From positions 32,001-96,000 of IMG/VR virus record IMGVR_UViG_3300030330_005091: a stretch of DNA of 64,000 bases. The stretch is one strand, 5' to 3'. The stretch is from a virus. Lineage: Duplodnaviria > Caudoviricetes. Shown one piece after another: positions 1 to 64,000 of this stretch (positions within the stretch are counted from its first letter, which is position 1; each line of letters begins with the position of its first letter). The notes under the pieces were generated by a model, which worked only from the letters and a program-made list of their open reading frames with translations, did not search any database and had not been told where the DNA came from. The translations under genes were made by a program, and so were the position numbers.

Positions 1-1
1 C

Positions 2-844
2 AATTGTTCCTCCTGGATTTTGTGAGGTTCTAATTTCAGATAGTGTCATTTGATCAACTCTTTTGCCTGTTGCTGGATCCGTCCAGCCTGTTAGATGCCC
101 AATAACACTCTCATAGACACCTTCTGATGCCTTAATCCATTTTCCTAATTTTTTGAATGCCGGCACTTGACTAATTTCAATTGCTTCGTTCCATGAGATT
201 CTAATTGAGTTAGAAACCACGGGCGCGTTTGATCTTTCTTCTGGTCCTATATTCATATCTTCTAGAGTTGTTTCAATCCCTTCAAACAAAAACTCATATT
301 TTCTTGCAATTGTATTTTTTTGCATTCCATCATCAGACATTAAAGCAGAATGCTCTAATTCTACCATGGAACAAAACTGTAACGATGGGACGTCAGGATC
401 AATATTGCTTTTTTGTGTTTGAACTTTAATTCTATCACCAACTTTTAATCCAGTTGATAAATCACCTAGCGCAACGCATATAGGTAAATTTACTGTTTTG
501 TTTCTAGCGATAAGAACGTCGTTAGTTAAAGAAAGTGCTTCAAAATCTGGTATGGCGCCACTAGCTGATTTTCTTTTGTTGTCGCCTTTTAAAAACTTAA
601 CTCTAAAAACTTTTGCATCTCTTATACGACCTGATGAATACGAAGTATCTGCTTCTGGGCCAGCCGGCATAAATCCAGACAAGTTTTCAGTAGATTCATC
701 TCTAGGTTCACTCATTATAATAGCTGATTGAACAGGACCATAAGGGCTCCGCGAAGTAACCTGTTTAATTAAGTATTCTCTAAGCTTTCGAGCTTGTCTT
801 GGATTAGATATATCATCCCAATGTATGCTATCTGTAAATGACAT
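2..844 (-). CDS. partial ORF (runs off window start); possible baseplate/tail protein with lysozyme-like C-terminal part
   Basis: Open frame from ATG at 844 (MSFTDSIHW...) to window edge, GAGG SD, late-type motif at 876-883; distal WIKASEGVY...QMTLSEI resembles lambda-type lysozyme starts. Confidence 0.45.
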   Translation of the reverse strand, partial: MSFTDSIHWDDISNPRQARKLREYLIKQVTSRSPYGPVQSAIIMSEPRDESTENLSGFMPAGPEADTSYSSGRIRDAKVFRVKFLKGDNKRKSASGAIPDFEALSLTNDVLIARNKTVNLPICVALGDLSTGLKVGDRIKVQTQKSNIDPDVPSLQFCSMVELEHSALMSDDGMQKNTIARKYEFLFEGIETTLEDMNIGPEERSNAPVVSNSIRISWNEAIEISQVPAFKKLGKWIKASEGVYESVIGHLTGWTDPATGKRVDQMTLSEIRTSQNPGGTI

Positions 845-897
845 GTTAAAAAATTACCTCGAAAGTGTTGCTTAATAAATAGTTTTTCAAAAAAATA

Positions 898-1194
898 TTA
901 GTCGGCCTCTTTTTGCTGTATCATATCAAACAATGAATCTTTATCTGAATCTGACAGTATTGAACTTTGAACTTGATTTTTTTGAGTTAGGGCAATAATT
1001 TTTACTAATTGCTCGTTTGATCTTTGTAATGTCTCAACATGTTTTGCGGCGACAGGACTCAAGTATTTATTTTGATCTGGGTCATTAGCTATTTGTGTTG
1101 CCACTTCATTTAAAAACTCTCTAGCTACTTTTCTATCGTTTCTTATGTTGCCAAGAGCCTCTTCAATAAGGCTATCTAAGTCTTTTTTGCTCAT
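898..1194 (-). CDS. hypothetical helical protein
   Basis: 98-aa ORF coupled to sigma-like gene (ATGA overlap). Confidence 0.7.
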   Translation of the reverse strand: MSKKDLDSLIEEALGNIRNDRKVAREFLNEVATQIANDPDQNKYLSPVAAKHVETLQRSNEQLVKIIALTQKNQVQSSILSDSDKDSLFDMIQQKEAD

Positions 1195-1898
1195 AATTCA
1201 CCGCTGGTCCAATCATCTTTAAAGGTATAATATTTTTTTCTAAATTTTTTAAGTGAGTTAACAATTTGTTTAGTGTTTAGACCTGTTATCTCTCTTAGGT
1301 ATAGGTAAATAGCTTTTTTGTTAAAAATTTCTATGTCCTCTTTTGATTCAAAAAGTATATTGATTGCTTGATAAACTTTAAAATCATTTTCTTTCATTTG
1401 AGAAGAATCCCACGATTTTAATTCATTATAAAAAAGTTTCCAAAATTCTTCTTCTACTCGGGTTGAGACATAAGATTCAGTTGTTGATAAAAATTCTTCT
1501 TCATAGTTTTTAGGTATATTGCCAATATCAACTTCTCTTTTGTTTCGTTTTTGTTGGCGCTTAACTTTGTGTATAAACCAGTTTTTAGTGATTACTGAAA
1601 AGTATGAGAACGCCTTTGAGCCTTTTGCTGGATCATATTTATCCAGTATGGTCATTAGCCACACTTTACATTCATCACGTAGATAATCAATATTAGGTAA
1701 ATTTGTAAACTTATATGTAAAAACAATTTTGTCCACCATTTCATTAAATGCTGGCTCTATCCAGTTAACATACAGTTGTGTTCTTTCGCGGGAACAATTT
1801 GTTAAACAATATTTTATAATTGCATCTTCGTGATCTTGTGTAAAATAGTGATTTTTGTTTCTACTACGTCTTCTTCTAGTTCTTTTTTTAGTTGTCAT
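1191..1898 (-). CDS. phage RNA polymerase sigma factor (sigma70 region-2-like, T4 gp55-type)
   Basis: LDKYDPAKGSKAFSYFSVITKNWF matches region 2 pattern FDPxKGxxFxxY; C-terminal HTH-like segment. Confidence 0.75.
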   Translation of the reverse strand: MTTKKRTRRRRSRNKNHYFTQDHEDAIIKYCLTNCSRERTQLYVNWIEPAFNEMVDKIVFTYKFTNLPNIDYLRDECKVWLMTILDKYDPAKGSKAFSYFSVITKNWFIHKVKRQQKRNKREVDIGNIPKNYEEEFLSTTESYVSTRVEEEFWKLFYNELKSWDSSQMKENDFKVYQAINILFESKEDIEIFNKKAIYLYLREITGLNTKQIVNSLKKFRKKYYTFKDDWTSGEL

Positions 1899-2223
1899 TT
1901 TCTATAAATTCTTCTTCTGTTATCGCCGGCGCTTCTTCCTCATCTGTTAATGAATATATAAACTCAAATGATTCCATCTGACTACTAAAGTCTCTTGCGT
2001 GCTGCAATAAGCTTTGTAATGTCTGGTCTCCATAAAACATTTCCATTTCATATACATTTTTTGTGTGGTCCAAAAAAGAATTAATCATATCCTGCAAATC
2101 TCCTAATTCTTCTGATACCAATAAAAGTCTAGCTATAGCTGCTCTAACATAAACTACAAGACCAACATTAATTATAACTGACAAAATTAAAAATGCAGAC
2201 AGTATTATCTCAAGTCGGCTCAT
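1888..2223 (-). CDS. membrane-anchored hypothetical protein
   Basis: N-terminal hydrophobic helix. Confidence 0.65.
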   Translation of the reverse strand: MSRLEIILSAFLILSVIINVGLVVYVRAAIARLLLVSEELGDLQDMINSFLDHTKNVYEMEMFYGDQTLQSLLQHARDFSSQMESFEFIYSLTDEEEAPAITEEEFIENDN

Positions 2224-2482
2224 AATCTTTGCTTTTAGCTTCCTTTTTTTGTTGATTTAAGATTTCTCTATTTTTTTCAATATATTCTTTTGTTATAGTT
2301 CCTACAGATTGTTCACCAGCATTTTTACTTTTATTGGGAACTATAAAAGAATTTTTACCGAATACTTTATTAAGCGATCCAGTAGCCTCACACAGAATAC
2401 AGGTGTGCGGAGTATCACCAATAGTTAACATGTAACTATGAGACTCACCACACGCTTGACATTCGTAAGTGTAACGCGGCAT
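2210..2482 (-). CDS. FmdB-family zinc-ribbon protein
   Basis: MPRYTYECQACG...CILC pattern. Confidence 0.75.
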   Translation of the reverse strand: MPRYTYECQACGESHSYMLTIGDTPHTCILCEATGSLNKVFGKNSFIVPNKSKNAGEQSVGTITKEYIEKNREILNQQKKEAKSKDYEPT

Positions 2483-2706
2483 TACTTAATCATATTTTCT
2501 AAGTCTTCGTTAGTAATCGAACTATCATTAGAAAATCTTACAGTTGGCGGATTCTGGACAACTAGTCCATTATCTCCCTCTATTAATTCAAATCCCTTAA
2601 GAATGGGAACTATATCAATTTGATTTAATAGTGATTCCTGTAAAGCCATCATAATCGCACCAAGTGCTTGATCAGATAATTTTAATTGATTTTGTGTGTT
2701 ACTCAT
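2482..2706 (-). CDS. hypothetical protein
   Basis: 74-aa ORF with GGAG SD, in operon. Confidence 0.65.
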   Translation of the reverse strand: MSNTQNQLKLSDQALGAIMMALQESLLNQIDIVPILKGFELIEGDNGLVVQNPPTVRFSNDSSITNEDLENMIK

Positions 2707-2712
2707 TTGTTT

Positions 2713-3558
2713 TTATTCTCCAAAACATTGTTTTAGGCCACTTTCAATATTTATTTGGGGCGACCATCCCAGTTTACTTATATATTTTACATCAGCTTTA
2801 GAATTTTGTATATCACCAATTCTACTTGGCTGTTCATCCCAATCAACACTTAAGGTATTATTAATTATATTACGAATATCAGAAAGCGATGTTGATACCC
2901 CTGTTCCGATATCGCAGGCTGCACCATTAAAATTGTTTTTATAATTCATACAAAATATATTTGCATTTACAATATCATTAACATGAATGAAATCCCTTGT
3001 CTGGGAACCATCACCATCAATACGTAAGGGTTTATTTTGCCTTATCATCTCCATCCAAGCTGATATTACGGTAGAGTATGGGCCGCCATATTTTTGGTCT
3101 TTTGAATAAACATTAAAATACCTCAAACATACTGTATCTATATCGTATAAGTCAGCGTATAACTTACACTCTTTCTCGGTCATTAACTTATGAATGCCAT
3201 ATGGACTAGATGCGCCGTAAATTGCCGCAGAGCTTGCAAAAATTACACGCTTAGCATTGACTGCTTTTGCAAATTCTAATACACGAGAGGACCCAAGAAC
3301 ATTATGTGACAATGACTCAGAAGGGTTCTCTACACTCCATGATACACTTGGCTTAGCTGCAAGGTGGAAAATATAATCAGGTTTACATTTAAGCCAGGGT
3401 TTATTGTTATGAAATAGATGATGACGTATATCTAATTTTTCATCGATGTTATCAGATGCTATATCCACTCCATAAACATTGTGACCAAGCTCAACAAGTT
3501 TGGCAAAAAGCTTAGAACCTATATAGCCCTTGTGACCAGTGACTAAGCAATTAGCCAT
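2713..3558 (-). CDS. NAD-dependent epimerase/dehydratase (extended SDR)
   Basis: VTGHKGYIG Rossmann motif, YGIHK (YxxxK), LRYFNVY, TRDFIHV. Confidence 0.92.
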   Translation of the reverse strand: MANCLVTGHKGYIGSKLFAKLVELGHNVYGVDIASDNIDEKLDIRHHLFHNNKPWLKCKPDYIFHLAAKPSVSWSVENPSESLSHNVLGSSRVLEFAKAVNAKRVIFASSAAIYGASSPYGIHKLMTEKECKLYADLYDIDTVCLRYFNVYSKDQKYGGPYSTVISAWMEMIRQNKPLRIDGDGSQTRDFIHVNDIVNANIFCMNYKNNFNGAACDIGTGVSTSLSDIRNIINNTLSVDWDEQPSRIGDIQNSKADVKYISKLGWSPQINIESGLKQCFGE

Positions 3559-4525
3559 CTATTTCCTCAATCATTTTAAATGCAGAATCCCAGTCAGTGA
3601 ATCTGATAGCCTTATCATCAATATAAAATCTTGCACGAGGCTTCTCGGCAGTAACTTTGCTAACAAATTGAGCCATGTTGTGTTCTCTTAGCCATTCCCA
3701 CACCAACTCAGTTCCCGTTTTACCATTAACCAATCCGCGGTCAGGTTTCGCCTTGCAAGTATAAACAATAACAGTGTAATCTTTTGAAAGCCTTTCTAAT
3801 GCTTCGTATGATCCCTCAATTGGAACGTCATAAATTGTCCCATCGTAATATCCTTTAGAACATTTATGAATAACTTTATCAAAATCAACCCCAACGTTAA
3901 TTTGTTCATCAGGATAACTATGTTCCCTAATCTTGCCACCCTTCCAGTTTAACTTCTTGAGTTCATTAGGGTTGTTTTGCCCAATAGGAGGGCATACGTT
4001 ACCTGAACCATGTGTCAACTGATAGGTCAAAAGTAGTGTTAACACTTCTGCTGTATGATAGTAGTTTGCGCCGAGAACAACCTTGGTGAGATCGTCGATT
4101 TCAACTGTGATGTCTCTTGATGTAATCATGGCAACTTGCATTCCATTTGCCTGGGCCCATTGCAAAGCCTTAAGGATATCAATAGAATTACCAGAAGACG
4201 AAATACCTAAAACTAGTGACTTTTTCATTTGCGACACAGTTCTAGTTGAAGTTCTAGCAATCAACCAATTAACCATCCATTGCTCAAAACTGGTGTCATT
4301 GATATATGATGTAGCTACACAACCAGAGCTTGGACAAATTGCATTTTTAGTTCCGTTTGATAATCTTGTCATGTCTACAGCAGCATGGTCAGCGACCGCC
4401 ATATTTCCGCCATGACCTAAAACATAAATGTCGCTACATTGATTATATTTTTCTTGCAATTGTTCCCACTCTTCTGTATGAACAACTTGTGTAAATTTGT
4501 CTCCAATGTTTTCAAAATTAAGCAT
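3551..4525 (-). CDS. SIS-domain sugar-phosphate isomerase (GmhA-like) fused to HAD-family phosphatase
   Basis: GHGGN..ADH and GISSSGNS SIS motifs; C-terminal DFDKVI...YIDDKA HAD motifs. Confidence 0.8.
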   Translation of the reverse strand: MLNFENIGDKFTQVVHTEEWEQLQEKYNQCSDIYVLGHGGNMAVADHAAVDMTRLSNGTKNAICPSSGCVATSYINDTSFEQWMVNWLIARTSTRTVSQMKKSLVLGISSSGNSIDILKALQWAQANGMQVAMITSRDITVEIDDLTKVVLGANYYHTAEVLTLLLTYQLTHGSGNVCPPIGQNNPNELKKLNWKGGKIREHSYPDEQINVGVDFDKVIHKCSKGYYDGTIYDVPIEGSYEALERLSKDYTVIVYTCKAKPDRGLVNGKTGTELVWEWLREHNMAQFVSKVTAEKPRARFYIDDKAIRFTDWDSAFKMIEEIDG

Positions 4526-5204
4526 TTGTTATTTCCTTGTAACCCTCTATTAATATTGTGGTATCCATACCAACAGCTATTATACCATAATCACAATATT
4601 TGTCAATATGTTTGTCTACATCCGTAGGAATATGAACAGCCATTTGGCTATTGTCTGTGATTGTTTCTTTTACTTTAGCAATCGCTTCTAAAAACTTTGG
4701 ATTATCAAACTCTGCTGGTATACCCAAACTAGCTGATAAATCATAAGGTCCTATCATATAATGATCAAAACCAAAAGATGCTATTTTATCTAAATTGTTT
4801 ATGCCGTTAATTGTTTCAATTTGTGCTACCATAAAAGGTCTATCTGAAATTAGTTTATCCATACCCCACTTGTTTTGCCTAACAAGACCAAGGCCTCTTT
4901 TACCGCCTTGCGAAGGAAATTTACAAATCTCGTGAATCTTTTGACACTGTTCTTCAGTTTCCACAGTAGAAAATATAATCCCGTCGGCGCCGGCGTCAAG
5001 ACACGCTCTTGTTAAAGTCTTGCTTGGTTCTGTTAGTCTGACAAAGCAGACTTTATTCATCGACGTAATCAATTGGATACAATTATATAACGTTTCATTG
5101 TTAAAAAAGCTATGTTCTGTGTCAATAACGACCCCGTCGAGCCCGATATGACATAGCAGTTCTGATATAACTGTAGAGGGTATTTGTTGCCAAGCTAATC
5201 TCAT
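4518..5204 (-). CDS. HpcH/HpaI aldolase family protein
   Basis: IDTEH, LDAGADGII, GKRG, AQIET, IGPYDLSASLG; start set at ATGA overlap. Confidence 0.9.
   Translation of the reverse strand: MRLAWQQIPSTVISELLCHIGLDGVVIDTEHSFFNNETLYNCIQLITSMNKVCFVRLTEPSKTLTRACLDAGADGIIFSTVETEEQCQKIHEICKFPSQGGKRGLGLVRQNKWGMDKLISDRPFMVAQIETINGINNLDKIASFGFDHYMIGPYDLSASLGIPAEFDNPKFLEAIAKVKETITDNSQMAVHIPTDVDKHIDKYCDYGIIAVGMDTTILIEGYKEITNA
4579..4606 (-). promoter_or_regulatory. internal sigma70-like promoter TTGACA-N16-TATAAT
   Basis: Consensus hexamers inside aldolase 3' end, upstream of SIS-HAD gene. Confidence 0.5.
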
Positions 5205-5926
5205 CTTATGATACAAACCTTTTTGTCTAGATAATTTACTTTTATTTTTTGTTTTTTTAATAAATCTTTTAGAATATACTCAGGAAAAACATTTGGATAA
5301 AGTTTTGAAATATTTGCCAATTTATCATTCAATATATCACAGTACATTCCATCCATTATTGCCTTCATGTTCTTTTGGTTGCTAGCAAAAAAAACATCTG
5401 ATAATTTATATTGAGGGTATTGATGGGGTGGACCGGCACAATTAAAAAGATTCTCTCTAAAATCATTAAAGTATATTTTTTCTGTTGTGATGTCAAATCT
5501 TGTTTTTACTATAATATCGTAATCCTCTTTTATAAGAGAATAGCACTTGTACCATGAATAGTATTGTGCTACGACGGCATTTTGAATCAATTTGTTGCCA
5601 TCGGGGTGTTTCGGGGTGCCTATCGACTTGACTAGTTTTTCAGTTATTTCAAAAAATTCTTGATTATTTTTATGAAAATAATCATCCATAATCAGATAAT
5701 CTTTAGGAGAATACAAGCTCAAAATACTTTGTCGCTCTTCCTCTTCTAGTTGTTTGATATTGTCTTTTTTTCCGGCTTCGCCTCTTTCATGTGTGTGGTC
5801 CCAAAAAGCTAAAAATAAATCAATTTCATGTTCATCCTTGTTGGGCTCAATTACATTTAATAAAAAATTATCATATGTTTGCTTGTAGGTCCTAACCAAC
5901 CCAGGTATAAGAATAGCCACCTTCAT
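5201..5926 (-). CDS. putative glycan-modifying/glycosyltransferase-like protein
   Basis: MKVAILIPGLVR start and YDIIVKTRFD motif typical of phage glyco-island ORFs. Confidence 0.55.
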   Translation of the reverse strand: MKVAILIPGLVRTYKQTYDNFLLNVIEPNKDEHEIDLFLAFWDHTHERGEAGKKDNIKQLEEEERQSILSLYSPKDYLIMDDYFHKNNQEFFEITEKLVKSIGTPKHPDGNKLIQNAVVAQYYSWYKCYSLIKEDYDIIVKTRFDITTEKIYFNDFRENLFNCAGPPHQYPQYKLSDVFFASNQKNMKAIMDGMYCDILNDKLANISKLYPNVFPEYILKDLLKKQKIKVNYLDKKVCIIR

Positions 5927-6378
5927 CTGTAACTCTCAACGAAATCAGTGCAGATACCAAAACAATCCGTTAGATCATCTGTGCTATAAAAATTTGGTAC
6001 TTTTTCTGGCATAACGCAGATACTTTGGGGTGTTAGGGTTTTACCGGGATAAGTCCAAATATATCCCGTATTTGTAAGTGTATAAGAATCATTTTGGTGC
6101 CAAAAACAATGCACACCTGTTAATTGTGAGGTAAAAGTAAAAAGAGTGTCCAAAGATTTAGCGTGAAGCCACAGAAAACGACTTCTTTCAAAAATCCACT
6201 CAGTAGAAACCTCATATTGTGGCTCATCATGCCCAAGCCAAAAACCATCAATAAGGTTACCGCGAATGTCTACTTCTACATCAAAGCCCTGATTTATCGC
6301 TTGTTCTAAATACTCTGGGTGGTTCTCCCTATCAGGATTAGGTCCGCTGATGTTTCCTCTGTGTGATATCAATAGCAT
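5923..6378 (-). CDS. glycerophosphodiester phosphodiesterase-like protein
   Basis: ISHRGN, EN, DVEVD, LGHD, GICTD. Confidence 0.8.
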   Translation of the reverse strand: MLLISHRGNISGPNPDRENHPEYLEQAINQGFDVEVDIRGNLIDGFWLGHDEPQYEVSTEWIFERSRFLWLHAKSLDTLFTFTSQLTGVHCFWHQNDSYTLTNTGYIWTYPGKTLTPQSICVMPEKVPNFYSTDDLTDCFGICTDFVESYR

Positions 6379-6387
6379 ATAACTGTC

Positions 6388-7053
6388 TTATTGAAAAATA
6401 AATTCTCTGGTTTTGATTTTACTAAAAACCTGTTTATCGAGTTGATTCAAATCAAGATTTGATAGATAATTGCTCAAAGTATCGTCACCAGAAACAAACA
6501 CCTTGTTGTTCTCTCTTTTGATGTTAATGCAAGACATAATAGACCAAGGATCGAACTTTATTGACATGTTTGGGTAAGCTCTCTTTATAGAAAAAACATC
6601 AATAATCTTAAACTTACTAAAATCAGAATTCACCATTATATTGTTACCAGACATATCGCTAAAGTAACAACCAGTATTGATAGAAAAGTCTATATAAGAA
6701 TCAACAATTTTATTGTATAAATCGCAAACCTTGTCATAATCTCTAATGAATTTGGTATAATTCTTAGATTTTTCTAAGAAAACTTCAGAACTATAAAAAC
6801 TATTTTTTTCAATTATAACCATTGGAGTTAGTTCAGAATAAAACTTACTAACACACCTATTAGATGTCAATTGATATATCTCAACAATATTACTATTTTC
6901 TTGTTGAGAATAATCAATTACTTCTTTTATCTTTTGTGGCGTAAGGGTTATAAAATCAGTTTTAGATTTAGAATCAATAATAAAAAATCTGGAATCATCC
7001 GATATCGTATAAGAAGACTTTATAGTTTCCTTAAGATTTAAAAAGTTTGTCAT
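6388..7053 (-). CDS. hypothetical protein with kinase-like catalytic loop
   Basis: FSDMSGNNIMV...KIIDV resembles DxxxxN...DxG. Confidence 0.45.
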   Translation of the reverse strand: MTNFLNLKETIKSSYTISDDSRFFIIDSKSKTDFITLTPQKIKEVIDYSQQENSNIVEIYQLTSNRCVSKFYSELTPMVIIEKNSFYSSEVFLEKSKNYTKFIRDYDKVCDLYNKIVDSYIDFSINTGCYFSDMSGNNIMVNSDFSKFKIIDVFSIKRAYPNMSIKFDPWSIMSCINIKRENNKVFVSGDDTLSNYLSNLDLNQLDKQVFSKIKTREFIFQ

Positions 7054-7231
7054 GAGAAGCCTTTATGATATCATGAAATTGGTTGTACTCTGGAACAGTC
7101 AAATCCATTCTGATGTTATTAAGGTGAATGTGAATTTTACCATCAGAATTTAGTTCAATTGTCCACTTTTGATATTTTGGTGTTGCCTCTTCTTGTCCTT
7201 CACCCATAATGTGCTTAACAATGTGTCCCAT
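7031..7231 (-). CDS. small hypothetical protein
   Basis: 66 aa, GGAGG SD; resembles neighbour 7231-7443. Confidence 0.65.
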   Translation of the reverse strand: MGHIVKHIMGEGQEEATPKYQKWTIELNSDGKIHIHLNNIRMDLTVPEYNQFHDIIKASHDKLFKS

Positions 7232-7443
7232 TATAATCTTCCTCCATCGATGATTTTTTTGCTGAATTCCTTAAATTCATCTAAAGTAAAATGCAACCTA
7301 TAGGTCCACCCACGATCCCAATCACTAAGAATGTGCATGTGGATTGCCTCCAGGTCACCAATATTGTTTTCTACTAAAATTCTAGATCCTTTCATTGGCC
7401 AATCGATAGTAGTATCGACGAGCACTTTAGTTATGATACTCAT
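7231..7443 (-). CDS. small hypothetical protein
   Basis: 70 aa, TAATG coupling. Confidence 0.65.
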   Translation of the reverse strand: MSIITKVLVDTTIDWPMKGSRILVENNIGDLEAIHMHILSDWDRGWTYRLHFTLDEFKEFSKKIIDGGRL

Positions 7444-7447
7444 AGTT

Positions 7448-8095
7448 CTAATTCTCCATCACTAGGTTAAAAATTTTATTATACTGATCGCTACACACAT
7501 ATTCAACAACTTTGTCGCTATGTGGTAACACCATACTTGTACAGTTTAGTAACTCTTCTTGATCAAAGTTGCCCTTCAAGTCTCTAATTCTGTTGATGTG
7601 CTTTGCTTTCCAAGATCCTTGAAAATCTAAAATATTCCTCAATACCAATAACAAAATCTCACACTCAACAGATGGTATATAATACGGTGTTTCATAGGGA
7701 ACTTTAATTCTTTTCTCAAACACGTATTCGCCAAACTTGTATGGCAAAGTCCAATAAGTTCTAAAATTATTCATTGGGCTGCTCATATGTAGACAGTTAT
7801 AGGAATCAATTCTAAATCTACCATTTGGTATGGAATGATCCGTAGGTCCGGGAGTAAAGAATGGATGATATCTCATATCACAATATTCAGCAAAACCAAA
7901 GTTTTGAAAACCCTCTCCGGATAAATGATTTTCTGCAATCTTGTTGAAGAAATCCCAATCGGACATGTGACACACTAAATCAATATCTGTATCTGGCTTG
8001 TGTGGTAATTTTGTAAACCCTCTCAAAAAATAATATTTTATATTATTCTTGTTTAAATCATCAATGAAGTCAAAAAATTTATCTTGATGTGACAC
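7448..8095 (-). CDS. nucleotidyltransferase-fold protein
   Basis: YYFLRG...TDIDLV (G...DxD) motif. Confidence 0.6.
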   Translation of the reverse strand: MSHQDKFFDFIDDLNKNNIKYYFLRGFTKLPHKPDTDIDLVCHMSDWDFFNKIAENHLSGEGFQNFGFAEYCDMRYHPFFTPGPTDHSIPNGRFRIDSYNCLHMSSPMNNFRTYWTLPYKFGEYVFEKRIKVPYETPYYIPSVECEILLLVLRNILDFQGSWKAKHINRIRDLKGNFDQEELLNCTSMVLPHSDKVVEYVCSDQYNKIFNLVMEN

Positions 8096-8098
8096 TTC

Positions 8099-8824
8099 TT
8101 ATCTCCTTGGAAAATAGTTTTTTAAAAAATGGTTTAAGTCTTCTGGGGTACCAATACCCCACATTTTGTGAACATAGAAAGGAACCAACGTTTTCCCATC
8201 TTGAATAAGTTCATTGTATACGGGAGCGATGTAAAATTCATTGTTTACGCGGATATCTTTTCTAATCATAGATTCTGCATATTTAACAAAGTCGGAGCCT
8301 TTGCGATACCAATAGATGCCACAAGTTGCTATATTTGATATAGGCTTCTTTTCAGCAACTTCAACGACAAAACCTCTGGAGTTAGTTTTTACAAAAGACC
8401 ACTTCGGATGCACGGCATTAAAGGTGAAGACAGCGGCATCACAATTAGTTATATTTTTAATCAGCATAAAGTTTTCTGGCTCATATTCAATAATTTGATC
8501 AGAATTAGCAATTAATAGATCTTCATCGTTATCTATAAACTCCTTTGCCAGCAACGCTGTGCAAGCTGCCCCTTCGGTTAGTCCATCGACTGTAACAAGT
8601 TTATATCTGCCATTAGTAATTCTACACAAAGTTGATTCTAATCCAGTGTACTCTTCCAAATGCTTCTTTCTAACTAAGAAAATATATTCCGCATCAAAAT
8701 CTAAATTCTCAACAACAGATTGGATCATCGGTTTTCCATCAACATCAATCAGCGGCTTTGGGAAAGTGTAGCCCTCTTTTACAAACCTGCTTCCTTCTCC
8801 TGCCATTGGTATCAAAATCTTCAT
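8099..8824 (-). CDS. sugar-phosphate nucleotidyltransferase (BcbE-like)
   Basis: IPMAGEGSRF..PKPLI, IANSDQ, AEKKPISNIATCGIY, GTPEDL. Confidence 0.9.
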   Translation of the reverse strand: MKILIPMAGEGSRFVKEGYTFPKPLIDVDGKPMIQSVVENLDFDAEYIFLVRKKHLEEYTGLESTLCRITNGRYKLVTVDGLTEGAACTALLAKEFIDNDEDLLIANSDQIIEYEPENFMLIKNITNCDAAVFTFNAVHPKWSFVKTNSRGFVVEVAEKKPISNIATCGIYWYRKGSDFVKYAESMIRKDIRVNNEFYIAPVYNELIQDGKTLVPFYVHKMWGIGTPEDLNHFLKNYFPRR

Positions 8825-9432
8825 TGGGCGCTCCTAAAAAGTAAAACGTCAACATCATCAGGGTTATTAACCTTTACAACTCTAGCGCCAGAATCAAGAG
8901 CAGCACTTAGTCCCTTTGGTGAATCTTCGATTATCAAAGTATTTTGCTTGCTTATGCCAAAATATTCCATCACTTGAGTATAGCCTATTGGGTTTGGTTT
9001 TGGTTCTGGTACATCTTGATTAGATAGAAACAAATCGAAAAGATCATAAATACCTGTTTTCTTTAACATCAGCGAGCCCGTCTGTCTAATACTATTGGTG
9101 TAGCATGCTATTTTAACGTTATTTGCTTTGAGATACTTCAACATATCTATTTTTTCTTGCCTGATTTTGCAATGAGTTCTTATGATTTCTAACGTTTTTG
9201 CTTGTTTTTTGTCATAAATACATTGAATATCTTTTTGTTTTATTATATCAGTTTTAGTTAAAATATTAAGCTTTTTTTTTGTTGGAATCCCATTGAACGT
9301 TGAATAATGTTCATCTAATGAAATCTCATAATTACACACTTCTTTTAGCGCCTCATTTAATGCCAACCTGTGCCACTCACAAGCATCAACCAAGACCCCA
9401 TCTAAGTCAAAAATCACTAAATCAATATTCAT
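8821..9432 (-). CDS. HAD-family phosphatase
   Basis: FDLDGVL, KPNP, IIEDSPKG. Confidence 0.92.
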   Translation of the reverse strand: MNIDLVIFDLDGVLVDACEWHRLALNEALKEVCNYEISLDEHYSTFNGIPTKKKLNILTKTDIIKQKDIQCIYDKKQAKTLEIIRTHCKIRQEKIDMLKYLKANNVKIACYTNSIRQTGSLMLKKTGIYDLFDLFLSNQDVPEPKPNPIGYTQVMEYFGISKQNTLIIEDSPKGLSAALDSGARVVKVNNPDDVDVLLFRSAQ

Positions 9433-10072
9433 TTAAAAGTGCCCTTGTCGCAAGATCCCAATCATCTTCTGTATCAATATCAATACTTTCCTGAGTGTCA
9501 ATCGGATAAAAATACGGCTGTTGTCCAATGCGACTATTTTGTGATAGAATTACTTCCGGCTTGAAAATATAAAAGGCCGAGTTTTCCTCATAAAATGCTG
9601 GTAGATCTTGTGTTTGTTCCATTTTAGTCGGATTATGGTTTACTGGACAAAAGCCATAACTTTCTTTTCTCCAGAATCTAGATCTGTATATATTACATGA
9701 TACAACAGAGTCGTAATTACGCAGATACGTAAATGCATCGGCTATTGTTTTTTCTTTTAAAAATGGACTTGTAACGTGAATTTGAGCAATTGGTTCTTGT
9801 ATTTTTAATCTAATAATAAAATCTTTTATTAAATCACATACTGATACCTTATCGCCTATTAGGGATTCACTGCGAGAAAAAACATTGACATGCCTAAGTC
9901 TTTTATCTTGCCCAATTAGATCTATGACCTCTTGACTGTCGGTATCAACGAAAACGTTATGATTTTTATATTTAAGCAATGTGTGCTTAAACAAAGGCTC
10001 TTTTCCGAATCTTCTAAAATTTTTTCGATGCACTCTTTGTGAGTTGTGCTTTATTGGAATAAATATATTCAT
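9422..10072 (-). CDS. acylneuraminate/ulosonate cytidylyltransferase (NeuA-like)
   Basis: IPIKHNSQRVHRKN, VDTDS, TSPF, TQDL, EENSAFY, DIDTEDD. Confidence 0.88.
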   Translation of the reverse strand: MNIFIPIKHNSQRVHRKNFRRFGKEPLFKHTLLKYKNHNVFVDTDSQEVIDLIGQDKRLRHVNVFSRSESLIGDKVSVCDLIKDFIIRLKIQEPIAQIHVTSPFLKEKTIADAFTYLRNYDSVVSCNIYRSRFWRKESYGFCPVNHNPTKMEQTQDLPAFYEENSAFYIFKPEVILSQNSRIGQQPYFYPIDTQESIDIDTEDDWDLATRALLNEY

Positions 10073-10074
10073 TA

Positions 10075-10938
10075 TTATTTATTAAGTTTTTGAACAAACC
10101 ACTCGTGAGTGGGATTAAAAAATGTTGAAATTTTGTTTATATCGTAATAATTTACTGTTTTTTCTGATTCAACTGGTTGTATGTTTTGTTGTATTACAAT
10201 GTCAATAAATGCTCGTTTTATTAACATTGGGTCTGCTTTTTCTTTTTCTGTTTTTGCATAGTAATCAATTATTTTTGTTCTTTTAATTGAAGGTCGCAGC
10301 CAGTTCCACATCATATGCATGTTATATTGATTTTTGTAAGAGTCACGATTATGTGGAGATTCCATATTTGTGTGTCCATTATCATATACCATTTTATGGC
10401 TACATACAGTGTTTTTTAAAAATGGTATTTCCAATATGTTGAATAAATGACAGGCTTCAACACCGCCGCCATATTGAGTAATCATAGGAAAAAACCAATC
10501 TAATAAGCTGTGATGTATCATTTTGAACCCAGCATGAGCAAACGGTAAAACCGAATATTCTTTACTGTTTCGATAATCAATGTTATCTGCAAATGGCGTT
10601 ATCATACCACGTCCAGGATAATAAGTCAACACAGCAGGATTAAACTTGTCTAAATCATATAACACTTGCTCCAGAGCACCTAAAGTGCCTAATGGACGAA
10701 ATCCATAATCATAATCAGCAAAGCCATAATAATCATACTTTTTAGGAACTTTTTCTATTAGAACATTTCTAGTGTCAGTCCAAGTTGTGTTTGGGCAATA
10801 TTCTAGTGCTTCTTTGTGTGGTTTATCATGGGTGACAAAATAAAAATCACATTGCTCTTTGTTGCCAAATAGTTCTACATGACTTTGTGTTGGTGTAGAC
10901 GGTGTTACCTGTAGAATACATAATCTTTTATTCATCAA
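10075..10938 (-). CDS. putative glycosyltransferase-like protein
   Basis: RN...YDYYGFADYD GT-A-like DxD; cluster context. Confidence 0.5.
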   Translation of the reverse strand: MMNKRLCILQVTPSTPTQSHVELFGNKEQCDFYFVTHDKPHKEALEYCPNTTWTDTRNVLIEKVPKKYDYYGFADYDYGFRPLGTLGALEQVLYDLDKFNPAVLTYYPGRGMITPFADNIDYRNSKEYSVLPFAHAGFKMIHHSLLDWFFPMITQYGGGVEACHLFNILEIPFLKNTVCSHKMVYDNGHTNMESPHNRDSYKNQYNMHMMWNWLRPSIKRTKIIDYYAKTEKEKADPMLIKRAFIDIVIQQNIQPVESEKTVNYYDINKISTFFNPTHEWFVQKLNK

Positions 10939-11173
10939 TTAGTAACTCCAGTTCTTCAATGCCAAAGCGCATTGTGTCTGAGTGCTTGTTTCTGTAGACA
11001 GTGTAATTTGTGTAAGGTCCCTCGGAAAACCCAAGTTCATATGTGTTAATACCAACTACAACACCATAACCCGCATCTTTTGTTATATAACCGTCAGCAT
11101 ATGACTCATACCATTTTACTAGTTCGCCAATCTCTAAATTTTTGTTTTTAGTATTTACAGTTCTTGCTGCCAT
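10928..11173 (-). CDS. small SH3/KOW-like protein
   Basis: LEIGELVKW...YGVVV...ELELL pattern. Confidence 0.55.
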   Translation of the reverse strand: MAARTVNTKNKNLEIGELVKWYESYADGYITKDAGYGVVVGINTYELGFSEGPYTNYTVYRNKHSDTMRFGIEELELLIDE

Positions 11174-12126
11174 CTTTCTATCATTTCGTCCAACATTGAG
11201 CTAAATGTGTATTCTGGTTTCCAATTTAGTATTTCTCTTGCCTTTGATGAATCACCTTTTAGATATTTTAATTCTTCTGGGCGCATATATTTAGGATTTT
11301 GCACAACATAATCTCGATAGTCCATATCCAGTTTGCTAAACACAGCTTCGCACAAATCACGAACTGAGTGGGTTTCTCCAGTTGCAACAATGAATTCATC
11401 TGGCTCATGGTGGTTTGCTATCATATGCATAGCACGGACATAATCTTTAGAGTGACCCCAATCTCGATATGAATCCATATTTCCTAATTCTAACTTGTCT
11501 TGCAAACCTTTCTTAATTGATACTGCTCCTTTTACAACTTTATTTGTAACAAAGTTTGAGCCGCGGCGTGGTGACTCATGGTTAAATAAGATTCCATTAC
11601 AAGCATGAAGACCGTAAGCATGCCGATAGTGTCGAACAAGATTATATCCCATAACTTTAGCGCACCCATAAGGACTAACAGGGTTCATAGGCGTTGTTAG
11701 CCTTTGAACTCCGTCAGCGTCTACAGAATTACCAAACATTTCAGAAGATGAAGCCTGGTAGAATGCTGCATGTGGAACTATTGTTCGATATACTTCAAGC
11801 ATGTGCAAAACACCAAGTGCGTTAGTTTGAATGGTAAATGATGGCATATCAAAGCTAACTCTTACATGACTCATTGCTCCAAGGTTGTATATCTCATCTG
11901 GCATAACCTTGCTAACTACTCTAACAAGAGAAGGGTAATCAAGCAGATCACCATAATATGTTTGAACATTTTTGTTTAGTCCAATTTTATTCAATCTATG
12001 ATTTTGGTTTTCAGCAACAGAATGCCTTCTAACAATACCATGAACTTCATAGCCTTTGGACAATAAGTATTCTGTTAAATAGCTACCATCTTGGCCAGCA
12101 ATACCTGTAATTAAGGCTTTTTTCAT
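11155..12126 (-). CDS. gmd: GDP-mannose 4,6-dehydratase
   Basis: ALITGIAGQDGSYL, SHVRVSF, YQASSSEMFG, GILFNHESPRRG, RDWGH. Confidence 0.97.
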   Translation of the reverse strand: MKKALITGIAGQDGSYLTEYLLSKGYEVHGIVRRHSVAENQNHRLNKIGLNKNVQTYYGDLLDYPSLVRVVSKVMPDEIYNLGAMSHVRVSFDMPSFTIQTNALGVLHMLEVYRTIVPHAAFYQASSSEMFGNSVDADGVQRLTTPMNPVSPYGCAKVMGYNLVRHYRHAYGLHACNGILFNHESPRRGSNFVTNKVVKGAVSIKKGLQDKLELGNMDSYRDWGHSKDYVRAMHMIANHHEPDEFIVATGETHSVRDLCEAVFSKLDMDYRDYVVQNPKYMRPEELKYLKGDSSKAREILNWKPEYTFSSMLDEMIERWQQEL

Positions 12127-12128
12127 TA

Positions 12129-12752
12129 TTAAAAATCTCCATTTCTGTGTTTAAAAACATCCAATTGTGTTAGGTCAGGCCAGTCGGTAGTAATCCATTT
12201 TTTTGGCTCAGTGTTTATAGCTTCTGGTAATTTATCCAAACCTAGTTGCGCTGTTTCGGGTGTCATATAGTAATGATAGCCAATGGATGAAATATTTTGT
12301 TCTCTCCAAGGCACCATTGGTATTCTACCATCATATGACATTTTTTTCAAGTCTTTTGCTGCTTTTTTATTATCAGTCAATATCATACCCCCACGACCTA
12401 AACTAAGATGCTTACGATATTGAAAACTTAAACACATAAAAGTGTTTTCAATAAATGAATCTTTTCTCCATAGGACTGCCGCATCTGCAATATTTGTGTC
12501 TCCAAGAAAATAAAACTCTGACCATTCTTCGTCCCTCCAAAAGTGTTCAATATTTAATTTATTAGCTAGAAAAGGAACCGAAATATATGTTCTTTTTGGG
12601 GTCGAAAATTGTTTAATATTTTGATACCTTAAACATAATTCTAAAGCGTGCGTGCAGCAATCTACAGCAACCGCATAAGGTGAACCAAAAAAAGAAGCAA
12701 CCTGTTCTTCAAAAATTCTAATAACATCAAAATCTATATTACTCATAATCAA
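12129..12752 (-). CDS. DegT/DnrJ/StrS-family PLP aminotransferase (short form)
   Basis: FEEQVA, AVAVDCCTHAL, DAA, SFQYRKHL..GRGGMI. Confidence 0.8.
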   Translation of the reverse strand: MIMSNIDFDVIRIFEEQVASFFGSPYAVAVDCCTHALELCLRYQNIKQFSTPKRTYISVPFLANKLNIEHFWRDEEWSEFYFLGDTNIADAAVLWRKDSFIENTFMCLSFQYRKHLSLGRGGMILTDNKKAAKDLKKMSYDGRIPMVPWREQNISSIGYHYYMTPETAQLGLDKLPEAINTEPKKWITTDWPDLTQLDVFKHRNGDF

Positions 12753-13177
12753 TCGCTTTCAGTAATGTATTCTTTATCTTGTTCTCTGCCAAAGTATGGG
12801 CCTGTTTTAAATTCATACATAATTGTTCCTTCATCTAAATTTTTTAGCGAGTGGCCACCTTTATATAATACTATACAATCTCCATCTCCCAAGACGATAG
12901 TGTCTAATAATTTATGATCTAAGTCGTAAAACTTTCCTTCTACCCTGCCATTTAGGATTACCCATGCCTCTTCTGTTATAGTGGCCAATTTTTCACACGG
13001 AAGATGATAGTGTGGCGGGAAATATTCATCTATTTTTAGTTTTTTAGCTCCCGCTTGAAGATATTGTTCGTCGGGCGTAATATTGTGCCGAGAGTGTGTT
13101 ATATCTTCTTTTCTTATAAGAGTCAATATCAATTTTGATGGCTCAACACGAGAGTATAAATTTAACACTTTACACAC
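12749..13177 (-). CDS. cupin-fold protein (WbuC-like)
   Basis: PHYH...E...GGHS, YEFKTGPY. Confidence 0.7.
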   Translation of the reverse strand: MCKVLNLYSRVEPSKLILTLIRKEDITHSRHNITPDEQYLQAGAKKLKIDEYFPPHYHLPCEKLATITEEAWVILNGRVEGKFYDLDHKLLDTIVLGDGDCIVLYKGGHSLKNLDEGTIMYEFKTGPYFGREQDKEYITESD

Positions 13178-13740
13178 TCTACATTAAGCATAATATGAAC
13201 TCCACTTTCATCCATGTGCGGAACATACGCTGCTGAATAATCATCATATCCAGGTGGATTAAATTCTTTCCAATCATACCTCTTGTAATCTTCAAAACCA
13301 AAACTTAAAAGAACATCTTTTAAAGTATCATAATCGTATGCAGTTTTTTTAAATGCTTTTCTTTCTATTCCTTGTTTATCTGTAAATGGCCATATTCCAA
13401 ACATTGGTCCAATTACGCCCGGGCTTCTTAAATTTTTGTTTGTTTTAAGATATACCTCAATTTGTTTCTCAAAATCTACTACTGATATTCTCAGTTTGCC
13501 GCCTTTTTTTAGAACTCGATTCCACTCTTCAAATAAAACTGTGCGTTCTTCGGAGTCATAATACCCAATAGCGCCGCATGTATAAATCTCATCAACTGAT
13601 CCATCATCAAACATACTCAAGTCGTTAATGTCTGAGCAATAATCAAGATGAGGAACTGAATTATCAATATCTATATGCAAAAAACCCGGTAAATATCGAT
13701 GTCCACATCCCAAGTGTAGTCTAATTTTTTCTTCAGTCAT
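13162..13740 (-). CDS. SAM-dependent methyltransferase
   Basis: LHLGCG, SVDEIY, RVLKKGGKL. Confidence 0.85.
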   Translation of the reverse strand: MTEEKIRLHLGCGHRYLPGFLHIDIDNSVPHLDYCSDINDLSMFDDGSVDEIYTCGAIGYYDSEERTVLFEEWNRVLKKGGKLRISVVDFEKQIEVYLKTNKNLRSPGVIGPMFGIWPFTDKQGIERKAFKKTAYDYDTLKDVLLSFGFEDYKRYDWKEFNPPGYDDYSAAYVPHMDESGVHIMLNVECVKC

Positions 13741-13743
13741 TTT

Positions 13744-14151
13744 TTACCCTTTTATGATGTTCTCGCCAATTCTAAAAGTATCAGACTCGTAATCTTGACC
13801 ACCACGAACACCGGTAGTGAAAACTACAAATTCGTTATCTTCTACAATATTCAATGCATGTATTTCGTTAGGTGGAGTTTCAACAAAATCACCCTCACAC
13901 AATAAAACACACTCAGCTTCTTTATTTGAATCAAGCGGTTTATGCCAGTATTCTAAAGATCCTTTAGTGATCAACATGTATTGAGTTGTTTGTTTGTGGT
14001 AATGATTACCTCTAACAGCGCCCTTGTTTGATCGAACAACAGCAACATGATTTACATCAGACTTGTAAAATATATCTGTTATATCTCCGCGATCATCAGA
14101 ATGCAATTCCAACGGAGGCTCTGTGGTAGTCCAAATGTTCTTGTGTTTCAT
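13744..14151 (-). CDS. cupin sugar isomerase/epimerase (FdtA/RmlC-like)
   Basis: HSDDRG, RGNHYH, PPNEIHA. Confidence 0.8.
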   Translation of the reverse strand: MKHKNIWTTTEPPLELHSDDRGDITDIFYKSDVNHVAVVRSNKGAVRGNHYHKQTTQYMLITKGSLEYWHKPLDSNKEAECVLLCEGDFVETPPNEIHALNIVEDNEFVVFTTGVRGGQDYESDTFRIGENIIKG

Positions 14152-15368
14152 TGATAGTCCTTATAGAAGTTTATAAATTTTATGTTTTTATTAATGTGGT
14201 ATAATTTTTGTTTTATTTTATCTGATAAATTCCATGATAATATTATAGCATAAACATCATCATATTTTGACAATATTTCATCTGATGTTATTGGAATATT
14301 AGTTAGCGGAGTCGACTTTCCTTGTTTTAAGGGAGAACTATCAGTCACATAATCTACAAGTGTAGAGTTTAAGTTCATATAGTTTAAAAAAGTGTTGCCT
14401 TTGGCGGCGGCACCAATGGCTACAATAGGTATATTTTTTAAAACTTTAGCCTCAAATAAGTCTTTCAAAAATAAATGTTTTTTTCTTTGTAAATCAGTTA
14501 TTAAATTATCATATGTAATTTCATCAAACAGATAAGACTCATTCTTCATTAGGTCATATAATTTTTCACAGTGTTCAATATTGTCTGATTTTTGTGCATA
14601 TACCCTAAGCGATCCACCATGATAATCCACCACTTCTATATCAACAACACTAAAGTCAATCTTTTCCATCATTTTTTTAACAGATGTTGCTGTAAAATAG
14701 CTAACATGTTCATGATAAACTTGGTCTATTTTTTGGGAATCAATAGTGCTTTTCCAATATGGAACTTCAAAAACAAAATGACCATTACTTTTCAATAGAT
14801 TTTTTACTCCCTTTGAAAAAGATATTGGTTCATCTGCATGGTTAAATACGTTATTAGCGACCACAACATCAAATTTAGGATGACTTTTTAATATCTCATC
14901 AGAAATATTTAAGCTAAATATTTTTTGGATTGCTGGGATTCCATTTGAGTTACTTATTTCAACTAGCTTTTTTGACGCATCAATTCCTAAAACAATCGCG
15001 CCGTGTTGTTTAAAAAAATCAAGTAGAAATCCATCATTTGAACCAATTTCACAAATTCTATCTTTTTCTTTTACAGACAGTTTGCTAATAACATCTTGTG
15101 AATAATTTTGCCAATGACTTCTTGACACAGATGAATTAGATGATGTGTATGAATAGTCATATAGATTATATCTATCTTCTGGATTGGTAACAGATTCTGT
15201 CTGCACCTGACCACAATCTTGACACAGCACGCAAGATAATTTATAAACTGGGAGTAAGTTACAGTTATCTTTCTCAGCTATAAATGTGTCAGCATATGGG
15301 TGATTGCCCAGATCTAGAATTTTTGTTAGATGCTGCCCACCGCAAATTAAACAATGATTTCTTTTCAC
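14148..15368 (-). CDS. NDP-hexose C-methyltransferase
   Basis: N-terminal CxxC..CxxC, EIGSNDG, YHEH, HGGSLR, GAAAKGNT. Confidence 0.9.
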   Translation of the reverse strand: MKRNHCLICGGQHLTKILDLGNHPYADTFIAEKDNCNLLPVYKLSCVLCQDCGQVQTESVTNPEDRYNLYDYSYTSSNSSVSRSHWQNYSQDVISKLSVKEKDRICEIGSNDGFLLDFFKQHGAIVLGIDASKKLVEISNSNGIPAIQKIFSLNISDEILKSHPKFDVVVANNVFNHADEPISFSKGVKNLLKSNGHFVFEVPYWKSTIDSQKIDQVYHEHVSYFTATSVKKMMEKIDFSVVDIEVVDYHGGSLRVYAQKSDNIEHCEKLYDLMKNESYLFDEITYDNLITDLQRKKHLFLKDLFEAKVLKNIPIVAIGAAAKGNTFLNYMNLNSTLVDYVTDSSPLKQGKSTPLTNIPITSDEILSKYDDVYAIILSWNLSDKIKQKLYHINKNIKFINFYKDYQ

Positions 15369-16051
15369 TTTAATGCTTCCTCTAGTGACATTCTTTTAAA
15401 ACAACGTAAAGTTGTTATTGGACTACAATTTATTATTTCAATGCCAGCATGTGCGGCTCTGTAAGCAAACGTGTTCCATGTTGGTAGGTGAAATTTGATA
15501 CCGTCAGGAACATTATATTTGTCTCCTTGTTGTTGATAATCATCAAACCAATAATTTGGATTTGTGTCAGGTGTCTTTTCCATTTTTAAAGCAGAGCCAT
15601 CGCGTGCGCAACCATCTACGAATTCAACATAGTTGCAGTCAACACCCAGAAGAATAATTTTTTTATAACCTAAACAAGATGCTACAGAACAAGAGTTGGC
15701 TCCTGAATTTCCGTTATCGTGAAAGTTATTAAAATCAGCTTCAGAACCGTTCCACCTATTAGTGGTTCCGTATGTTTGCAAATTTACAAATTGGAATCCT
15801 GGATCATCAGCAATATCCAGAATGTAGAAGCATTTTTCTATCGGTGAATTTTTTATTAAGTTTATATAATTTTCTTTGTGCGATTCAGTTACAATATAGT
15901 CGAAGCAGCCATGATACTTTGGCCACCAATCTAAACGTTCATATGCTCGATACGCTGCATTTAATCCAAAAGTATCAACACCATCTAACATTGCAAAATC
16001 AACATCTTTAAGAGATGGCCCATTTCCCATTATAACTATAGTATCATTCAT
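15365..16051 (-). CDS. Maf/MptE-like GNGPSL family putative ulosonate transferase
   Basis: IMGNGPSL, LGYKKIILLGVD, IINCS; start at M33 of track ORF. Confidence 0.65.
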   Translation of the reverse strand: MNDTIVIMGNGPSLKDVDFAMLDGVDTFGLNAAYRAYERLDWWPKYHGCFDYIVTESHKENYINLIKNSPIEKCFYILDIADDPGFQFVNLQTYGTTNRWNGSEADFNNFHDNGNSGANSCSVASCLGYKKIILLGVDCNYVEFVDGCARDGSALKMEKTPDTNPNYWFDDYQQQGDKYNVPDGIKFHLPTWNTFAYRAAHAGIEIINCSPITTLRCFKRMSLEEALK

Positions 16052-16913
16052 AATAACTCCAGAATGCTTCGAGTCTAGAATCCATGTATTCGTAGCAAGA
16101 CTCTTGTGTTTTAAACCATGGTTCATCTTTATGTTGAACATATTCATTTAGTATAAGATCACATCCAAGTAGTTTTGCTTCTATAACAATTCTAGGACAC
16201 GTATCATAATCCAGAGGTCTGAATATAAGACCTTTAGAAGTGGACATTTTTATTAACAATTCATGATATGGTAAATTTTCTACAATTTCATATTTTAAAT
16301 TATTGTTTTTAGCATATTGTATGCACTCGCTAGTTCCTTTAATCCAAGATTTGGAACCTAAAATTAGATACGTATCTGATTTCTCATTATCTTTGATGGA
16401 TTGTATAAAATTTAAATCCCCTTTCGAAAACGCAGAGCTTAAAACAAATGTTTTTTCTTTTTTTAATGTTTTTAGTTTTTGTAAAAATATATTTCTTTGA
16501 CCTTCACTCATGAATAATACGTGCTTTGCGTATCCATAAAAAGCCTGATTTATTTTACCAGCGTAAGTTTCTAGACAGTCACAAGGCTTATTTTCAATAA
16601 TTTGGTGTTTATTCAAAGATCTATATTTACATATTTTATAATCATATTCTACTATCGAATAGTCAGAATTTTTGCACATGTAAACTTTTACATTGTCATC
16701 AAGAGCAGAAAAATTACATATTACATAATGCGCGTCATTGTGTTCATCAATTATTTCTTTTGTTAATTTTGAACAATTAATTTTTGCTGCTTGGTGGGTA
16801 ATCGGCATAGATCTAATAAATGCCTCTGTAGTAAGTTCCGCACCACCGCGATAGTCTTCAATAAATAAATCAGACACAAATATAATTTTTTTACTAGACT
16901 GGTCTGGTTTCAT
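16044..16913 (-). CDS. GT-B glycosyltransferase-like protein
   Basis: GGAELT, DTCPRIVIEAKLLGC. Confidence 0.75.
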   Translation of the reverse strand: MKPDQSSKKIIFVSDLFIEDYRGGAELTTEAFIRSMPITHQAAKINCSKLTKEIIDEHNDAHYVICNFSALDDNVKVYMCKNSDYSIVEYDYKICKYRSLNKHQIIENKPCDCLETYAGKINQAFYGYAKHVLFMSEGQRNIFLQKLKTLKKEKTFVLSSAFSKGDLNFIQSIKDNEKSDTYLILGSKSWIKGTSECIQYAKNNNLKYEIVENLPYHELLIKMSTSKGLIFRPLDYDTCPRIVIEAKLLGCDLILNEYVQHKDEPWFKTQESCYEYMDSRLEAFWSYYE

Positions 16914-18172
16914 AATAAGTCAGCCAACAAGTTTTCTATATCTTCTTGCATTTGATTAAGTTCTTTTTCTGATACAATGCAATCAACAAATTTGGCATGC
17001 ATATTTTCGGTTGAAAACTTTTTCTTTAGTATTTCAGCATATTCAGGGGCTGCAGCTGAGATACTATCCGATGTATTATTGGTTATATCATTGTAACATA
17101 GTCTCATTTTTTCTTTTGCAGACTGTTCCCTAGCGTGTGCCCAAAGGGCTCCTTTTTCAATAACGCCTTCCCAGATACTTTCATCGCCAACATTATGTAA
17201 ATCAAATGCTACTTCGTAACACATTGTTTTATTTTCATGAACTAGAAAATCAGCTTGACCTGACCAAACCACTGAGACTACAGGCAAAGAACTGTAGGCA
17301 GCTTCAAATATTGGTAAGCCAAATCCTTCGCCATGAGCCAAACTTAAAAATGCTGAAACATTTTTGTTGACATACAAAGAGTGCATCTCTTCGTCAGTCA
17401 TATCGCCATGAAGAAGGTATACCTTGCATTTATGTTCAGGCAAATGATTTAAAAATTCTTTCAAATCATGAAACATTTTTTCTCTGTCCATTAGACAATT
17501 TTTTGATAAATTGCTTTTTAATATAAGACCCACATTTTCATCGTCAGCAAACTCTTCTACAAACCATTTTATTGTATTTGGTATATTTTTTCTTGGTCCG
17601 TTTTGTGCAACAACTAAAAAGTTGAAGTCAGTGGTAGTGTTAATTTCTAATTCTGGTAAATTATTATAACTCTTTACTGGATATCCTACTGCTTCGATAG
17701 GGTTGTTAAGTTTATAATCATCAACTATTTCGCCAGTGACTCCATTTTGAGCAGTCACTTGAGTGTTTTCAAAAACTTGCTTTGAGTGTTCAGACACAAC
17801 AATAAGTTTATCAACTGCCTCATTGCCTTTTTGTATCCATACTGGTGCTACTCTATCTGTTTCTATACCTGCTGTATAACCTATATTAGTAGTGGCTATG
17901 CGCTCAAATTCATTTGGTATTGTTACTTGAAGACTAATATCATACTTGCCGCCGCCTTGAACATATGCAATAGTTTTTTCAATTGTGTCATCAATCCACT
18001 TTCTTTCTTCATCTATTAGTGAAATCCAAGATGTTCGACCCCAGTCTAGCGGCATGATATGTATATCAAATAAATCTTCTCTACTTCGAAGCGAACGTAA
18101 AGCAAAACGAGCTTGCTCGCCGTAACCAGAGCGAGTTAAAATAGGACCTTTTAACAATATTTTCTTTTTCAT
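16910..18172 (-). CDS. glycosyltransferase family 4
   Basis: SGYG, PRKN, HGEGFGLPIFEAA. Confidence 0.88.
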   Translation of the reverse strand: MKKKILLKGPILTRSGYGEQARFALRSLRSREDLFDIHIMPLDWGRTSWISLIDEERKWIDDTIEKTIAYVQGGGKYDISLQVTIPNEFERIATTNIGYTAGIETDRVAPVWIQKGNEAVDKLIVVSEHSKQVFENTQVTAQNGVTGEIVDDYKLNNPIEAVGYPVKSYNNLPELEINTTTDFNFLVVAQNGPRKNIPNTIKWFVEEFADDENVGLILKSNLSKNCLMDREKMFHDLKEFLNHLPEHKCKVYLLHGDMTDEEMHSLYVNKNVSAFLSLAHGEGFGLPIFEAAYSSLPVVSVVWSGQADFLVHENKTMCYEVAFDLHNVGDESIWEGVIEKGALWAHAREQSAKEKMRLCYNDITNNTSDSISAAAPEYAEILKKKFSTENMHAKFVDCIVSEKELNQMQEDIENLLADLL

Positions 18173-19458
18173 TATGCTACCTCCATAAGATGCCATCGTT
18201 TATAGCCTTTTCTGTTATCCCAGGAGCCGTGTTCTTCCACAACACGATCCATGGTTTCAACCCAGCTGCTTTCATATGCTTCAAAATTATAATTTTCTTT
18301 GACATGAGCGATTCCTTGAGTAGACATTTTTTTGTAATGTTTTGCAGATACATTAACAGCCTTTTTCAAAGTCTTGATAAATTCTTCTTTATTAATTCTA
18401 TCTTCATAGATATATGGAACTTGTAAAGAACCTATCACCGCCCGTGAAGATGGTTGAATTCCCCAGCCAAACCAATCTTTACCGTTTGTAACTTGCTCTT
18501 GCAACCCACCAGTCATATTTACAATAATTGGTGTGCCGCAAGATAAAGATTCGAGAGTGGCTAATCCAAATCCTTCTGCGTCTGAGATATTTATGGTAAA
18601 ATCGGCAGCATTATACAAGTTAGCCAACTCTCTTGGGTCCACTTTATCAGTCGATAATAAAATTTGCCCGTCAGTGATGCCTAATTCATTTATAATATGT
18701 GGTAAATCTTGACCATGCGGATCTCTAGCATCAGTGTGCATTAGCAACATAGCTTTGTCGTGGCCGACTTGGTCTAGAAATTCCTTAAACCACCAAATAA
18801 CAGTTCCGCTTTGTTTTCGTCTAGCATTTCTATTGTTCCAAAAGAAAATCTTTTTATTTGGGTTTTTAAGATTCTCCGTAGAGTCTATACAAATTTTGCG
18901 TCTTGCATCTTCTATTATCTGTTTTTGTTCTTTTGTTTTATATTTAAAAAACACATCAGAGTTTACAGCATGTGGCAAGTAACTTGAATTTACTTCTGGT
19001 GACACCTCTTGTAAAATTTGATGTGTTACCTTTGAAATACAAATTACCTCGTCTGTGGAACGATAAAACCTACCGTTAAATTTTGGTGCTGGAAAATTAT
19101 CCCAGACATGATAGTAAACCATTGGCATATTTTGTCTAATTTCATTTTCAATTTCCCATAACCACTCGTAAAAACGAGGGTCTGTCATAAACCATAACAC
19201 ATCTGGTTTTTCTTTCTGCATAACAGATCGTATAATTTCATGATTTCCATATCCATCAACAGGATATATCATCCAGTCTTCGCCATATGGTTGAACTGCT
19301 GTTGGATTATAATTCTGATGCTGAACGGCTCCACCCAAACATACAAATCGATAACGACCAGTTTTTAACAGAGCTTCAATCATATACTTTGTTTGTGTGC
19401 CAACACCTGATGGTGAAAGCGGATGGTCTGATAAGACCAAAATTTTCTTTTTACTCAT
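18172..19458 (-). CDS. glycosyltransferase family 4
   Basis: NRNARRK, EGFGLATLESLSCGTP. Confidence 0.9.
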   Translation of the reverse strand: MSKKKILVLSDHPLSPSGVGTQTKYMIEALLKTGRYRFVCLGGAVQHQNYNPTAVQPYGEDWMIYPVDGYGNHEIIRSVMQKEKPDVLWFMTDPRFYEWLWEIENEIRQNMPMVYYHVWDNFPAPKFNGRFYRSTDEVICISKVTHQILQEVSPEVNSSYLPHAVNSDVFFKYKTKEQKQIIEDARRKICIDSTENLKNPNKKIFFWNNRNARRKQSGTVIWWFKEFLDQVGHDKAMLLMHTDARDPHGQDLPHIINELGITDGQILLSTDKVDPRELANLYNAADFTINISDAEGFGLATLESLSCGTPIIVNMTGGLQEQVTNGKDWFGWGIQPSSRAVIGSLQVPYIYEDRINKEEFIKTLKKAVNVSAKHYKKMSTQGIAHVKENYNFEAYESSWVETMDRVVEEHGSWDNRKGYKRWHLMEVA

Positions 19459-19465
19459 TTATTCC

Positions 19466-20236
19466 TCATGGACAGTGTTCTGTCTTATAAAATTTGCACC
19501 CATAGCCACCTGTGCAAGATAGCTTGTTTTTAATATACCTTTTATTTTTAATATTGTATAGTGCCGTATTTAGCAATTTTAAGGCATTTTCAGTTTTTCT
19601 TGGGCCACTGGTAACTCTAAAAAACTCTACATGATTTCTTTTTGCCGTTCTTTTAAGTAAGGCAAAATGTGTTTCTACATCTTTTGGATCAATATTCATT
19701 TTCTGACAAAAGAAATTTTTATAAAGTGTAAGTTGGTATGTAATCATCTTGTCGGAACGTTTTTTTGCATCCCAGCCCCATGAACATGTTTTCCAATCAA
19801 AAATATGAACCTTGCCATCGGGCGTAGCAACTACTGCATCAATATACCCCTTAAACTTATAATCATCATGACCGTCTATAGATTCCATCAAAGGCATTTC
19901 AACTGCCAAAACTTCAAATTTATCAAAATACTCGGACAATGCATTTTCAATCTCAGGAATTATTTTTTCACCTTGACCAATCATATCAGAAACTAGCTTC
20001 TGGTTAACCTCGTGGTCATCGTCTAAATTAGCAATATTCTTTTTTAGTTCTTCAACAAAAAAACTTTCAGTTATTTCCTCTTGTAGCAACTTTTTCTCAC
20101 AAACAGAGTGAATTGCTGATCCAAAAGCAGTATATTCATTACCTGTAAAGCCATCTATACCATCTACTCTCGTAAGTTTGTGATAGTGTGCACAAAACTT
20201 CCAGTCTTTAAGTTCAGAATATGAAATGTGCGGCAT
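19466..20236 (-). CDS. PD-(D/E)XK nuclease (RecB/Cas4-like)
   Basis: ISYS, KGYIDAV, DWKT, QLTLY, terminal Cys cluster. Confidence 0.85.
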   Translation of the reverse strand: MPHISYSELKDWKFCAHYHKLTRVDGIDGFTGNEYTAFGSAIHSVCEKKLLQEEITESFFVEELKKNIANLDDDHEVNQKLVSDMIGQGEKIIPEIENALSEYFDKFEVLAVEMPLMESIDGHDDYKFKGYIDAVVATPDGKVHIFDWKTCSWGWDAKKRSDKMITYQLTLYKNFFCQKMNIDPKDVETHFALLKRTAKRNHVEFFRVTSGPRKTENALKLLNTALYNIKNKRYIKNKLSCTGGYGCKFYKTEHCP

Positions 20237-20260
20237 GATAGCTCCTTGTTTTAATATACT

Positions 20261-20289
20261 ATTATAACCGCATTTTTAATAATTGTCAA
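20261..20289 (-). promoter_or_regulatory. sigma70 consensus promoter TTGACA-N17-TATAAT
   Basis: Perfect hexamers and spacing upstream of nuclease/glycan operon. Confidence 0.8.
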
Positions 20290-20983
20290 TGTTTTCTTCG
20301 GAATAAAGTTCTAAAATTTTATTATAAAGTTGTGGACTTATTTTTTTCAAATATCCATGTTCATTAGGATTCATAAAAAAATCAGTGAATCCGGTTGCAA
20401 AATATTCCCTAAGTGAAGTTGGTGCATAAGCACTTATAAACACACCGGAGGATAAAGTATGTAATTTGTCATATCCTACTTTTTTGTAAAGAAAGTCATC
20501 AAACTCAGAATCATAATCCACATTTTTAAAAAATGATTTTGGTGTTTTGTATCCTAATTTCCATAAAATATCATGTAAAAAAACTCTTTTTTGTAAAAAT
20601 TCGTTTTTTACCTTTGAATCACCGTAAATAAGCATACCATACGGAGCTTCTAAAGAATGAGAAATTTCATGAACTATATCATCTACCATATCTTCTTCGT
20701 TGTCTTGTATATTTGAAACGTATACTGCTCCACCATCATAAAATGCATTTATATCTCTTTTTTCAAATTCATCAAAGTGGCCAATCACAATCATTTCCAC
20801 TTCAGCACATAAGTGGGCTGGTAGCATAGACTCTACTTTCGATAATACAGATTCCGCATCAACGTTTTTATTTTGTAAGTTATCTTTAAAATATACATGA
20901 AGACCGCGGGGTGTGTAAAAATCAGTCATTTGGTTCTGAATTTTGCTCTGCTTCTCTCTCAATTGTTTTATATGCATCGTCAA
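20276..20983 (-). CDS. zinc metallopeptidase-like protein
   Basis: HEISH plus downstream REYFA. Confidence 0.6.
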   Translation of the reverse strand: MTMHIKQLREKQSKIQNQMTDFYTPRGLHVYFKDNLQNKNVDAESVLSKVESMLPAHLCAEVEMIVIGHFDEFEKRDINAFYDGGAVYVSNIQDNEEDMVDDIVHEISHSLEAPYGMLIYGDSKVKNEFLQKRVFLHDILWKLGYKTPKSFFKNVDYDSEFDDFLYKKVGYDKLHTLSSGVFISAYAPTSLREYFATGFTDFFMNPNEHGYLKKISPQLYNKILELYSEENIDNY

Positions 20984-21218
20984 TACCTAATTGATATCCT
21001 CTTAAAAAATTTTCTTCAGCAAAAGCAAATACAAATTCTGGAAACTCCACGGCCATAACTTCAGCTATCATATTTACAGTGACTTCTTCTTTATCCATTT
21101 TTGTTCCTACAAACTCTACAAGATAGTCCTTAAGTTCAGAATCACCTTTTTCGGCAGTCATAGCGAGCATTGGATTTTCATGTGCTTCAGTTTCACTGAT
21201 TATTTTTTGTTCACTCAT
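20922..21218 (-). CDS. hypothetical protein
   Basis: 98 aa, AAGGAG SD. Confidence 0.7.
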   Translation of the reverse strand: MSEQKIISETEAHENPMLAMTAEKGDSELKDYLVEFVGTKMDKEEVTVNMIAEVMAVEFPEFVFAFAEENFLRGYQLGIDDAYKTIEREAEQNSEPND

Positions 21219-21269
21219 GTTGTTTTACTCCTTAAACATTAATATAAACTAAAAATTAATTTTTGTTTA

Positions 21270-22604
21270 CTATAAAACTTTTGATGCTAATGTAGCCAGT
21301 TCTGATCTTTCACCTTTTCTAAAGGTAACATGGCCGGCGATTGCATATTCTTTAAAATTTTCTATAGCATGGGCCAAACCATTTGACGTTTCATTAACAT
21401 ATACATTGTCTATTTGCTCAATATCGCCAGTCAAAACTATTTTTGTTCCTTCACCAATACGTGTAATTATAGTTTTAATTTCATGTTTTGTCAAGTTTTG
21501 CGCCTCATCAATTACAATAAAAGCATTGGCTATTGATCTACCTCTTATGTATGTTAAGGCTTCAATTTCAATTTTTCCTTTCTCCATATACATTTCAAGA
21601 GATGTGCGGTCTCCCATCAGAAATTTTAAATTATCTTGAATAGGCATTAACCAAGGTAGCATTTTTTCTTCCATTGTTCCTGGTAAAAAACCTATATCTT
21701 TACCAAGTGGTTGCACCGGCCTTGACACAATCAATCTAGAGTAATGATTATCGTCTGTTCGTAATCCTATCGTTTGTTGGAGGCCGGCAGCAATAGCTAA
21801 CAATGTTTTTCCAGAGCCGGCTCGACCAACCAAAGATACAATTTTAATGTTTGGATCCATTAACATATCAATTGCGAAGGCCTGTTCTTTATTTCTTGCT
21901 TCAATTTTCCAATCAGGCAAGTTCTTATGCACGATATTTTTTAAAGGCTCGTGGTGAGTTTTAAAGCGCGCTAAGGCTGATTTTTTGTCATTAGCATTGG
22001 ATACCATCATAATATATTGGTTTGGATACCATATTCGATCAATTTCGTCTTCGTCAATTGATATTTCTTCGCCCCCATAATATCTATCAATTAGTTGATC
22101 ATCGACTGATTGTATTACAAAACCATTATAAAGTTCTTCAGAAGTAGAAACAGCTCGTTCCGACACATAATCTTCAGCTTTCAAGCCTATAGAATCACAT
22201 ATAACACGCATATTGATATCACGAGATACCATAATTGTTTTTCTGTTTTCACAATTCATTTGAATTGTTTTAGCGGTGGCAATAATTGTGTGATCTGGTA
22301 ATCTAATATCTAAATCGGGCGGAAATATCACTTCTTTCATTGACGAGTAAGATACTACTTTTACAATCCCATATCCTTTATCGATTCTAATGCCTTTTTC
22401 TAAGTTTCCTTTTGTTCTTAACTCATCAAGGATTCTAATAAACTGCCTAGCATTAGACCCTACAGAGTCTTGTCTTTTTTTATGATTATCTACCTCTTCT
22501 AAAACTTTTAGAGGTATAAAAATATCATGATTTTCAAACTTATATAGAGCATTTGCATCAGTTAAATAAACGCTCGTATCTAAAACATAATTTTTTTTAG
22601 CCAT
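21270..22604 (-). CDS. phoH: PIN-domain + PhoH ATPase (PhoH2/YlaK type)
   Basis: YVLDTSV PIN start; GRAGSGKT, IGFLPG, IRGRS, IDEAQN, TGDIEQID. Confidence 0.93.
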   Translation of the reverse strand: MAKKNYVLDTSVYLTDANALYKFENHDIFIPLKVLEEVDNHKKRQDSVGSNARQFIRILDELRTKGNLEKGIRIDKGYGIVKVVSYSSMKEVIFPPDLDIRLPDHTIIATAKTIQMNCENRKTIMVSRDINMRVICDSIGLKAEDYVSERAVSTSEELYNGFVIQSVDDQLIDRYYGGEEISIDEDEIDRIWYPNQYIMMVSNANDKKSALARFKTHHEPLKNIVHKNLPDWKIEARNKEQAFAIDMLMDPNIKIVSLVGRAGSGKTLLAIAAGLQQTIGLRTDDNHYSRLIVSRPVQPLGKDIGFLPGTMEEKMLPWLMPIQDNLKFLMGDRTSLEMYMEKGKIEIEALTYIRGRSIANAFIVIDEAQNLTKHEIKTIITRIGEGTKIVLTGDIEQIDNVYVNETSNGLAHAIENFKEYAIAGHVTFRKGERSELATLASKVL

Positions 22605-22648
22605 GTGGCCTCTGCTTTCAAAAATAAGTAGTTGGTTAGTGCTATTCA

Positions 22649-22858
22649 CTAACTATTTTTTAAGGATTTATGACGTGTTGCTATAGCAATTTCTATTTCT
22701 TCAGTTGGTAGATCTAAAGAATCTTTAACCTCCCATAGGGCTTTTTCGATTTCATCTGTGTATTCTATTTCATCATCGACTTCCACTTCAAAAACATTGG
22801 ATTCTTGCTTGAAATAATTAACACGATTTTTAATTACATTATAAAAATTATTAAACAT
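22649..22858 (-). CDS. hypothetical protein
   Basis: AAGGTG SD, late-type motif at 22885. Confidence 0.55.
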   Translation of the reverse strand: MFNNFYNVIKNRVNYFKQESNVFEVEVDDEIEYTDEIEKALWEVKDSLDLPTEEIEIAIATRHKSLKNS

Positions 22859-22901
22859 GTTCACCTTACTTTTATCAAGTGTCTTAAATAGTTTAATAAT
22901 T

Positions 22902-23150
22902 TTATCTATGCTTTTTTTTAATTATTTGCCAATCAAATACAAACACAATTGGCTTTTCATTTTTTTTGTATGGCACACTTTTTTTTCGCAAAGCGTCAAC
23001 ATCTTTTTTGTATATTATAATAGCATCCCAGCCATCAGCATCCCAACCTTTTTTAGAAGTTATTCTTTTTTTTAATTTTACGTGAATATTTGGGCCAGCA
23101 AATGATTTAACTAATATTACATCACCAACTTTGTATTTTGATTTTTTCAT
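22902..23150 (-). CDS. small SH3/KOW-like protein
   Basis: YKVGDVILV. Confidence 0.55.
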   Translation of the reverse strand: MKKSKYKVGDVILVKSFAGPNIHVKLKKRITSKKGWDADGWDAIIIYKKDVDALRKKSVPYKKNEKPIVFVFDWQIIKKKHR

Positions 23151-23157
23151 TTGTAAG

Positions 23158-23233
23158 TGGAGCCGCCTATCAGACTTGAACTGATGACCTACGGTTTACA
23201 AAACCGTTGCTCTACCAACTGAGCTAAGGCGGC
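23158..23233 (-). tRNA. tRNA-Thr(UGU)
   Basis: 76-nt cloverleaf, ACGGT-TTTGTAA-ACCGT anticodon arm, encoded CCA. Confidence 0.95.
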
Positions 23234-23382
23234 GTTATTTTTTCTGTTGTGTTTTCAAGCTTTTGTTGAATCTCAAAAATTGATTGTCCATGCGGTATAA
23301 GATGTGATAAAAACCAAAGATAAACCATCATACCTATCAATACTGACATAAAAGCTTGTAATACTAAATCGCCTACATCCAT
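23224..23382 (-). CDS. small membrane protein
   Basis: MDVGDLVLQAFMSVLIG... one TM helix; the upstream extension in the ORF track is tRNA sequence. Confidence 0.5.
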   Translation of the reverse strand: MDVGDLVLQAFMSVLIGMMVYLWFLSHLIPHGQSIFEIQQKLENTTEKITPP

Positions 23383-23394
23383 ATAGTAGGTAGG

Positions 23395-23487
23395 CTGGAG
23401 GGGAAGGATTCGAACCTTCAAGGTGAACTTTCGTAAATCACCGCCCGGGAAACAGCCGGGTGCGTTTGCCAATTCCGCCACCCCCCA
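23395..23487 (-). tRNA. atypical long-variable-arm tRNA with GUU (Asn) anticodon
   Basis: 7-bp acceptor U1-A72, G73; D-arm GCGGAATTGGCAAACGC; CCCGG-CTGTTTC-CCGGG; GGTGA...TCACC variable stem; GAAGG-TTCGAAT-CCTTC. Confidence 0.8.
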
Positions 23488-23595
23488 AAAATAAAACCGG
23501 TTTTCTGTCTAGAACTAGGATAACCGAAAACCTTTGCCTACGTGACGATCGGCAACCACGTTCCGCTTATAATGCGAGCAGAACAGCGCAGAAGA

Positions 23596-23658
23596 TTATT
23601 TGCAGCAGCAATCACACTCACAAGGTGCAATGCAACCGCAACAGTTACATTTTTTCAT
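23596..23658 (-). CDS. 20-aa Cys-rich (metallothionein-like) peptide
   Basis: GGAGG SD; MKKCNCCGCIAPCECDCCCK. Confidence 0.6.
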   Translation of the reverse strand: MKKCNCCGCIAPCECDCCCK

Positions 23659-23687
23659 GATTAACCCTCCCACAATAGATAGACCAG

Positions 23688-24164
23688 TTACGCATCAAAT
23701 GTAAGAGTTCCGTTATCAGTTTCTACAGAAACACTCCAACCTGAAATAAAAGGCATTACTTTCATAAAATTTTCATATGGAATTTGAACTTCAGCTGTAA
23801 GAGTAGTGAATCCACGTTTATGGTCATACTTTTCTGTTGAGTATTCAATTAATTCAACATCGTAAAAATTTTCAGTAATTGTATTTGCAAGATATTCTTC
23901 GAATTCATAACTTCCTCTTTCATAATCCTCAAGATAATCTTCAGAGCGAAGATGTTCAATTACATTTCCTTGCCATCGAGTTCTTACATCAAGCCCTGAT
24001 TGTGCTATAAGTGACGCAAATTCACTAACTACCGATGTTTCAGATAAAGCAGTTTCAATTTCTGTTTCGTTAAAATGAAACACATCTGCACCTTCTTCGT
24101 AGCGAAGATTAATCATAGCATTATTGGTCAAATTTAATGATTGTAGCCGCTCTATTGTGTTCAT
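23688..24164 (-). CDS. acidic hypothetical protein
   Basis: GGAGG SD before MNTIERL. Confidence 0.7.
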   Translation of the reverse strand: MNTIERLQSLNLTNNAMINLRYEEGADVFHFNETEIETALSETSVVSEFASLIAQSGLDVRTRWQGNVIEHLRSEDYLEDYERGSYEFEEYLANTITENFYDVELIEYSTEKYDHKRGFTTLTAEVQIPYENFMKVMPFISGWSVSVETDNGTLTFDA

Positions 24165-24165
24165 G

Positions 24166-24342
24166 TTATCTTCCTCCAGAATTGCTGCCATCAACGCGCT
24201 CAGTTAGATATTTTACATCGCCAGCAACAGATGTTTTAAACTCTCTCAACTCATTTTGAAGAATATAAATCTGATCAACAAGTTGATTTACTCTTGCTTG
24301 CAATTGTTCTGTTTGTTTTGTTAGTTGTGTTGTTGTAGCCAT
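24166..24342 (-). CDS. small coiled-coil protein (not in ORF track)
   Basis: AAGGAG SD; MATTTQLTKQTEQLQARVNQLVDQ..., 58 aa. Confidence 0.65.
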   Translation of the reverse strand: MATTTQLTKQTEQLQARVNQLVDQIYILQNELREFKTSVAGDVKYLTERVDGSNSGGR

Positions 24343-24382
24343 TGGCTTCTCCTTTTGTTTAATATTATAATTTTAATTAATG

Positions 24383-24459
24383 TGGCTGCCCCTCGCGGAC
24401 TCGAACCGCGGACCCGCTGATTAACAGTCAGCTGCTCTAACCAACTGAGCTAAGGGGCA
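24383..24459 (-). tRNA. tRNA-Asn(GUU)
   Basis: Canonical 77-nt cloverleaf, GCTGA-CTGTTAA-TCAGC, U1-A72, G73, CCA. Confidence 0.96.
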
Positions 24460-24960
24460 CTACCATAAATAATTTTTCCAAAGTTCACTAATTTGATTTT
24501 TGCTTACCGTTCTTAAGATATTTGCTTTTGGTCTAATTGGCATCTTTAATGGTATCATACCAGATTCTTTAGTAGTTCTGCAGCCTTTTTTTTGATTACA
24601 CTTCATACAAGACGCTACTAAATTTTCCCAAGTGTTTTTTCCGCCTTTTGATTTTGGTAAAACATGGTCCATTGTAAGTTTATCAGTCGGAAAATAATTT
24701 GCGCAATATTGACATTGATTGTTATCTCTCCACACAATGTTTGCCCTATTACATGCAACAGTAGTAAATCTAAATTTTACTATAGTCTTTAATACTATCA
24801 CGGCTGGTAAATTAAAAGCATTAGATGGTGATCTAATTTTTTTATCATATGTCTCTACTGGTGTGGCTTTTCCAACTATACACATCACTAATGCTTCCAG
24901 AGCATCAATAACTTCTATTGGTCTATACGACGCGTCTAACTTTAAAGCCATCATGTCCAT
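24460..24960 (-). CDS. HNH endonuclease (McrA-like)
   Basis: RDNNQCQYC, TMDHVLPKSKGG, WENLVASCMKCNQKK. Confidence 0.93.
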   Translation of the reverse strand: MDMMALKLDASYRPIEVIDALEALVMCIVGKATPVETYDKKIRSPSNAFNLPAVIVLKTIVKFRFTTVACNRANIVWRDNNQCQYCANYFPTDKLTMDHVLPKSKGGKNTWENLVASCMKCNQKKGCRTTKESGMIPLKMPIRPKANILRTVSKNQISELWKNYLW

Positions 24961-24994
24961 CTATTTTAACTAGATTGGTTACGGTTGTCAAGTA

Positions 24995-25483
24995 TTATCT
25001 TTCAGAATGTTGTCCTGTTGAACGAACTGGTGGCACATCAAAATCTCTAACTTTTTTGGCTAAGTCGGAAGAACTATCAACTTTTTCTTCTCCGCCAACA
25101 CCCCACAATAATTCAATTTTTAGTTCTTCGCATACTGATTGTTCTGGGGTATTTGAACGCCCTCTGTCACCACCGTTTGCAAAGTAGGTCGGCCTTAGTC
25201 TTCGTATAGCTTCGCATACTGTTCCATCAGAATCATCTACAGAATCAACAAGAACAACTCCCTTTATAGCATTTAAGATTTCTACTCTTCTTTCCCATTC
25301 CATAAAAACAAAACCTTTTTTACGAAAAAGCCAATCATCTGAATTAGCTATAACTATTACATCTCCATATTGTGCCGCATGTCTAATCATGCGAATATGT
25401 CCAGCATGCACAGGATCAAAACCTCCAGATACCATTACGGTAGGTCTTTCTTTAGTCATAATAATTTCCTTATTTTTTGCCAC
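24995..25483 (-). CDS. cytidylyltransferase-like protein (TagD/RfaE-II family)
   Basis: SGGFDPVHAGH, NSD, FANGGDR. Confidence 0.88.
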   Translation of the reverse strand: MAKNKEIIMTKERPTVMVSGGFDPVHAGHIRMIRHAAQYGDVIVIANSDDWLFRKKGFVFMEWERRVEILNAIKGVVLVDSVDDSDGTVCEAIRRLRPTYFANGGDRGRSNTPEQSVCEELKIELLWGVGGEEKVDSSSDLAKKVRDFDVPPVRSTGQHSER

Positions 25484-25486
25484 TTC

Positions 25487-25738
25487 TTAGTGGTAGGTTG
25501 TGTCATTTTTACTCCATTTTTTAATATATGCTTGAGTTCTTGGATCCCAAATTAAATTAGCTTGAGACATTTTATGAGTGTAAAAGTCTCTTGGGCTCAT
25601 GTTATCTAATATTGATTGTATCTCATTATTTTGATTTTGTATTACATTATTTAATTTTTTTTCACTGCTTCTATACAATAAAGCAAACAAAAAATAAAAC
25701 AACCCCAACAACCCAATAGTATAAAAGAATATCTCCAT
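25487..25738 (-). CDS. membrane-anchored hypothetical protein
   Basis: N-terminal TM helix. Confidence 0.55.
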   Translation of the reverse strand: MEIFFYTIGLLGLFYFLFALLYRSSEKKLNNVIQNQNNEIQSILDNMSPRDFYTHKMSQANLIWDPRTQAYIKKWSKNDTTYH

Positions 25739-25743
25739 TATAT

Positions 25744-26760
25744 TTATTCTCCAGTATCTGGCGGCGATGGAGTGTAAAGGTATCCTATTTCTACCAAATC
25801 ACCAGCGGACGGAATAACTGTAAAGTGCACTGTATTATCTGTGCTGGCATAATACCAATCGTGATTAAGGGTGCCGTTAATAAACACCCTAATTGACGAT
25901 GCATCATTGGGAGTGTGTGAGAGATTTAATTTCTCATACGGATCTATGGAGTGTGTAGCATCTGTTACGCCGGGCGCCCAGTCTTCATCACATATATCAA
26001 CCACAACCCCGCCAAGCGCATTAGTTGCATCCATATATCTGTCGCCAACATCTATTGGGTTTGGTGGAATACTACATAAAGAAGTGGTTGCTGGTTGATT
26101 AACTACGCTAGCTATAAAAACCGAGCCCATTCTTTGAGTTTGATACCAGTTTAAAAAGTCCGTATGTGATGGGTATTTAACATCACTTTGCTCTTCTTCA
26201 TCGGATACAAAAACAATTAGTAAGCCTGCATCTGGTCTTAGCCATGTTGACGCATATGGGTTATTGACAATGTATTCGTATACCGAATTAAAACCTTCTT
26301 CATATGGAGCCGATGTAAGAGTTGCTAACATATTTTCTGCATCTGTTACTGTGTCTCCAGGAACCAATGGAAATTCTGTGCTTGTTACTGAGCGAGTTGG
26401 ATCAGCACTAATCATGACTAATCGCCAATCGGATGTAGGCAAAGCTCCTAACATTGCCGAAACGCCAGCAATAAGTTCTGTATTGTATCTATACATTGAA
26501 CCCGAGCGGTCGATTACCCAAAGAATATCAATTCCATCAACCGACATTGGTTGTGTAAATGAATCAATCCATATTTCACCTTCATTTACTGGAATCTCAA
26601 CTTCTACATATACAGGAACTTCAACCTCTACTTCAACATACTCAGTTTCACCGGGCACTTCAATATACACTGTTTCGCCTTTTTCGCCAGTGACAATAGC
26701 ATAATCAGGCTGACTACAGCCAACTAGTAGACCTACCGCTATAAGCAGTTTTTTGATCAT
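25744..26760 (-). CDS. vWA-domain lipoprotein
   Basis: LLVG-C lipobox; DILWVIDRSGSM MIDAS; FVSDEEEQS. Confidence 0.82.
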   Translation of the reverse strand: MIKKLLIAVGLLVGCSQPDYAIVTGEKGETVYIEVPGETEYVEVEVEVPVYVEVEIPVNEGEIWIDSFTQPMSVDGIDILWVIDRSGSMYRYNTELIAGVSAMLGALPTSDWRLVMISADPTRSVTSTEFPLVPGDTVTDAENMLATLTSAPYEEGFNSVYEYIVNNPYASTWLRPDAGLLIVFVSDEEEQSDVKYPSHTDFLNWYQTQRMGSVFIASVVNQPATTSLCSIPPNPIDVGDRYMDATNALGGVVVDICDEDWAPGVTDATHSIDPYEKLNLSHTPNDASSIRVFINGTLNHDWYYASTDNTVHFTVIPSAGDLVEIGYLYTPSPPDTGE

Positions 26761-26776
26761 ATTGGTGCCTTCCCTA

Positions 26777-26980
26777 TTAATAGATAGGGTCTGGCAAAGG
26801 AAAAAGTTGGTGTTCTCTAACTTTTTTTATTTTTTGAGTTTTTTCTATGTATATCTTGTAATCATAAAAATAATCATCTTCCAGAGTATCTAATATCAAG
26901 ACTCTGAGTCTTTCATCTTTAAATAATTCTATATCTGGCAATGGGCAATAACCTACCCAGTCGTCAACTCTGTATTTCAT
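26777..26980 (-). CDS. small SH3-like protein
   Basis: MKYRVDDWV...KKVREHQLFP. Confidence 0.5.
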   Translation of the reverse strand: MKYRVDDWVGYCPLPDIELFKDERLRVLILDTLEDDYFYDYKIYIEKTQKIKKVREHQLFPLPDPIY

Positions 26981-27446
26981 CAGTAATGTGCTCGCTAACA
27001 ATTTCATAAAGATCACTTGGTCTCATATTAATCTTGTCATAAATATGCACAGAACTCCAATTTATCACACCACACAAAACTAAAGCATTGGTAATCCATT
27101 CGCTGCAATACCATTTCTTTTTTGATTTTACTTTAAATGGAGTAAACTGCGATAACAGCATACCCCACCAGTCGTAAACATTATCTTTGGTATTTTCATA
27201 AAACTGTATAATTGACGTATGCTGTTCTTCGGTGATGTCGATTGTAATAAAATCCCATTTTTCTAAATCAAAATCTGTTTTTAGTCTTTTAGCAACTTTT
27301 GATTCTAAAAAAGGGCTTATAGATATCCAAGTAAAATTATCGGGCATTACTAATTCGGCGTGACTGTATATACTTTTAGTCCACCACCGAATAATTTTAT
27401 GCTGCCAGCCATCGCCGCCTTTATAAAACGCCACTTTTATTTTCAT
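26964..27446 (-). CDS. permuted papain-like amidase (YiiX/YebB family)
   Basis: YSHAEL, YDW, WYCSEW. Confidence 0.75.
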   Translation of the reverse strand: MKIKVAFYKGGDGWQHKIIRWWTKSIYSHAELVMPDNFTWISISPFLESKVAKRLKTDFDLEKWDFITIDITEEQHTSIIQFYENTKDNVYDWWGMLLSQFTPFKVKSKKKWYCSEWITNALVLCGVINWSSVHIYDKINMRPSDLYEIVSEHITDEIQS

Positions 27447-27653
27447 CTTACCATAATACTACAAAAATAGTCTCCTACTAATAGTATCTATTTATTTTTT
27501 TGATTTGTGTCGTCAATTTTTACAAAAAGTTGTTTTCTTTTTAGTTTTCTCTTTTTTTCTATTAAATGCCAAGCATCTTCAAGCTGATCACTAAATGTTT
27601 TATCAATAATTTTTTGTTTATATTTTTTTGTTGGGGTTAGTATTTTTTTCAAT

Positions 27654-27911
27654 TTAAATCTCCTGTTCTACTTTAGATACTAATTCTACAAACGTTGCAG
27701 GTAATTGTTCAGTAGTTTTCCATTTGAACCAATACACTTCGAGACAATCATCATTATATGGAATCCATGGTCGCTGATCAAAAACAGATCTTTGTATGTT
27801 AGTGATAATACCATATAGGGGCTCATCTGATATATAAATCCACTCTCTTTCTCTAACAATGTCTCCAACGTTGTATTTTATATATTTTGTTTGCTGACCA
27901 CTTATAGTCAT
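27654..27911 (-). CDS. small SH3/KOW-like protein
   Basis: YNVGDIVRE..LYGII..VYW..VELVS; start corrected to exclude tmRNA. Confidence 0.6.
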   Translation of the reverse strand: MTISGQQTKYIKYNVGDIVREREWIYISDEPLYGIITNIQRSVFDQRPWIPYNDDCLEVYWFKWKTTEQLPATFVELVSKVEQEI

Positions 27912-27923
27912 ACCATAAGTAGA

Positions 27924-28255
27924 TGGTGGAGATGGCGGGAGTCGAACCCGCGTCCAAAATAATTCCAATTGTAGTCATTCACAAGCTTATTCAGTTTCTA
28001 TCACAAACTGACAAAGGTAGATGGTTTTAAAATATCGCTTACCATCCTGTTGCGATAAGTTTTTTGATTTTTACAACTTGTCTGTTGTTTTGATTAGATT
28101 GGATAGAAGGCTCTAATCAGCCTCCCTATTAAGCGGCTAAGCGCTGTTCGAAGTGATTGTTGTTGTTTGCAACTATTGTGTTTGAACTGTTAAGGTCGTA
28201 TCTAACCTACTTGCACTATTCCTTTTTATTACCTTGTCGAATCCAAGTCATCCCC
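27924..28255 (-). ncRNA. ssrA: tmRNA
   Basis: 5' GGGGATGA..GGATTCGAC; 3' GACGCGGGTTCGACTCCCGCCATCTCCACCA with G3-U wobble; tag ORF 28129-28170 ANNNNHFEQRLAA. Confidence 0.95.
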
Positions 28256-28457
28256 GAGATTTTTTAACTATAACACCTAAAGGTTCTGAGTTCTCAGCAT
28301 CTAACCAAATAAATGTTTCTTTTCCTTTTTTTACTTTTTCAGTATTTTTAAATTTTATACTTTTCTTTGCAGCTTTCAGAGCAGCTGCCTCTGTAGAATG
28401 TTTTGAGACTAGTTCACCCATAATATAGTGTCCGTCCCATTTGTAAACTCTCCACAT
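28248..28457 (-). CDS. small hypothetical protein
   Basis: AGGAGG SD, 69 aa. Confidence 0.65.
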   Translation of the reverse strand: MWRVYKWDGHYIMGELVSKHSTEAAALKAAKKSIKFKNTEKVKKGKETFIWLDAENSEPLGVIVKKSRG

Positions 28458-28583
28458 ATTCCCTCCTAAATTAAAAAGCCAGTGCAGTTCTCTTGCTCCC
28501 TGCCTGCTATCCTATAGTTTTGTTTGTTTTAAACTCCACGCTTCGGAGGCACACTAATAGGCATGGTGCCCCACGTTACCATA

Positions 28584-28612
28584 AGTATACTGGCTTTACT
28601 TTCGAATGTCAA
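28584..28612 (-). promoter_or_regulatory. sigma70-like promoter TTGACA-N17-TATACT upstream of tmRNA unit
   Basis: Hexamers and spacing read directly. Confidence 0.7.
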
Positions 28613-28941
28613 ATATCAATATCAAGTTTTTTGCATGCTATTTTAAACTCACCGTATGTTAAGCCAAGAAATCTAGCAGCATTTTTTTTAGAGTTAGTTG
28701 TTGAAATTGCAAATTTAAGTAGAGCGTCTTTTACAATATATACTGAATTACGCCATATATCTAAACCGTAAAGTCTATTATTTACGTGATTACATGCAAG
28801 TTCTAATTTTACAGCTATCAAGTTTTCTAAACTAATAGAATTGATAGCTACTATGGTTTGATCAGTTAGTAAGTTTTGATCTTTTAAGTTAGTTATTATG
28901 CTAGTGTTACTAGTAGTTGATCTTTTATCTTTAGCTTTCAT
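28609..28941 (-). CDS. Fis-type HTH protein
   Basis: C-terminal ALLKFAI..TNSKKNAARFLGL...KKLDI. Confidence 0.65.
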   Translation of the reverse strand: MKAKDKRSTTSNTSIITNLKDQNLLTDQTIVAINSISLENLIAVKLELACNHVNNRLYGLDIWRNSVYIVKDALLKFAISTTNSKKNAARFLGLTYGEFKIACKKLDIDI

Positions 28942-28976
28942 AACTATCACTAACTATCACATGCCAGCACAACTTT

Positions 28977-29005
28977 AGTTTAATGTTGGTTTGGCATTTT
29001 GTCAA
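28977..29005 (-). promoter_or_regulatory. sigma70-like promoter TTGACA-N17-TAAACT
   Basis: Hexamers and spacing; followed by tandem 10-mer GTGATAGTTA x2 (28941-28960). Confidence 0.6.
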
Positions 29006-29018
29006 GTACTTTTTTTAA

Positions 29019-29819
29019 TTAAATTTCTAAATCAAACTGATCACCAGCTTGTGAAGTTTCATCAGCGTCTTTTTTGGCCATGCTATATGCTTGATTAGTA
29101 GGTTCTTCAACATCTCCAGATAATTCACCCTCAAACTTATCAAAATAAAGCTTTAGATTAGCAATAATATAATCATAAAACAATTCTTGATCATTTGGAT
29201 CACCAAGCAACTCATATGAATCAATTATCGAAGTTTCAATTTTTTTGAACGATTGATAAGCCATATTTCTACCAGTTTCGTCACCATCTACATTTGCGCC
29301 AAACGTGTCACGTGGATCTGGTTCATTATCCTCTTCTTCAGCTTTTTTCTCAGCATCTGTTCGTATATCAATAAACTTGTCATTATCGGGATTATCATCA
29401 CCAATTTGCACGTCAATATCTTCTTCAATATCTAAATCAATTTCTTGCAAGTCAGTAGCATCTTCCGCGGCTGCATCATTATTAGCCTGAGCGGGAGTGA
29501 GAGTATTGACTACAGCGTTGATAATATGTGCTCGAAAAGATTGTCTTTGTTCAGAATTAGTTGTTAAAGACTTGTAATCAGTTTCTAAAACTGGTATAAT
29601 CTTTTTAAGAAGTTCTTCTAGCACGTTAATGCCAGTCGACTTATTGGGGGTTGGATCTACATCTGGCGTAGAAGCTTCCATAATCATTGCTTTTAATTCA
29701 TGTTGAACTAAAGTGCCAACAAGTTTCTCCATTTTTTTGTCTTCAGACAGTTTTTTAGCCTTGACATGTTGTATTAAACGTCTTATATTACTTCTTAGAA
29801 TTTTCTCTTCTTGATTCAT
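29019..29819 (-). CDS. acidic hypothetical protein (possible head protein)
   Basis: 266-aa ORF, coupled to upstream gene. Confidence 0.65.
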   Translation of the reverse strand: MNQEEKILRSNIRRLIQHVKAKKLSEDKKMEKLVGTLVQHELKAMIMEASTPDVDPTPNKSTGINVLEELLKKIIPVLETDYKSLTTNSEQRQSFRAHIINAVVNTLTPAQANNDAAAEDATDLQEIDLDIEEDIDVQIGDDNPDNDKFIDIRTDAEKKAEEEDNEPDPRDTFGANVDGDETGRNMAYQSFKKIETSIIDSYELLGDPNDQELFYDYIIANLKLYFDKFEGELSGDVEEPTNQAYSMAKKDADETSQAGDQFDLEI

Positions 29820-31816
29820 CTTAATATGCCTCTTTCTTTAATTAGTCTTAAGACTTCATTAGCGATAGCTAAATCCTCATCTTTCATAACAATTGGTTTT
29901 CTTTTTTTCTTTGCAGTTTTTTTCTTGGTCTCACCCGACCCAGATCCCAAAGGGACAGATATAGAGCCCCCTTGGACGCTGCCAACACTACCGCCAACGC
30001 CGCCGGCTGTAGCAATTTCATCAACTTTGCCTTCAAGTCCGAGAATTTTTAAAACATTATCGACGTTTTCCTCACCGACAAATTCAGCAATTTCATCACG
30101 ATTGTTTGGATTGCCCAATGCGTTTCTAAAATCCGTAGCACTAAATGGAATATCGTCTTTTCGTTGCATAGGTGTAACAGCAGTTCCTTTAGGTGTCAAT
30201 AATTCTACCCCATCTTTAATATATTTTTCTGCGCCTGTCCATCGCTTCCAATCGCAATCTTTTGCACTACAACCTAATATAACTTTGTCGCCTGTCTTTA
30301 GCGGACCTTCTTCACCAACATATTCATATGCAGCGTTTATAGGTGAGGCATGTGTAGATATTGATATATCAACGTTTGGCAAATCAATAGCTAATAATTT
30401 CCATATTTTAAGAGAATCTTCAGCTGTTATTTCTCTTCCGTTTGGAAGTTTACGTCCTGCTTTAGTTGGTCTAGATATCAAAACCATGACTTCATCAGCG
30501 ATTGCTGCATATTTTCGAACCATGTCTAGGTGTCCGTTGTGAGGTGGTTTAAATGCCCCTGGAACAACAGCGACTGTTTTTGAAAAATCTGAATCTACAA
30601 CTGGATCATCGTCTTCGTCTTCGATTTCAGTTTCATTAACTTGACCAGTAAATTTATCACCTTTATCTATAGCAAAATTTGCTCGACTAAATTCTAATCG
30701 ATCTACAAATTTGACCCCGTTACCAGCATGGTCTACAGCAACGTAGCCTTCTGGGTTTGTAACTACCAAATCTCCCGAGCCGTCATCAACAAAGTGCTTT
30801 GTATTGTAAACAGCGTTGTTATACTTCTGAATAAAAATGTTTTTTGCTTCAAACAAGAGCCGGCTGACTTTAAAGAGATTAACAATGTCTGATTTTTTGT
30901 TACTCATAAGCTGCATTACTTGTCTTGCATTTTCAGTAGCTCTAGTTTTACCTTTTTGACTTTTTAGGTTGTCAATTTTTTTCTGTATTCTGCTTGAATA
31001 CCAATCTAAAAATCCTTGAAAAGATTCTTCAGGATTATCTAAAAATTTGCCAGACTTTATTTCGCTATTGATATAGATGTTTAATAAGTCGGATGGCAAG
31101 TCATCATAATTAATATCGCTATTTATTGCATCAGATTGATTTACTAACTCTCGGACTCTTTCTTCTTCGTCATCTGTAAGCGTCACAGTGCCTGTATCAT
31201 CGGTAAAAAAAGCATCATCATACCAAACGCCTGGAACACTTTTTAGGCCGCTTATATCGGCACCAAAGCTTGCTCCCCCGTCTAAACTATCATACGTTGT
31301 ATGAAATACAATTCCAAATTTAGATTTACCAATTTCTTGACCAAGTTGTGAGTTTACTGGAACTGCATAAACTATTGTATTAGGTTTAAATCTATAGTGA
31401 GGCTCGCCATCAATTTCTACAGTTTCAAGCATTTCATCGTCAAACATAAAATCGCCCTGCAATATCTTATCGATACCAAGAGATGGTAAATATTTTAAAC
31501 CTTTAGTTAATTTGTCGACTAAGCCTGGAGCATGGCCGTGGTTCTTGATTATATCTTCTTCTGTATAATTTATCTTTGGAATTTTGTTAAATATTGATTT
31601 GGTGCCAACAAAAAACTTTCCGTTTTCTGGGTTAACACCAGCAAACATAGCGGGCGCTCCATCCCACTTTACTGAAGTTTGCACTCGGGAATTTGTATTG
31701 CCTTTTAAGGTTTCTAACAATTCTAATAAAAACGCCTTTGCCATATCATAACCAGCAGGCCCTTGAGTCAATACCAGTTCTTCAAGGTGTGTAAGGTGTG
31801 TATTAGCTTTGGCCAT
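29816..31816 (-). CDS. conserved T4-like-phage NTHLxHLE-domain protein fused to HxGH nucleotidyltransferase
   Basis: NTHLTHLEE, VKWDGAPA, GTKS, LQGD, PEGYV, KFVDRLEFS; C-terminal PGAFKPPHNGH and FSATDFR. Confidence 0.75.
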   Translation of the reverse strand: MAKANTHLTHLEELVLTQGPAGYDMAKAFLLELLETLKGNTNSRVQTSVKWDGAPAMFAGVNPENGKFFVGTKSIFNKIPKINYTEEDIIKNHGHAPGLVDKLTKGLKYLPSLGIDKILQGDFMFDDEMLETVEIDGEPHYRFKPNTIVYAVPVNSQLGQEIGKSKFGIVFHTTYDSLDGGASFGADISGLKSVPGVWYDDAFFTDDTGTVTLTDDEEERVRELVNQSDAINSDINYDDLPSDLLNIYINSEIKSGKFLDNPEESFQGFLDWYSSRIQKKIDNLKSQKGKTRATENARQVMQLMSNKKSDIVNLFKVSRLLFEAKNIFIQKYNNAVYNTKHFVDDGSGDLVVTNPEGYVAVDHAGNGVKFVDRLEFSRANFAIDKGDKFTGQVNETEIEDEDDDPVVDSDFSKTVAVVPGAFKPPHNGHLDMVRKYAAIADEVMVLISRPTKAGRKLPNGREITAEDSLKIWKLLAIDLPNVDISISTHASPINAAYEYVGEEGPLKTGDKVILGCSAKDCDWKRWTGAEKYIKDGVELLTPKGTAVTPMQRKDDIPFSATDFRNALGNPNNRDEIAEFVGEENVDNVLKILGLEGKVDEIATAGGVGGSVGSVQGGSISVPLGSGSGETKKKTAKKKRKPIVMKDEDLAIANEVLRLIKERGILR

Positions 31817-32070
31817 TATTCATCGCCCTTGTTTTCTTCTAACAATTGCAACTTTTCGTGAAGGTCCATGTTTTCATTCATAATTCTGCGCGCATACTTT
31901 CGCACTTCGCGAATGTGTTGCTTTGCAAGCTGGAGTCTTCTTTTTTCCGAGACTGTTCGAGGTTTGAGATTGGAAATTATTTCTTGGAGACCTTGGATAT
32001 AGGTAAAGATTGACCTCTCATCCAGTTCTTCGTTTAATAAAAAATCTCTCCATTGTGAATCTAGTGACAT
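31816..32070 (-). CDS. small coiled-coil protein
   Basis: WRDFLLNE leader. Confidence 0.65.
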   Translation of the reverse strand: MSLDSQWRDFLLNEELDERSIFTYIQGLQEIISNLKPRTVSEKRRLQLAKQHIREVRKYARRIMNENMDLHEKLQLLEENKGDE

Positions 32071-32168
32071 ACTTGTTCCTTCCGTTATTGTTGTTAATAA
32101 CAGGCTCTTTATAAATCTGTTCCTAAGCTTTTTAAGCTCAACTTTTATATTCCCCTGTCATATTATTA

Positions 32169-33302
32169 TTATCCTTTGCGTTTTTGCAGTGCCTCTTGTA
32201 AAGCTTTCTTTACGAGTGCTTCAATTTGTTCCTTGGTTGGCTTTTTATCTTTTTTCATAGATTTTTCGATAGCCTTACCGCGCTTTTTCTCATAAGAAGA
32301 AAGTTTTCCATCATCATCTAAATCAGCTTTGTCAGGATTTTCTAATTCTTCCTCAAGTTCTTCTTCTTCACGAAGTCTGTCAGGGTCTTGACGTCGAACC
32401 CTGGGATCACCTTTGCGTTGTGCTGCGCCGCCTTCCTCAAGTTCTTCCTCTTCTTCAAGAGTTTTTCCAGGGGTTCTCGCCTTCTTAGCCTTGCGTTCTT
32501 TTTCTGCTTTCTCGGCGGCGGCTTGCTGTTGGGAAGGTGTGAGTGAATCCCTGTAATCTCCACCGGGACCATAATCAGAGGAAATTTCTTCAAGAGTCTC
32601 ATCATCGTTTTCTGCGGCTTCATTTTTTTTCTTTTCGTCATCGCGCTTGCCAGCACAGTGTGCTTCATCAAGCTCTTCTTCCTCGTTAATTTCTTCTTCA
32701 ACGGACTCTTCAACTGGCTCTTCGGTGTTTTCATCAACAGTTTCAGCAGTTGCTTCAACCTCTTCTTCTTGAACTTCACCGTTACCGTTGAACTCGTTAA
32801 ACTCTTCGAGAGTGTTAAATTTAAAACCCCAAGCTTCCGAAAGAAGCTGAGTTAATTCTTTGTTTTTCCAATCTTTTGTAGACATCTTGTTATCTCCTTT
32901 TTGTAGATGTTCGTAATAAATAGTACCTTTGCAACTGTCTTCCCAGTCTCTAAAAACTATTGACGCTTGATAAGCTTGAATTTCCATTGTTCTCAGATGA
33001 GAATCCTTCTGTGCATATCCTTGTTCTCCGAGATCCGACGTGTTGTCAAATTGACCTTTACAGTTTTGTGTATGATGCATCAATTCATGAGATAAAGACC
33101 TCATAATATCTTTAGGATGACGCTTCCCAATATAAATGGTAATTGATTCATTTTGTGGATCGTAAAATCCAGTTTTTCCCATAGGGTTGTTAGCTTCATT
33201 GTTGTCGTTCTTTAAAAACAACCGTGGAACCCTATCAAAACCCATTTGCTTTTGTGCAAACGGCATAAACTGTTTAATAAGTGATTTTAAAATATCAACC
33301 AT
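32169..33302 (-). CDS. HExxH metallopeptidase-like domain plus acidic low-complexity C-terminal region
   Basis: SHELMHH..E; repeated EELEE; DLDDDGKLS EF-hand-like loop. Confidence 0.7.
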   Translation of the reverse strand: MVDILKSLIKQFMPFAQKQMGFDRVPRLFLKNDNNEANNPMGKTGFYDPQNESITIYIGKRHPKDIMRSLSHELMHHTQNCKGQFDNTSDLGEQGYAQKDSHLRTMEIQAYQASIVFRDWEDSCKGTIYYEHLQKGDNKMSTKDWKNKELTQLLSEAWGFKFNTLEEFNEFNGNGEVQEEEVEATAETVDENTEEPVEESVEEEINEEEELDEAHCAGKRDDEKKKNEAAENDDETLEEISSDYGPGGDYRDSLTPSQQQAAAEKAEKERKAKKARTPGKTLEEEEELEEGGAAQRKGDPRVRRQDPDRLREEEELEEELENPDKADLDDDGKLSSYEKKRGKAIEKSMKKDKKPTKEQIEALVKKALQEALQKRKG

Positions 33303-33633
33303 CTAAGAAAACTTCCTTTTGTTTATCAGAATACCAAATATACTCTAAATAGTTACCAAATGGGTCTTTTACATAAACTCCTATTGTTCCATCCCTATGT
33401 TCGACAACAGTTCCTTTTTCAGTTGGTAGATCTTCTTTGTTTTCAACTAAAATTCCAATATGAGCCCATGGGTAATGTTCCTTATCGATAAGCGCTATAT
33501 TTGTGTTTTTTACAGTCAATCTAATATACTTCTCATCTCTAAATGTAACTTTTGCATTTAAATGTGAAATATACCATTCTTCTGCTTCTTCTAAATTATC
33601 TACTAATAATGCAATGTGATCAACTATTGACAT
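33295..33633 (-). CDS. VOC/glyoxalase family protein
   Basis: DHIALLVDNLEEA, HIG, YVKDPFGNYLE. Confidence 0.85.
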   Translation of the reverse strand: MSIVDHIALLVDNLEEAEEWYISHLNAKVTFRDEKYIRLTVKNTNIALIDKEHYPWAHIGILVENKEDLPTEKGTVVEHRDGTIGVYVKDPFGNYLEYIWYSDKQKEVFLDG

Positions 33634-33892
33634 TTTCTATTTTTACTCCTGTTTTAGATACTAATCTTAAGCTTAGTGAAAAGTGTTCTATTTCTTTTTT
33701 TGGCCCTTGTAGTGGAACGACTGTGGTTATTGAAACAAGCCTGTTTTGTCTTATTTCATTTCTTGTAGAAGTTATAATGCCATAATTGTGGTTCCAATCT
33801 TGTTGAACATCATCCCAAGTTGACCATTCTACAATATCGCCAATAGAAAATTTTTTTGATACAAGACTTCCAAAGCTTTTATCAGTGCTCAT
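33620..33892 (-). CDS. small SH3/KOW-like protein
   Basis: FSIGDIVEW..YGII..LRLVS. Confidence 0.6.
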   Translation of the reverse strand: MSTDKSFGSLVSKKFSIGDIVEWSTWDDVQQDWNHNYGIITSTRNEIRQNRLVSITTVVPLQGPKKEIEHFSLSLRLVSKTGVKIENVNS

Positions 33893-34073
33893 TGTAGGTA
33901 ACCATCCAAGAACACACTCCTTCTAACAATAATTTTTTCATTGTATATTGTGCTTCATCAATGTTAAAAAAAGGACCTTCAGAAGCTACAGTGGCATTTT
34001 CTTTTTTAAAAACTAGAAACACTATTTTGTCACCATATTCTTCAGATATATACTTTCTATTTTTGCCGCCCAT
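33882..34073 (-). CDS. small hypothetical protein
   Basis: ATG 4 nt after late-type motif. Confidence 0.55.
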   Translation of the reverse strand: MGGKNRKYISEEYGDKIVFLVFKKENATVASEGPFFNIDEAQYTMKKLLLEGVCSWMVTYNEH

Positions 34074-34232
34074 GCCATAAATAGCACAATTGTTACTATT
34101 TCAAACTATTATTAATACATATAAGTGCCAGCAGAGAAACTACGGTAATTTCAAAACCAAAAACAAGGTAAGCGCACCAACTGGCTGATATAAAAACAAC
34201 ACGCTTCCAAAAATTGTTATACTCAAATAACA

Positions 34233-34553
34233 TTAGTCAAATCCAATTAACTCAATTTGTTCGTCTTCTATCAAGAGTATATCACCATTTATTGAATATA
34301 TTAAAGTTTTACCATCAGAACTGTAATTTTCTTCTACAACATACACTGTTATCCCTCTTTCGACTTTTACAAAAGTTCTGTTATCAGTCAGTAAACAATA
34401 CATAGGCCCATTTCCTTTGATAACATATGCTGGAATAAGTTCTTGAACAAAATCTTCAGTTTTGCCTGAAGTTTGTTCAACAATGCGTTTTAACCTTTCT
34501 GTAATGTGTTTTGGAATACTGCCCATATTGTAACTAGGGGCCGTATTCTCCAA
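34233..34553 (-). CDS. hypothetical protein
   Basis: 106-aa ORF. Confidence 0.55.
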   Translation of the reverse strand: MENTAPSYNMGSIPKHITERLKRIVEQTSGKTEDFVQELIPAYVIKGNGPMYCLLTDNRTFVKVERGITVYVVEENYSSDGKTLIYSINGDILLIEDEQIELIGFD

Positions 34554-34619
34554 TAATTAAAGCGTTTTTTATCCGATGGATAAAACACGTATTTTATATA
34601 TTAATGGAAGTAAAACTTA

Positions 34620-34943
34620 TTAAATAATATCCATAGCCCAGGCTATAGCAAAGCCCATTAAAGACTGAACAACCATAAACATAGTCACAGCTTTTGTCCT
34701 AAAAGTTTTAAGTTCTTCGATATCACTTATAGCCTCTCTTAATTGTGGAGGTGATGCAACATCGTCCATTTTCTCTTTCCATACTTTTAAATCTTGAACT
34801 CTATCTTCTTTTGCTTTAAGTTCTGTAAGTTGATTTTTTACATCTTGTAATTCTGTGCGCAATCCTTCAATGCCGGATGCCATTGTTTCAAGTTGTTGTA
34901 ATACTAATTTTGAATAGGTTTCCCATCCGTTATTATTAGACAT
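34620..34943 (-). CDS. coiled-coil protein with C-terminal TM helix
   Basis: GGAGG SD; heptads then hydrophobic tail. Confidence 0.65.
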   Translation of the reverse strand: MSNNNGWETYSKLVLQQLETMASGIEGLRTELQDVKNQLTELKAKEDRVQDLKVWKEKMDDVASPPQLREAISDIEELKTFRTKAVTMFMVVQSLMGFAIAWAMDII

Positions 34944-34992
34944 GTTGTAGTCCTCCATGTGTAATTAGTTAGTGAAAATTAAGAATTTTATA

Positions 34993-35580
34993 TTAATTTT
35001 CATCGACCACATTTTCGGCAATATCTTCGGCATACTTTACTTTTCTTGCTCTAATTTTTACTTTTGGATATTGACTAGACAAGGCTTCTACAGCATCAAC
35101 ATTCTTACCAGAGTCATCAAAAAATAAAACATCGGTTGCTCCGTTTTCAATTCTATTAGCGACCCAATCAGCTTTAGCTTGGGGGTCAGATGTAGCTAAC
35201 AATTCAAATGTAATCTTGGAGGTGTCTAAACCTATACTCTCAAGATAATCTCTAATTGCTCCTTCAGCAGCAGGGTCTCTTGCAGTCAATATCGCAATTT
35301 CTCGACCCTCAATGCCTGCATTTAAAGCATTGCGGATTATATTGGTAATTTGTTTGATTTCTCTCGGGTTTATAACTTCATCAAATTCAGAAAAATCATA
35401 TACGTAATTTGGATTAATTTTGTGAGTTGCGTATTCTCCAGGTGTCATTTCTATTTTCTCACCTGTATCTAACGTAATGTGAATATTTGAATCTGACTTT
35501 GCAATTGTATCATCAAAATCAAAAACGCGAAGTTTTGATTCGTTTAAATATTCTCGCCAATTTTCAAGTAGGAGTTTCAT
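34993..35580 (-). CDS. HAD-family phosphatase with MKLLLENWREYLNE leader
   Basis: VFDFDDT, ILTAR, FFDDS..N. Confidence 0.8.
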   Translation of the reverse strand: MKLLLENWREYLNESKLRVFDFDDTIAKSDSNIHITLDTGEKIEMTPGEYATHKINPNYVYDFSEFDEVINPREIKQITNIIRNALNAGIEGREIAILTARDPAAEGAIRDYLESIGLDTSKITFELLATSDPQAKADWVANRIENGATDVLFFDDSGKNVDAVEALSSQYPKVKIRARKVKYAEDIAENVVDEN

Positions 35581-36043
35581 CGTCTTTTCCAATATTTGAG
35601 CGTTCTTGCCAGTCTGCAGAAACAGAATCCTCTTCTATTGGCCCGCCTTTTGCCCATGTTCGACAAGCTCTAGCAGAGTGACATTTAAAGTGATGCATCC
35701 AACAATACCCTAATATGCCATCTTCGTCAGATGTTTCACCAGGCATACATTCTAACATCCTTGGTGAAATGTCAAATGCCACACAATTACCGCAAACAGA
35801 TTTTTTTGCAGCTTCTTCGGTTGTGTTCCAATACTCCGCAATATTTTTCCAATAATCGGCCGGCTCTGTAACATTTAATGGTCCGTATTGAATATGTTCA
35901 GCATGGATCGCTGAGTCTCTGTTTTTGGTGTTTAGTTTCAAATCTTGAGTGGCTGGTGGGCATATTAGTCCCTTTGTTTTTTTAATAAGTATTTTTATAT
36001 CTTCATTTAAATACTTTCGCCAATTTTCAAGTAAAAGTTTCAT
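35564..36043 (-). CDS. Cys-rich (HiPIP-like pattern) protein with MKLLLENWRKYLNE leader
   Basis: CGNCVAF...GYC...ACRTW. Confidence 0.6.
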   Translation of the reverse strand: MKLLLENWRKYLNEDIKILIKKTKGLICPPATQDLKLNTKNRDSAIHAEHIQYGPLNVTEPADYWKNIAEYWNTTEEAAKKSVCGNCVAFDISPRMLECMPGETSDEDGILGYCWMHHFKCHSARACRTWAKGGPIEEDSVSADWQERSNIGKDDETPT

Positions 36044-36279
36044 TTTATTTCTTCTACAGTTTTTTCCATGTGGTCATCAAAATCAGTTCTAATCCATACC
36101 ATTGAATTAAATTGTGCTCTTTTTCTTTCTAAAACCAAAGAGCCTTGAGGTTTTACAAGTGTTCCATCAACTTCGACACCTTCAAAATCGATTTCTGTTT
36201 TTTGTTTGTAAATAACTTTTGGTTCTTCTTCGGGTTCGTTTGCAAGAGCAATACCCAAGATTAAAAATAATAAATGCAT
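36040..36279 (-). CDS. cglF: CglF/GltF-like adventurous gliding motility protein
   Basis: Signal peptide then YKQKTEIDFEGVEVDGTLVKPQG...RKRAQFNSMVWIRTDF, matching my recollection of the myxobacterial CglF pattern (not searched). Confidence 0.65.
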   Translation of the reverse strand: MHLLFLILGIALANEPEEEPKVIYKQKTEIDFEGVEVDGTLVKPQGSLVLERKRAQFNSMVWIRTDFDDHMEKTVEEIK

Positions 36280-36307
36280 ATCTTAAATAGTAACAATCTC
36301 TGTAAGA

Positions 36308-36898
36308 TTACAATAAACTATCAATTACAGAGCGAACATAAGCTTCATCAAAACCAACAGCACCGCTATAAATTTTTAATTCTTTGTCAATAAACACATA
36401 TGTTGGAAATCCACCAACAAGATACCCAGTTTCCCCCGTTTGATCCATAACACTTCTGTCGGCATACAAAACGGGCGCTGTAGTGATCCCATGACTACTA
36501 ACCCATTCTAAAATTTCTGTCTCTGTGGGTGGTTCTCCTGTGGCACCATCAACCAAAACAGTTACAAACTGTAATTTGTTACCATAGTCGTTTTGAATGC
36601 CCTGAGTATATTGACCTGCCCACTGACATGGACCACACCAGACAGTTGAAAAATCAAGAACTATAACTTTACCTTCTTGTTTATATAATTGCCATACGTT
36701 CATGTTTTGATCGTAAAAAATCATATTACAAACAGATGAACCAATTGTTTTTTGATCACAGTCGGGTGTATCAATAATTCCAAATTCCGTTGGGACCTCT
36801 TCTGCAGTCGCTGGACCCGAATCTAATGGTTGTGTTTCTAATTTTGCTGGATTGCAAGAATTAAGCATTATTAAAGATGCTAATAATATATTTTTCAT
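36308..36898 (-). CDS. TlpA/redoxin-family lipoprotein
   Basis: LNS-C lipobox; GKVIVLDFSTVWCGPC; GFPT. Confidence 0.85.
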   Translation of the reverse strand: MKNILLASLIMLNSCNPAKLETQPLDSGPATAEEVPTEFGIIDTPDCDQKTIGSSVCNMIFYDQNMNVWQLYKQEGKVIVLDFSTVWCGPCQWAGQYTQGIQNDYGNKLQFVTVLVDGATGEPPTETEILEWVSSHGITTAPVLYADRSVMDQTGETGYLVGGFPTYVFIDKELKIYSGAVGFDEAYVRSVIDSLL

Positions 36899-36913
36899 AT
36901 TTGTTTTCCTATT

Positions 36914-38029
36914 TTATTGGTGAGGTAATATTTTGGCGGGTGCAATGCATTCCCAATCATCACCACTGTCTCCACTGCTTGAGTCAATGTTTGCTTGGGA
37001 CCAAGTTTCCCCATCATCAGTGCTATAAAATATACGACCTCTTAAATTGCAAACCACCCAGTTCCCAATTCCATCAGTCGCAACATCACCCACTGCACCC
37101 CCTATTGAATTTGAACCCCAGGTATCTGTGGTAAGTGTCCAAGATGTACCATTAGTGGAGCGTAGCATTTTGCCTCCCGCAACAACAATGTAAACACCAT
37201 TTCCTGCTGCTGCACCTATTTCTACATTTCCAACTTCGTCAGAAGAAACACTCCAGGTGTTTAAATCTGTAGACGTTGCAGCAAACCCGCCACCACCTGC
37301 TGGAGGGCTGACTTCTGAATATGCTATCAACCACCTGCTTCGATGATAAACTACTGCTTTTATAGTTCTACCGTCATTAAAATCTTTTGCTAAAGTCCAA
37401 GTATTTCCATCATCGACAGATTTATAAAGGCGATCTCTTTGTCCAAATACCCAAGTCGATACACCATCACACGCTATAGAAATAATATCGCTTGTCGATA
37501 TATCAGTAAGACTACTAATATCAACAGCACTGAAATTAATACCGTCCGTCGAAACCTGGAGATATTTCCAGCTTTGACCGCCTTCTCCTTGCATTTTTCC
37601 GCACAAAATCCACTTTCCAGTTCTAGAATTAAAAGCACCGCCGCGCAAACCATCAGAACTCGCAGCATTAATAACAGTCCAGTCTCCACTATTGGTTGGA
37701 GGATCAGCAGTAGAAGAAGCTATGATTTCTTCTGAATTATCATCTGTACACATCAACCAGGTTCGATTGCCATCAGAATTTCTGCCATATACTACCCACC
37801 TTATTCTTTCGCCTCCATCAGTCGGACCTGAATAACTTGTCCAATTAGAATTCCAATCATTTCCTTGGGCGTATGCAATTGTTGTAGAGCGAGAACCAGC
37901 TAGCCATGCACTGGATGAAATGGGTGGTCTATTATTAGCATTAATGCTTTCTACCAAATCAATTGGAGTTCCGTTAACGAACGCTATACTACTAGCGCTA
38001 ATTTCTGAAACAGTATCAAAATCTGGCAT
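36914..38029 (-). CDS. BNR/Asp-box beta-propeller protein (putative virion)
   Basis: STDGINF, SVDDGNTW, STNGTSW, STDDGETW. Confidence 0.7.
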   Translation of the reverse strand: MPDFDTVSEISASSIAFVNGTPIDLVESINANNRPPISSSAWLAGSRSTTIAYAQGNDWNSNWTSYSGPTDGGERIRWVVYGRNSDGNRTWLMCTDDNSEEIIASSTADPPTNSGDWTVINAASSDGLRGGAFNSRTGKWILCGKMQGEGGQSWKYLQVSTDGINFSAVDISSLTDISTSDIISIACDGVSTWVFGQRDRLYKSVDDGNTWTLAKDFNDGRTIKAVVYHRSRWLIAYSEVSPPAGGGGFAATSTDLNTWSVSSDEVGNVEIGAAAGNGVYIVVAGGKMLRSTNGTSWTLTTDTWGSNSIGGAVGDVATDGIGNWVVCNLRGRIFYSTDDGETWSQANIDSSSGDSGDDWECIAPAKILPHQ

Positions 38030-40092
38030 TAGACCACCACCAAATAATCAGGACTTGGGTTAAAATATATAACATTCCCAGTCGTTGTACATGTTCCGAC
38101 AACACGAACTGATTGTCCACTACCAGAAGGTCTAATAGTAGTCAATTGTCCACTGCCTGAAAGATATACAGTGGCGCCTGTTGTGAAACCACCTACAAGT
38201 TGTGTATTGTAATCAAAAAATCCACGAATCAACATACCATCAACAGATGGTGAGGTTCCGAGCGCTGTTGCTAACATTCCTAAGCCACCAGACGCAGGAA
38301 CAGAAATATCAACTTCATCCCAATTTCCATTGCTGTGTAGGTAATAAGTTTTTCCCTGAATCGTTGTGCCGGCGCCAAATTTAACAACTTCACCGCCACC
38401 AGTATCGTTTGCTAATATTGTAGGGTTATGGTGAACATCAAGAGCAGTTTTAGGATCTAAATTAAGAATTCCAACTGCACCTGAGCCTTTTACTTCCAAA
38501 AGAGAGCCGTGGAGATCAGACTTAGCTGATATAAGCGTTTCAGTACCAGAGCCAGTGACATTTATTAATCCTCCAAAATGAGCACCGCCTACAGTAATGG
38601 CACCAGAACCAGAAACACCTAACGCAATACGACCACCACTAGCATCAGTTCCTTGCATGAGTGCTAAAATTTTATTGTTGGTGTCGGATGGTCTAATTGC
38701 TAGCATACCATCCTGTGGACCGCTACCTGCCCGATCGCCAATTGCTATAGATGGATTAGCCCCGGTAACATGAATACCAACAGAACTGGTGATTCTTTGT
38801 GCACTGACATCACCAGTTACTGATAGCACTGAGCTATCAAATGTTAGATTCGACTCACCTTGAACAGTTGAAGTATCAACAGATGTTATAATTCTAGTAG
38901 CACCTGCACTGTTGTAATTTGTAATGGGACCTGCGCTAATTCCATTCAAATTAGAACCATCGCCATAAAATGCAGATGCAGAAATATTAACACTAGCACT
39001 AATATCTCCTGTGACTGATAATGCATGATCAGGTGCAATTGTATCACTTCCTATTCTAGTGTCGGGGGTGAAAAACAACTTATTATCGTCATTATCAAAT
39101 CGAATTGCATTGGTACCACCCGATTTTCGTACTCTAAATGCGTTTACATCTTCAGGTACATTAAAGTAAACTCTGCTACCTACGCCGGCACCGCCATCAA
39201 CTGTTAATACTCCTGATACTATAAGTTCTGTTCCATCAAATGTAAGGTTAGATTCACCTTGTACGCTTGTGGTATCAACAGATGTAATAATGCGGGTGGC
39301 GCCAGTCTCGCCGTATGCTGTAATAGCAGCCGAAGGTAGCCCAGTTAATGAAGAACCGTCTCCAAAAAATTTACCATAAACTTGCGAGGCTGAAACAAAC
39401 ACAGATGCTGATAAGCTAGCTCCAAAAAACGCAGATGCAGAAACGTGTGACGAAGCAGTTAGCTCATTAGTTCTAATTAATGAAGCTGTTAATTGGTTGT
39501 CAGCATAAACTTTTCCAGTTGATTCCACTCTAAAAACTTGTGAGTCGGAATTATTTCTTACCTCAAATTTTGTGTCTCCAGCATCATCACCTAGACGAAT
39601 TCTAACAGCTTTATCCACTTCATCGTTTCTAATATACAAGTTTCCACCAGTAGCTTTAATTTGTGGATTTCCAGACGTTGTATTATTTAAGGATAATTTA
39701 CCATCCCCACCTTGTATAACTGATCCTGAAATTCCTAGAGAAGCAGAAATTTGTCCGGTGGCAGATAATTTAGAACCATCAAATGTAAGGTTAGATTCAC
39801 CCTGAACAGTGGTAGAATTAACTGAAGTGATAATTCTATTGTTGCTTGAGCTATTGTACGTGGTGATTGCCGCCGATGGAAGCCCAGTTAGCCCAGAACC
39901 ATCACCATGAAAAGAGGAAGCTGAAACCGGACCAGAGGCTGATACATGGTTGTTGTTTATCTCTAAACGATATGTTCCTCCGGTTTTTAACTTTATGCTA
40001 TCATCGTCAAAATCAATTTGAGTTTCATTCGGATCTCCCTCATATTGAATATCACCAGTATGTTGTGGACCTTTTTGATTGTTATATGCCAT
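38029..40092 (-). CDS. tail-fibre-like structural protein
   Basis: Ser/Gly-rich with SAS motifs and three internal repeats. Confidence 0.7.
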   Translation of the reverse strand: MAYNNQKGPQHTGDIQYEGDPNETQIDFDDDSIKLKTGGTYRLEINNNHVSASGPVSASSFHGDGSGLTGLPSAAITTYNSSSNNRIITSVNSTTVQGESNLTFDGSKLSATGQISASLGISGSVIQGGDGKLSLNNTTSGNPQIKATGGNLYIRNDEVDKAVRIRLGDDAGDTKFEVRNNSDSQVFRVESTGKVYADNQLTASLIRTNELTASSHVSASAFFGASLSASVFVSASQVYGKFFGDGSSLTGLPSAAITAYGETGATRIITSVDTTSVQGESNLTFDGTELIVSGVLTVDGGAGVGSRVYFNVPEDVNAFRVRKSGGTNAIRFDNDDNKLFFTPDTRIGSDTIAPDHALSVTGDISASVNISASAFYGDGSNLNGISAGPITNYNSAGATRIITSVDTSTVQGESNLTFDSSVLSVTGDVSAQRITSSVGIHVTGANPSIAIGDRAGSGPQDGMLAIRPSDTNNKILALMQGTDASGGRIALGVSGSGAITVGGAHFGGLINVTGSGTETLISAKSDLHGSLLEVKGSGAVGILNLDPKTALDVHHNPTILANDTGGGEVVKFGAGTTIQGKTYYLHSNGNWDEVDISVPASGGLGMLATALGTSPSVDGMLIRGFFDYNTQLVGGFTTGATVYLSGSGQLTTIRPSGSGQSVRVVGTCTTTGNVIYFNPSPDYLVVV
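38830..39910 (-). repeat. three ~45-codon internal repeats (GDGS.L.G.....IT.Y.....RIITSV..TTVQGESNLTFD)
   Basis: Copies at ~38830-38965, ~39230-39365, ~39776-39910. Confidence 0.85.
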
Positions 40093-40107
40093 TTATAAAA
40101 CCTCTTA

Positions 40108-40452
40108 TTATTTATATTTTTTGACTAACCCCTCAGACAACAAAGTGTTATTTACGTGGATCTCGCCATATTCTCCAATAAGTAGTACCCCAAGACATCT
40201 TCCATACTTACCGATCCCTTCAGACATTAAAATAAAATTACCATTTACTGTGTATAGAAGCTCTTGCAAGCGAGCTTTGGCGGCAAGTCCTTGGTTTTTC
40301 TCGTGCAAGTTTTTTGTACGTGTTTCAGGGGCATTAATGCCGTATAAACGAATTCTTTTTTTAACCCATATATCAAAACCTAAATCAATCATGGCATCAA
40401 CTGTGTCGCCATCAATAACTTCTATTAGTTTTGCATTGTATTCATTTTTCAT
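40108..40452 (-). CDS. thermonuclease (SNase-like)
   Basis: VIDGDTVD, RIRLYGINAPE, GKYGRCL. Confidence 0.9.
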   Translation of the reverse strand: MKNEYNAKLIEVIDGDTVDAMIDLGFDIWVKKRIRLYGINAPETRTKNLHEKNQGLAAKARLQELLYTVNGNFILMSEGIGKYGRCLGVLLIGEYGEIHVNNTLLSEGLVKKYK

Positions 40453-40934
40453 TTTGACAAGCCTCTGCGTCCGTAGCCGCCGCGCTGCCAAATATGGTTC
40501 ATAATATGTCCGGTAACAGAATTGTCTTTAAAACCTAAAGCATGTCCTATTTCATGTTCTAAAACTCTTGGCTTGTTTTCCCACCCAACCTTAATTTCTA
40601 TTTTCGCTTTAAAAACTTCTCCAGTATCGGTTCTCCACCAAGTTTTTGTAGTGCCAAGATGATCACCAAAATCAAAACCTTGACTTGGAATATCAATCAT
40701 AATAGTTCCATATGGAGGTTCGCCCGTTACGCAAGGTAAATAATCTCGCGAGGCTCTCATAACAATTCCAAAATCATGATTTAAAGATTTCCAAAATTCT
40801 GTAGCACGATCAATTCTTAAGTTTGTAACTCGTGAATCACTACAAACAATAATATCAGGTTTCATTTCCCATGTTGGTTTTGTAGCAAACAAGTTTGTTA
40901 CAAGCAACAATGCCATACCGACACAATATCCCAC
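40449..40934 (-). CDS. matrixin-like secreted zinc metalloprotease
   Basis: HEIGHALGFKD and IMN Met-turn; signal peptide. Confidence 0.7.
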   Translation of the reverse strand: MGYCVGMALLLVTNLFATKPTWEMKPDIIVCSDSRVTNLRIDRATEFWKSLNHDFGIVMRASRDYLPCVTGEPPYGTIMIDIPSQGFDFGDHLGTTKTWWRTDTGEVFKAKIEIKVGWENKPRVLEHEIGHALGFKDNSVTGHIMNHIWQRGGYGRRGLSK

Positions 40935-40971
40935 AAGGCGCCCTCCTTGATCGTTATATTAGTATCTAGTG

Positions 40972-43521
40972 TTAGTTAGAAAGAAAACGCTTCCAAGTCT
41001 TAACTAAGTATTCATTTAATCCCGCGGTGGCTGGACTTTCTTGTTCTGGCCATTGTCCTGAGTTGATTGTGGCTGCTATTTGTGCTAAAGTCTTATTGAA
41101 TACCACAGTAAGGTTATCTTCATCGTCCATATCGCCCTCTACAAGCTCTTTAAAAAGAGTAACCATCTCATCGGGTTCGTCACGGTTTACTGAGAAGGTA
41201 ACGGTAACTCTGAGTTCTCCTTCAACATATTTATTTGCAAAAGCTTTCATTGATAAAAAGTAATCTGTATTTACTGTTTGTTGCGGTTCTTGTAACAAAT
41301 TACGACGTAACTGAATTTTATAATCGCGAGAATTCAAAATGTCTTTTAAAACATCTTCATTCATTTTAAATTCTTCAACATCATAGTCAAACGAGTATGA
41401 CGCGTATGTTTCATAACTATCTTCATAATCTCCGTCAGTTTCTACATCCCACTCATATGAAGAAACTTCACCGTTTTCAACATCTACAGCAAAGTTTATG
41501 TATTCGCCACCTTGTATAAATCCTTCGCGTGCAAAATAATTTGTAAGTATTTCTTTGAAGGCATCGCGCTTGTCATCTATAATAGTATCGACTGCTGCAC
41601 AAAACTCTTCATACTCTTCGTCTAATGCAAGAAAACGGCCTCCTAACTCTGGGTGTTCTGGCTCTACATCACAATGCCATACAATCAAATCTTCGCCGCG
41701 GCGATTACGTGTTCTTTGCAGATAAGCACCATCAGTCTTTAACAAGTCGCCATATATCTCGTTAATTACATCTGGAGAATACATTACAGCACGATTAACA
41801 GCATTTGGTAAACTATTCCAATCACTTGCCTCCCATTCAATTTGAATTTTTGCTCCTACGGCGATATAAACACCACCATCACCGTCGTCTTCTACATTAT
41901 ACTCAACCTCACATGCCGCCATATGGTTGTTCCAATAATCTGTTCTTCCGCTGCAATAATTTTCGTATTGCTGAACAATATCACCAATTAAATCAGCATC
42001 TAAATTATCTTCAGTGTCTGTGTTTTGTTTCATATTGCCGCTAACGAGAGCTTCTGGACCTAATAATTGTCTCATCAACTTTTCACGACCAGCAGCATTT
42101 GCAGTATCTTCGTAAGAACCACCAAAAATCATAAACCTATTGAGATCAATAATATTATTATCATTTTTAGGCATGTTTTCAATTACTTCTTTTTGATTTT
42201 GTCTAGCCCAATCAGTAACTCTATTTAAAATTCCTGGAATACCTGCGCCATAAATACGAGTTTCTGGCATACCAACGTCTATACCGTCATCATAACGTTT
42301 GGGAGCGTCTGTATCATAGTATCTTACGTGCCTAATGCGTGAACGAGAAATAGGCTCTATAGTTCCTGCATATTGACGCTTATCATCATAGAATATTTCA
42401 CCATCTTGCATTTCCTCTTCAATTTCATCCATGGACATATCACTTCGCCCACTCCACTTAACAATATCTTCGGTTTCCACCACATATGCTACCGCTCCGT
42501 GGCCCTGAGCCTCAGCTACAGCGCATTTATAGTAAGATTGATAGGCACTTGTGCGACTTGCGGGTGAATGACATGATGTAATGTTGTCAAAATCACTCAT
42601 TCTTAGCACATCAATAGGATGACGAGTAATAATAATAGAATATTTGTCATTTGTAATATTTTTTATCTCATTTTTAATATATCCGGCATTTTGTTGCCAA
42701 TATTTGGCTGATTTGGGCATTTTAGTAACTTTTCCGGCTTGAGCATCCTCATATCCACCATAATACTTGCTTAAAAAACCCATCGATGCAGTTCCGGCGT
42801 ATAATTCGAGACCATTCATGATTTGGTAGAGTCGTTTAAGCTGCTCGGTTGTAAGAGCCTTTTGTATCTGTCCTACAGAAAAATTTACACTCCAAGAAGC
42901 CGAATTAGGTTTTTCATAAACGTGTTTAGCAACTATTTGCCGCATTTCTTTGAAATCTCGCAACAATTTGTCTAATTTCATGAAATATTTGCCAATTTTC
43001 ATCTGAAATTTCTTATTTACCTTCTTTTGTGGTGTACCATAGTCTGATAGTGAGCTTACAAAGTTCTCATCGTTCTCGATGGAGTTCTCTGTCCATTCTC
43101 TTTGGGCTGAAACAATGCCTTTTTCCCAATCGACTTGTAATTCAAATTCCTGATCTAACATTTTGGCAAACTGGCCAAGTTCAGACTCAGTATCCATTGT
43201 TGGAAACGGTATAATGGTGCGCATATTGCCATTAAAAAGGTTATTTAGCGGTAAATTTGCTGGTTCAAGTTCATCTAAGACATCTTCAAGCACACGCATT
43301 TCGTCTTCGGTGATTTCACGAAGCACTTTTTCTTCATAAAGTTCAATTTCTTCGTTTTTACGCTTCTTGCGCTTCTTTTTCTTGGACTTTTTGACACAAT
43401 TCGGATACATTTTTCCGAACATCTTCTTCATGCCCTTTTTTTCATAGCCTTTCCAGCATTTTTCTTGCAAATTTGCCAATAATTCAGTAGTATTGGCTAA
43501 AATTTGTTCATCAGTAGCCAT
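40972..43521 (-). CDS. large hypothetical protein (putative head-associated)
   Basis: 849 aa; N-terminal CWKGY...PNCV module; TRHPIDVLRMSD...SCH core. Confidence 0.7.
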   Translation of the reverse strand: MATDEQILANTTELLANLQEKCWKGYEKKGMKKMFGKMYPNCVKKSKKKKRKKRKNEEIELYEEKVLREITEDEMRVLEDVLDELEPANLPLNNLFNGNMRTIIPFPTMDTESELGQFAKMLDQEFELQVDWEKGIVSAQREWTENSIENDENFVSSLSDYGTPQKKVNKKFQMKIGKYFMKLDKLLRDFKEMRQIVAKHVYEKPNSASWSVNFSVGQIQKALTTEQLKRLYQIMNGLELYAGTASMGFLSKYYGGYEDAQAGKVTKMPKSAKYWQQNAGYIKNEIKNITNDKYSIIITRHPIDVLRMSDFDNITSCHSPASRTSAYQSYYKCAVAEAQGHGAVAYVVETEDIVKWSGRSDMSMDEIEEEMQDGEIFYDDKRQYAGTIEPISRSRIRHVRYYDTDAPKRYDDGIDVGMPETRIYGAGIPGILNRVTDWARQNQKEVIENMPKNDNNIIDLNRFMIFGGSYEDTANAAGREKLMRQLLGPEALVSGNMKQNTDTEDNLDADLIGDIVQQYENYCSGRTDYWNNHMAACEVEYNVEDDGDGGVYIAVGAKIQIEWEASDWNSLPNAVNRAVMYSPDVINEIYGDLLKTDGAYLQRTRNRRGEDLIVWHCDVEPEHPELGGRFLALDEEYEEFCAAVDTIIDDKRDAFKEILTNYFAREGFIQGGEYINFAVDVENGEVSSYEWDVETDGDYEDSYETYASYSFDYDVEEFKMNEDVLKDILNSRDYKIQLRRNLLQEPQQTVNTDYFLSMKAFANKYVEGELRVTVTFSVNRDEPDEMVTLFKELVEGDMDDEDNLTVVFNKTLAQIAATINSGQWPEQESPATAGLNEYLVKTWKRFLSN

Positions 43522-43524
43522 TTT

Positions 43525-44370
43525 TCACTTACCTTTGCGAGAATATTTACCTGAACATTTCCATTTTTGTCTAGAAAGACACAATGGCGTCCCTCTATCT
43601 TTGCCAGAGCAATCTTTTCCGTGAGATTTCATATCTCCATACGATCTAGCACAATATGCATTGCCTTTTCCAGTCCCAGGCTTAATTCTTGCACCCCCGC
43701 CTTTAGCTTTTCCAGCTTGACCATACGAAACACACTTACCCTTTACTCTTCTAGCAAATTTTTTACCCTTAGATGGCTTGCAAGCTTTTTTCTTTTTCTT
43801 TTTTTCTAAAAGTTCATCATCTTCTTCAATCAACCCGTAATAAAGTGATTCTTCAAGGTAATTTTCGAGTTCTTCTTCCATATATGATTTATTCTTTACA
43901 ACTGCAAAAGGATCAAGTTCTTCTGTTTCATCTTTTTCACTTTCATCCATGCCTCCACCTTCAATTTTTTTCAATAATGCAGCCATTAGCGGTGTTCCGA
44001 TAGCCAAACCAGCAAGCATAGGTGACATTTTTACCAATACATTATAAACAGTTATGAGGTTTTCCAGTGTAAGGTTCTCAACACCTTCTTTCATTCCATC
44101 TTTGTTTTTTAAGAGAGGAAGTAAGCCTGCAACTGTTGAAGCAACATCATCAACCTCTTCTTTATTCGCCTTTGGGCCTAAAAGATCCATAAAGAGCTGG
44201 ACTAATTCGCCCCTCATTTCAGTTTCAAAACCAGGGATACCGCCGGCACCTGCCTGAGCCATTTTTTGAGCTAGCTGTGCTCGTGGATCCATGCTTGGAT
44301 TTTCTTTTAATTGAGAAATTTCTTCTAAAATAAGCTGTTTAAGTAAATTGCTGTCAAGTTTTGTTGTCAT
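43525..44370 (-). CDS. hypothetical protein, acidic N-part and basic Cys-rich C-module
   Basis: LKQLILEEI leader; SYGQAG, YCARS. Confidence 0.7.
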   Translation of the reverse strand: MTTKLDSNLLKQLILEEISQLKENPSMDPRAQLAQKMAQAGAGGIPGFETEMRGELVQLFMDLLGPKANKEEVDDVASTVAGLLPLLKNKDGMKEGVENLTLENLITVYNVLVKMSPMLAGLAIGTPLMAALLKKIEGGGMDESEKDETEELDPFAVVKNKSYMEEELENYLEESLYYGLIEEDDELLEKKKKKKACKPSKGKKFARRVKGKCVSYGQAGKAKGGGARIKPGTGKGNAYCARSYGDMKSHGKDCSGKDRGTPLCLSRQKWKCSGKYSRKGK

Positions 44371-45200
44371 CCTTTTTTTCCTTTCTTAGATTTTTTGCCC
44401 CACTTGCCTCTTTTACCGCATGCTCCTGGGGTGGGGCGACACGAAGGATATTTTGAACGCTTTTCTCCGCCTGATCTTCCGCATGCAGAGCACTTTTTAC
44501 GTCCTGTTTTCTTGTCTTTGCGGCATGTGTTACAATCAACCCAGCCGCTTTTCTTGCCTTTGGCTCCTTTTCGCCCAAACCAATCACGCAATGAGGTTTC
44601 GGACGATGGCTTAGCCGTCAGTTTTCTTTTTTTTTTACGTTTTTTCTTTTCATCCAAGCTGTTCATTAAAATAACATCACCATCTTCGTGGATTTTAATA
44701 TTGCTAGCGGAATCAATTACCTTTTTAATGTCTTTTTTAGATGCTTTAGTGTGTTTTTTAAGTGCGTCCATGCCTGCTGCGCCGCCTTCTTTACGCAAAG
44801 CGTCGATAACTTTTGATTTTAAATTCGATATCTCTTTTTTTTCTTCTAAAACTTCAAAAAGAGTGTAATAAATAAGATCATCAATAGAATTAATCGGTTC
44901 TGCTTGTCTTTCTTGCAAAACTTGTGTTAATTCATCTTCAATAATAGCTTGAAGATGTTCTTTCTTAGAGTTACCCCAGTTTTTAGCGCCAACATTACGA
45001 CACTTAACAAGAGCACCAGAAGCATATGCACTTGGCCAGACCTTGTAACGTGATTTTACCTTATGATAACATGCGTCTTTTTTACCTTTCTTAGCTTTCT
45101 TTTTAGCGCGCTTCTTTTTTCGTTTACGCTTAGCAGACTTAGATGATTTTTCATCTAAGTCTTCCATTTCTTCTGCTAATTCGCCATATAAATCATTCAT
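44367..45200 (-). CDS. Lys-rich modular protein
   Basis: KKDACYHKVKSRYKVWPSAYASGALVKCR and SLRDWF..GWVDC..YPSCRP modules. Confidence 0.75.
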   Translation of the reverse strand: MNDLYGELAEEMEDLDEKSSKSAKRKRKKKRAKKKAKKGKKDACYHKVKSRYKVWPSAYASGALVKCRNVGAKNWGNSKKEHLQAIIEDELTQVLQERQAEPINSIDDLIYYTLFEVLEEKKEISNLKSKVIDALRKEGGAAGMDALKKHTKASKKDIKKVIDSASNIKIHEDGDVILMNSLDEKKKRKKKRKLTAKPSSETSLRDWFGRKGAKGKKSGWVDCNTCRKDKKTGRKKCSACGRSGGEKRSKYPSCRPTPGACGKRGKWGKKSKKGKKG

Positions 45201-45651
45201 TACTATCAAATCCTGCTATTTTTAGAGCTTTCTCCAATAAATAGATCGGTATTTCACTATTGGCAATGTCTTTTATTTGTTCAACAGTTGCCCACCTCCA
45301 ATCATCATGCTCTACTTGCCCAGTATGTGGATTTGGTTTTTTCACATCAACGTTTCCGGACCACTTTTGAGTCAAAAAATAATACTTTTTTGGCTTTGGC
45401 ATACCAAGATACACCAAATTATCTGTCTGGCAAAGTAAATTAGTCTCTTCATCGAGTTCGCGAACTGCCCCTGATTCTATAGATCGGTCTTCAGTATCAA
45501 TATGACCACCAGGCAGAGTCCACTGTCCTTCTCTCTCATCAATATTTGAGCGTCTAATAATTAAAAATTGTTGTTTATTATTGAGACAAGCAACAACACC
45601 TACAATCTTTAGCTCATTCTCTGTTAAATAATTTTCCCACAATAGACTCAT
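45193..45651 (-). CDS. NUDIX hydrolase
   Basis: PGGHIDTEDRSIESGAVRELDEETNL Nudix box. Confidence 0.9.
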   Translation of the reverse strand: MSLLWENYLTENELKIVGVVACLNNKQQFLIIRRSNIDEREGQWTLPGGHIDTEDRSIESGAVRELDEETNLLCQTDNLVYLGMPKPKKYYFLTQKWSGNVDVKKPNPHTGQVEHDDWRWATVEQIKDIANSEIPIYLLEKALKIAGFDSNE

Positions 45652-46371
45652 TTATTTACATGCTCTAGGTTTCTCTGGCATGCTGTCACAAACTGTCTTA
45701 AGAGCAAGTTCCATATTTAAATTCTGTATTGGTGCCACCCAAATCATATTTTCTTGTGGTAATCCGTTTTGTATATCAATACCCCACAATATTCCAATTG
45801 CTTTACCATCTTGATCGTATACTAGAGAACCACTACACCCAAACCAACCGTATGTGTTTAGCAGCATTTGAACACCAGCAGCCGGGTCTGTTTCATAACC
45901 TGCCACATAACCCCTATAAGTCATTAAATTGTGCCATGATGGATAACCTGAATAGGTAATTTCTGTTCCAACCTGTGTTAGCTTTTCGGACGGCTCCCAT
46001 TTAATTCCTTTTTGGTGATCAAAACTTTTTGGCAAGTAAATTACAGCAATATCGTGCAAAGGATCAGAATAAACAAGAACTCCAAGTCTTTGTTCACTCA
46101 AAGTCCTAATCAAATACGTAGTTCCTAAATTTGAATCAGCAACATGTTGCGCTGTTAAAACTAACTGTATGTCCTTATATTTAACTAAGCCGCCTGAGCC
46201 ATGTCCAGTGTGCGACATTACCTTAACAGCGGATTCCCTTGCTCTTTTTTCGATTGAAGTCATCGTGGAGCTAACTTCAATTGGCTCTGTTTTATAATCT
46301 TGTGTAGTAACCGTTGTAGCTGGTGTTGCTGCAATTAAAAGCAAGCAAATAGCAGATAATAATATTCTCAT
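45652..46371 (-). CDS. secreted trypsin-like serine protease
   Basis: Signal peptide; LTAQHV, DIA, GCSGS. Confidence 0.85.
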   Translation of the reverse strand: MRILLSAICLLLIAATPATTVTTQDYKTEPIEVSSTMTSIEKRARESAVKVMSHTGHGSGGLVKYKDIQLVLTAQHVADSNLGTTYLIRTLSEQRLGVLVYSDPLHDIAVIYLPKSFDHQKGIKWEPSEKLTQVGTEITYSGYPSWHNLMTYRGYVAGYETDPAAGVQMLLNTYGWFGCSGSLVYDQDGKAIGILWGIDIQNGLPQENMIWVAPIQNLNMELALKTVCDSMPEKPRACK

Positions 46372-46523
46372 TTTCTATGATCCTCCTGACTTAAGTAGTT
46401 AAGCATCAGTTGTCATGTGGATCAGGCACCAAAAAAATAGTAGATAACAATAGACAGTTTAAAATATGCAATGGTATTATATCATACCTTGAAAACAATA
46501 GACCATAAACTATTACTCCAATA

Positions 46524-46817
46524 TTAATCCCTATTGCCGCTACGCATATTTTTGTCCATAGTTGTTTTATTTTTTTCATCAGCCGGCCTAGAAATAACTT
46601 CTATAACACTTGGAGTTTGTTTAGAAATTGTTTGTGTCTCAAAAGTATATACATCTATACATGGAAACATTTCTAATTGATTGATTTCTTTTTTACCAAC
46701 CACTATGCCGTGATGATAATATGTGCTACCATCAAAATTATGTTTTTTTACTTTTACTAAATATCCTGGTTCAATATCCCAGACTATGTTTCCAAGGAGA
46801 TCATCGATTCGATCCAT
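46524..46817 (-). CDS. small SH3/KOW-like protein
   Basis: IEPGYLVKV..HGIVV..IEVIS. Confidence 0.55.
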   Translation of the reverse strand: MDRIDDLLGNIVWDIEPGYLVKVKKHNFDGSTYYHHGIVVGKKEINQLEMFPCIDVYTFETQTISKQTPSVIEVISRPADEKNKTTMDKNMRSGNRD

Positions 46818-47233
46818 AATTCAGCTTCCTTAGTTGTGTTAAATTTTGGAGATAATCCCTCGATGTATTTGCTGGTGCCGGCTTGGATAGCGGCCCATTG
46901 CCATTTCCAATCAGTTTCTCTATAATAAATTAATGCAGTGCATACTGATTTATTATCAATACCTTTTTTGGATGCAATACGCCCTAGAACACGGTTTCTG
47001 TCCCTTAAGAATTTTTCATTTGTTTCATTAATTTGCTCAGATTGTCTTTCTTGTGACATATCTGCCCTTACGAGACTAAATTTAAGATTTTTTAGTTTTT
47101 CACTTAGATTATTTTTTATATTATTTTCAAAAAATGAAATATGTTCATCTTCTGTTGCTTCAAATTGTGCTATTGGTGCTTTAGCACGCTTGCCGTTTTT
47201 AAAAATTTTGTAAACATTCCAATTATAATTCAA
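46784..47233 (-). CDS. hypothetical protein
   Basis: 149 aa, AGGAGG SD. Confidence 0.65.
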   Translation of the reverse strand: MNYNWNVYKIFKNGKRAKAPIAQFEATEDEHISFFENNIKNNLSEKLKNLKFSLVRADMSQERQSEQINETNEKFLRDRNRVLGRIASKKGIDNKSVCTALIYYRETDWKWQWAAIQAGTSKYIEGLSPKFNTTKEAELWIESMISLET

Positions 47234-47519
47234 AAGTTCCTCCTGTTACTGAATGCCATTCGTATGTTCCAACCACTATAGAAAGTTTCAATCCTTCTTC
47301 TTCTAATATTGTATGCATAGGTGACTCTTCGTAGAATTCTTTTACAACATTATTGATCCATTTGACTTCCCAAACGTATATGTCATCTTCTACTATATCA
47401 ATATGTCGGTTTCTTTTGATAAGAATACCAATATGACCGCCAACATTGTCTACTACTATATCACCTACACTTAGTATAACATGTTTAATTTTATTATGCA
47501 AGTCTTTGTATGTGCTCAT
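47223..47519 (-). CDS. small SH3/KOW-like protein
   Basis: LSVGDIVVD..IGILI..WEVKW; paralog of 47523-47798. Confidence 0.6.
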   Translation of the reverse strand: MSTYKDLHNKIKHVILSVGDIVVDNVGGHIGILIKRNRHIDIVEDDIYVWEVKWINNVVKEFYEESPMHTILEEEGLKLSIVVGTYEWHSVTGGTFEL

Positions 47520-47522
47520 ACT

Positions 47523-47798
47523 CTAATTATTTTGATAAAGTTCGAATAAGCCTTCGCGTATCATATTTATTAGCCCAGATTCGGTATACACATACATACG
47601 GACTGTAGAATTGCTAACTTCTGAGCCCGACCACAAAATTTCCCAAGCATTTATACCTGGTAGTTTTTCTTCTATTTGATTATTAAAATTTTCAAGAAGA
47701 TCAATTTTGCGCACCAATATTCCTGATTCTTTAGATTCTGGGTCAAAAATTATATCACCAATATTTAGATTTATAGAAAAGCTGTAAGGATCCACCAC
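47523..47798 (-). CDS. small SH3/KOW-like protein
   Basis: LNIGDIIFD..GILV..WEILW. Confidence 0.6.
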   Translation of the reverse strand: MVDPYSFSINLNIGDIIFDPESKESGILVRKIDLLENFNNQIEEKLPGINAWEILWSGSEVSNSTVRMYVYTESGLINMIREGLFELYQNN

Positions 47799-47820
47799 AT
47801 ATGTATATAGGTGGTGAAAA

Positions 47821-48075
47821 TCATATAGCTTTAAGCCAAGTTTTGTTAATTTTTACACATTCTCTTATGGATTTTTCTAAATTATTGTTTTTGTCAATAT
47901 TACATTCAGCATGCGGAACAAGTATAAAGTTATTTTGAATTGCGCTATGCTCTATTTCTATTGGTTGCTCATTCTTAAAAATCATAGGAATTGTTAATTT
48001 TCCTTCGGTTTGTTGAGTGTTTACCATCACCGAACTAGCACCTAAAACAGCGATTGAAGTGATAATAATTTTCAT
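47821..48075 (-). CDS. exported hypothetical protein
   Basis: Signal-like N-terminus. Confidence 0.5.
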   Translation of the reverse strand: MKIIITSIAVLGASSVMVNTQQTEGKLTIPMIFKNEQPIEIEHSAIQNNFILVPHAECNIDKNNNLEKSIRECVKINKTWLKAI

Positions 48076-48125
48076 TGCAAATCTCCCATGTCCCCATAAA
48101 TAGTATATAATTTTTGTATTGTCAT

Positions 48126-48323
48126 TTAGTTGTTTATTGTAATGTATTGACCACGATTTTCACGCACAAGCCAAATATCTTTTGCTATTTTAGGATAGCG
48201 CACAAGCATCATATCTGTCTCTTGATCGACACTCAGCACGTAACCTAGAGAGCGATCATTGCGAAATTCATCTCTAATCCAAGAGCCGATGCTAGCGTTT
48301 TTATAAAACGATTTTTTAATCAT
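48126..48323 (-). CDS. small SH3-like protein
   Basis: SIGSWIRD..LGYVL..LVRY. Confidence 0.5.
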   Translation of the reverse strand: MIKKSFYKNASIGSWIRDEFRNDRSLGYVLSVDQETDMMLVRYPKIAKDIWLVRENRGQYITINN

Positions 48324-48604
48324 TAAATTTTAATCCGATCAATAATATACGGGTGATGGAAAGATAAGTCTTTGTAAAGTTTCTTAATAATCTGCTTTGA
48401 AATATCTGCCATCTCTTTTTGAGTAGCTTTGTCATTCATAGCAGCTTTTACCTCTTCCTTTACTGTTTTTTCGACTGTTTTTTGAACTGCATCTTCCAAA
48501 TCTTTTTTGAGAACATTTTTAATTAATCTCTCAATATCAGATTTATCAGTTTTACTTAATTCTTCAGAAATAATTTGTTTAATTTGATACAAGTCAATGG
48601 TCAT
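48323..48604 (-). CDS. helical hypothetical protein
   Basis: IKQIISEEL leader, GAGG SD. Confidence 0.65.
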   Translation of the reverse strand: MTIDLYQIKQIISEELSKTDKSDIERLIKNVLKKDLEDAVQKTVEKTVKEEVKAAMNDKATQKEMADISKQIIKKLYKDLSFHHPYIIDRIKI

Positions 48605-48633
48605 GTCTTTTACCTCGTTAATAAATAGTGTTG

Positions 48634-48858
48634 TTATTCTTTTATCTCATAAGCTAGTTGCAGATGTTTTGCCGATACACTAACTTTTGTTTTATTGTGC
48701 AGCCATAATACACGATACATTCTGCTGCGTGTGCTTTCTATACCAACTTCAATAACTATTCCTATTTTATGTGCCTCTGGTGGATTTTCTATCTCATAGC
48801 CTGTAAAGACCACCAAATCACCTACCATAAATTCACCCACTTGACTATTGTAACTCAT
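48634..48858 (-). CDS. small SH3/KOW-like protein
   Basis: FMVGDLVVF..IGIVI..YRVLW..HLQL. Confidence 0.65.
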   Translation of the reverse strand: MSYNSQVGEFMVGDLVVFTGYEIENPPEAHKIGIVIEVGIESTRSRMYRVLWLHNKTKVSVSAKHLQLAYEIKE

Positions 48859-49130
48859 AACTCTAATATGTGCAAACGTTTTTCTTTAATTTTATCATAT
48901 TCGCTTTGGTAATTTTCAACTTTTACCAAATGATCACCATTCCACATTCCTGCATAAAATGAATTAATAGGGGAATTTGTCCAACGCACGATATATTCAT
49001 TTTCTTCGTATACTTTAATGATGATGCCGATGTATTTTTCAAAATCAAAATCTAAAATATTGTTTCTAAAATCTGGAGCAATTGTAACCAAATCGCCTAC
49101 AACAAATGTGCGCCTATAAACCCTGCCCAT
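48855..49130 (-). CDS. small SH3/KOW-like protein
   Basis: FVVGDLVTI..IGIII..IVRW..HLVKV. Confidence 0.65.
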   Translation of the reverse strand: MGRVYRRTFVVGDLVTIAPDFRNNILDFDFEKYIGIIIKVYEENEYIVRWTNSPINSFYAGMWNGDHLVKVENYQSEYDKIKEKRLHILEL

Positions 49131-49137
49131 ATAATAA

Positions 49138-49377
49138 CTATGGATAATAAAAGATTTCTACTTTCCCATCTGGTCTTCTTCTGGCATTTCCTTTCCATGT
49201 GCAAAAATCAATGTGCATTTCTTCGCCCTTTTTCCACATGCGAGTAGCCTGGTCAGATTTAGAACAATGTGCCCACCCCGTGGCACCAGGACAAGACCAA
49301 TAAATTGCCGACCCGCACAAAGGGCAATTGTAAGAACCATTGACAACGTTAAATAAAGATTTCTTTTCGCCTTCCAC
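49138..49377 (-). CDS. zinc-finger-like protein
   Basis: CPLCG...C...C. Confidence 0.5.
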   Translation of the reverse strand: MEGEKKSLFNVVNGSYNCPLCGSAIYWSCPGATGWAHCSKSDQATRMWKKGEEMHIDFCTWKGNARRRPDGKVEIFYYP

Positions 49378-49381
49378 AGTA

Positions 49382-49657
49382 TTAGGTAGTGTTTGGATTC
49401 AAAACCTTATACTTCTTTAAGCGAGATATTGAATGCATCCAAACCCTGTTTCCATATCCAGCCGGTAAAGTAATCCACCATATTTTTGCCATATTCATTC
49501 TAGGGTATCCAGTGATTCCATTGTCATATAATTCCAATATTATAGCCACACCGCCGTGGCAAGAGCAGGTAACAAGCATACCCTTTTTTAAATTGTGTTT
49601 TGGAGGAATTTCAAAAAACTCTTTCACTCGTCGCTTCGCCCGCCTAAAAATACCCAC
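49382..49657 (-). CDS. small SH3/KOW-like protein
   Basis: LKKGMLVT..AIIL..KIWW..RLKK. Confidence 0.55.
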   Translation of the reverse strand: MGIFRRAKRRVKEFFEIPPKHNLKKGMLVTCSCHGGVAIILELYDNGITGYPRMNMAKIWWITLPAGYGNRVWMHSISRLKKYKVLNPNTT

Positions 49658-49718
49658 ATTAATAGGTAGTCAGCGAAGTTGTGCTTTTTTCGAACTTTTT
49701 AAACCGTAAATTTTTTTC

Positions 49719-51212
49719 CTAAATTTTTTTCTTTGTAAAAGGGTTAATGCCTCTTGACACAGGATTGTCTTTTGTCATATTTTCATATTGGCTTAAAGGT
49801 TGCATGTTGTCTAAACTCCAACACGAGATAAACGCAGGATCATCCAAGTCAGTGTATACAAAGCTTGATCGCGGCACAATGTGGTCGATTTGCCAATAAT
49901 ATTGATCAGAGCCCCGACCGTGATTGAGCCAATTCATTTTCTCGTTAAATTGATTTTGAATATGCTCAATAAAATCGTCTAAATTATATCCGCAGTTTTC
50001 TTGAAGTTTTGACCAAATAAGTGTATTGCTAATATCTTCCGCCCAATAACCGCGGTGCCTTGCAAGATCTTGTTTGATTGTTGTAGCAATCAAGGTCCTA
50101 AACTTAAGACGATAGTTTTTCTTAGTTTTTTCTTTGATTGATTCTTTATTTAGTGCCCATCGCTTTTTAGATTTATTGCTTAGGCACTGCCGGCAAGAAG
50201 TTGTGGCACGTCCTTTTTTGATAGGCGCAAAGTAAAAGTTATAATAAGGCTGCGTAACCGAACATGTTGAACAGGTAAACTCTGTAACAAACCCAGAATT
50301 GTTACGGCGTGCATAACGCTTGTTAGCTTCAATGGATTTCTCTAAAGTCGCTAGCGAATATTTACAGCCTTCATGCCAATTGGAGAGCCTTGATTCAAAA
50401 GAATTAAACAGCTTACGTTCGCGATACTCCACAGATTGCCAATCATAATCCGCATTTGGCACACGATCACGCTGCCTTTGTAAGCGGCGCTCATAATTCG
50501 CAGCCTTGTCAGCTGCGCGCTGCAGTTGTCTATCGATGCGCTCCTTTTCCCTACGCGTCCGGGCCTCACGGCGCGCTGCTTCCGCTGCAGCCACACGCTT
50601 AATTCTTTCCTCCTCTCGCGCTTTTATCTCTAACCTACGGGCTTCTACGGCGTCATTTCTATCTTTAATAAACTTTTCTACGTTCTTTTTAAGATATAGA
50701 TGTTGTGTAGTGCACGTGCTATGAGTCTGCTGCCACAACATATCTGGTTTAATTATCTTACTGTAGTTTGTATCAAACGTGTTGCTAGTTATACCAATTA
50801 TCTCGGCTGCTTCTTTCCTCGTTATATAACCTTCTGGAATCGGAGTCTCTGCATAGACTAGCTTTTCAATTGACTCTGGCGGCCAAAACCTTGCATTTCC
50901 TCCACCTGGCGCTGATATCAATTTTCCTTCAACTGTTGATAACTTTTTGGCGCGGTGGTGCACTGCTGTTTTAGTAATACCTAATTTATCCGCCAACTGA
51001 TCAGCTGTCAACCAGTTTTCTTTATACCAATTGTAACGTTCTATACGCTTTTTCTTAGCTGCTTTCTCTAAATCACCTTTTCGAATCCATCCTTCTGGCT
51101 TTCTTCGATTACGATTGTGCCATTTTTTGCTGCATATCTGTGAGCAATATTTTCTGGGTCTATTGCTGTTACTCGGTGGGTTTATAGCTCCGCAATATAA
51201 ACAGTTTGCCAT
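49719..51212 (-). CDS. multidomain HNH endonuclease (Zn-ribbon, two HTH-like segments, coiled coil, Zn-finger, HNH)
   Basis: CLYC..YCSQIC; LTADQLADKLGI; YITRKEAAEIIGI; CSTC..CRQC; WQIDHIVP..CWSLDNMQPL..EN..K. Confidence 0.8.
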   Translation of the reverse strand: MANCLYCGAINPPSNSNRPRKYCSQICSKKWHNRNRRKPEGWIRKGDLEKAAKKKRIERYNWYKENWLTADQLADKLGITKTAVHHRAKKLSTVEGKLISAPGGGNARFWPPESIEKLVYAETPIPEGYITRKEAAEIIGITSNTFDTNYSKIIKPDMLWQQTHSTCTTQHLYLKKNVEKFIKDRNDAVEARRLEIKAREEERIKRVAAAEAARREARTRREKERIDRQLQRAADKAANYERRLQRQRDRVPNADYDWQSVEYRERKLFNSFESRLSNWHEGCKYSLATLEKSIEANKRYARRNNSGFVTEFTCSTCSVTQPYYNFYFAPIKKGRATTSCRQCLSNKSKKRWALNKESIKEKTKKNYRLKFRTLIATTIKQDLARHRGYWAEDISNTLIWSKLQENCGYNLDDFIEHIQNQFNEKMNWLNHGRGSDQYYWQIDHIVPRSSFVYTDLDDPAFISCWSLDNMQPLSQYENMTKDNPVSRGINPFTKKKI

Positions 51213-51232
51213 GGTCTCTCCTGGTATATTAT

Positions 51233-51261
51233 ATTATATCATGGTCGTGCGATATGTGCAA
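51233..51261 (-). promoter_or_regulatory. sigma70-like promoter TTGCAC-N17-TATAAT for HNH gene
   Basis: Hexamers, spacing and AGGAG SD. Confidence 0.7.
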
Positions 51262-51327
51262 GCTAAAATCTGGAATTTTACTTTGGTGAAATTTTTGGCC
51301 GCAGATCGAAAACAGGCTTAGCACCGC

Positions 51328-51461
51328 TGTCAAGGTCCTGTCAAGTCATCGAGAGGTATATTCGGGTAGGTGGGGGGTAGGGGGGAGGTCCCACCACATA
51401 CTGACAGCATTTTGACAGCATGTTAAATGTATGTCAAAAACAATATGTCAATCATTTGTCA
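51328..51461. repeat. cluster of 11-bp-spaced TGTCA/TGACA pairs around a G-run
   Basis: Pairs at 51328/51339, 51402/51413 (inverted), 51421/51432, 51446/51457; G-run 51364-51388. Confidence 0.8.
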
Positions 51462-51737
51462 GTATTGCATGCACTCTTATAATACCCATAGCTTAATATT
51501 AGTATCTGACTGTATACCATCATGATAATAGGCGTCCAACCTACCATATCAATGCTTTTATCTATTATTTTATGTGTTCTCGGACACTTTTCGCGCAGTC
51601 GTCGCTTTATATGTGACAATCTTTGTCGCATAATCCTCTCCCATTAAGGCGAACATAAACTAAGTAGCTGATATTGTTGGCCTTTTATTTAATGTATTCT
51701 CGCATAAATGTGACAGCATGCGACAGCATATGGCCCG

Positions 51738-51854
51738 TTAAAAGCCGGATACCATCAAGTCCGCGTGTGATGCGACGGCATACAGCCACAAGAACGCAGC
51801 GCCGAGCGCAAGGCCAGCACATGCGTCTGCTACTTGGTCTTTGAAAGTATACAT
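51738..51854 (-). CDS. 38-aa hydrophobic peptide (not in ORF track)
   Basis: GGAGG SD, own promoter; MYTFKDQVADACAGLALGAAFLWLYAVASHADLMVSGF. Confidence 0.6.
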   Translation of the reverse strand: MYTFKDQVADACAGLALGAAFLWLYAVASHADLMVSGF

Positions 51855-51866
51855 TAAACCTCCATT

Positions 51867-51966
51867 ATCATAACACATTACGTGCTACATGTCAACAATA
51901 AAAACGAAATGTCAAAAGAATGTCAAGAAATATGTGCTTGACAGCGAGAGAGTGTATAGGTATAAA
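51867..51966. promoter_or_regulatory. divergent sigma70 promoter pair sharing a TGTCA box pair
   Basis: Minus TTGACA(51890-95)-N17-TATGAT; plus TTGACA(51938-43)-N17-TATAAA; boxes at 51910 and 51921. Confidence 0.7.
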
Positions 51967-52263
51967 GTCTGTATAAAAATATCACACACAACCATCACAC
52001 TCAAACAAACATAAAGTCTAACTAACGCATATCCACCCCACAATATCCCACCTTAAACCACCATAACCCACAATACACAACTTTAATCATTGAGATATGA
52101 GATACAAACAAACACAGTAAACATCAGATAAACAAATACACTTAACATAAACTAACTCCTATTACGAATAAGATAATCAATAACCACTACTGATACGGTT
52201 GTACCTGTAATATAACCAATAATAAACATTTGCATAAGTATATTCTTTTGTTGTAGTCTCGGC

Positions 52264-53091
52264 CTATTTCTTCTTGGGGCGAGCCTTCATGATGAAACGC
52301 TCCTCAACCATCAGAGTGGTCGCCTTGCCTACAGGCAGCAGCTTGTAAACCTTGGCACCGCGAGCGGCAGATGTGACAGGCTTGGCATCAGTCTCGATAA
52401 CCATAAGTGTTACATTGCGCTTAAGGTAAGCCCCGTCAAGATACCGAACACCGGAAGGAGCGTTTGCGCGAAAAGTGACGAGCGAGCCCGCTGGATACTT
52501 GGCAGGCGCGTGGTGTGAAGCGAGCACCTTTTGTGCATACTTGTTTTTAACCATCTTATTATATTGTGAATAAGTTGGAATAAAAGTATCGTTGCCAATA
52601 ATCTCACGGGCTGTATCTTTGAAGTAACCCGTGGTCATATAATAGTTGGCAACCACGATAGCATCAGCACGGAGATCAGGATTATTTGTATAACTCTCGA
52701 CCCACTTCTGACGCTCGGCCAGTGCAGCATCATCATGCTCTGCTTCGATCTTGCGTAGAATCTCAAGCTGACGATCTGACAGGCGGCGATCACCTTTGAC
52801 TTGACTGGTCAGGCTCTCAACAAAGCCAGCAGCCCAGCTTGAAGGCTCGCAGCGCATGCTGAGAAGATCCAAGCGCATCAAGAACGTCTTGTGCTTCTCG
52901 GTAGCAGCCAACAACTTCTCAGGGGAATAGCGATCCTCCAGTGTAGCAACCCACTTGACACGACCAGCGGACAAGCGACCTTTGCGCTCATAGTAGGACA
53001 GAAGCGATTGAGCAAAGTCCTTATCACGCGCTGAGATAGCGGGATTGTTGATCAGAACTTCAAGGCGGGTGCGGTAGGTTGGACGAGCCAC
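52264..53091 (-). CDS. hypothetical protein, two helical repeats plus C-terminal SH3-like domain
   Basis: F..SL.......RLS repeated twice; KYPAGSLVTF. Confidence 0.7.
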   Translation of the reverse strand: MARPTYRTRLEVLINNPAISARDKDFAQSLLSYYERKGRLSAGRVKWVATLEDRYSPEKLLAATEKHKTFLMRLDLLSMRCEPSSWAAGFVESLTSQVKGDRRLSDRQLEILRKIEAEHDDAALAERQKWVESYTNNPDLRADAIVVANYYMTTGYFKDTAREIIGNDTFIPTYSQYNKMVKNKYAQKVLASHHAPAKYPAGSLVTFRANAPSGVRYLDGAYLKRNVTLMVIETDAKPVTSAARGAKVYKLLPVGKATTLMVEERFIMKARPKKK

Positions 53092-53120
53092 GTGTAATAC
53101 TCCTTGCTGATTACTCTATA

Positions 53121-53175
53121 AATATAGCATAGGGGAGTGAAAAGGTCAAGGTTTAAGTTGTCAAGGGAATGTTAA
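53121..53175 (-). promoter_or_regulatory. boxed early promoter cassette 1
   Basis: TTAACA-N5-TTGACA, -35 TTGACC, N17, TATATT. Confidence 0.85.
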
Positions 53176-53474
53176 GAGTTGTTTTCTTTCTCTCTACTCT
53201 CCGCATCCAACTCTGCAAGGTCTTTAGCAACGTCAGCAAGGGTCATTTTACGGGTTTTACGCAATTTGTTCTGGGCTCGTTGCAGCTTGCCCCAGCGCCG
53301 TGAGTTAGCAGGGTGCTTACAGATGTGCAGGTTCTCAATGCCGATGGCTGTAAGGCGTCTGAGGCTGTTCTGAGTGGCTTTAAGGGTGTCGGGCTTAGTC
53401 AACACGCGCTCGCTGCCTGAGAGCCTTCCAGCCTCGTTAATCTCAACGTCTGTTTTACTGATATAATACTTCAT
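53172..53474 (-). CDS. hypothetical protein
   Basis: AAGGAG SD; stop inside cassette box. Confidence 0.65.
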   Translation of the reverse strand: MKYYISKTDVEINEAGRLSGSERVLTKPDTLKATQNSLRRLTAIGIENLHICKHPANSRRWGKLQRAQNKLRKTRKMTLADVAKDLAELDAESREKENNS

Positions 53475-53486
53475 GATCTCGGCTCC

Positions 53487-54740
53487 TTAGCAGTCGATTG
53501 CGATAACACGTTCATTGGTTTGGAAGTAGGGGCGAGCAGCGTGGACCTTGGTAGTCATCCACATACGTTGGCACTTGGATGCGATAGGCTTCGGAGCGCA
53601 AAGGTCAGTCAAGACAATGTGACCGTCAAAGTCGCCATCATTGACGAACTTGGTCGGCGCGTTGAAGCAAGTGCCGCCAGTCAACACGCGCTCGGTTTTC
53701 TTGGTTTGACCTTTCTTCCAAGTATATACCTTGTCAACGGCTACCTCGGTGTCGAATGGTACAACCGTGAACTCGGCAATCTCGGCCAGCTTGTTCAACT
53801 CGGAGAAGAACGCGGCGAGCATGCCATCATCAACCGATCCAGACTGGTCGATGGAGATAGCGATCTTGGCTTGACGACGCACGCGCTTGCCAGGGTGGAT
53901 CTTTGGGAACCGCTTGTTCAGGCGTCGAGGGGTCGAACGCTTGTCAGCACGTTGTGAGGTCTTGACGAAGTAACGAAGAACTTTGCGCCAATCAACCTTG
54001 GTCGCAACGCGGTCCATAATATCTTGACGCATACCAGACGAGACTGAGCCCCAGTTACGTGCCTTCTCAGCTTCCTCGGCAGCTTGCTTTACAGCTTCCT
54101 TCAATCGCTCTTTAGCAATCTCTTGAGTGGTGCTATCGCCATCACCGAACTGATCGTGACTGTCAAGTGAATCCATGCCACCGAAGGGATCACCATCGCC
54201 TTCACCGGGCTCGCCTTGACCATCGCCGTTGCTGTCTTGGTTCTCGGCCATATCTTTCAAGGCTTCGAGATACCATTCGTAGGTCTTGTTAGCAGGCAAG
54301 TGAGCAAACGGGCCTTCGCCGGGAAATACACCCTTCATGCCTTGACCATCGGCCATGATTGGGCCGGGGTCAGCTTCACACGGCAGCTTACCAGCCATTT
54401 CAGGCAGGCCGTTGATGGCAAGGTCCATCGCAATGTTGTCGATACGCTTGAGGCCATCGGCAGGCTTGCGGCCAGTCACGTGCTCGAAGATGATGTGATA
54501 GAACTCATGCATGAGGACACCAAGCTGATGCTCAGGCTTGAGAGCACCCATGAACTCAGGGTTATAAAGCAACTCGAACTGAGCGGTGTCGGGGTTGACA
54601 CGGACGCCAGCGGTCGGAAGGCTGGTAGTCGCGGTCTTGTCAATGCGACGAGACAGAGCGGCAAAGAACGGCTCGCGCATAAGCAGGCGAGCAGTGTGCA
54701 TGTTGAGATTGAAGGGCTTGATGGTCTTGTCGTCGGACAT
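53487..54740 (-). CDS. metallopeptidase-like (HExxH) + vWA protein, MoxR partner
   Basis: LMHEFYH; IDQSGSV; GGT.F; LTD; start at MSDDK after AGGAG. Confidence 0.88.
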   Translation of the reverse strand: MSDDKTIKPFNLNMHTARLLMREPFFAALSRRIDKTATTSLPTAGVRVNPDTAQFELLYNPEFMGALKPEHQLGVLMHEFYHIIFEHVTGRKPADGLKRIDNIAMDLAINGLPEMAGKLPCEADPGPIMADGQGMKGVFPGEGPFAHLPANKTYEWYLEALKDMAENQDSNGDGQGEPGEGDGDPFGGMDSLDSHDQFGDGDSTTQEIAKERLKEAVKQAAEEAEKARNWGSVSSGMRQDIMDRVATKVDWRKVLRYFVKTSQRADKRSTPRRLNKRFPKIHPGKRVRRQAKIAISIDQSGSVDDGMLAAFFSELNKLAEIAEFTVVPFDTEVAVDKVYTWKKGQTKKTERVLTGGTCFNAPTKFVNDGDFDGHIVLTDLCAPKPIASKCQRMWMTTKVHAARPYFQTNERVIAIDC

Positions 54741-54763
54741 GAATCTCTCCTGATTACCTATAT

Positions 54764-54817
54764 AATATAGCACGGGATGAGTGAAAAAGCAAGGGTTAAG
54801 TTGTCAAGGAAATGTCA
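54764..54817 (-). promoter_or_regulatory. boxed early promoter cassette 2
   Basis: CTGACA-N5-TTGACA, -35 TTGCTT, N17, TATATT. Confidence 0.85.
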
Positions 54818-55021
54818 GGAGATGGGAACACTAAAGGCAGCGTTGATCACTGTGTCGGCATACCATTGGGCACCGTCAGAACTGCCGTCAAATAGCCTGT
54901 AATGGCGTCTGTTGGCGTCAAGCTGTCCCCACTCCTTCTTGTAACTCTCACGCACTTCAACGACCAGACAGGGGCACTTATCGTGCTCCCTGATTAATAG
55001 GTCGCCTACCTTGAACTTCAA
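54815..55021 (-). CDS. small SH3/KOW-like protein
   Basis: FKVGDLLIR. Confidence 0.6.
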   Translation of the reverse strand: MKFKVGDLLIREHDKCPCLVVEVRESYKKEWGQLDANRRHYRLFDGSSDGAQWYADTVINAAFSVPIS

Positions 55022-56100
55022 GAGTTACCGCCAAGGATCTCAACAAGGTGGTCAGAGACACGGCGACCATCGGACGCCTCGGCCTTGTGGAGTGCCACAA
55101 CATTGTCAATGTTGTCGGTGTCACCGAGAACGGTCCACAACTTCATGGCGACCTCGGAAGGCAGGGTTACGAAGTAGTTGGCGAGGTTAGTGACCTGAGC
55201 CTCGGTCAGAGTCTCAGAGAACACATCAGATGCCTCGAACTTCTCAATCATGGCAGCGTGGTCATTGATACCCCACTGCTCGGTCTTCTCGATTTCACCG
55301 TTGTCAAGAATGTCAGCGATGGTCACTTGCCATTCGTACTTCTCAACGAAATCGCGGAGAGCGACAGCAGCCTCGAACCCGACGAAGGCAGTCGCGAGGT
55401 TGAACAGAAGGTCACGGTCGCCTTCCTCACCGAATACGCCGGTTGAAACTGCGGTATCGTTGAACCGCTTCCAGCTACGACGTGACGGGTAAACCTTGTT
55501 AGGCTCGAAGTCACCGCGATGCTCAAGGTGCATGCGGTTTTGGTTGATGAAGTCCCAGAGGATGCCATCAGTGCGGTCGGTCGCCCACTTCAACCAATCC
55601 TCATCGGAAGGCTCGACATCGAACACGGTCCAGCGGTCCAACTCGGCAGGGTCCATTTCGCCAACTTGGTATTGAGCACCGTGCTCGCCACCGTTGACAG
55701 CGGCAACGATCAGGGTGTCAGGGTGCAGACGCCAGCCGTTCAGCTTGCGGCTGTCGGTCAACTCGAAAAGACCCTGACGGACTTCCACAGTCGCACGATC
55801 AACCTCATCGAGGAACAGCATCACGGGCTGCTCACACGCGGTCACAAGCCAGTCAGGGGCGTTCCACGTGGTAGCCTTGCGGCCATTGATCTCGGTGTCT
55901 GCCGTGTCAGGCAGACCGAGAAGATCACCTTCGGTCATCTGGCTGGCACGACGCTCGACCACTGGAAGGTCGCGAGCAGCGGCGATCTGGTAGACCACCT
56001 CGGACTTGCCGACACCGTGACGACCGCGCAGAAGCACGGGCAGCTTGTTGTCGAGGATGTGAGGAGCGACGGTAGTGAATGTTGCGAAGTCGATAGCCAT
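55018..56100 (-). CDS. MoxR-like AAA+ ATPase
   Basis: GRHGVGKS Walker A, LFLDEVDR Walker B, MDPAELDRW, PSRRSW. Confidence 0.92.
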   Translation of the reverse strand: MAIDFATFTTVAPHILDNKLPVLLRGRHGVGKSEVVYQIAAARDLPVVERRASQMTEGDLLGLPDTADTEINGRKATTWNAPDWLVTACEQPVMLFLDEVDRATVEVRQGLFELTDSRKLNGWRLHPDTLIVAAVNGGEHGAQYQVGEMDPAELDRWTVFDVEPSDEDWLKWATDRTDGILWDFINQNRMHLEHRGDFEPNKVYPSRRSWKRFNDTAVSTGVFGEEGDRDLLFNLATAFVGFEAAVALRDFVEKYEWQVTIADILDNGEIEKTEQWGINDHAAMIEKFEASDVFSETLTEAQVTNLANYFVTLPSEVAMKLWTVLGDTDNIDNVVALHKAEASDGRRVSDHLVEILGGNS

Positions 56101-56147
56101 GATATGTTCTCCGTGGGAGGGGTTGTGTTCTTTGTTCTTACTCTATA

Positions 56148-56214
56148 AATATAGCATCATCAGAGTAAAAGGTCAAGGTTTATTTTGTCAAGTAAATGTC
56201 AAGGGATTTGTCAA
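56148..56214 (-). promoter_or_regulatory. boxed early promoter cassette 3 (three boxes)
   Basis: TTGACA x3, -35 TTGACC, N17, TATATT. Confidence 0.88.
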
Positions 56215-56690
56215 GTCGCTGGCTCAAGGTCGCGGGTCGGATAGGTCGGCCAGCCCCACCGTGGTTGAGCCTCACCCGTCCATGCGATGCGAGCATAGTC
56301 GCCAGCGTTGGCTTCCATCACAAGACCGACGCGACCAGCATAGCCCTGACGCATGGCCCGCTTGTTCTGTTTGCCTCGCACCAGTGAGCCAACGGGATAC
56401 TTAGGCGGCGATGGTAACAGGCTCTCACAGACCTGCGTGATGTTATCACGGAACGAGCCAGCGTGATAGTCGGTCATCAGATCAGAGTGGTCATTGACAC
56501 CGCGAACATGGAAGTTGTGCGCGTCGGCATCCATTTGTTCGTCATCAGGGCCACAGCCGTTGGCCAAGAACGAACCAACATAGCCGTTGTGCTGAAATGA
56601 CCAGCGGTGACCTACGAGTTTTACCTCAATGTCGATGCCTTGTTTCTTGAAGTGTGATTTGACTTTCTTGATTGCGTTGCGAACTTTCAT
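56211..56690 (-). CDS. hypothetical protein with C-terminal SH3-like domain
   Basis: KYPVGSLVRG..VGLVM..RIAW..DLE; start at MKVRN. Confidence 0.7.
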   Translation of the reverse strand: MKVRNAIKKVKSHFKKQGIDIEVKLVGHRWSFQHNGYVGSFLANGCGPDDEQMDADAHNFHVRGVNDHSDLMTDYHAGSFRDNITQVCESLLPSPPKYPVGSLVRGKQNKRAMRQGYAGRVGLVMEANAGDYARIAWTGEAQPRWGWPTYPTRDLEPAT

Positions 56691-56716
56691 GTAGTGCTCT
56701 CCTTGATTACTTATAT

Positions 56717-56771
56717 AATATACCACGTGCGGACGAAGATTGCAAGGGCAATCTTGTCAGGGAAATGTCAA
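56717..56771 (-). promoter_or_regulatory. boxed early promoter cassette 4
   Basis: TTGACA-N5-CTGACA, -35 TTGCAA, N17, TATATT. Confidence 0.85.
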
Positions 56772-57646
56772 AGGTCCAAACTTCTTCGGGCTTCGATGAA
56801 ATGGTTAGTACCATAGCGGCTCGATTCTTGATTGAACTTCGTAACATTCTCGGCATCGCGGAAGTCCCAATCACGGGCTTTGCCTGATGGATAGTATTGA
56901 TTGAAGTTTAGATCGTCAGCTTGAAGCCATCCAGCGGGCGGTTCAATCTTACCAGCAAGGGTGATCTCATTTTTATGAACCATGCCATTGACACTATGTG
57001 TGCTCTCAGTCGTCACCGCGTAGTGATCGCGAGGCGTAAGCCCTTCATTCAACGTGGCAGCATCTTGAAAACCGTATATACTTTCACTGTTTCGATGGTT
57101 AGGTGCAACCACTTGCCAGTTGAAGCTGGTCAGCATCATAGGACGCTCACGCGATCCCCACTGTTGGTTCTCGCCCCAGTATCCATAGCGCGTCATGATG
57201 GCCATAGAACCAATGCCAGCGCCCACATTGCGCATTTCCTCAAGGCGTTGGGCCCTGACCATCTGAGCGGCCTTGATGAATACGCGCCGATCTTCTTTGA
57301 GGATAGAACACGTGCGCCGAGTGTGACCCCGATCTCCACAATATGAGCATGTAACGGTTCTCATGCGGTCGGCTTTCGCGGCCGCCTTCTGCTCTTTCGT
57401 CATGACAATAGAAGCGCCCGTGTCAGGGTCACAGCGCGTGCGCTTGGTATATTGGCGTGCGTAAGATTCCATTTGCGTGCGGTAACCAGCAGCACCATTG
57501 TCATCGCCGTTAGCTTCGCATATTGCAAGGTTTTGTTTAGCAGTCTTATAGCGCTTGCGAAGGCGCAGATTCAACTCAGGGCAAGAGCGTTTGTTGTGGC
57601 CAGTTTGGTAGCAGTAAGAGCAGCGGACGGTTCCATTATATGACAT
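56768..57646 (-). CDS. double CCHC zinc-knuckle protein
   Basis: CSYCYQTGHNKRSC and CSYCGDRGHTRRTC. Confidence 0.8.
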   Translation of the reverse strand: MSYNGTVRCSYCYQTGHNKRSCPELNLRLRKRYKTAKQNLAICEANGDDNGAAGYRTQMESYARQYTKRTRCDPDTGASIVMTKEQKAAAKADRMRTVTCSYCGDRGHTRRTCSILKEDRRVFIKAAQMVRAQRLEEMRNVGAGIGSMAIMTRYGYWGENQQWGSRERPMMLTSFNWQVVAPNHRNSESIYGFQDAATLNEGLTPRDHYAVTTESTHSVNGMVHKNEITLAGKIEPPAGWLQADDLNFNQYYPSGKARDWDFRDAENVTKFNQESSRYGTNHFIEARRSLDL

Positions 57647-57670
57647 GTAGTTCTCCTTGATTACTTATAT

Positions 57671-57725
57671 AATATAGCACAGGCGAGAGGGGTTCGCAAG
57701 GGGTTCTTTGTCAAGAAGATGTCAA
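57671..57725 (-). promoter_or_regulatory. boxed early promoter cassette 5
   Basis: TTGACA-N5-TTGACA, -35 TTGCGA, N17, TATATT. Confidence 0.85.
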
Positions 57726-57914
57726 GGCACCATCAACAAGTGAAAGGTGTTGGCTCGCTTCGGTTTCTGGCTGTGTCTTGTCATTCCACAAAACTTTAAC
57801 ATCGCGGTTGCCAGTGTATTTACCAGTCTCGACAATCAGACCAACGTGGACAGATAGACCCTTTTGCCATCGTGTTCGTTGAAAGTAGTATGTCACCAGA
57901 TCACCGACTTGCAT
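57711..57914 (-). CDS. SH3/KOW-like array microprotein
   Basis: MQVGDLV start within junction repeat. Confidence 0.75.
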   Translation of the reverse strand: MQVGDLVTYYFQRTRWQKGLSVHVGLIVETGKYTGNRDVKVLWNDKTQPETEASQHLSLVDGALTSS

Positions 57915-58089
57915 TAACGACCTCCACGCGATGAGCCTCAATCCAACTTGTTCGCCCGTCATTCCATGTTACAACAGGATGGTTCGAGCGTTGAGTGTTA
58001 TCAGGCCATCTTGTATCTGTCCAATCAATAATAACCCCAAGCATACCGCTTTCTGACCAAAGGTTTCTCACCAGATCACCGACTTTCAT
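57901..58089 (-). CDS. SH3/KOW-like array microprotein
   Basis: MKVGDLV...VEVVNASR. Confidence 0.8.
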   Translation of the reverse strand: MKVGDLVRNLWSESGMLGVIIDWTDTRWPDNTQRSNHPVVTWNDGRTSWIEAHRVEVVNASR

Positions 58090-58113
58090 GTGATTTCTCC
58101 TTTCTATACATAT

Positions 58114-58168
58114 AATATAGCATCGGCTGGGGCGGTTGTCAATGGCTCAAATGTCAGGGAAATGTTAA
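58114..58168 (-). promoter_or_regulatory. boxed early promoter cassette 6
   Basis: TTAACA-N5-CTGACA, -35 TTGACA, N17, TATATT. Confidence 0.85.
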
Positions 58169-58521
58169 GCCTTGCCTTTGTGGTTTGCATTTCCAGCGTT
58201 GTAAGCCACGTGGCGCATTGGTCGGTTTCCAATAGTTGTGTTAGAACCTGACAAATGACAAGACTTGCCCTTGTGGAAACCAGTCACAGCCTTCCAAGCC
58301 TTAGAATACGACTCGCGATCTTCGTTGGACTCGAACGCAACGATTGAGATACCAGCGGCCTTACCATCACCAGCGGACAGCCCCAGATACTTAACAGCAG
58401 TCTCGGTGCCAAGTTCCTCAACGCAGTCAGGACACTCGTTGATCTTACCGCCGGCTTGCTTCTTGGCGGTCGAGTCAAGATCAAAAGAGATTCCACAATG
58501 TTTACATTCTTTGGTGTTCAT
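58165..58521 (-). CDS. zinc-finger protein
   Basis: CKHC...CPDC. Confidence 0.65.
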   Translation of the reverse strand: MNTKECKHCGISFDLDSTAKKQAGGKINECPDCVEELGTETAVKYLGLSAGDGKAAGISIVAFESNEDRESYSKAWKAVTGFHKGKSCHLSGSNTTIGNRPMRHVAYNAGNANHKGKA

Positions 58522-58527
58522 TTCTAC

Positions 58528-58884
58528 CTACCAGTCAATGGGGTCGTTAGCAACAGGGTTTGCAGTGCCGCGCATTAGTCTCTGTTCCACAGTCTCGGCG
58601 TCCTCGACTTGAAACTCACCGAAGCGCACGCCGCGGCGCTCTGCCGCACGGCTGGATGCCTTCTGCATCTCGCGAGCACGGATGCCAGCGTCAACGAAAG
58701 CAGCCTCGGCAATCTCGGTAGGCTCCCACTCATCAACCACGTCACCTGATTGTTCCATCAAATCATGGCAAAGTTCAATAGCAGGCTGACCATCGGCATC
58801 CGTGCGTGTGCCAGCCTCGTGAAGAAGATCGAGAATCAAATCAAGTTCGCGCTGGGTAACTCGAATGTTTAGAATGTCAGACAT
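58528..58884 (-). CDS. hypothetical protein
   Basis: AAGGAG SD after cassette 7. Confidence 0.7.
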   Translation of the reverse strand: MSDILNIRVTQRELDLILDLLHEAGTRTDADGQPAIELCHDLMEQSGDVVDEWEPTEIAEAAFVDAGIRAREMQKASSRAAERRGVRFGEFQVEDAETVEQRLMRGTANPVANDPIDW

Positions 58885-58906
58885 GTTTGCTCCTTGTTAT
58901 GTATAT

Positions 58907-58961
58907 AATATAGCCCATAACTTGGCTGTTGTCAATGGTTAAAATGTAAAGAGAATGTCAA
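58907..58961 (-). promoter_or_regulatory. boxed early promoter cassette 7
   Basis: TTGACA-N5-TTTACA, -35 TTGACA, N17, TATATT. Confidence 0.85.

Positions 58962-64000: not shown

What the first reader, a model, noticed from the sequence alone, without database searches (positions are those of the whole stretch)
51213..52263. 1-kb largely non-coding hub at a sharp composition boundary
Seen: sequence is AT-rich to the left and clearly more GC-rich from 52.26 kb. The gap holds at least five 11-bp-spaced TGTCA/TGACA pairs (the same motif as the promoter boxes), a TGTGACA-N5-TGTCGCA palindrome (~51612-51630), T-tracts and three promoters. Inference: genome terminus/packaging site or replication origin, bound by the same factor as the early promoters.
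Basis: partly seen in the sequence, partly recalled or inferred. Interest (0 to 1): 0.7.

Follow-up and report, generated by a model that had tools for sequence, protein, structure and literature searches.

The report
Control junction ending phage early-gene island
This 1-kb stretch is not a genome end. It is a conserved control junction where a marine T4-type phage's GC-rich early-gene island meets the AT-rich rest of the genome, and it holds four tiny membrane-peptide genes, clusters of the early-promoter box and one ultra-conserved C/G-run element of unproven function.

Summary
The observation mostly holds. GC jumps from 0.31 to 0.54 within 250 bp at the stop of the 275-aa gene. TGTCA-N6-TGTCA occurs 12 times in the window (0.18 expected), four times in this gap. 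The gap is not "largely non-coding". Four small ORFs cover about 43% of it; three of them (27, 38 and 59 aa) are clearly conserved.

The window lies in a circularly assembled 195.7-kb T4-type phage contig. More than 30 independent marine viral contigs keep the same gene order and the same GC step, so a chimeric join is excluded. A fixed terminus is very unlikely: the contig closes elsewhere, the terminase gene is 92 kb away, and relatives' contig starts near the gap are scattered.

The GC step is a third-codon-position shift. Codons read by the phage's own tRNAs are 2-8 times rarer in the island.

The gap holds two box-type promoters, a GTGG array with a 10-bp period, a cluster of boxes in both orientations, and a single-copy core of about 31 bp (C6-T-C6 in relatives, C6-TA-C6 here) that is nearly invariant in 35 contigs. 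Both genome-wide extremes of strand asymmetry lie here.

My best reading is a terminator-plus-promoter boundary of the early region. A replication origin is neither supported nor excluded. The scan had already found the box promoter cassette on other DNA.

The parts
52264..53091 (-). Last gene of the GC-rich island (275 aa, no family hit). The GC step falls at its stop codon.
   Evidence: homologues in 12 viral contigs
52152..52235 (-). Micro-gene A: 27 aa, single hydrophobic helix (MQMFIIGYITG...).
   Evidence: Kept at 27-30 aa in 7 loci; some relatives have a strong AGGAGG ribosome-binding site
52083..52148 (-). Micro-gene B: 21 aa, hydrophobic, AGGAG ribosome-binding site inside the end of A. 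Length and sequence vary in relatives (20-39 aa). Probable gene.
51969..52088 (-). G/T-rich, C-poor spacer holding four to five GTGG repeats at an exact 10-bp period (CCAC on + at 52038, 52048, 52058, 52068). Strongest G>C stretch of the gene strand in the whole genome (41 G, 3 C in 120 nt).
   Evidence: (D2); repeats and C-depletion kept in L001, L002, L003, L008, L009
51867..51950 (-). Early-type promoter P_C: -35 TTGACA 51895-51890, 17-bp spacer, -10 TATGAT 51872-51867. Two upstream TTGACAT boxes (TGTCA on + at 51910 and 51921), one inverted box (51939), and the conserved upstream block TTTATACCTAT...CTGTCAAGCAC.
   Evidence: 11 of 12 match, TG-extended
51738..51854 (-). Micro-gene C: 38 aa (MYTFKD...), GGAGG ribosome-binding site, one transmembrane helix.
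   Evidence: Exactly 38 aa in 5 compared loci, with synonymous changes
51632..51737 (-). Conserved leader upstream of gene D (GCGAGAATACATTAAATAAAAAG.CTAACAATA...ACTTAGTTAG.GTTTGCCTTAA.GGGAGAGGA). Contains the GTGACAGCAT/GCGACAGCAT pair (+ strand 51711, 51721). No consensus RNA fold.
51452..51631 (-). Micro-gene D: 59 aa, basic N-terminus plus one transmembrane helix.
   Evidence: 70 homologue clusters of 52-86 aa (69 of them 52-63 aa), unnamed; no PHROG hit
51398..51465 (.). Box cluster without a canonical -10: three boxes in gene orientation (TGTCA on + at 51432, 51446, 51457) facing two inverted boxes (TGACA on + at 51402, 51413).
   Evidence: (I1); relatives have 3-6 boxes here in variable number and orientation
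51346..51397 (.). Single-copy core. Gene strand in relatives: ACCCCCCTCCCCCCTACCCGGAATGTATGTC. Here: CCTCCCCCCTACCCCCCACCTACCCGAATATACCTC. On + it reads TATATT (51357-51362), CGGG, then G-runs (51364-51389). Strongest C>G stretch of the gene strand in the genome.
51283..51344 (-). Promoter P_down in cassette geometry: two boxes (TGTCA on + at 51339 and 51328), weak -35 position 51318-51313, -10 AAAAAT 51296-51291. From the start of the promoter-proximal box hexamer to the start of the -10 is 37 nt, against 38 nt in island cassettes. Conserved tail GCTAAGSCC-GTTTTCGATC-GCGCC-TAAAAAT.
   Evidence: plus direct counting; inferred, no transcript data
51233..51260 (-). Own promoter of the inserted nuclease gene. 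The scan scores TGCACA-16-TATAAT, which can equally be read as TTGCAC-17-TATAAT.
49719..51212 (-). 497-aa HTH plus endonuclease-VII/HNH-like gene. Present only here and in L006/L007 and absent at the same spot in about 30 relatives. Probably a free-standing homing endonuclease, inserted about 160 nt downstream of the core.
   Evidence: (phrog_1035, E 2e-15)

Best explanation
The gap is the conserved downstream border of the phage's early-gene island. It is a transcription-control junction, not a physical end of the genome.

Shown:
- The island (window 52.3 to about 69.6 kb) is GC-rich because of third codon positions, and it avoids the codons read by the phage's own tRNAs.
- Its genes sit behind sigma70-type promoters that carry two extra TTGACA boxes 11 bp apart.
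- The gap belongs compositionally to the AT-rich side and is about 43% coding. It holds four micro-genes for one-helix membrane peptides in two small units.
- Its non-coding parts are one box-type promoter (P_C), a GTGG array with a 10-bp period, a cluster of boxes in both orientations, a single-copy C-run/G-run core, and a second promoter in cassette geometry (P_down) that heads the next conserved gene block.

Inferred mechanism:
- A still unidentified DNA-binding protein reads the TGACA boxes head-to-tail on one face of the helix. The 7+4-nt, 11-bp geometry and the TGTCA core are those of OmpR/PhoB-type response-regulator sites. This protein serves the early promoters and binds most densely here.
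- Transcripts leaving the island run into the most C-rich, G-poor stretch of the whole gene strand (the core). I take this to be a Rho-type termination or insulation signal.
- P_down restarts transcription immediately behind the core. That makes a terminator-plus-promoter composite like the PeSL cassettes of T4-type phages, with a C-run in place of the stem-loop.
- The sharp GC step marks the change from genes translated with the host's tRNA pool to genes that rely on phage tRNAs.
For: - T4-type phage, circular assembly.
- Synteny and GC step kept in relatives.
- GC3 is 0.54 in the island against 0.31 elsewhere. ATA, AGA, AAA, TTA and ACA make up 0.12/0.11/0.38/0.04/0.23 of their codon families in the island against 0.32/0.46/0.70/0.33/0.42 elsewhere.
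- Boxes are non-random, confined to genome 83.3-101.6 kb, and densest in the gap.
- Micro-genes are conserved.
- P_C scores 11 of 12 with a TG extension.
- P_down has the cassette geometry in the window, L026, L030, L036, L038, L040 and L048.
- The core is single-copy, nearly invariant in 35 contigs and always between gene D and the next block. It is absent from 185,579 prokaryote genomes.
- The top C>G window of the gene strand is 51329-51388 (28 C, 7 G). The next-ranked windows fall on island cassettes.
- No intrinsic terminator on the gene strand in the gap.
- Genes just downstream carry a different, late-type motif, ACTATTTA (44 on the gene strand, 9 on the other).
- PHO-box geometry: PMC4415409. 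PeSL concept: PMC4122927.
Against: - There are no transcript, termination or binding data. Rho dependence is inferred from composition alone.
- Thirty-one nearly invariant bases are far more than a rut site needs, so the core probably also has a sequence-specific reader.
- P_down has a poor -35 and an unusual -10 (AAAAAT). About two-thirds of the relatives compared lack the two boxes in front of it.
- No OmpR/PhoB-type domain (PF00486), MotA or AsiA was found in the phage. The MotA and AsiA searches had no positive control, so they say little.
- The boxes are also perfect -35 hexamers, so a sigma-related reading is not excluded.
- In island promoters the boxes lie on the opposite strand and further upstream than in PhoB-activated promoters. 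Their 4-nt spacers are purine-rich rather than A/T-rich.
Confidence: 0.5

Rival explanations
1. Replication origin of the T4 oriE/oriF kind. An early-type promoter makes an RNA that stays annealed as an R-loop and primes DNA synthesis, with the evenly spaced boxes acting as iteron-like helper sites. Two candidate R-loop zones exist. One is the G-rich GTGG spacer, read by gene-strand transcripts. The other is the G6-TA-G6 run (G6-A-G6 in relatives), which sits 1-7 nt after a -10-like TAnATy on the + strand. That layout recalls CSB II of human mitochondrial DNA.
For: - Evenly spaced direct repeats plus early-type promoters.
- T4 oriE has evenly spaced 12-nt repeats and depends on an early promoter. 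oriF and oriG are a promoter plus an A+T-rich unwinding element. T4 origins tend to lie at shifts in compositional bias (PMC3016281).
- Both extremes of G/C strand asymmetry in the genome are in the gap.
- The + strand reading GACA-TAnATy-CCGGG-TA-G6-A-G6 is kept in 21 of 22 aligned loci.
- In the window, two CTGTCAA boxes sit 12 nt upstream of TATATT.
- The core is single-copy.
- The detrended AT skew has its minimum at genome 83,296.
Against: - There is no GC-skew switch here. The detrended extremes lie at 22.4 and 126.6 kb, about half a genome apart.
- The AT-skew minimum is explained by the island's own composition.
- The -7 base of the + strand hexamer is C in 7 of the 21 anchored loci (one anchor, L026, is out of register), and there is no conserved -35.
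- The boxes serve some 16 promoters (11 exact-pattern copies in the whole island), so they are not origin-specific.
- No initiator gene was identified next to the gap.
Confidence: 0.2
2. Recombination and insertion hot spot at the edge of a hyperplastic region. The conserved core is the cleavage target or homology anchor of the neighbouring free-standing endonuclease, and the box arrays are shared homology where modules are exchanged.
For: - The 497-aa endonuclease-VII/HNH-like gene is an insertion about 160 nt from the core, in the window and in L006/L007 only.
- Both nuclease-carrying genomes have variant cores (ATACCTC and TATATC instead of TATGTC).
- The next gene after the core alternates between two alternatives (Zn79 or p91b).
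- 13 of 35 contigs break within 1.5 kb upstream of the core and none within 3.8 kb downstream.
- PeSL precedent: PMC4122927.
Against: - Only two independent nuclease-carrying lineages are available.
- This explains why a nuclease would sit here, not why the core is conserved in phages that lack it.
- Contig breaks can equally come from strain variation and repeated cassettes in the island.
Confidence: 0.1
3. An antisense RNA gene. A + strand promoter (TATATT 51357-51362) makes a roughly 320-nt RNA that is antisense to micro-gene D and its ribosome-binding site. It would control a small membrane peptide as in type I toxin-antitoxin pairs.
For: - Gene D is a 59-aa peptide with one hydrophobic helix.
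- A -10-like hexamer is kept on the + strand.
- In the window, a hairpin plus T-run on the + strand at about 51646-51692 could end such an RNA (read).
Against: - The hairpin is not kept in L003, L005, L009 or L010, and RNAalifold finds no consensus for it.
- The promoter is weak in most relatives.
- There is no evidence that gene D is toxic.
Confidence: 0.07
4. Physical genome terminus or packaging (pac/cos) site, or a chimeric assembly join.
For: - Sharp composition step.
- Many relatives' contigs start just upstream of the core.
- The same 17-mer lies 26-28 nt from contig ends in an unrelated contig family.
Against: - The contig closes elsewhere.
- The phage has a T4-type capsid protein, and T4 genomes have no defined ends (PMC3016281).
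- The terminase gene is 92 kb away.
- Contig start points are scattered over 25-2476 nt, some inside coding sequence.
- More than 20 contigs span the gap with the same order and the same GC step.
Confidence: 0.03

Closest known systems
PeSL (promoter-early stem-loop) cassettes at hyperplastic regions of T4-type phages (Arbiol 2010; Comeau 2014, PMC4122927)
   Same: Composite end-of-unit plus sigma70 early-promoter elements, repeated through a variable early region. [quoted passage not shown]
   Different: No stem-loop terminator was found on the gene strand. A C-rich, G-poor run stands in its place. The promoters carry two extra TTGACA boxes at an 11-bp period. The gap also has a single-copy, nearly invariant core of about 31 bp and micro-genes, none of which is described for PeSLs.
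T4 replication origins oriE (evenly spaced 12-nt repeats, early promoter) and oriF/oriG (promoter plus A+T-rich unwinding element, R-loop) (PMC3016281)
   Same: Evenly spaced short direct repeats beside early-type promoters. Location at a shift in compositional bias. Strongly G-rich and C-rich stretches that would favour RNA-DNA hybrids.
   Different: No sequence similarity. The repeat period is 11 nt and the same repeats serve about 16 promoters. No replication data exist. The GC-skew extremes lie elsewhere.
PHO boxes, the PhoB/OmpR-family response-regulator sites (PMC4415409)
   Same: Direct repeats of 11-nt units (7 conserved plus 4 variable) with the core TGTCA. Tandem arrays of 2-6 units. 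In the window, two CTGTCAA units lie 12 nt upstream of a TATATT on the + strand.
   Different: In the island promoters the units are on the other strand, lie at about -61 to -41, and accompany a normal -35 instead of replacing it. The unit is wTGTCAAG with purine-rich spacers. No binding has been shown and the host is unknown.
Rho-dependent terminators (rut sites) separating immediate-early from delayed-early genes in T4 (my own knowledge of T4 transcription)
   Same: A C-rich, G-poor RNA stretch at the end of an early unit, with no hairpin and no U-run.
   Different: The C-rich part is only 30-60 nt long and is conserved base for base, which rut sites are not. Termination has not been measured.
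CSB II of human mitochondrial DNA (G-run, A, G-run) downstream of the light-strand promoter (my own knowledge; the C-run form appears in PMC3446888)
   Same: Almost the same G6-A-G6 / C6-T-C6 sequence, directly downstream of a promoter-like element on the G-rich strand.
   Different: Unrelated system and polymerase. Transcription of the G-rich strand is not shown here.

Membership tests
Phage genome terminus / pac or cos site | DNA ends (reads or contigs) pile up at one fixed position | tested here: not met
   The own contig closes elsewhere. Relatives' contig starts are scattered 25-2476 nt upstream of the core. No read data were available.
Phage genome terminus / pac or cos site | Site lies in or next to the terminase genes | tested here: not met
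   The large terminase is at genome 175.3-176.9 kb, 92 kb from the gap.
Chimeric assembly join | The junction is unique to this assembly | tested here: not met
   The same gene order and GC step are found in more than 20 independent contigs.
T4-type origin (oriE / oriF / oriG) | Promoter whose transcript enters an easily melted or hybrid-prone element | tested here: inconclusive
   Promoters P_C and P_down and a + strand -10-like hexamer are present. G-rich and C-rich extremes are present. Function is unknown.
T4-type origin (oriE / oriF / oriG) | Evenly spaced direct repeats (oriE) | tested here: met
   11-bp TGACA arrays and a 10-bp GTGG array.
T4-type origin (oriE / oriF / oriG) | Replication starts there | not testable with these tools
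   No replication or coverage data. GC-skew extremes are at 22.4 and 126.6 kb, not here.
PeSL cassette | Sigma70-type early promoter | tested here: met
   P_C is TTGACA-17-TATGAT with a TG extension. The island cassettes are shown.
PeSL cassette | Stem-loop terminator directly upstream of the promoter | tested here: not met
   No terminator-like hairpin on the gene strand in 51000-52400. No consensus fold.
PeSL cassette | Marks indel or shuffling points between close relatives | tested here: met
   The nuclease gene is present or absent and the next gene alternates beside the core.
PHO box (PhoB site) | Two or more 11-nt direct repeats, 7 conserved plus 4 variable, with a TGTCA core | tested here: met
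   Definition taken from PMC4415409.
PHO box (PhoB site) | Replaces the -35, about 10 bp upstream of the -10, CTGTCAT on the coding strand, A/T-rich spacer | tested here: not met
   Island boxes are on the other strand, lie at -61 to -41 and have a -35 present. Spacers are purine-rich. Only the + strand arrangement at 51328-51362 comes close, with a 12-nt gap.
PHO box (PhoB site) | Bound by phosphorylated PhoB | not testable with these tools
   Host unknown. No Trans_reg_C domain in the phage.
Rho-dependent terminator | C-rich, G-poor, unstructured RNA upstream of the release zone | tested here: met
   The top C>G window of the gene strand genome-wide is 51329-51388. No consensus structure.
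Rho-dependent terminator | Rho-dependent 3' ends | not testable with these tools
   No RNA data.
Free-standing homing endonuclease (for 49719-51212) | Nuclease domain plus DNA-binding domain, and presence/absence at one intergenic spot among close relatives | tested here: met
   phrog_1035 endonuclease VII, E 2e-15; weak HTH hits. Present in 3 of about 35 loci. Cleavage not tested.
Type I toxin-antitoxin | Small hydrophobic peptide gene overlapped by a conserved antisense RNA gene with its own promoter and terminator | tested here: inconclusive
   The peptide gene is present. The antisense -10 is partly kept. The terminator is not conserved.

The most novel reading that the evidence does not exclude
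The nearly invariant single-copy core (a -10-like TAnATy followed at once by G6-A-G6 on the + strand) and its flanking arrays of 11-bp boxes form a transcription-primed replication origin. This origin would be shared by a whole clade of uncultured marine T4-type phages. A promoter-proximal G-run would lock the nascent RNA onto the template as an R-loop or hybrid quadruplex, much as CSB II does in mitochondrial DNA. The box-binding protein, possibly a host response regulator such as PhoB, would gate both early transcription and the start of replication.
Probability: 0.15. Interest if true: 0.7.

Novelty: new variant of a known kind. Interest (0 to 1): 0.42.

Why it matters
The work replaces an attractive but wrong idea (a genome end or misassembly) with a testable map of how a widespread group of ocean T4-type phages separates its early genes from the rest.

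- The composition step is tied to codon use and to the phage's own tRNAs. That gives a simple reason for a sharp GC boundary inside a phage genome, and it hints at a host of roughly 50-60% GC.
- The gap adds three conserved micro-genes to the annotation.
- It defines a phage-specific, single-copy signal of about 31 bp that could serve as a marker for this clade.
- It shows that the TGACA boxes have the geometry of response-regulator sites, which gives a concrete candidate class for the still unknown reader of the clade's early promoters.
- It explains why metagenome assemblies of these phages tend to break at this point.

Tried and rejected
- Rfam scan of 50500-53000 on both strands at E up to 1: no hit. 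No tRNA in the gap.
- GenBank phage collection: no DNA or protein match for the gap, the 275-aa protein, gene D or the capsid region, so no cultured relative is available.
- RNAalifold on the core (22 sequences) and on the leader of gene D (9 sequences): no conserved structure. I dropped the ideas of a structured RNA, an intrinsic terminator and a conserved antisense terminator.
- Long-range pairing of the inverted box pairs around the core: present in the window and L002, absent in L001, L006 and L008. Rejected as an RNA or cruciform element.
- The core as a micro-ORF (the GYPPPPYP frame): start codons and ends are inconsistent, there is no ribosome-binding site and no wobble pattern. Rejected.
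- Searches of the phage genome:
  - MraZ (considered because of the 10-bp GTGG repeats): none.
  - OmpR/PhoB-type domain: none.
  - MotA and AsiA: none, but these searches had no positive control.
  - T7-like RNA polymerase: the only weak hit is the terminase.
  - The 947-aa polymerase-like protein of the unrelated 17-mer family: none.
- One viral-contig scan was wasted on a pattern with the wrong spacer length.
- The + strand promoter at 51456-51483 (TTGTCA-16-TATAAT) rests on the YYK codons of gene D, and its spacing is not kept in L001. I treat it as fortuitous.
- The core is absent from 185,579 prokaryote genomes, so it gives no clue to the host.
Full report
**What the window is.** The window is bases 32,001-96,000 of a single 195,690-bp viral contig. 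The first 98 bases of the contig recur about 100 bases from its end (the last two of those 100 bases differ), so it was assembled as a circle. The contig encodes a T4-type major capsid protein (PF07068, 198 bits). Practically every long ORF is on the minus strand. Nothing in the GenBank phage collection matches it, so it belongs to an uncultured lineage.

**Checking the observation.**
- The composition step is real and sharp. GC is 0.30-0.43 per kb to the left and 0.46-0.57 from 52 to 63 kb. In 250-bp steps it goes from 0.31 to 0.54 exactly where the 275-aa gene (52264-53091, minus strand) stops.
- The GC-rich stretch is an island of about 17 kb (genome about 84.3-101.6 kb) inside a 33-44% GC genome.
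- TGTCA-N6-TGTCA occurs 12 times in the window against 0.18 expected, and four of these lie in the gap. Genome-wide, the 11-bp spacing stands alone: 13+2 pairs against 0-3 at other spacings. All pairs but one lie in genome 83.3-101.6 kb.
- The gap's 2-kb bin has the highest box count in the genome.
- The palindrome at 51612-51630 exists, but it is the first seven codons of a conserved gene and is not kept in the nearest relative.

**The gap is not largely non-coding.** Read on the minus strand and compared with seven relatives, it contains four small ORFs.
- Gene A: 27 aa, 52152-52235.
- Gene B: 21 aa, 52083-52148. It is variable in relatives, so it is only a probable gene.
- Gene C: 38 aa, 51738-51854, with a GGAGG ribosome-binding site. 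It is exactly 38 aa in five loci.
- Gene D: 59 aa, 51452-51631.

Each protein has one hydrophobic helix. Gene D has 70 homologue clusters of 52-86 aa (69 of them 52-63 aa) in public metagenomes, none of them named. Together the four genes cover about 43% of the 1051 bases.

**Not a join and not an end.**
- Relatives were found through the 275-aa protein and through the core motif. They keep one gene order: DUF2201 protein, p100, p275, micro-genes, core, then Zn79 or p91b, p91, p74, p93, p65, p149, p239.
- They also keep the same GC step, 0.50-0.59 upstream against 0.36-0.45 downstream. That excludes a chimeric join.
- For a terminus, the evidence is negative. The contig closes 83 kb away. T4 genomes are circularly permuted and have no telomeres (PMC3016281). 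The large terminase gene lies at 175.3-176.9 kb.

**An assembly-break hot spot.** One thing looked at first like support for a terminus. Of 35 contigs with the core, 13 begin within 1.5 kb upstream of it, including contigs of 34, 56, 98 and 104 kb. None ends within 3.8 kb downstream. However, the start points are scattered: 25, 27, 72, 285, 384, 408, 504, 981, 985, 1339, 1369, 1447 and 1488 nt upstream. Some fall in box arrays and others inside coding sequence. This is what an assembler does at the edge of a strain-variable, repeat-laden region. It is not what a fixed DNA end gives.

**Why the composition changes.** The step is a third-codon-position effect. GC3 is 0.54 in island genes and 0.31 in the rest, while GC2 is 0.39 against 0.37. 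The phage carries tRNAs for ATA, AGA, AAA, TTA, ACA and AAY. Except for Asn (AAY), whose directly read codon AAC is commoner in the island, those codons are 2-8 times rarer within their families in the island than elsewhere. The island genes sit behind sigma70-type promoters, whereas genes just downstream of the gap, like the structural genes, carry a different strand-specific motif, ACTATTTA (44 against 9). I infer that the island is the early class, translated with the host's tRNA pool, and that the rest leans on phage tRNAs. The boundary is therefore one of expression class.

**Anatomy of the non-coding parts, in the direction of transcription.**
1. After genes A and B comes a G/T-rich, C-poor spacer with GTGG at an exact 10-bp period. 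There are four to five copies here, and they are kept in L001, L002, L003, L008 and L009. This is the strongest G>C stretch of the gene strand in the whole genome: 41 G and 3 C in 120 nt.
2. Next is promoter P_C: TTGACA, 17 bp, TATGAT with a TG extension (an 11 of 12 match). Upstream of it lie two TTGACAT boxes 11 bp apart and a block that is invariant in all relatives.
3. Genes C and D follow, separated by a conserved leader with no consensus fold.
4. Then comes a box cluster with no canonical -10 (the scan's only candidate there is a weak TTGACA-17-CAAAAT): three boxes in gene orientation facing two inverted ones. Relatives have 3-6 boxes here, in variable number and orientation. Sites for a protein behave this way; an RNA structure does not.
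5. Then the core. In relatives it reads ACCCCCCTCCCCCCTACCCGGAATGTATGTC; in the window it is a variant with C6-TA-C6. It occurs once per genome and is nearly invariant in 35 contigs that are otherwise about 65-90% identical. It is absent from 185,579 prokaryote genomes. It has no consensus RNA fold, no coding signature, and no Rfam match for the window's copy. It is the strongest C>G stretch of the gene strand in the genome: 28 C and 7 G in 60 nt. The next-ranked C>G windows fall on island promoter cassettes.
6. Two further boxes and a conserved tail follow (GCTAAGSCC-GTTTTCGATC-GCGCC-TAAAAAT). In the window and six relatives these reproduce the island cassette geometry. The distance from the start of the promoter-proximal box hexamer to the start of the -10 is 37 nt against 38 nt, with a weak -35 and an AAAAAT -10. 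I call this P_down. The next conserved gene block starts 135-440 nt after the core in every locus.
7. In this genome and in L006/L007 only, a 497-aa HTH plus endonuclease-VII-like gene with its own promoter is inserted right there. It is most likely a free-standing homing endonuclease.

**How it most likely works.** The island cassettes and the gap share one logic: a C-rich, G-poor stretch, two boxes, then a promoter. T4-type phages are known to use composite terminator-plus-early-promoter cassettes (PeSLs) in their variable regions (PMC4122927). Here no stem-loop is present and a C-run stands in its place. So my best reading (about 0.5) has three steps.
- Early transcripts are ended or insulated at the core by a Rho-type mechanism.
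- P_down restarts transcription for the next block.
- The box cluster is the strongest docking place of the protein that reads the early-promoter boxes.

The box unit is wTGTCAAG plus three purine-rich bases, repeated every 11 bp. This is the geometry of PHO boxes and other OmpR/PhoB-family sites, which are 11-nt units with 7 conserved bases and the core CTGTCAT in E. coli (PMC4415409). Membership is not shown. In the island promoters the units lie on the other strand and at -61 to -41, next to a normal -35. The phage itself has no such domain. The 31-base invariance of the core also exceeds what a rut site needs, so a sequence-specific reader of the core remains likely and is unidentified.

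**The origin idea.** It cannot be dismissed. T4 oriE combines evenly spaced direct repeats with an early promoter. oriF and oriG are a promoter plus an unwinding element that holds an R-loop. T4 origins tend to sit at shifts of compositional bias (PMC3016281). On the + strand the core reads GACA-TAnATy-CCGGG-TA-G6-A-G6 in 21 of 22 loci. In the window this is a perfect TATATT with two CTGTCAA boxes 12 nt upstream. An RNA started there would begin with the G-runs, which is reminiscent of mitochondrial CSB II (my own knowledge). Against this reading:
- The -7 base of the hexamer is C in 7 of the 21 anchored loci (one anchor, L026, is out of register).
- No conserved -35 exists.
- The detrended GC skew peaks at 22.4 and 126.6 kb, not here.
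- The AT-skew minimum at genome 83,296 follows from the island's own composition.

I give the origin reading about 0.2.

**Relation to earlier notes of this scan.** A first-reader note (e1-5780624) had seen the G-run between inverted box pairs and the TATATT before it. I confirm both. I add the conservation, synteny and single-copy status of the core, the strand-asymmetry extremes, the micro-genes, the codon and tRNA explanation of the GC step, and the assembly-break pattern.

**Verdict.** This is a real, conserved and unusually dense control junction. Its reading as a terminus or packaging site is wrong and its reading as an origin is unproven. It is a new variant of the terminator-plus-promoter boundaries known from T4-type phages, with one element (the core) whose function is open.

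Noticed in passing
L028, L032, L049, L055, L017/L044, L058 (viral contigs unrelated to the window): The exact 17-mer ACCCCCCTCCCCCCTAC also occurs in an unrelated contig family, as a hairpin GAGGGGGGT-N12-ACCCCCCTC. It lies 300-650 nt beyond the 3' end of a 900-950-aa ORF that has HTH ends and a weak RdRP-like (PF05183) hit, possibly a YonO/crAss-like single-subunit RNA polymerase. In four contigs the motif is 26-28 nt from the contig end.
   Followed up: partly
whole genome; e.g. window 48103, 48628, 22891, 32923: The motif ACTATTTA(T/A) occurs 44 times on the gene strand against 9 on the other. It usually lies 10-25 nt before a ribosome-binding site, including upstream of structural genes. 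It is probably this phage's late-promoter element (T4's is TATAAATA).
   Followed up: partly
window 27924-28255 (-); 23158-24459 (-); genome 99,022-100,804: The phage carries a tmRNA (tag ANNNNHFEQRLAA) and at least nine tRNA genes. Five of the tRNA genes lie inside the upstream part of the GC-rich island.
   Followed up: no
window 49719-51212 (-): A 497-aa HTH plus endonuclease-VII/HNH-like gene is an insertion found only here and in L006/L007. Both carriers have variant bases in the otherwise invariant core about 160 nt away, as expected if the core region were the nuclease's target.
   Followed up: partly
whole genome: The detrended cumulative GC skew has its maximum at 22.4 kb and its minimum at 126.6 kb, about half a genome apart. 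This is a weak hint of where replication-related bias, if there is any, would turn.
   Followed up: no
window 59752, 57724, 54817 (island cassettes): Several island promoters have C-rich -35/-10 spacers (AACCCCTCCC...GATGC-TATATT) that resemble the core (CCCCTCCCCCC...GGAATG-TATGTC). The core may derive from a cassette whose spacer grew by about 13 nt.
   Followed up: partly
genome 141,288-141,297 (outside the window): A run of 10 N lies in the contig, so the assembly has one scaffolding gap.
   Followed up: no
window 53487-54773 and 55018-56100 (-): The island genes nearest the gap are a DUF2201 metallopeptidase/VWA-like protein and an AAA_5 (MoxR/CobS-like) ATPase. Both are well conserved (about 70-95% identity; one distant locus at 54%) across the relatives.
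   Followed up: no
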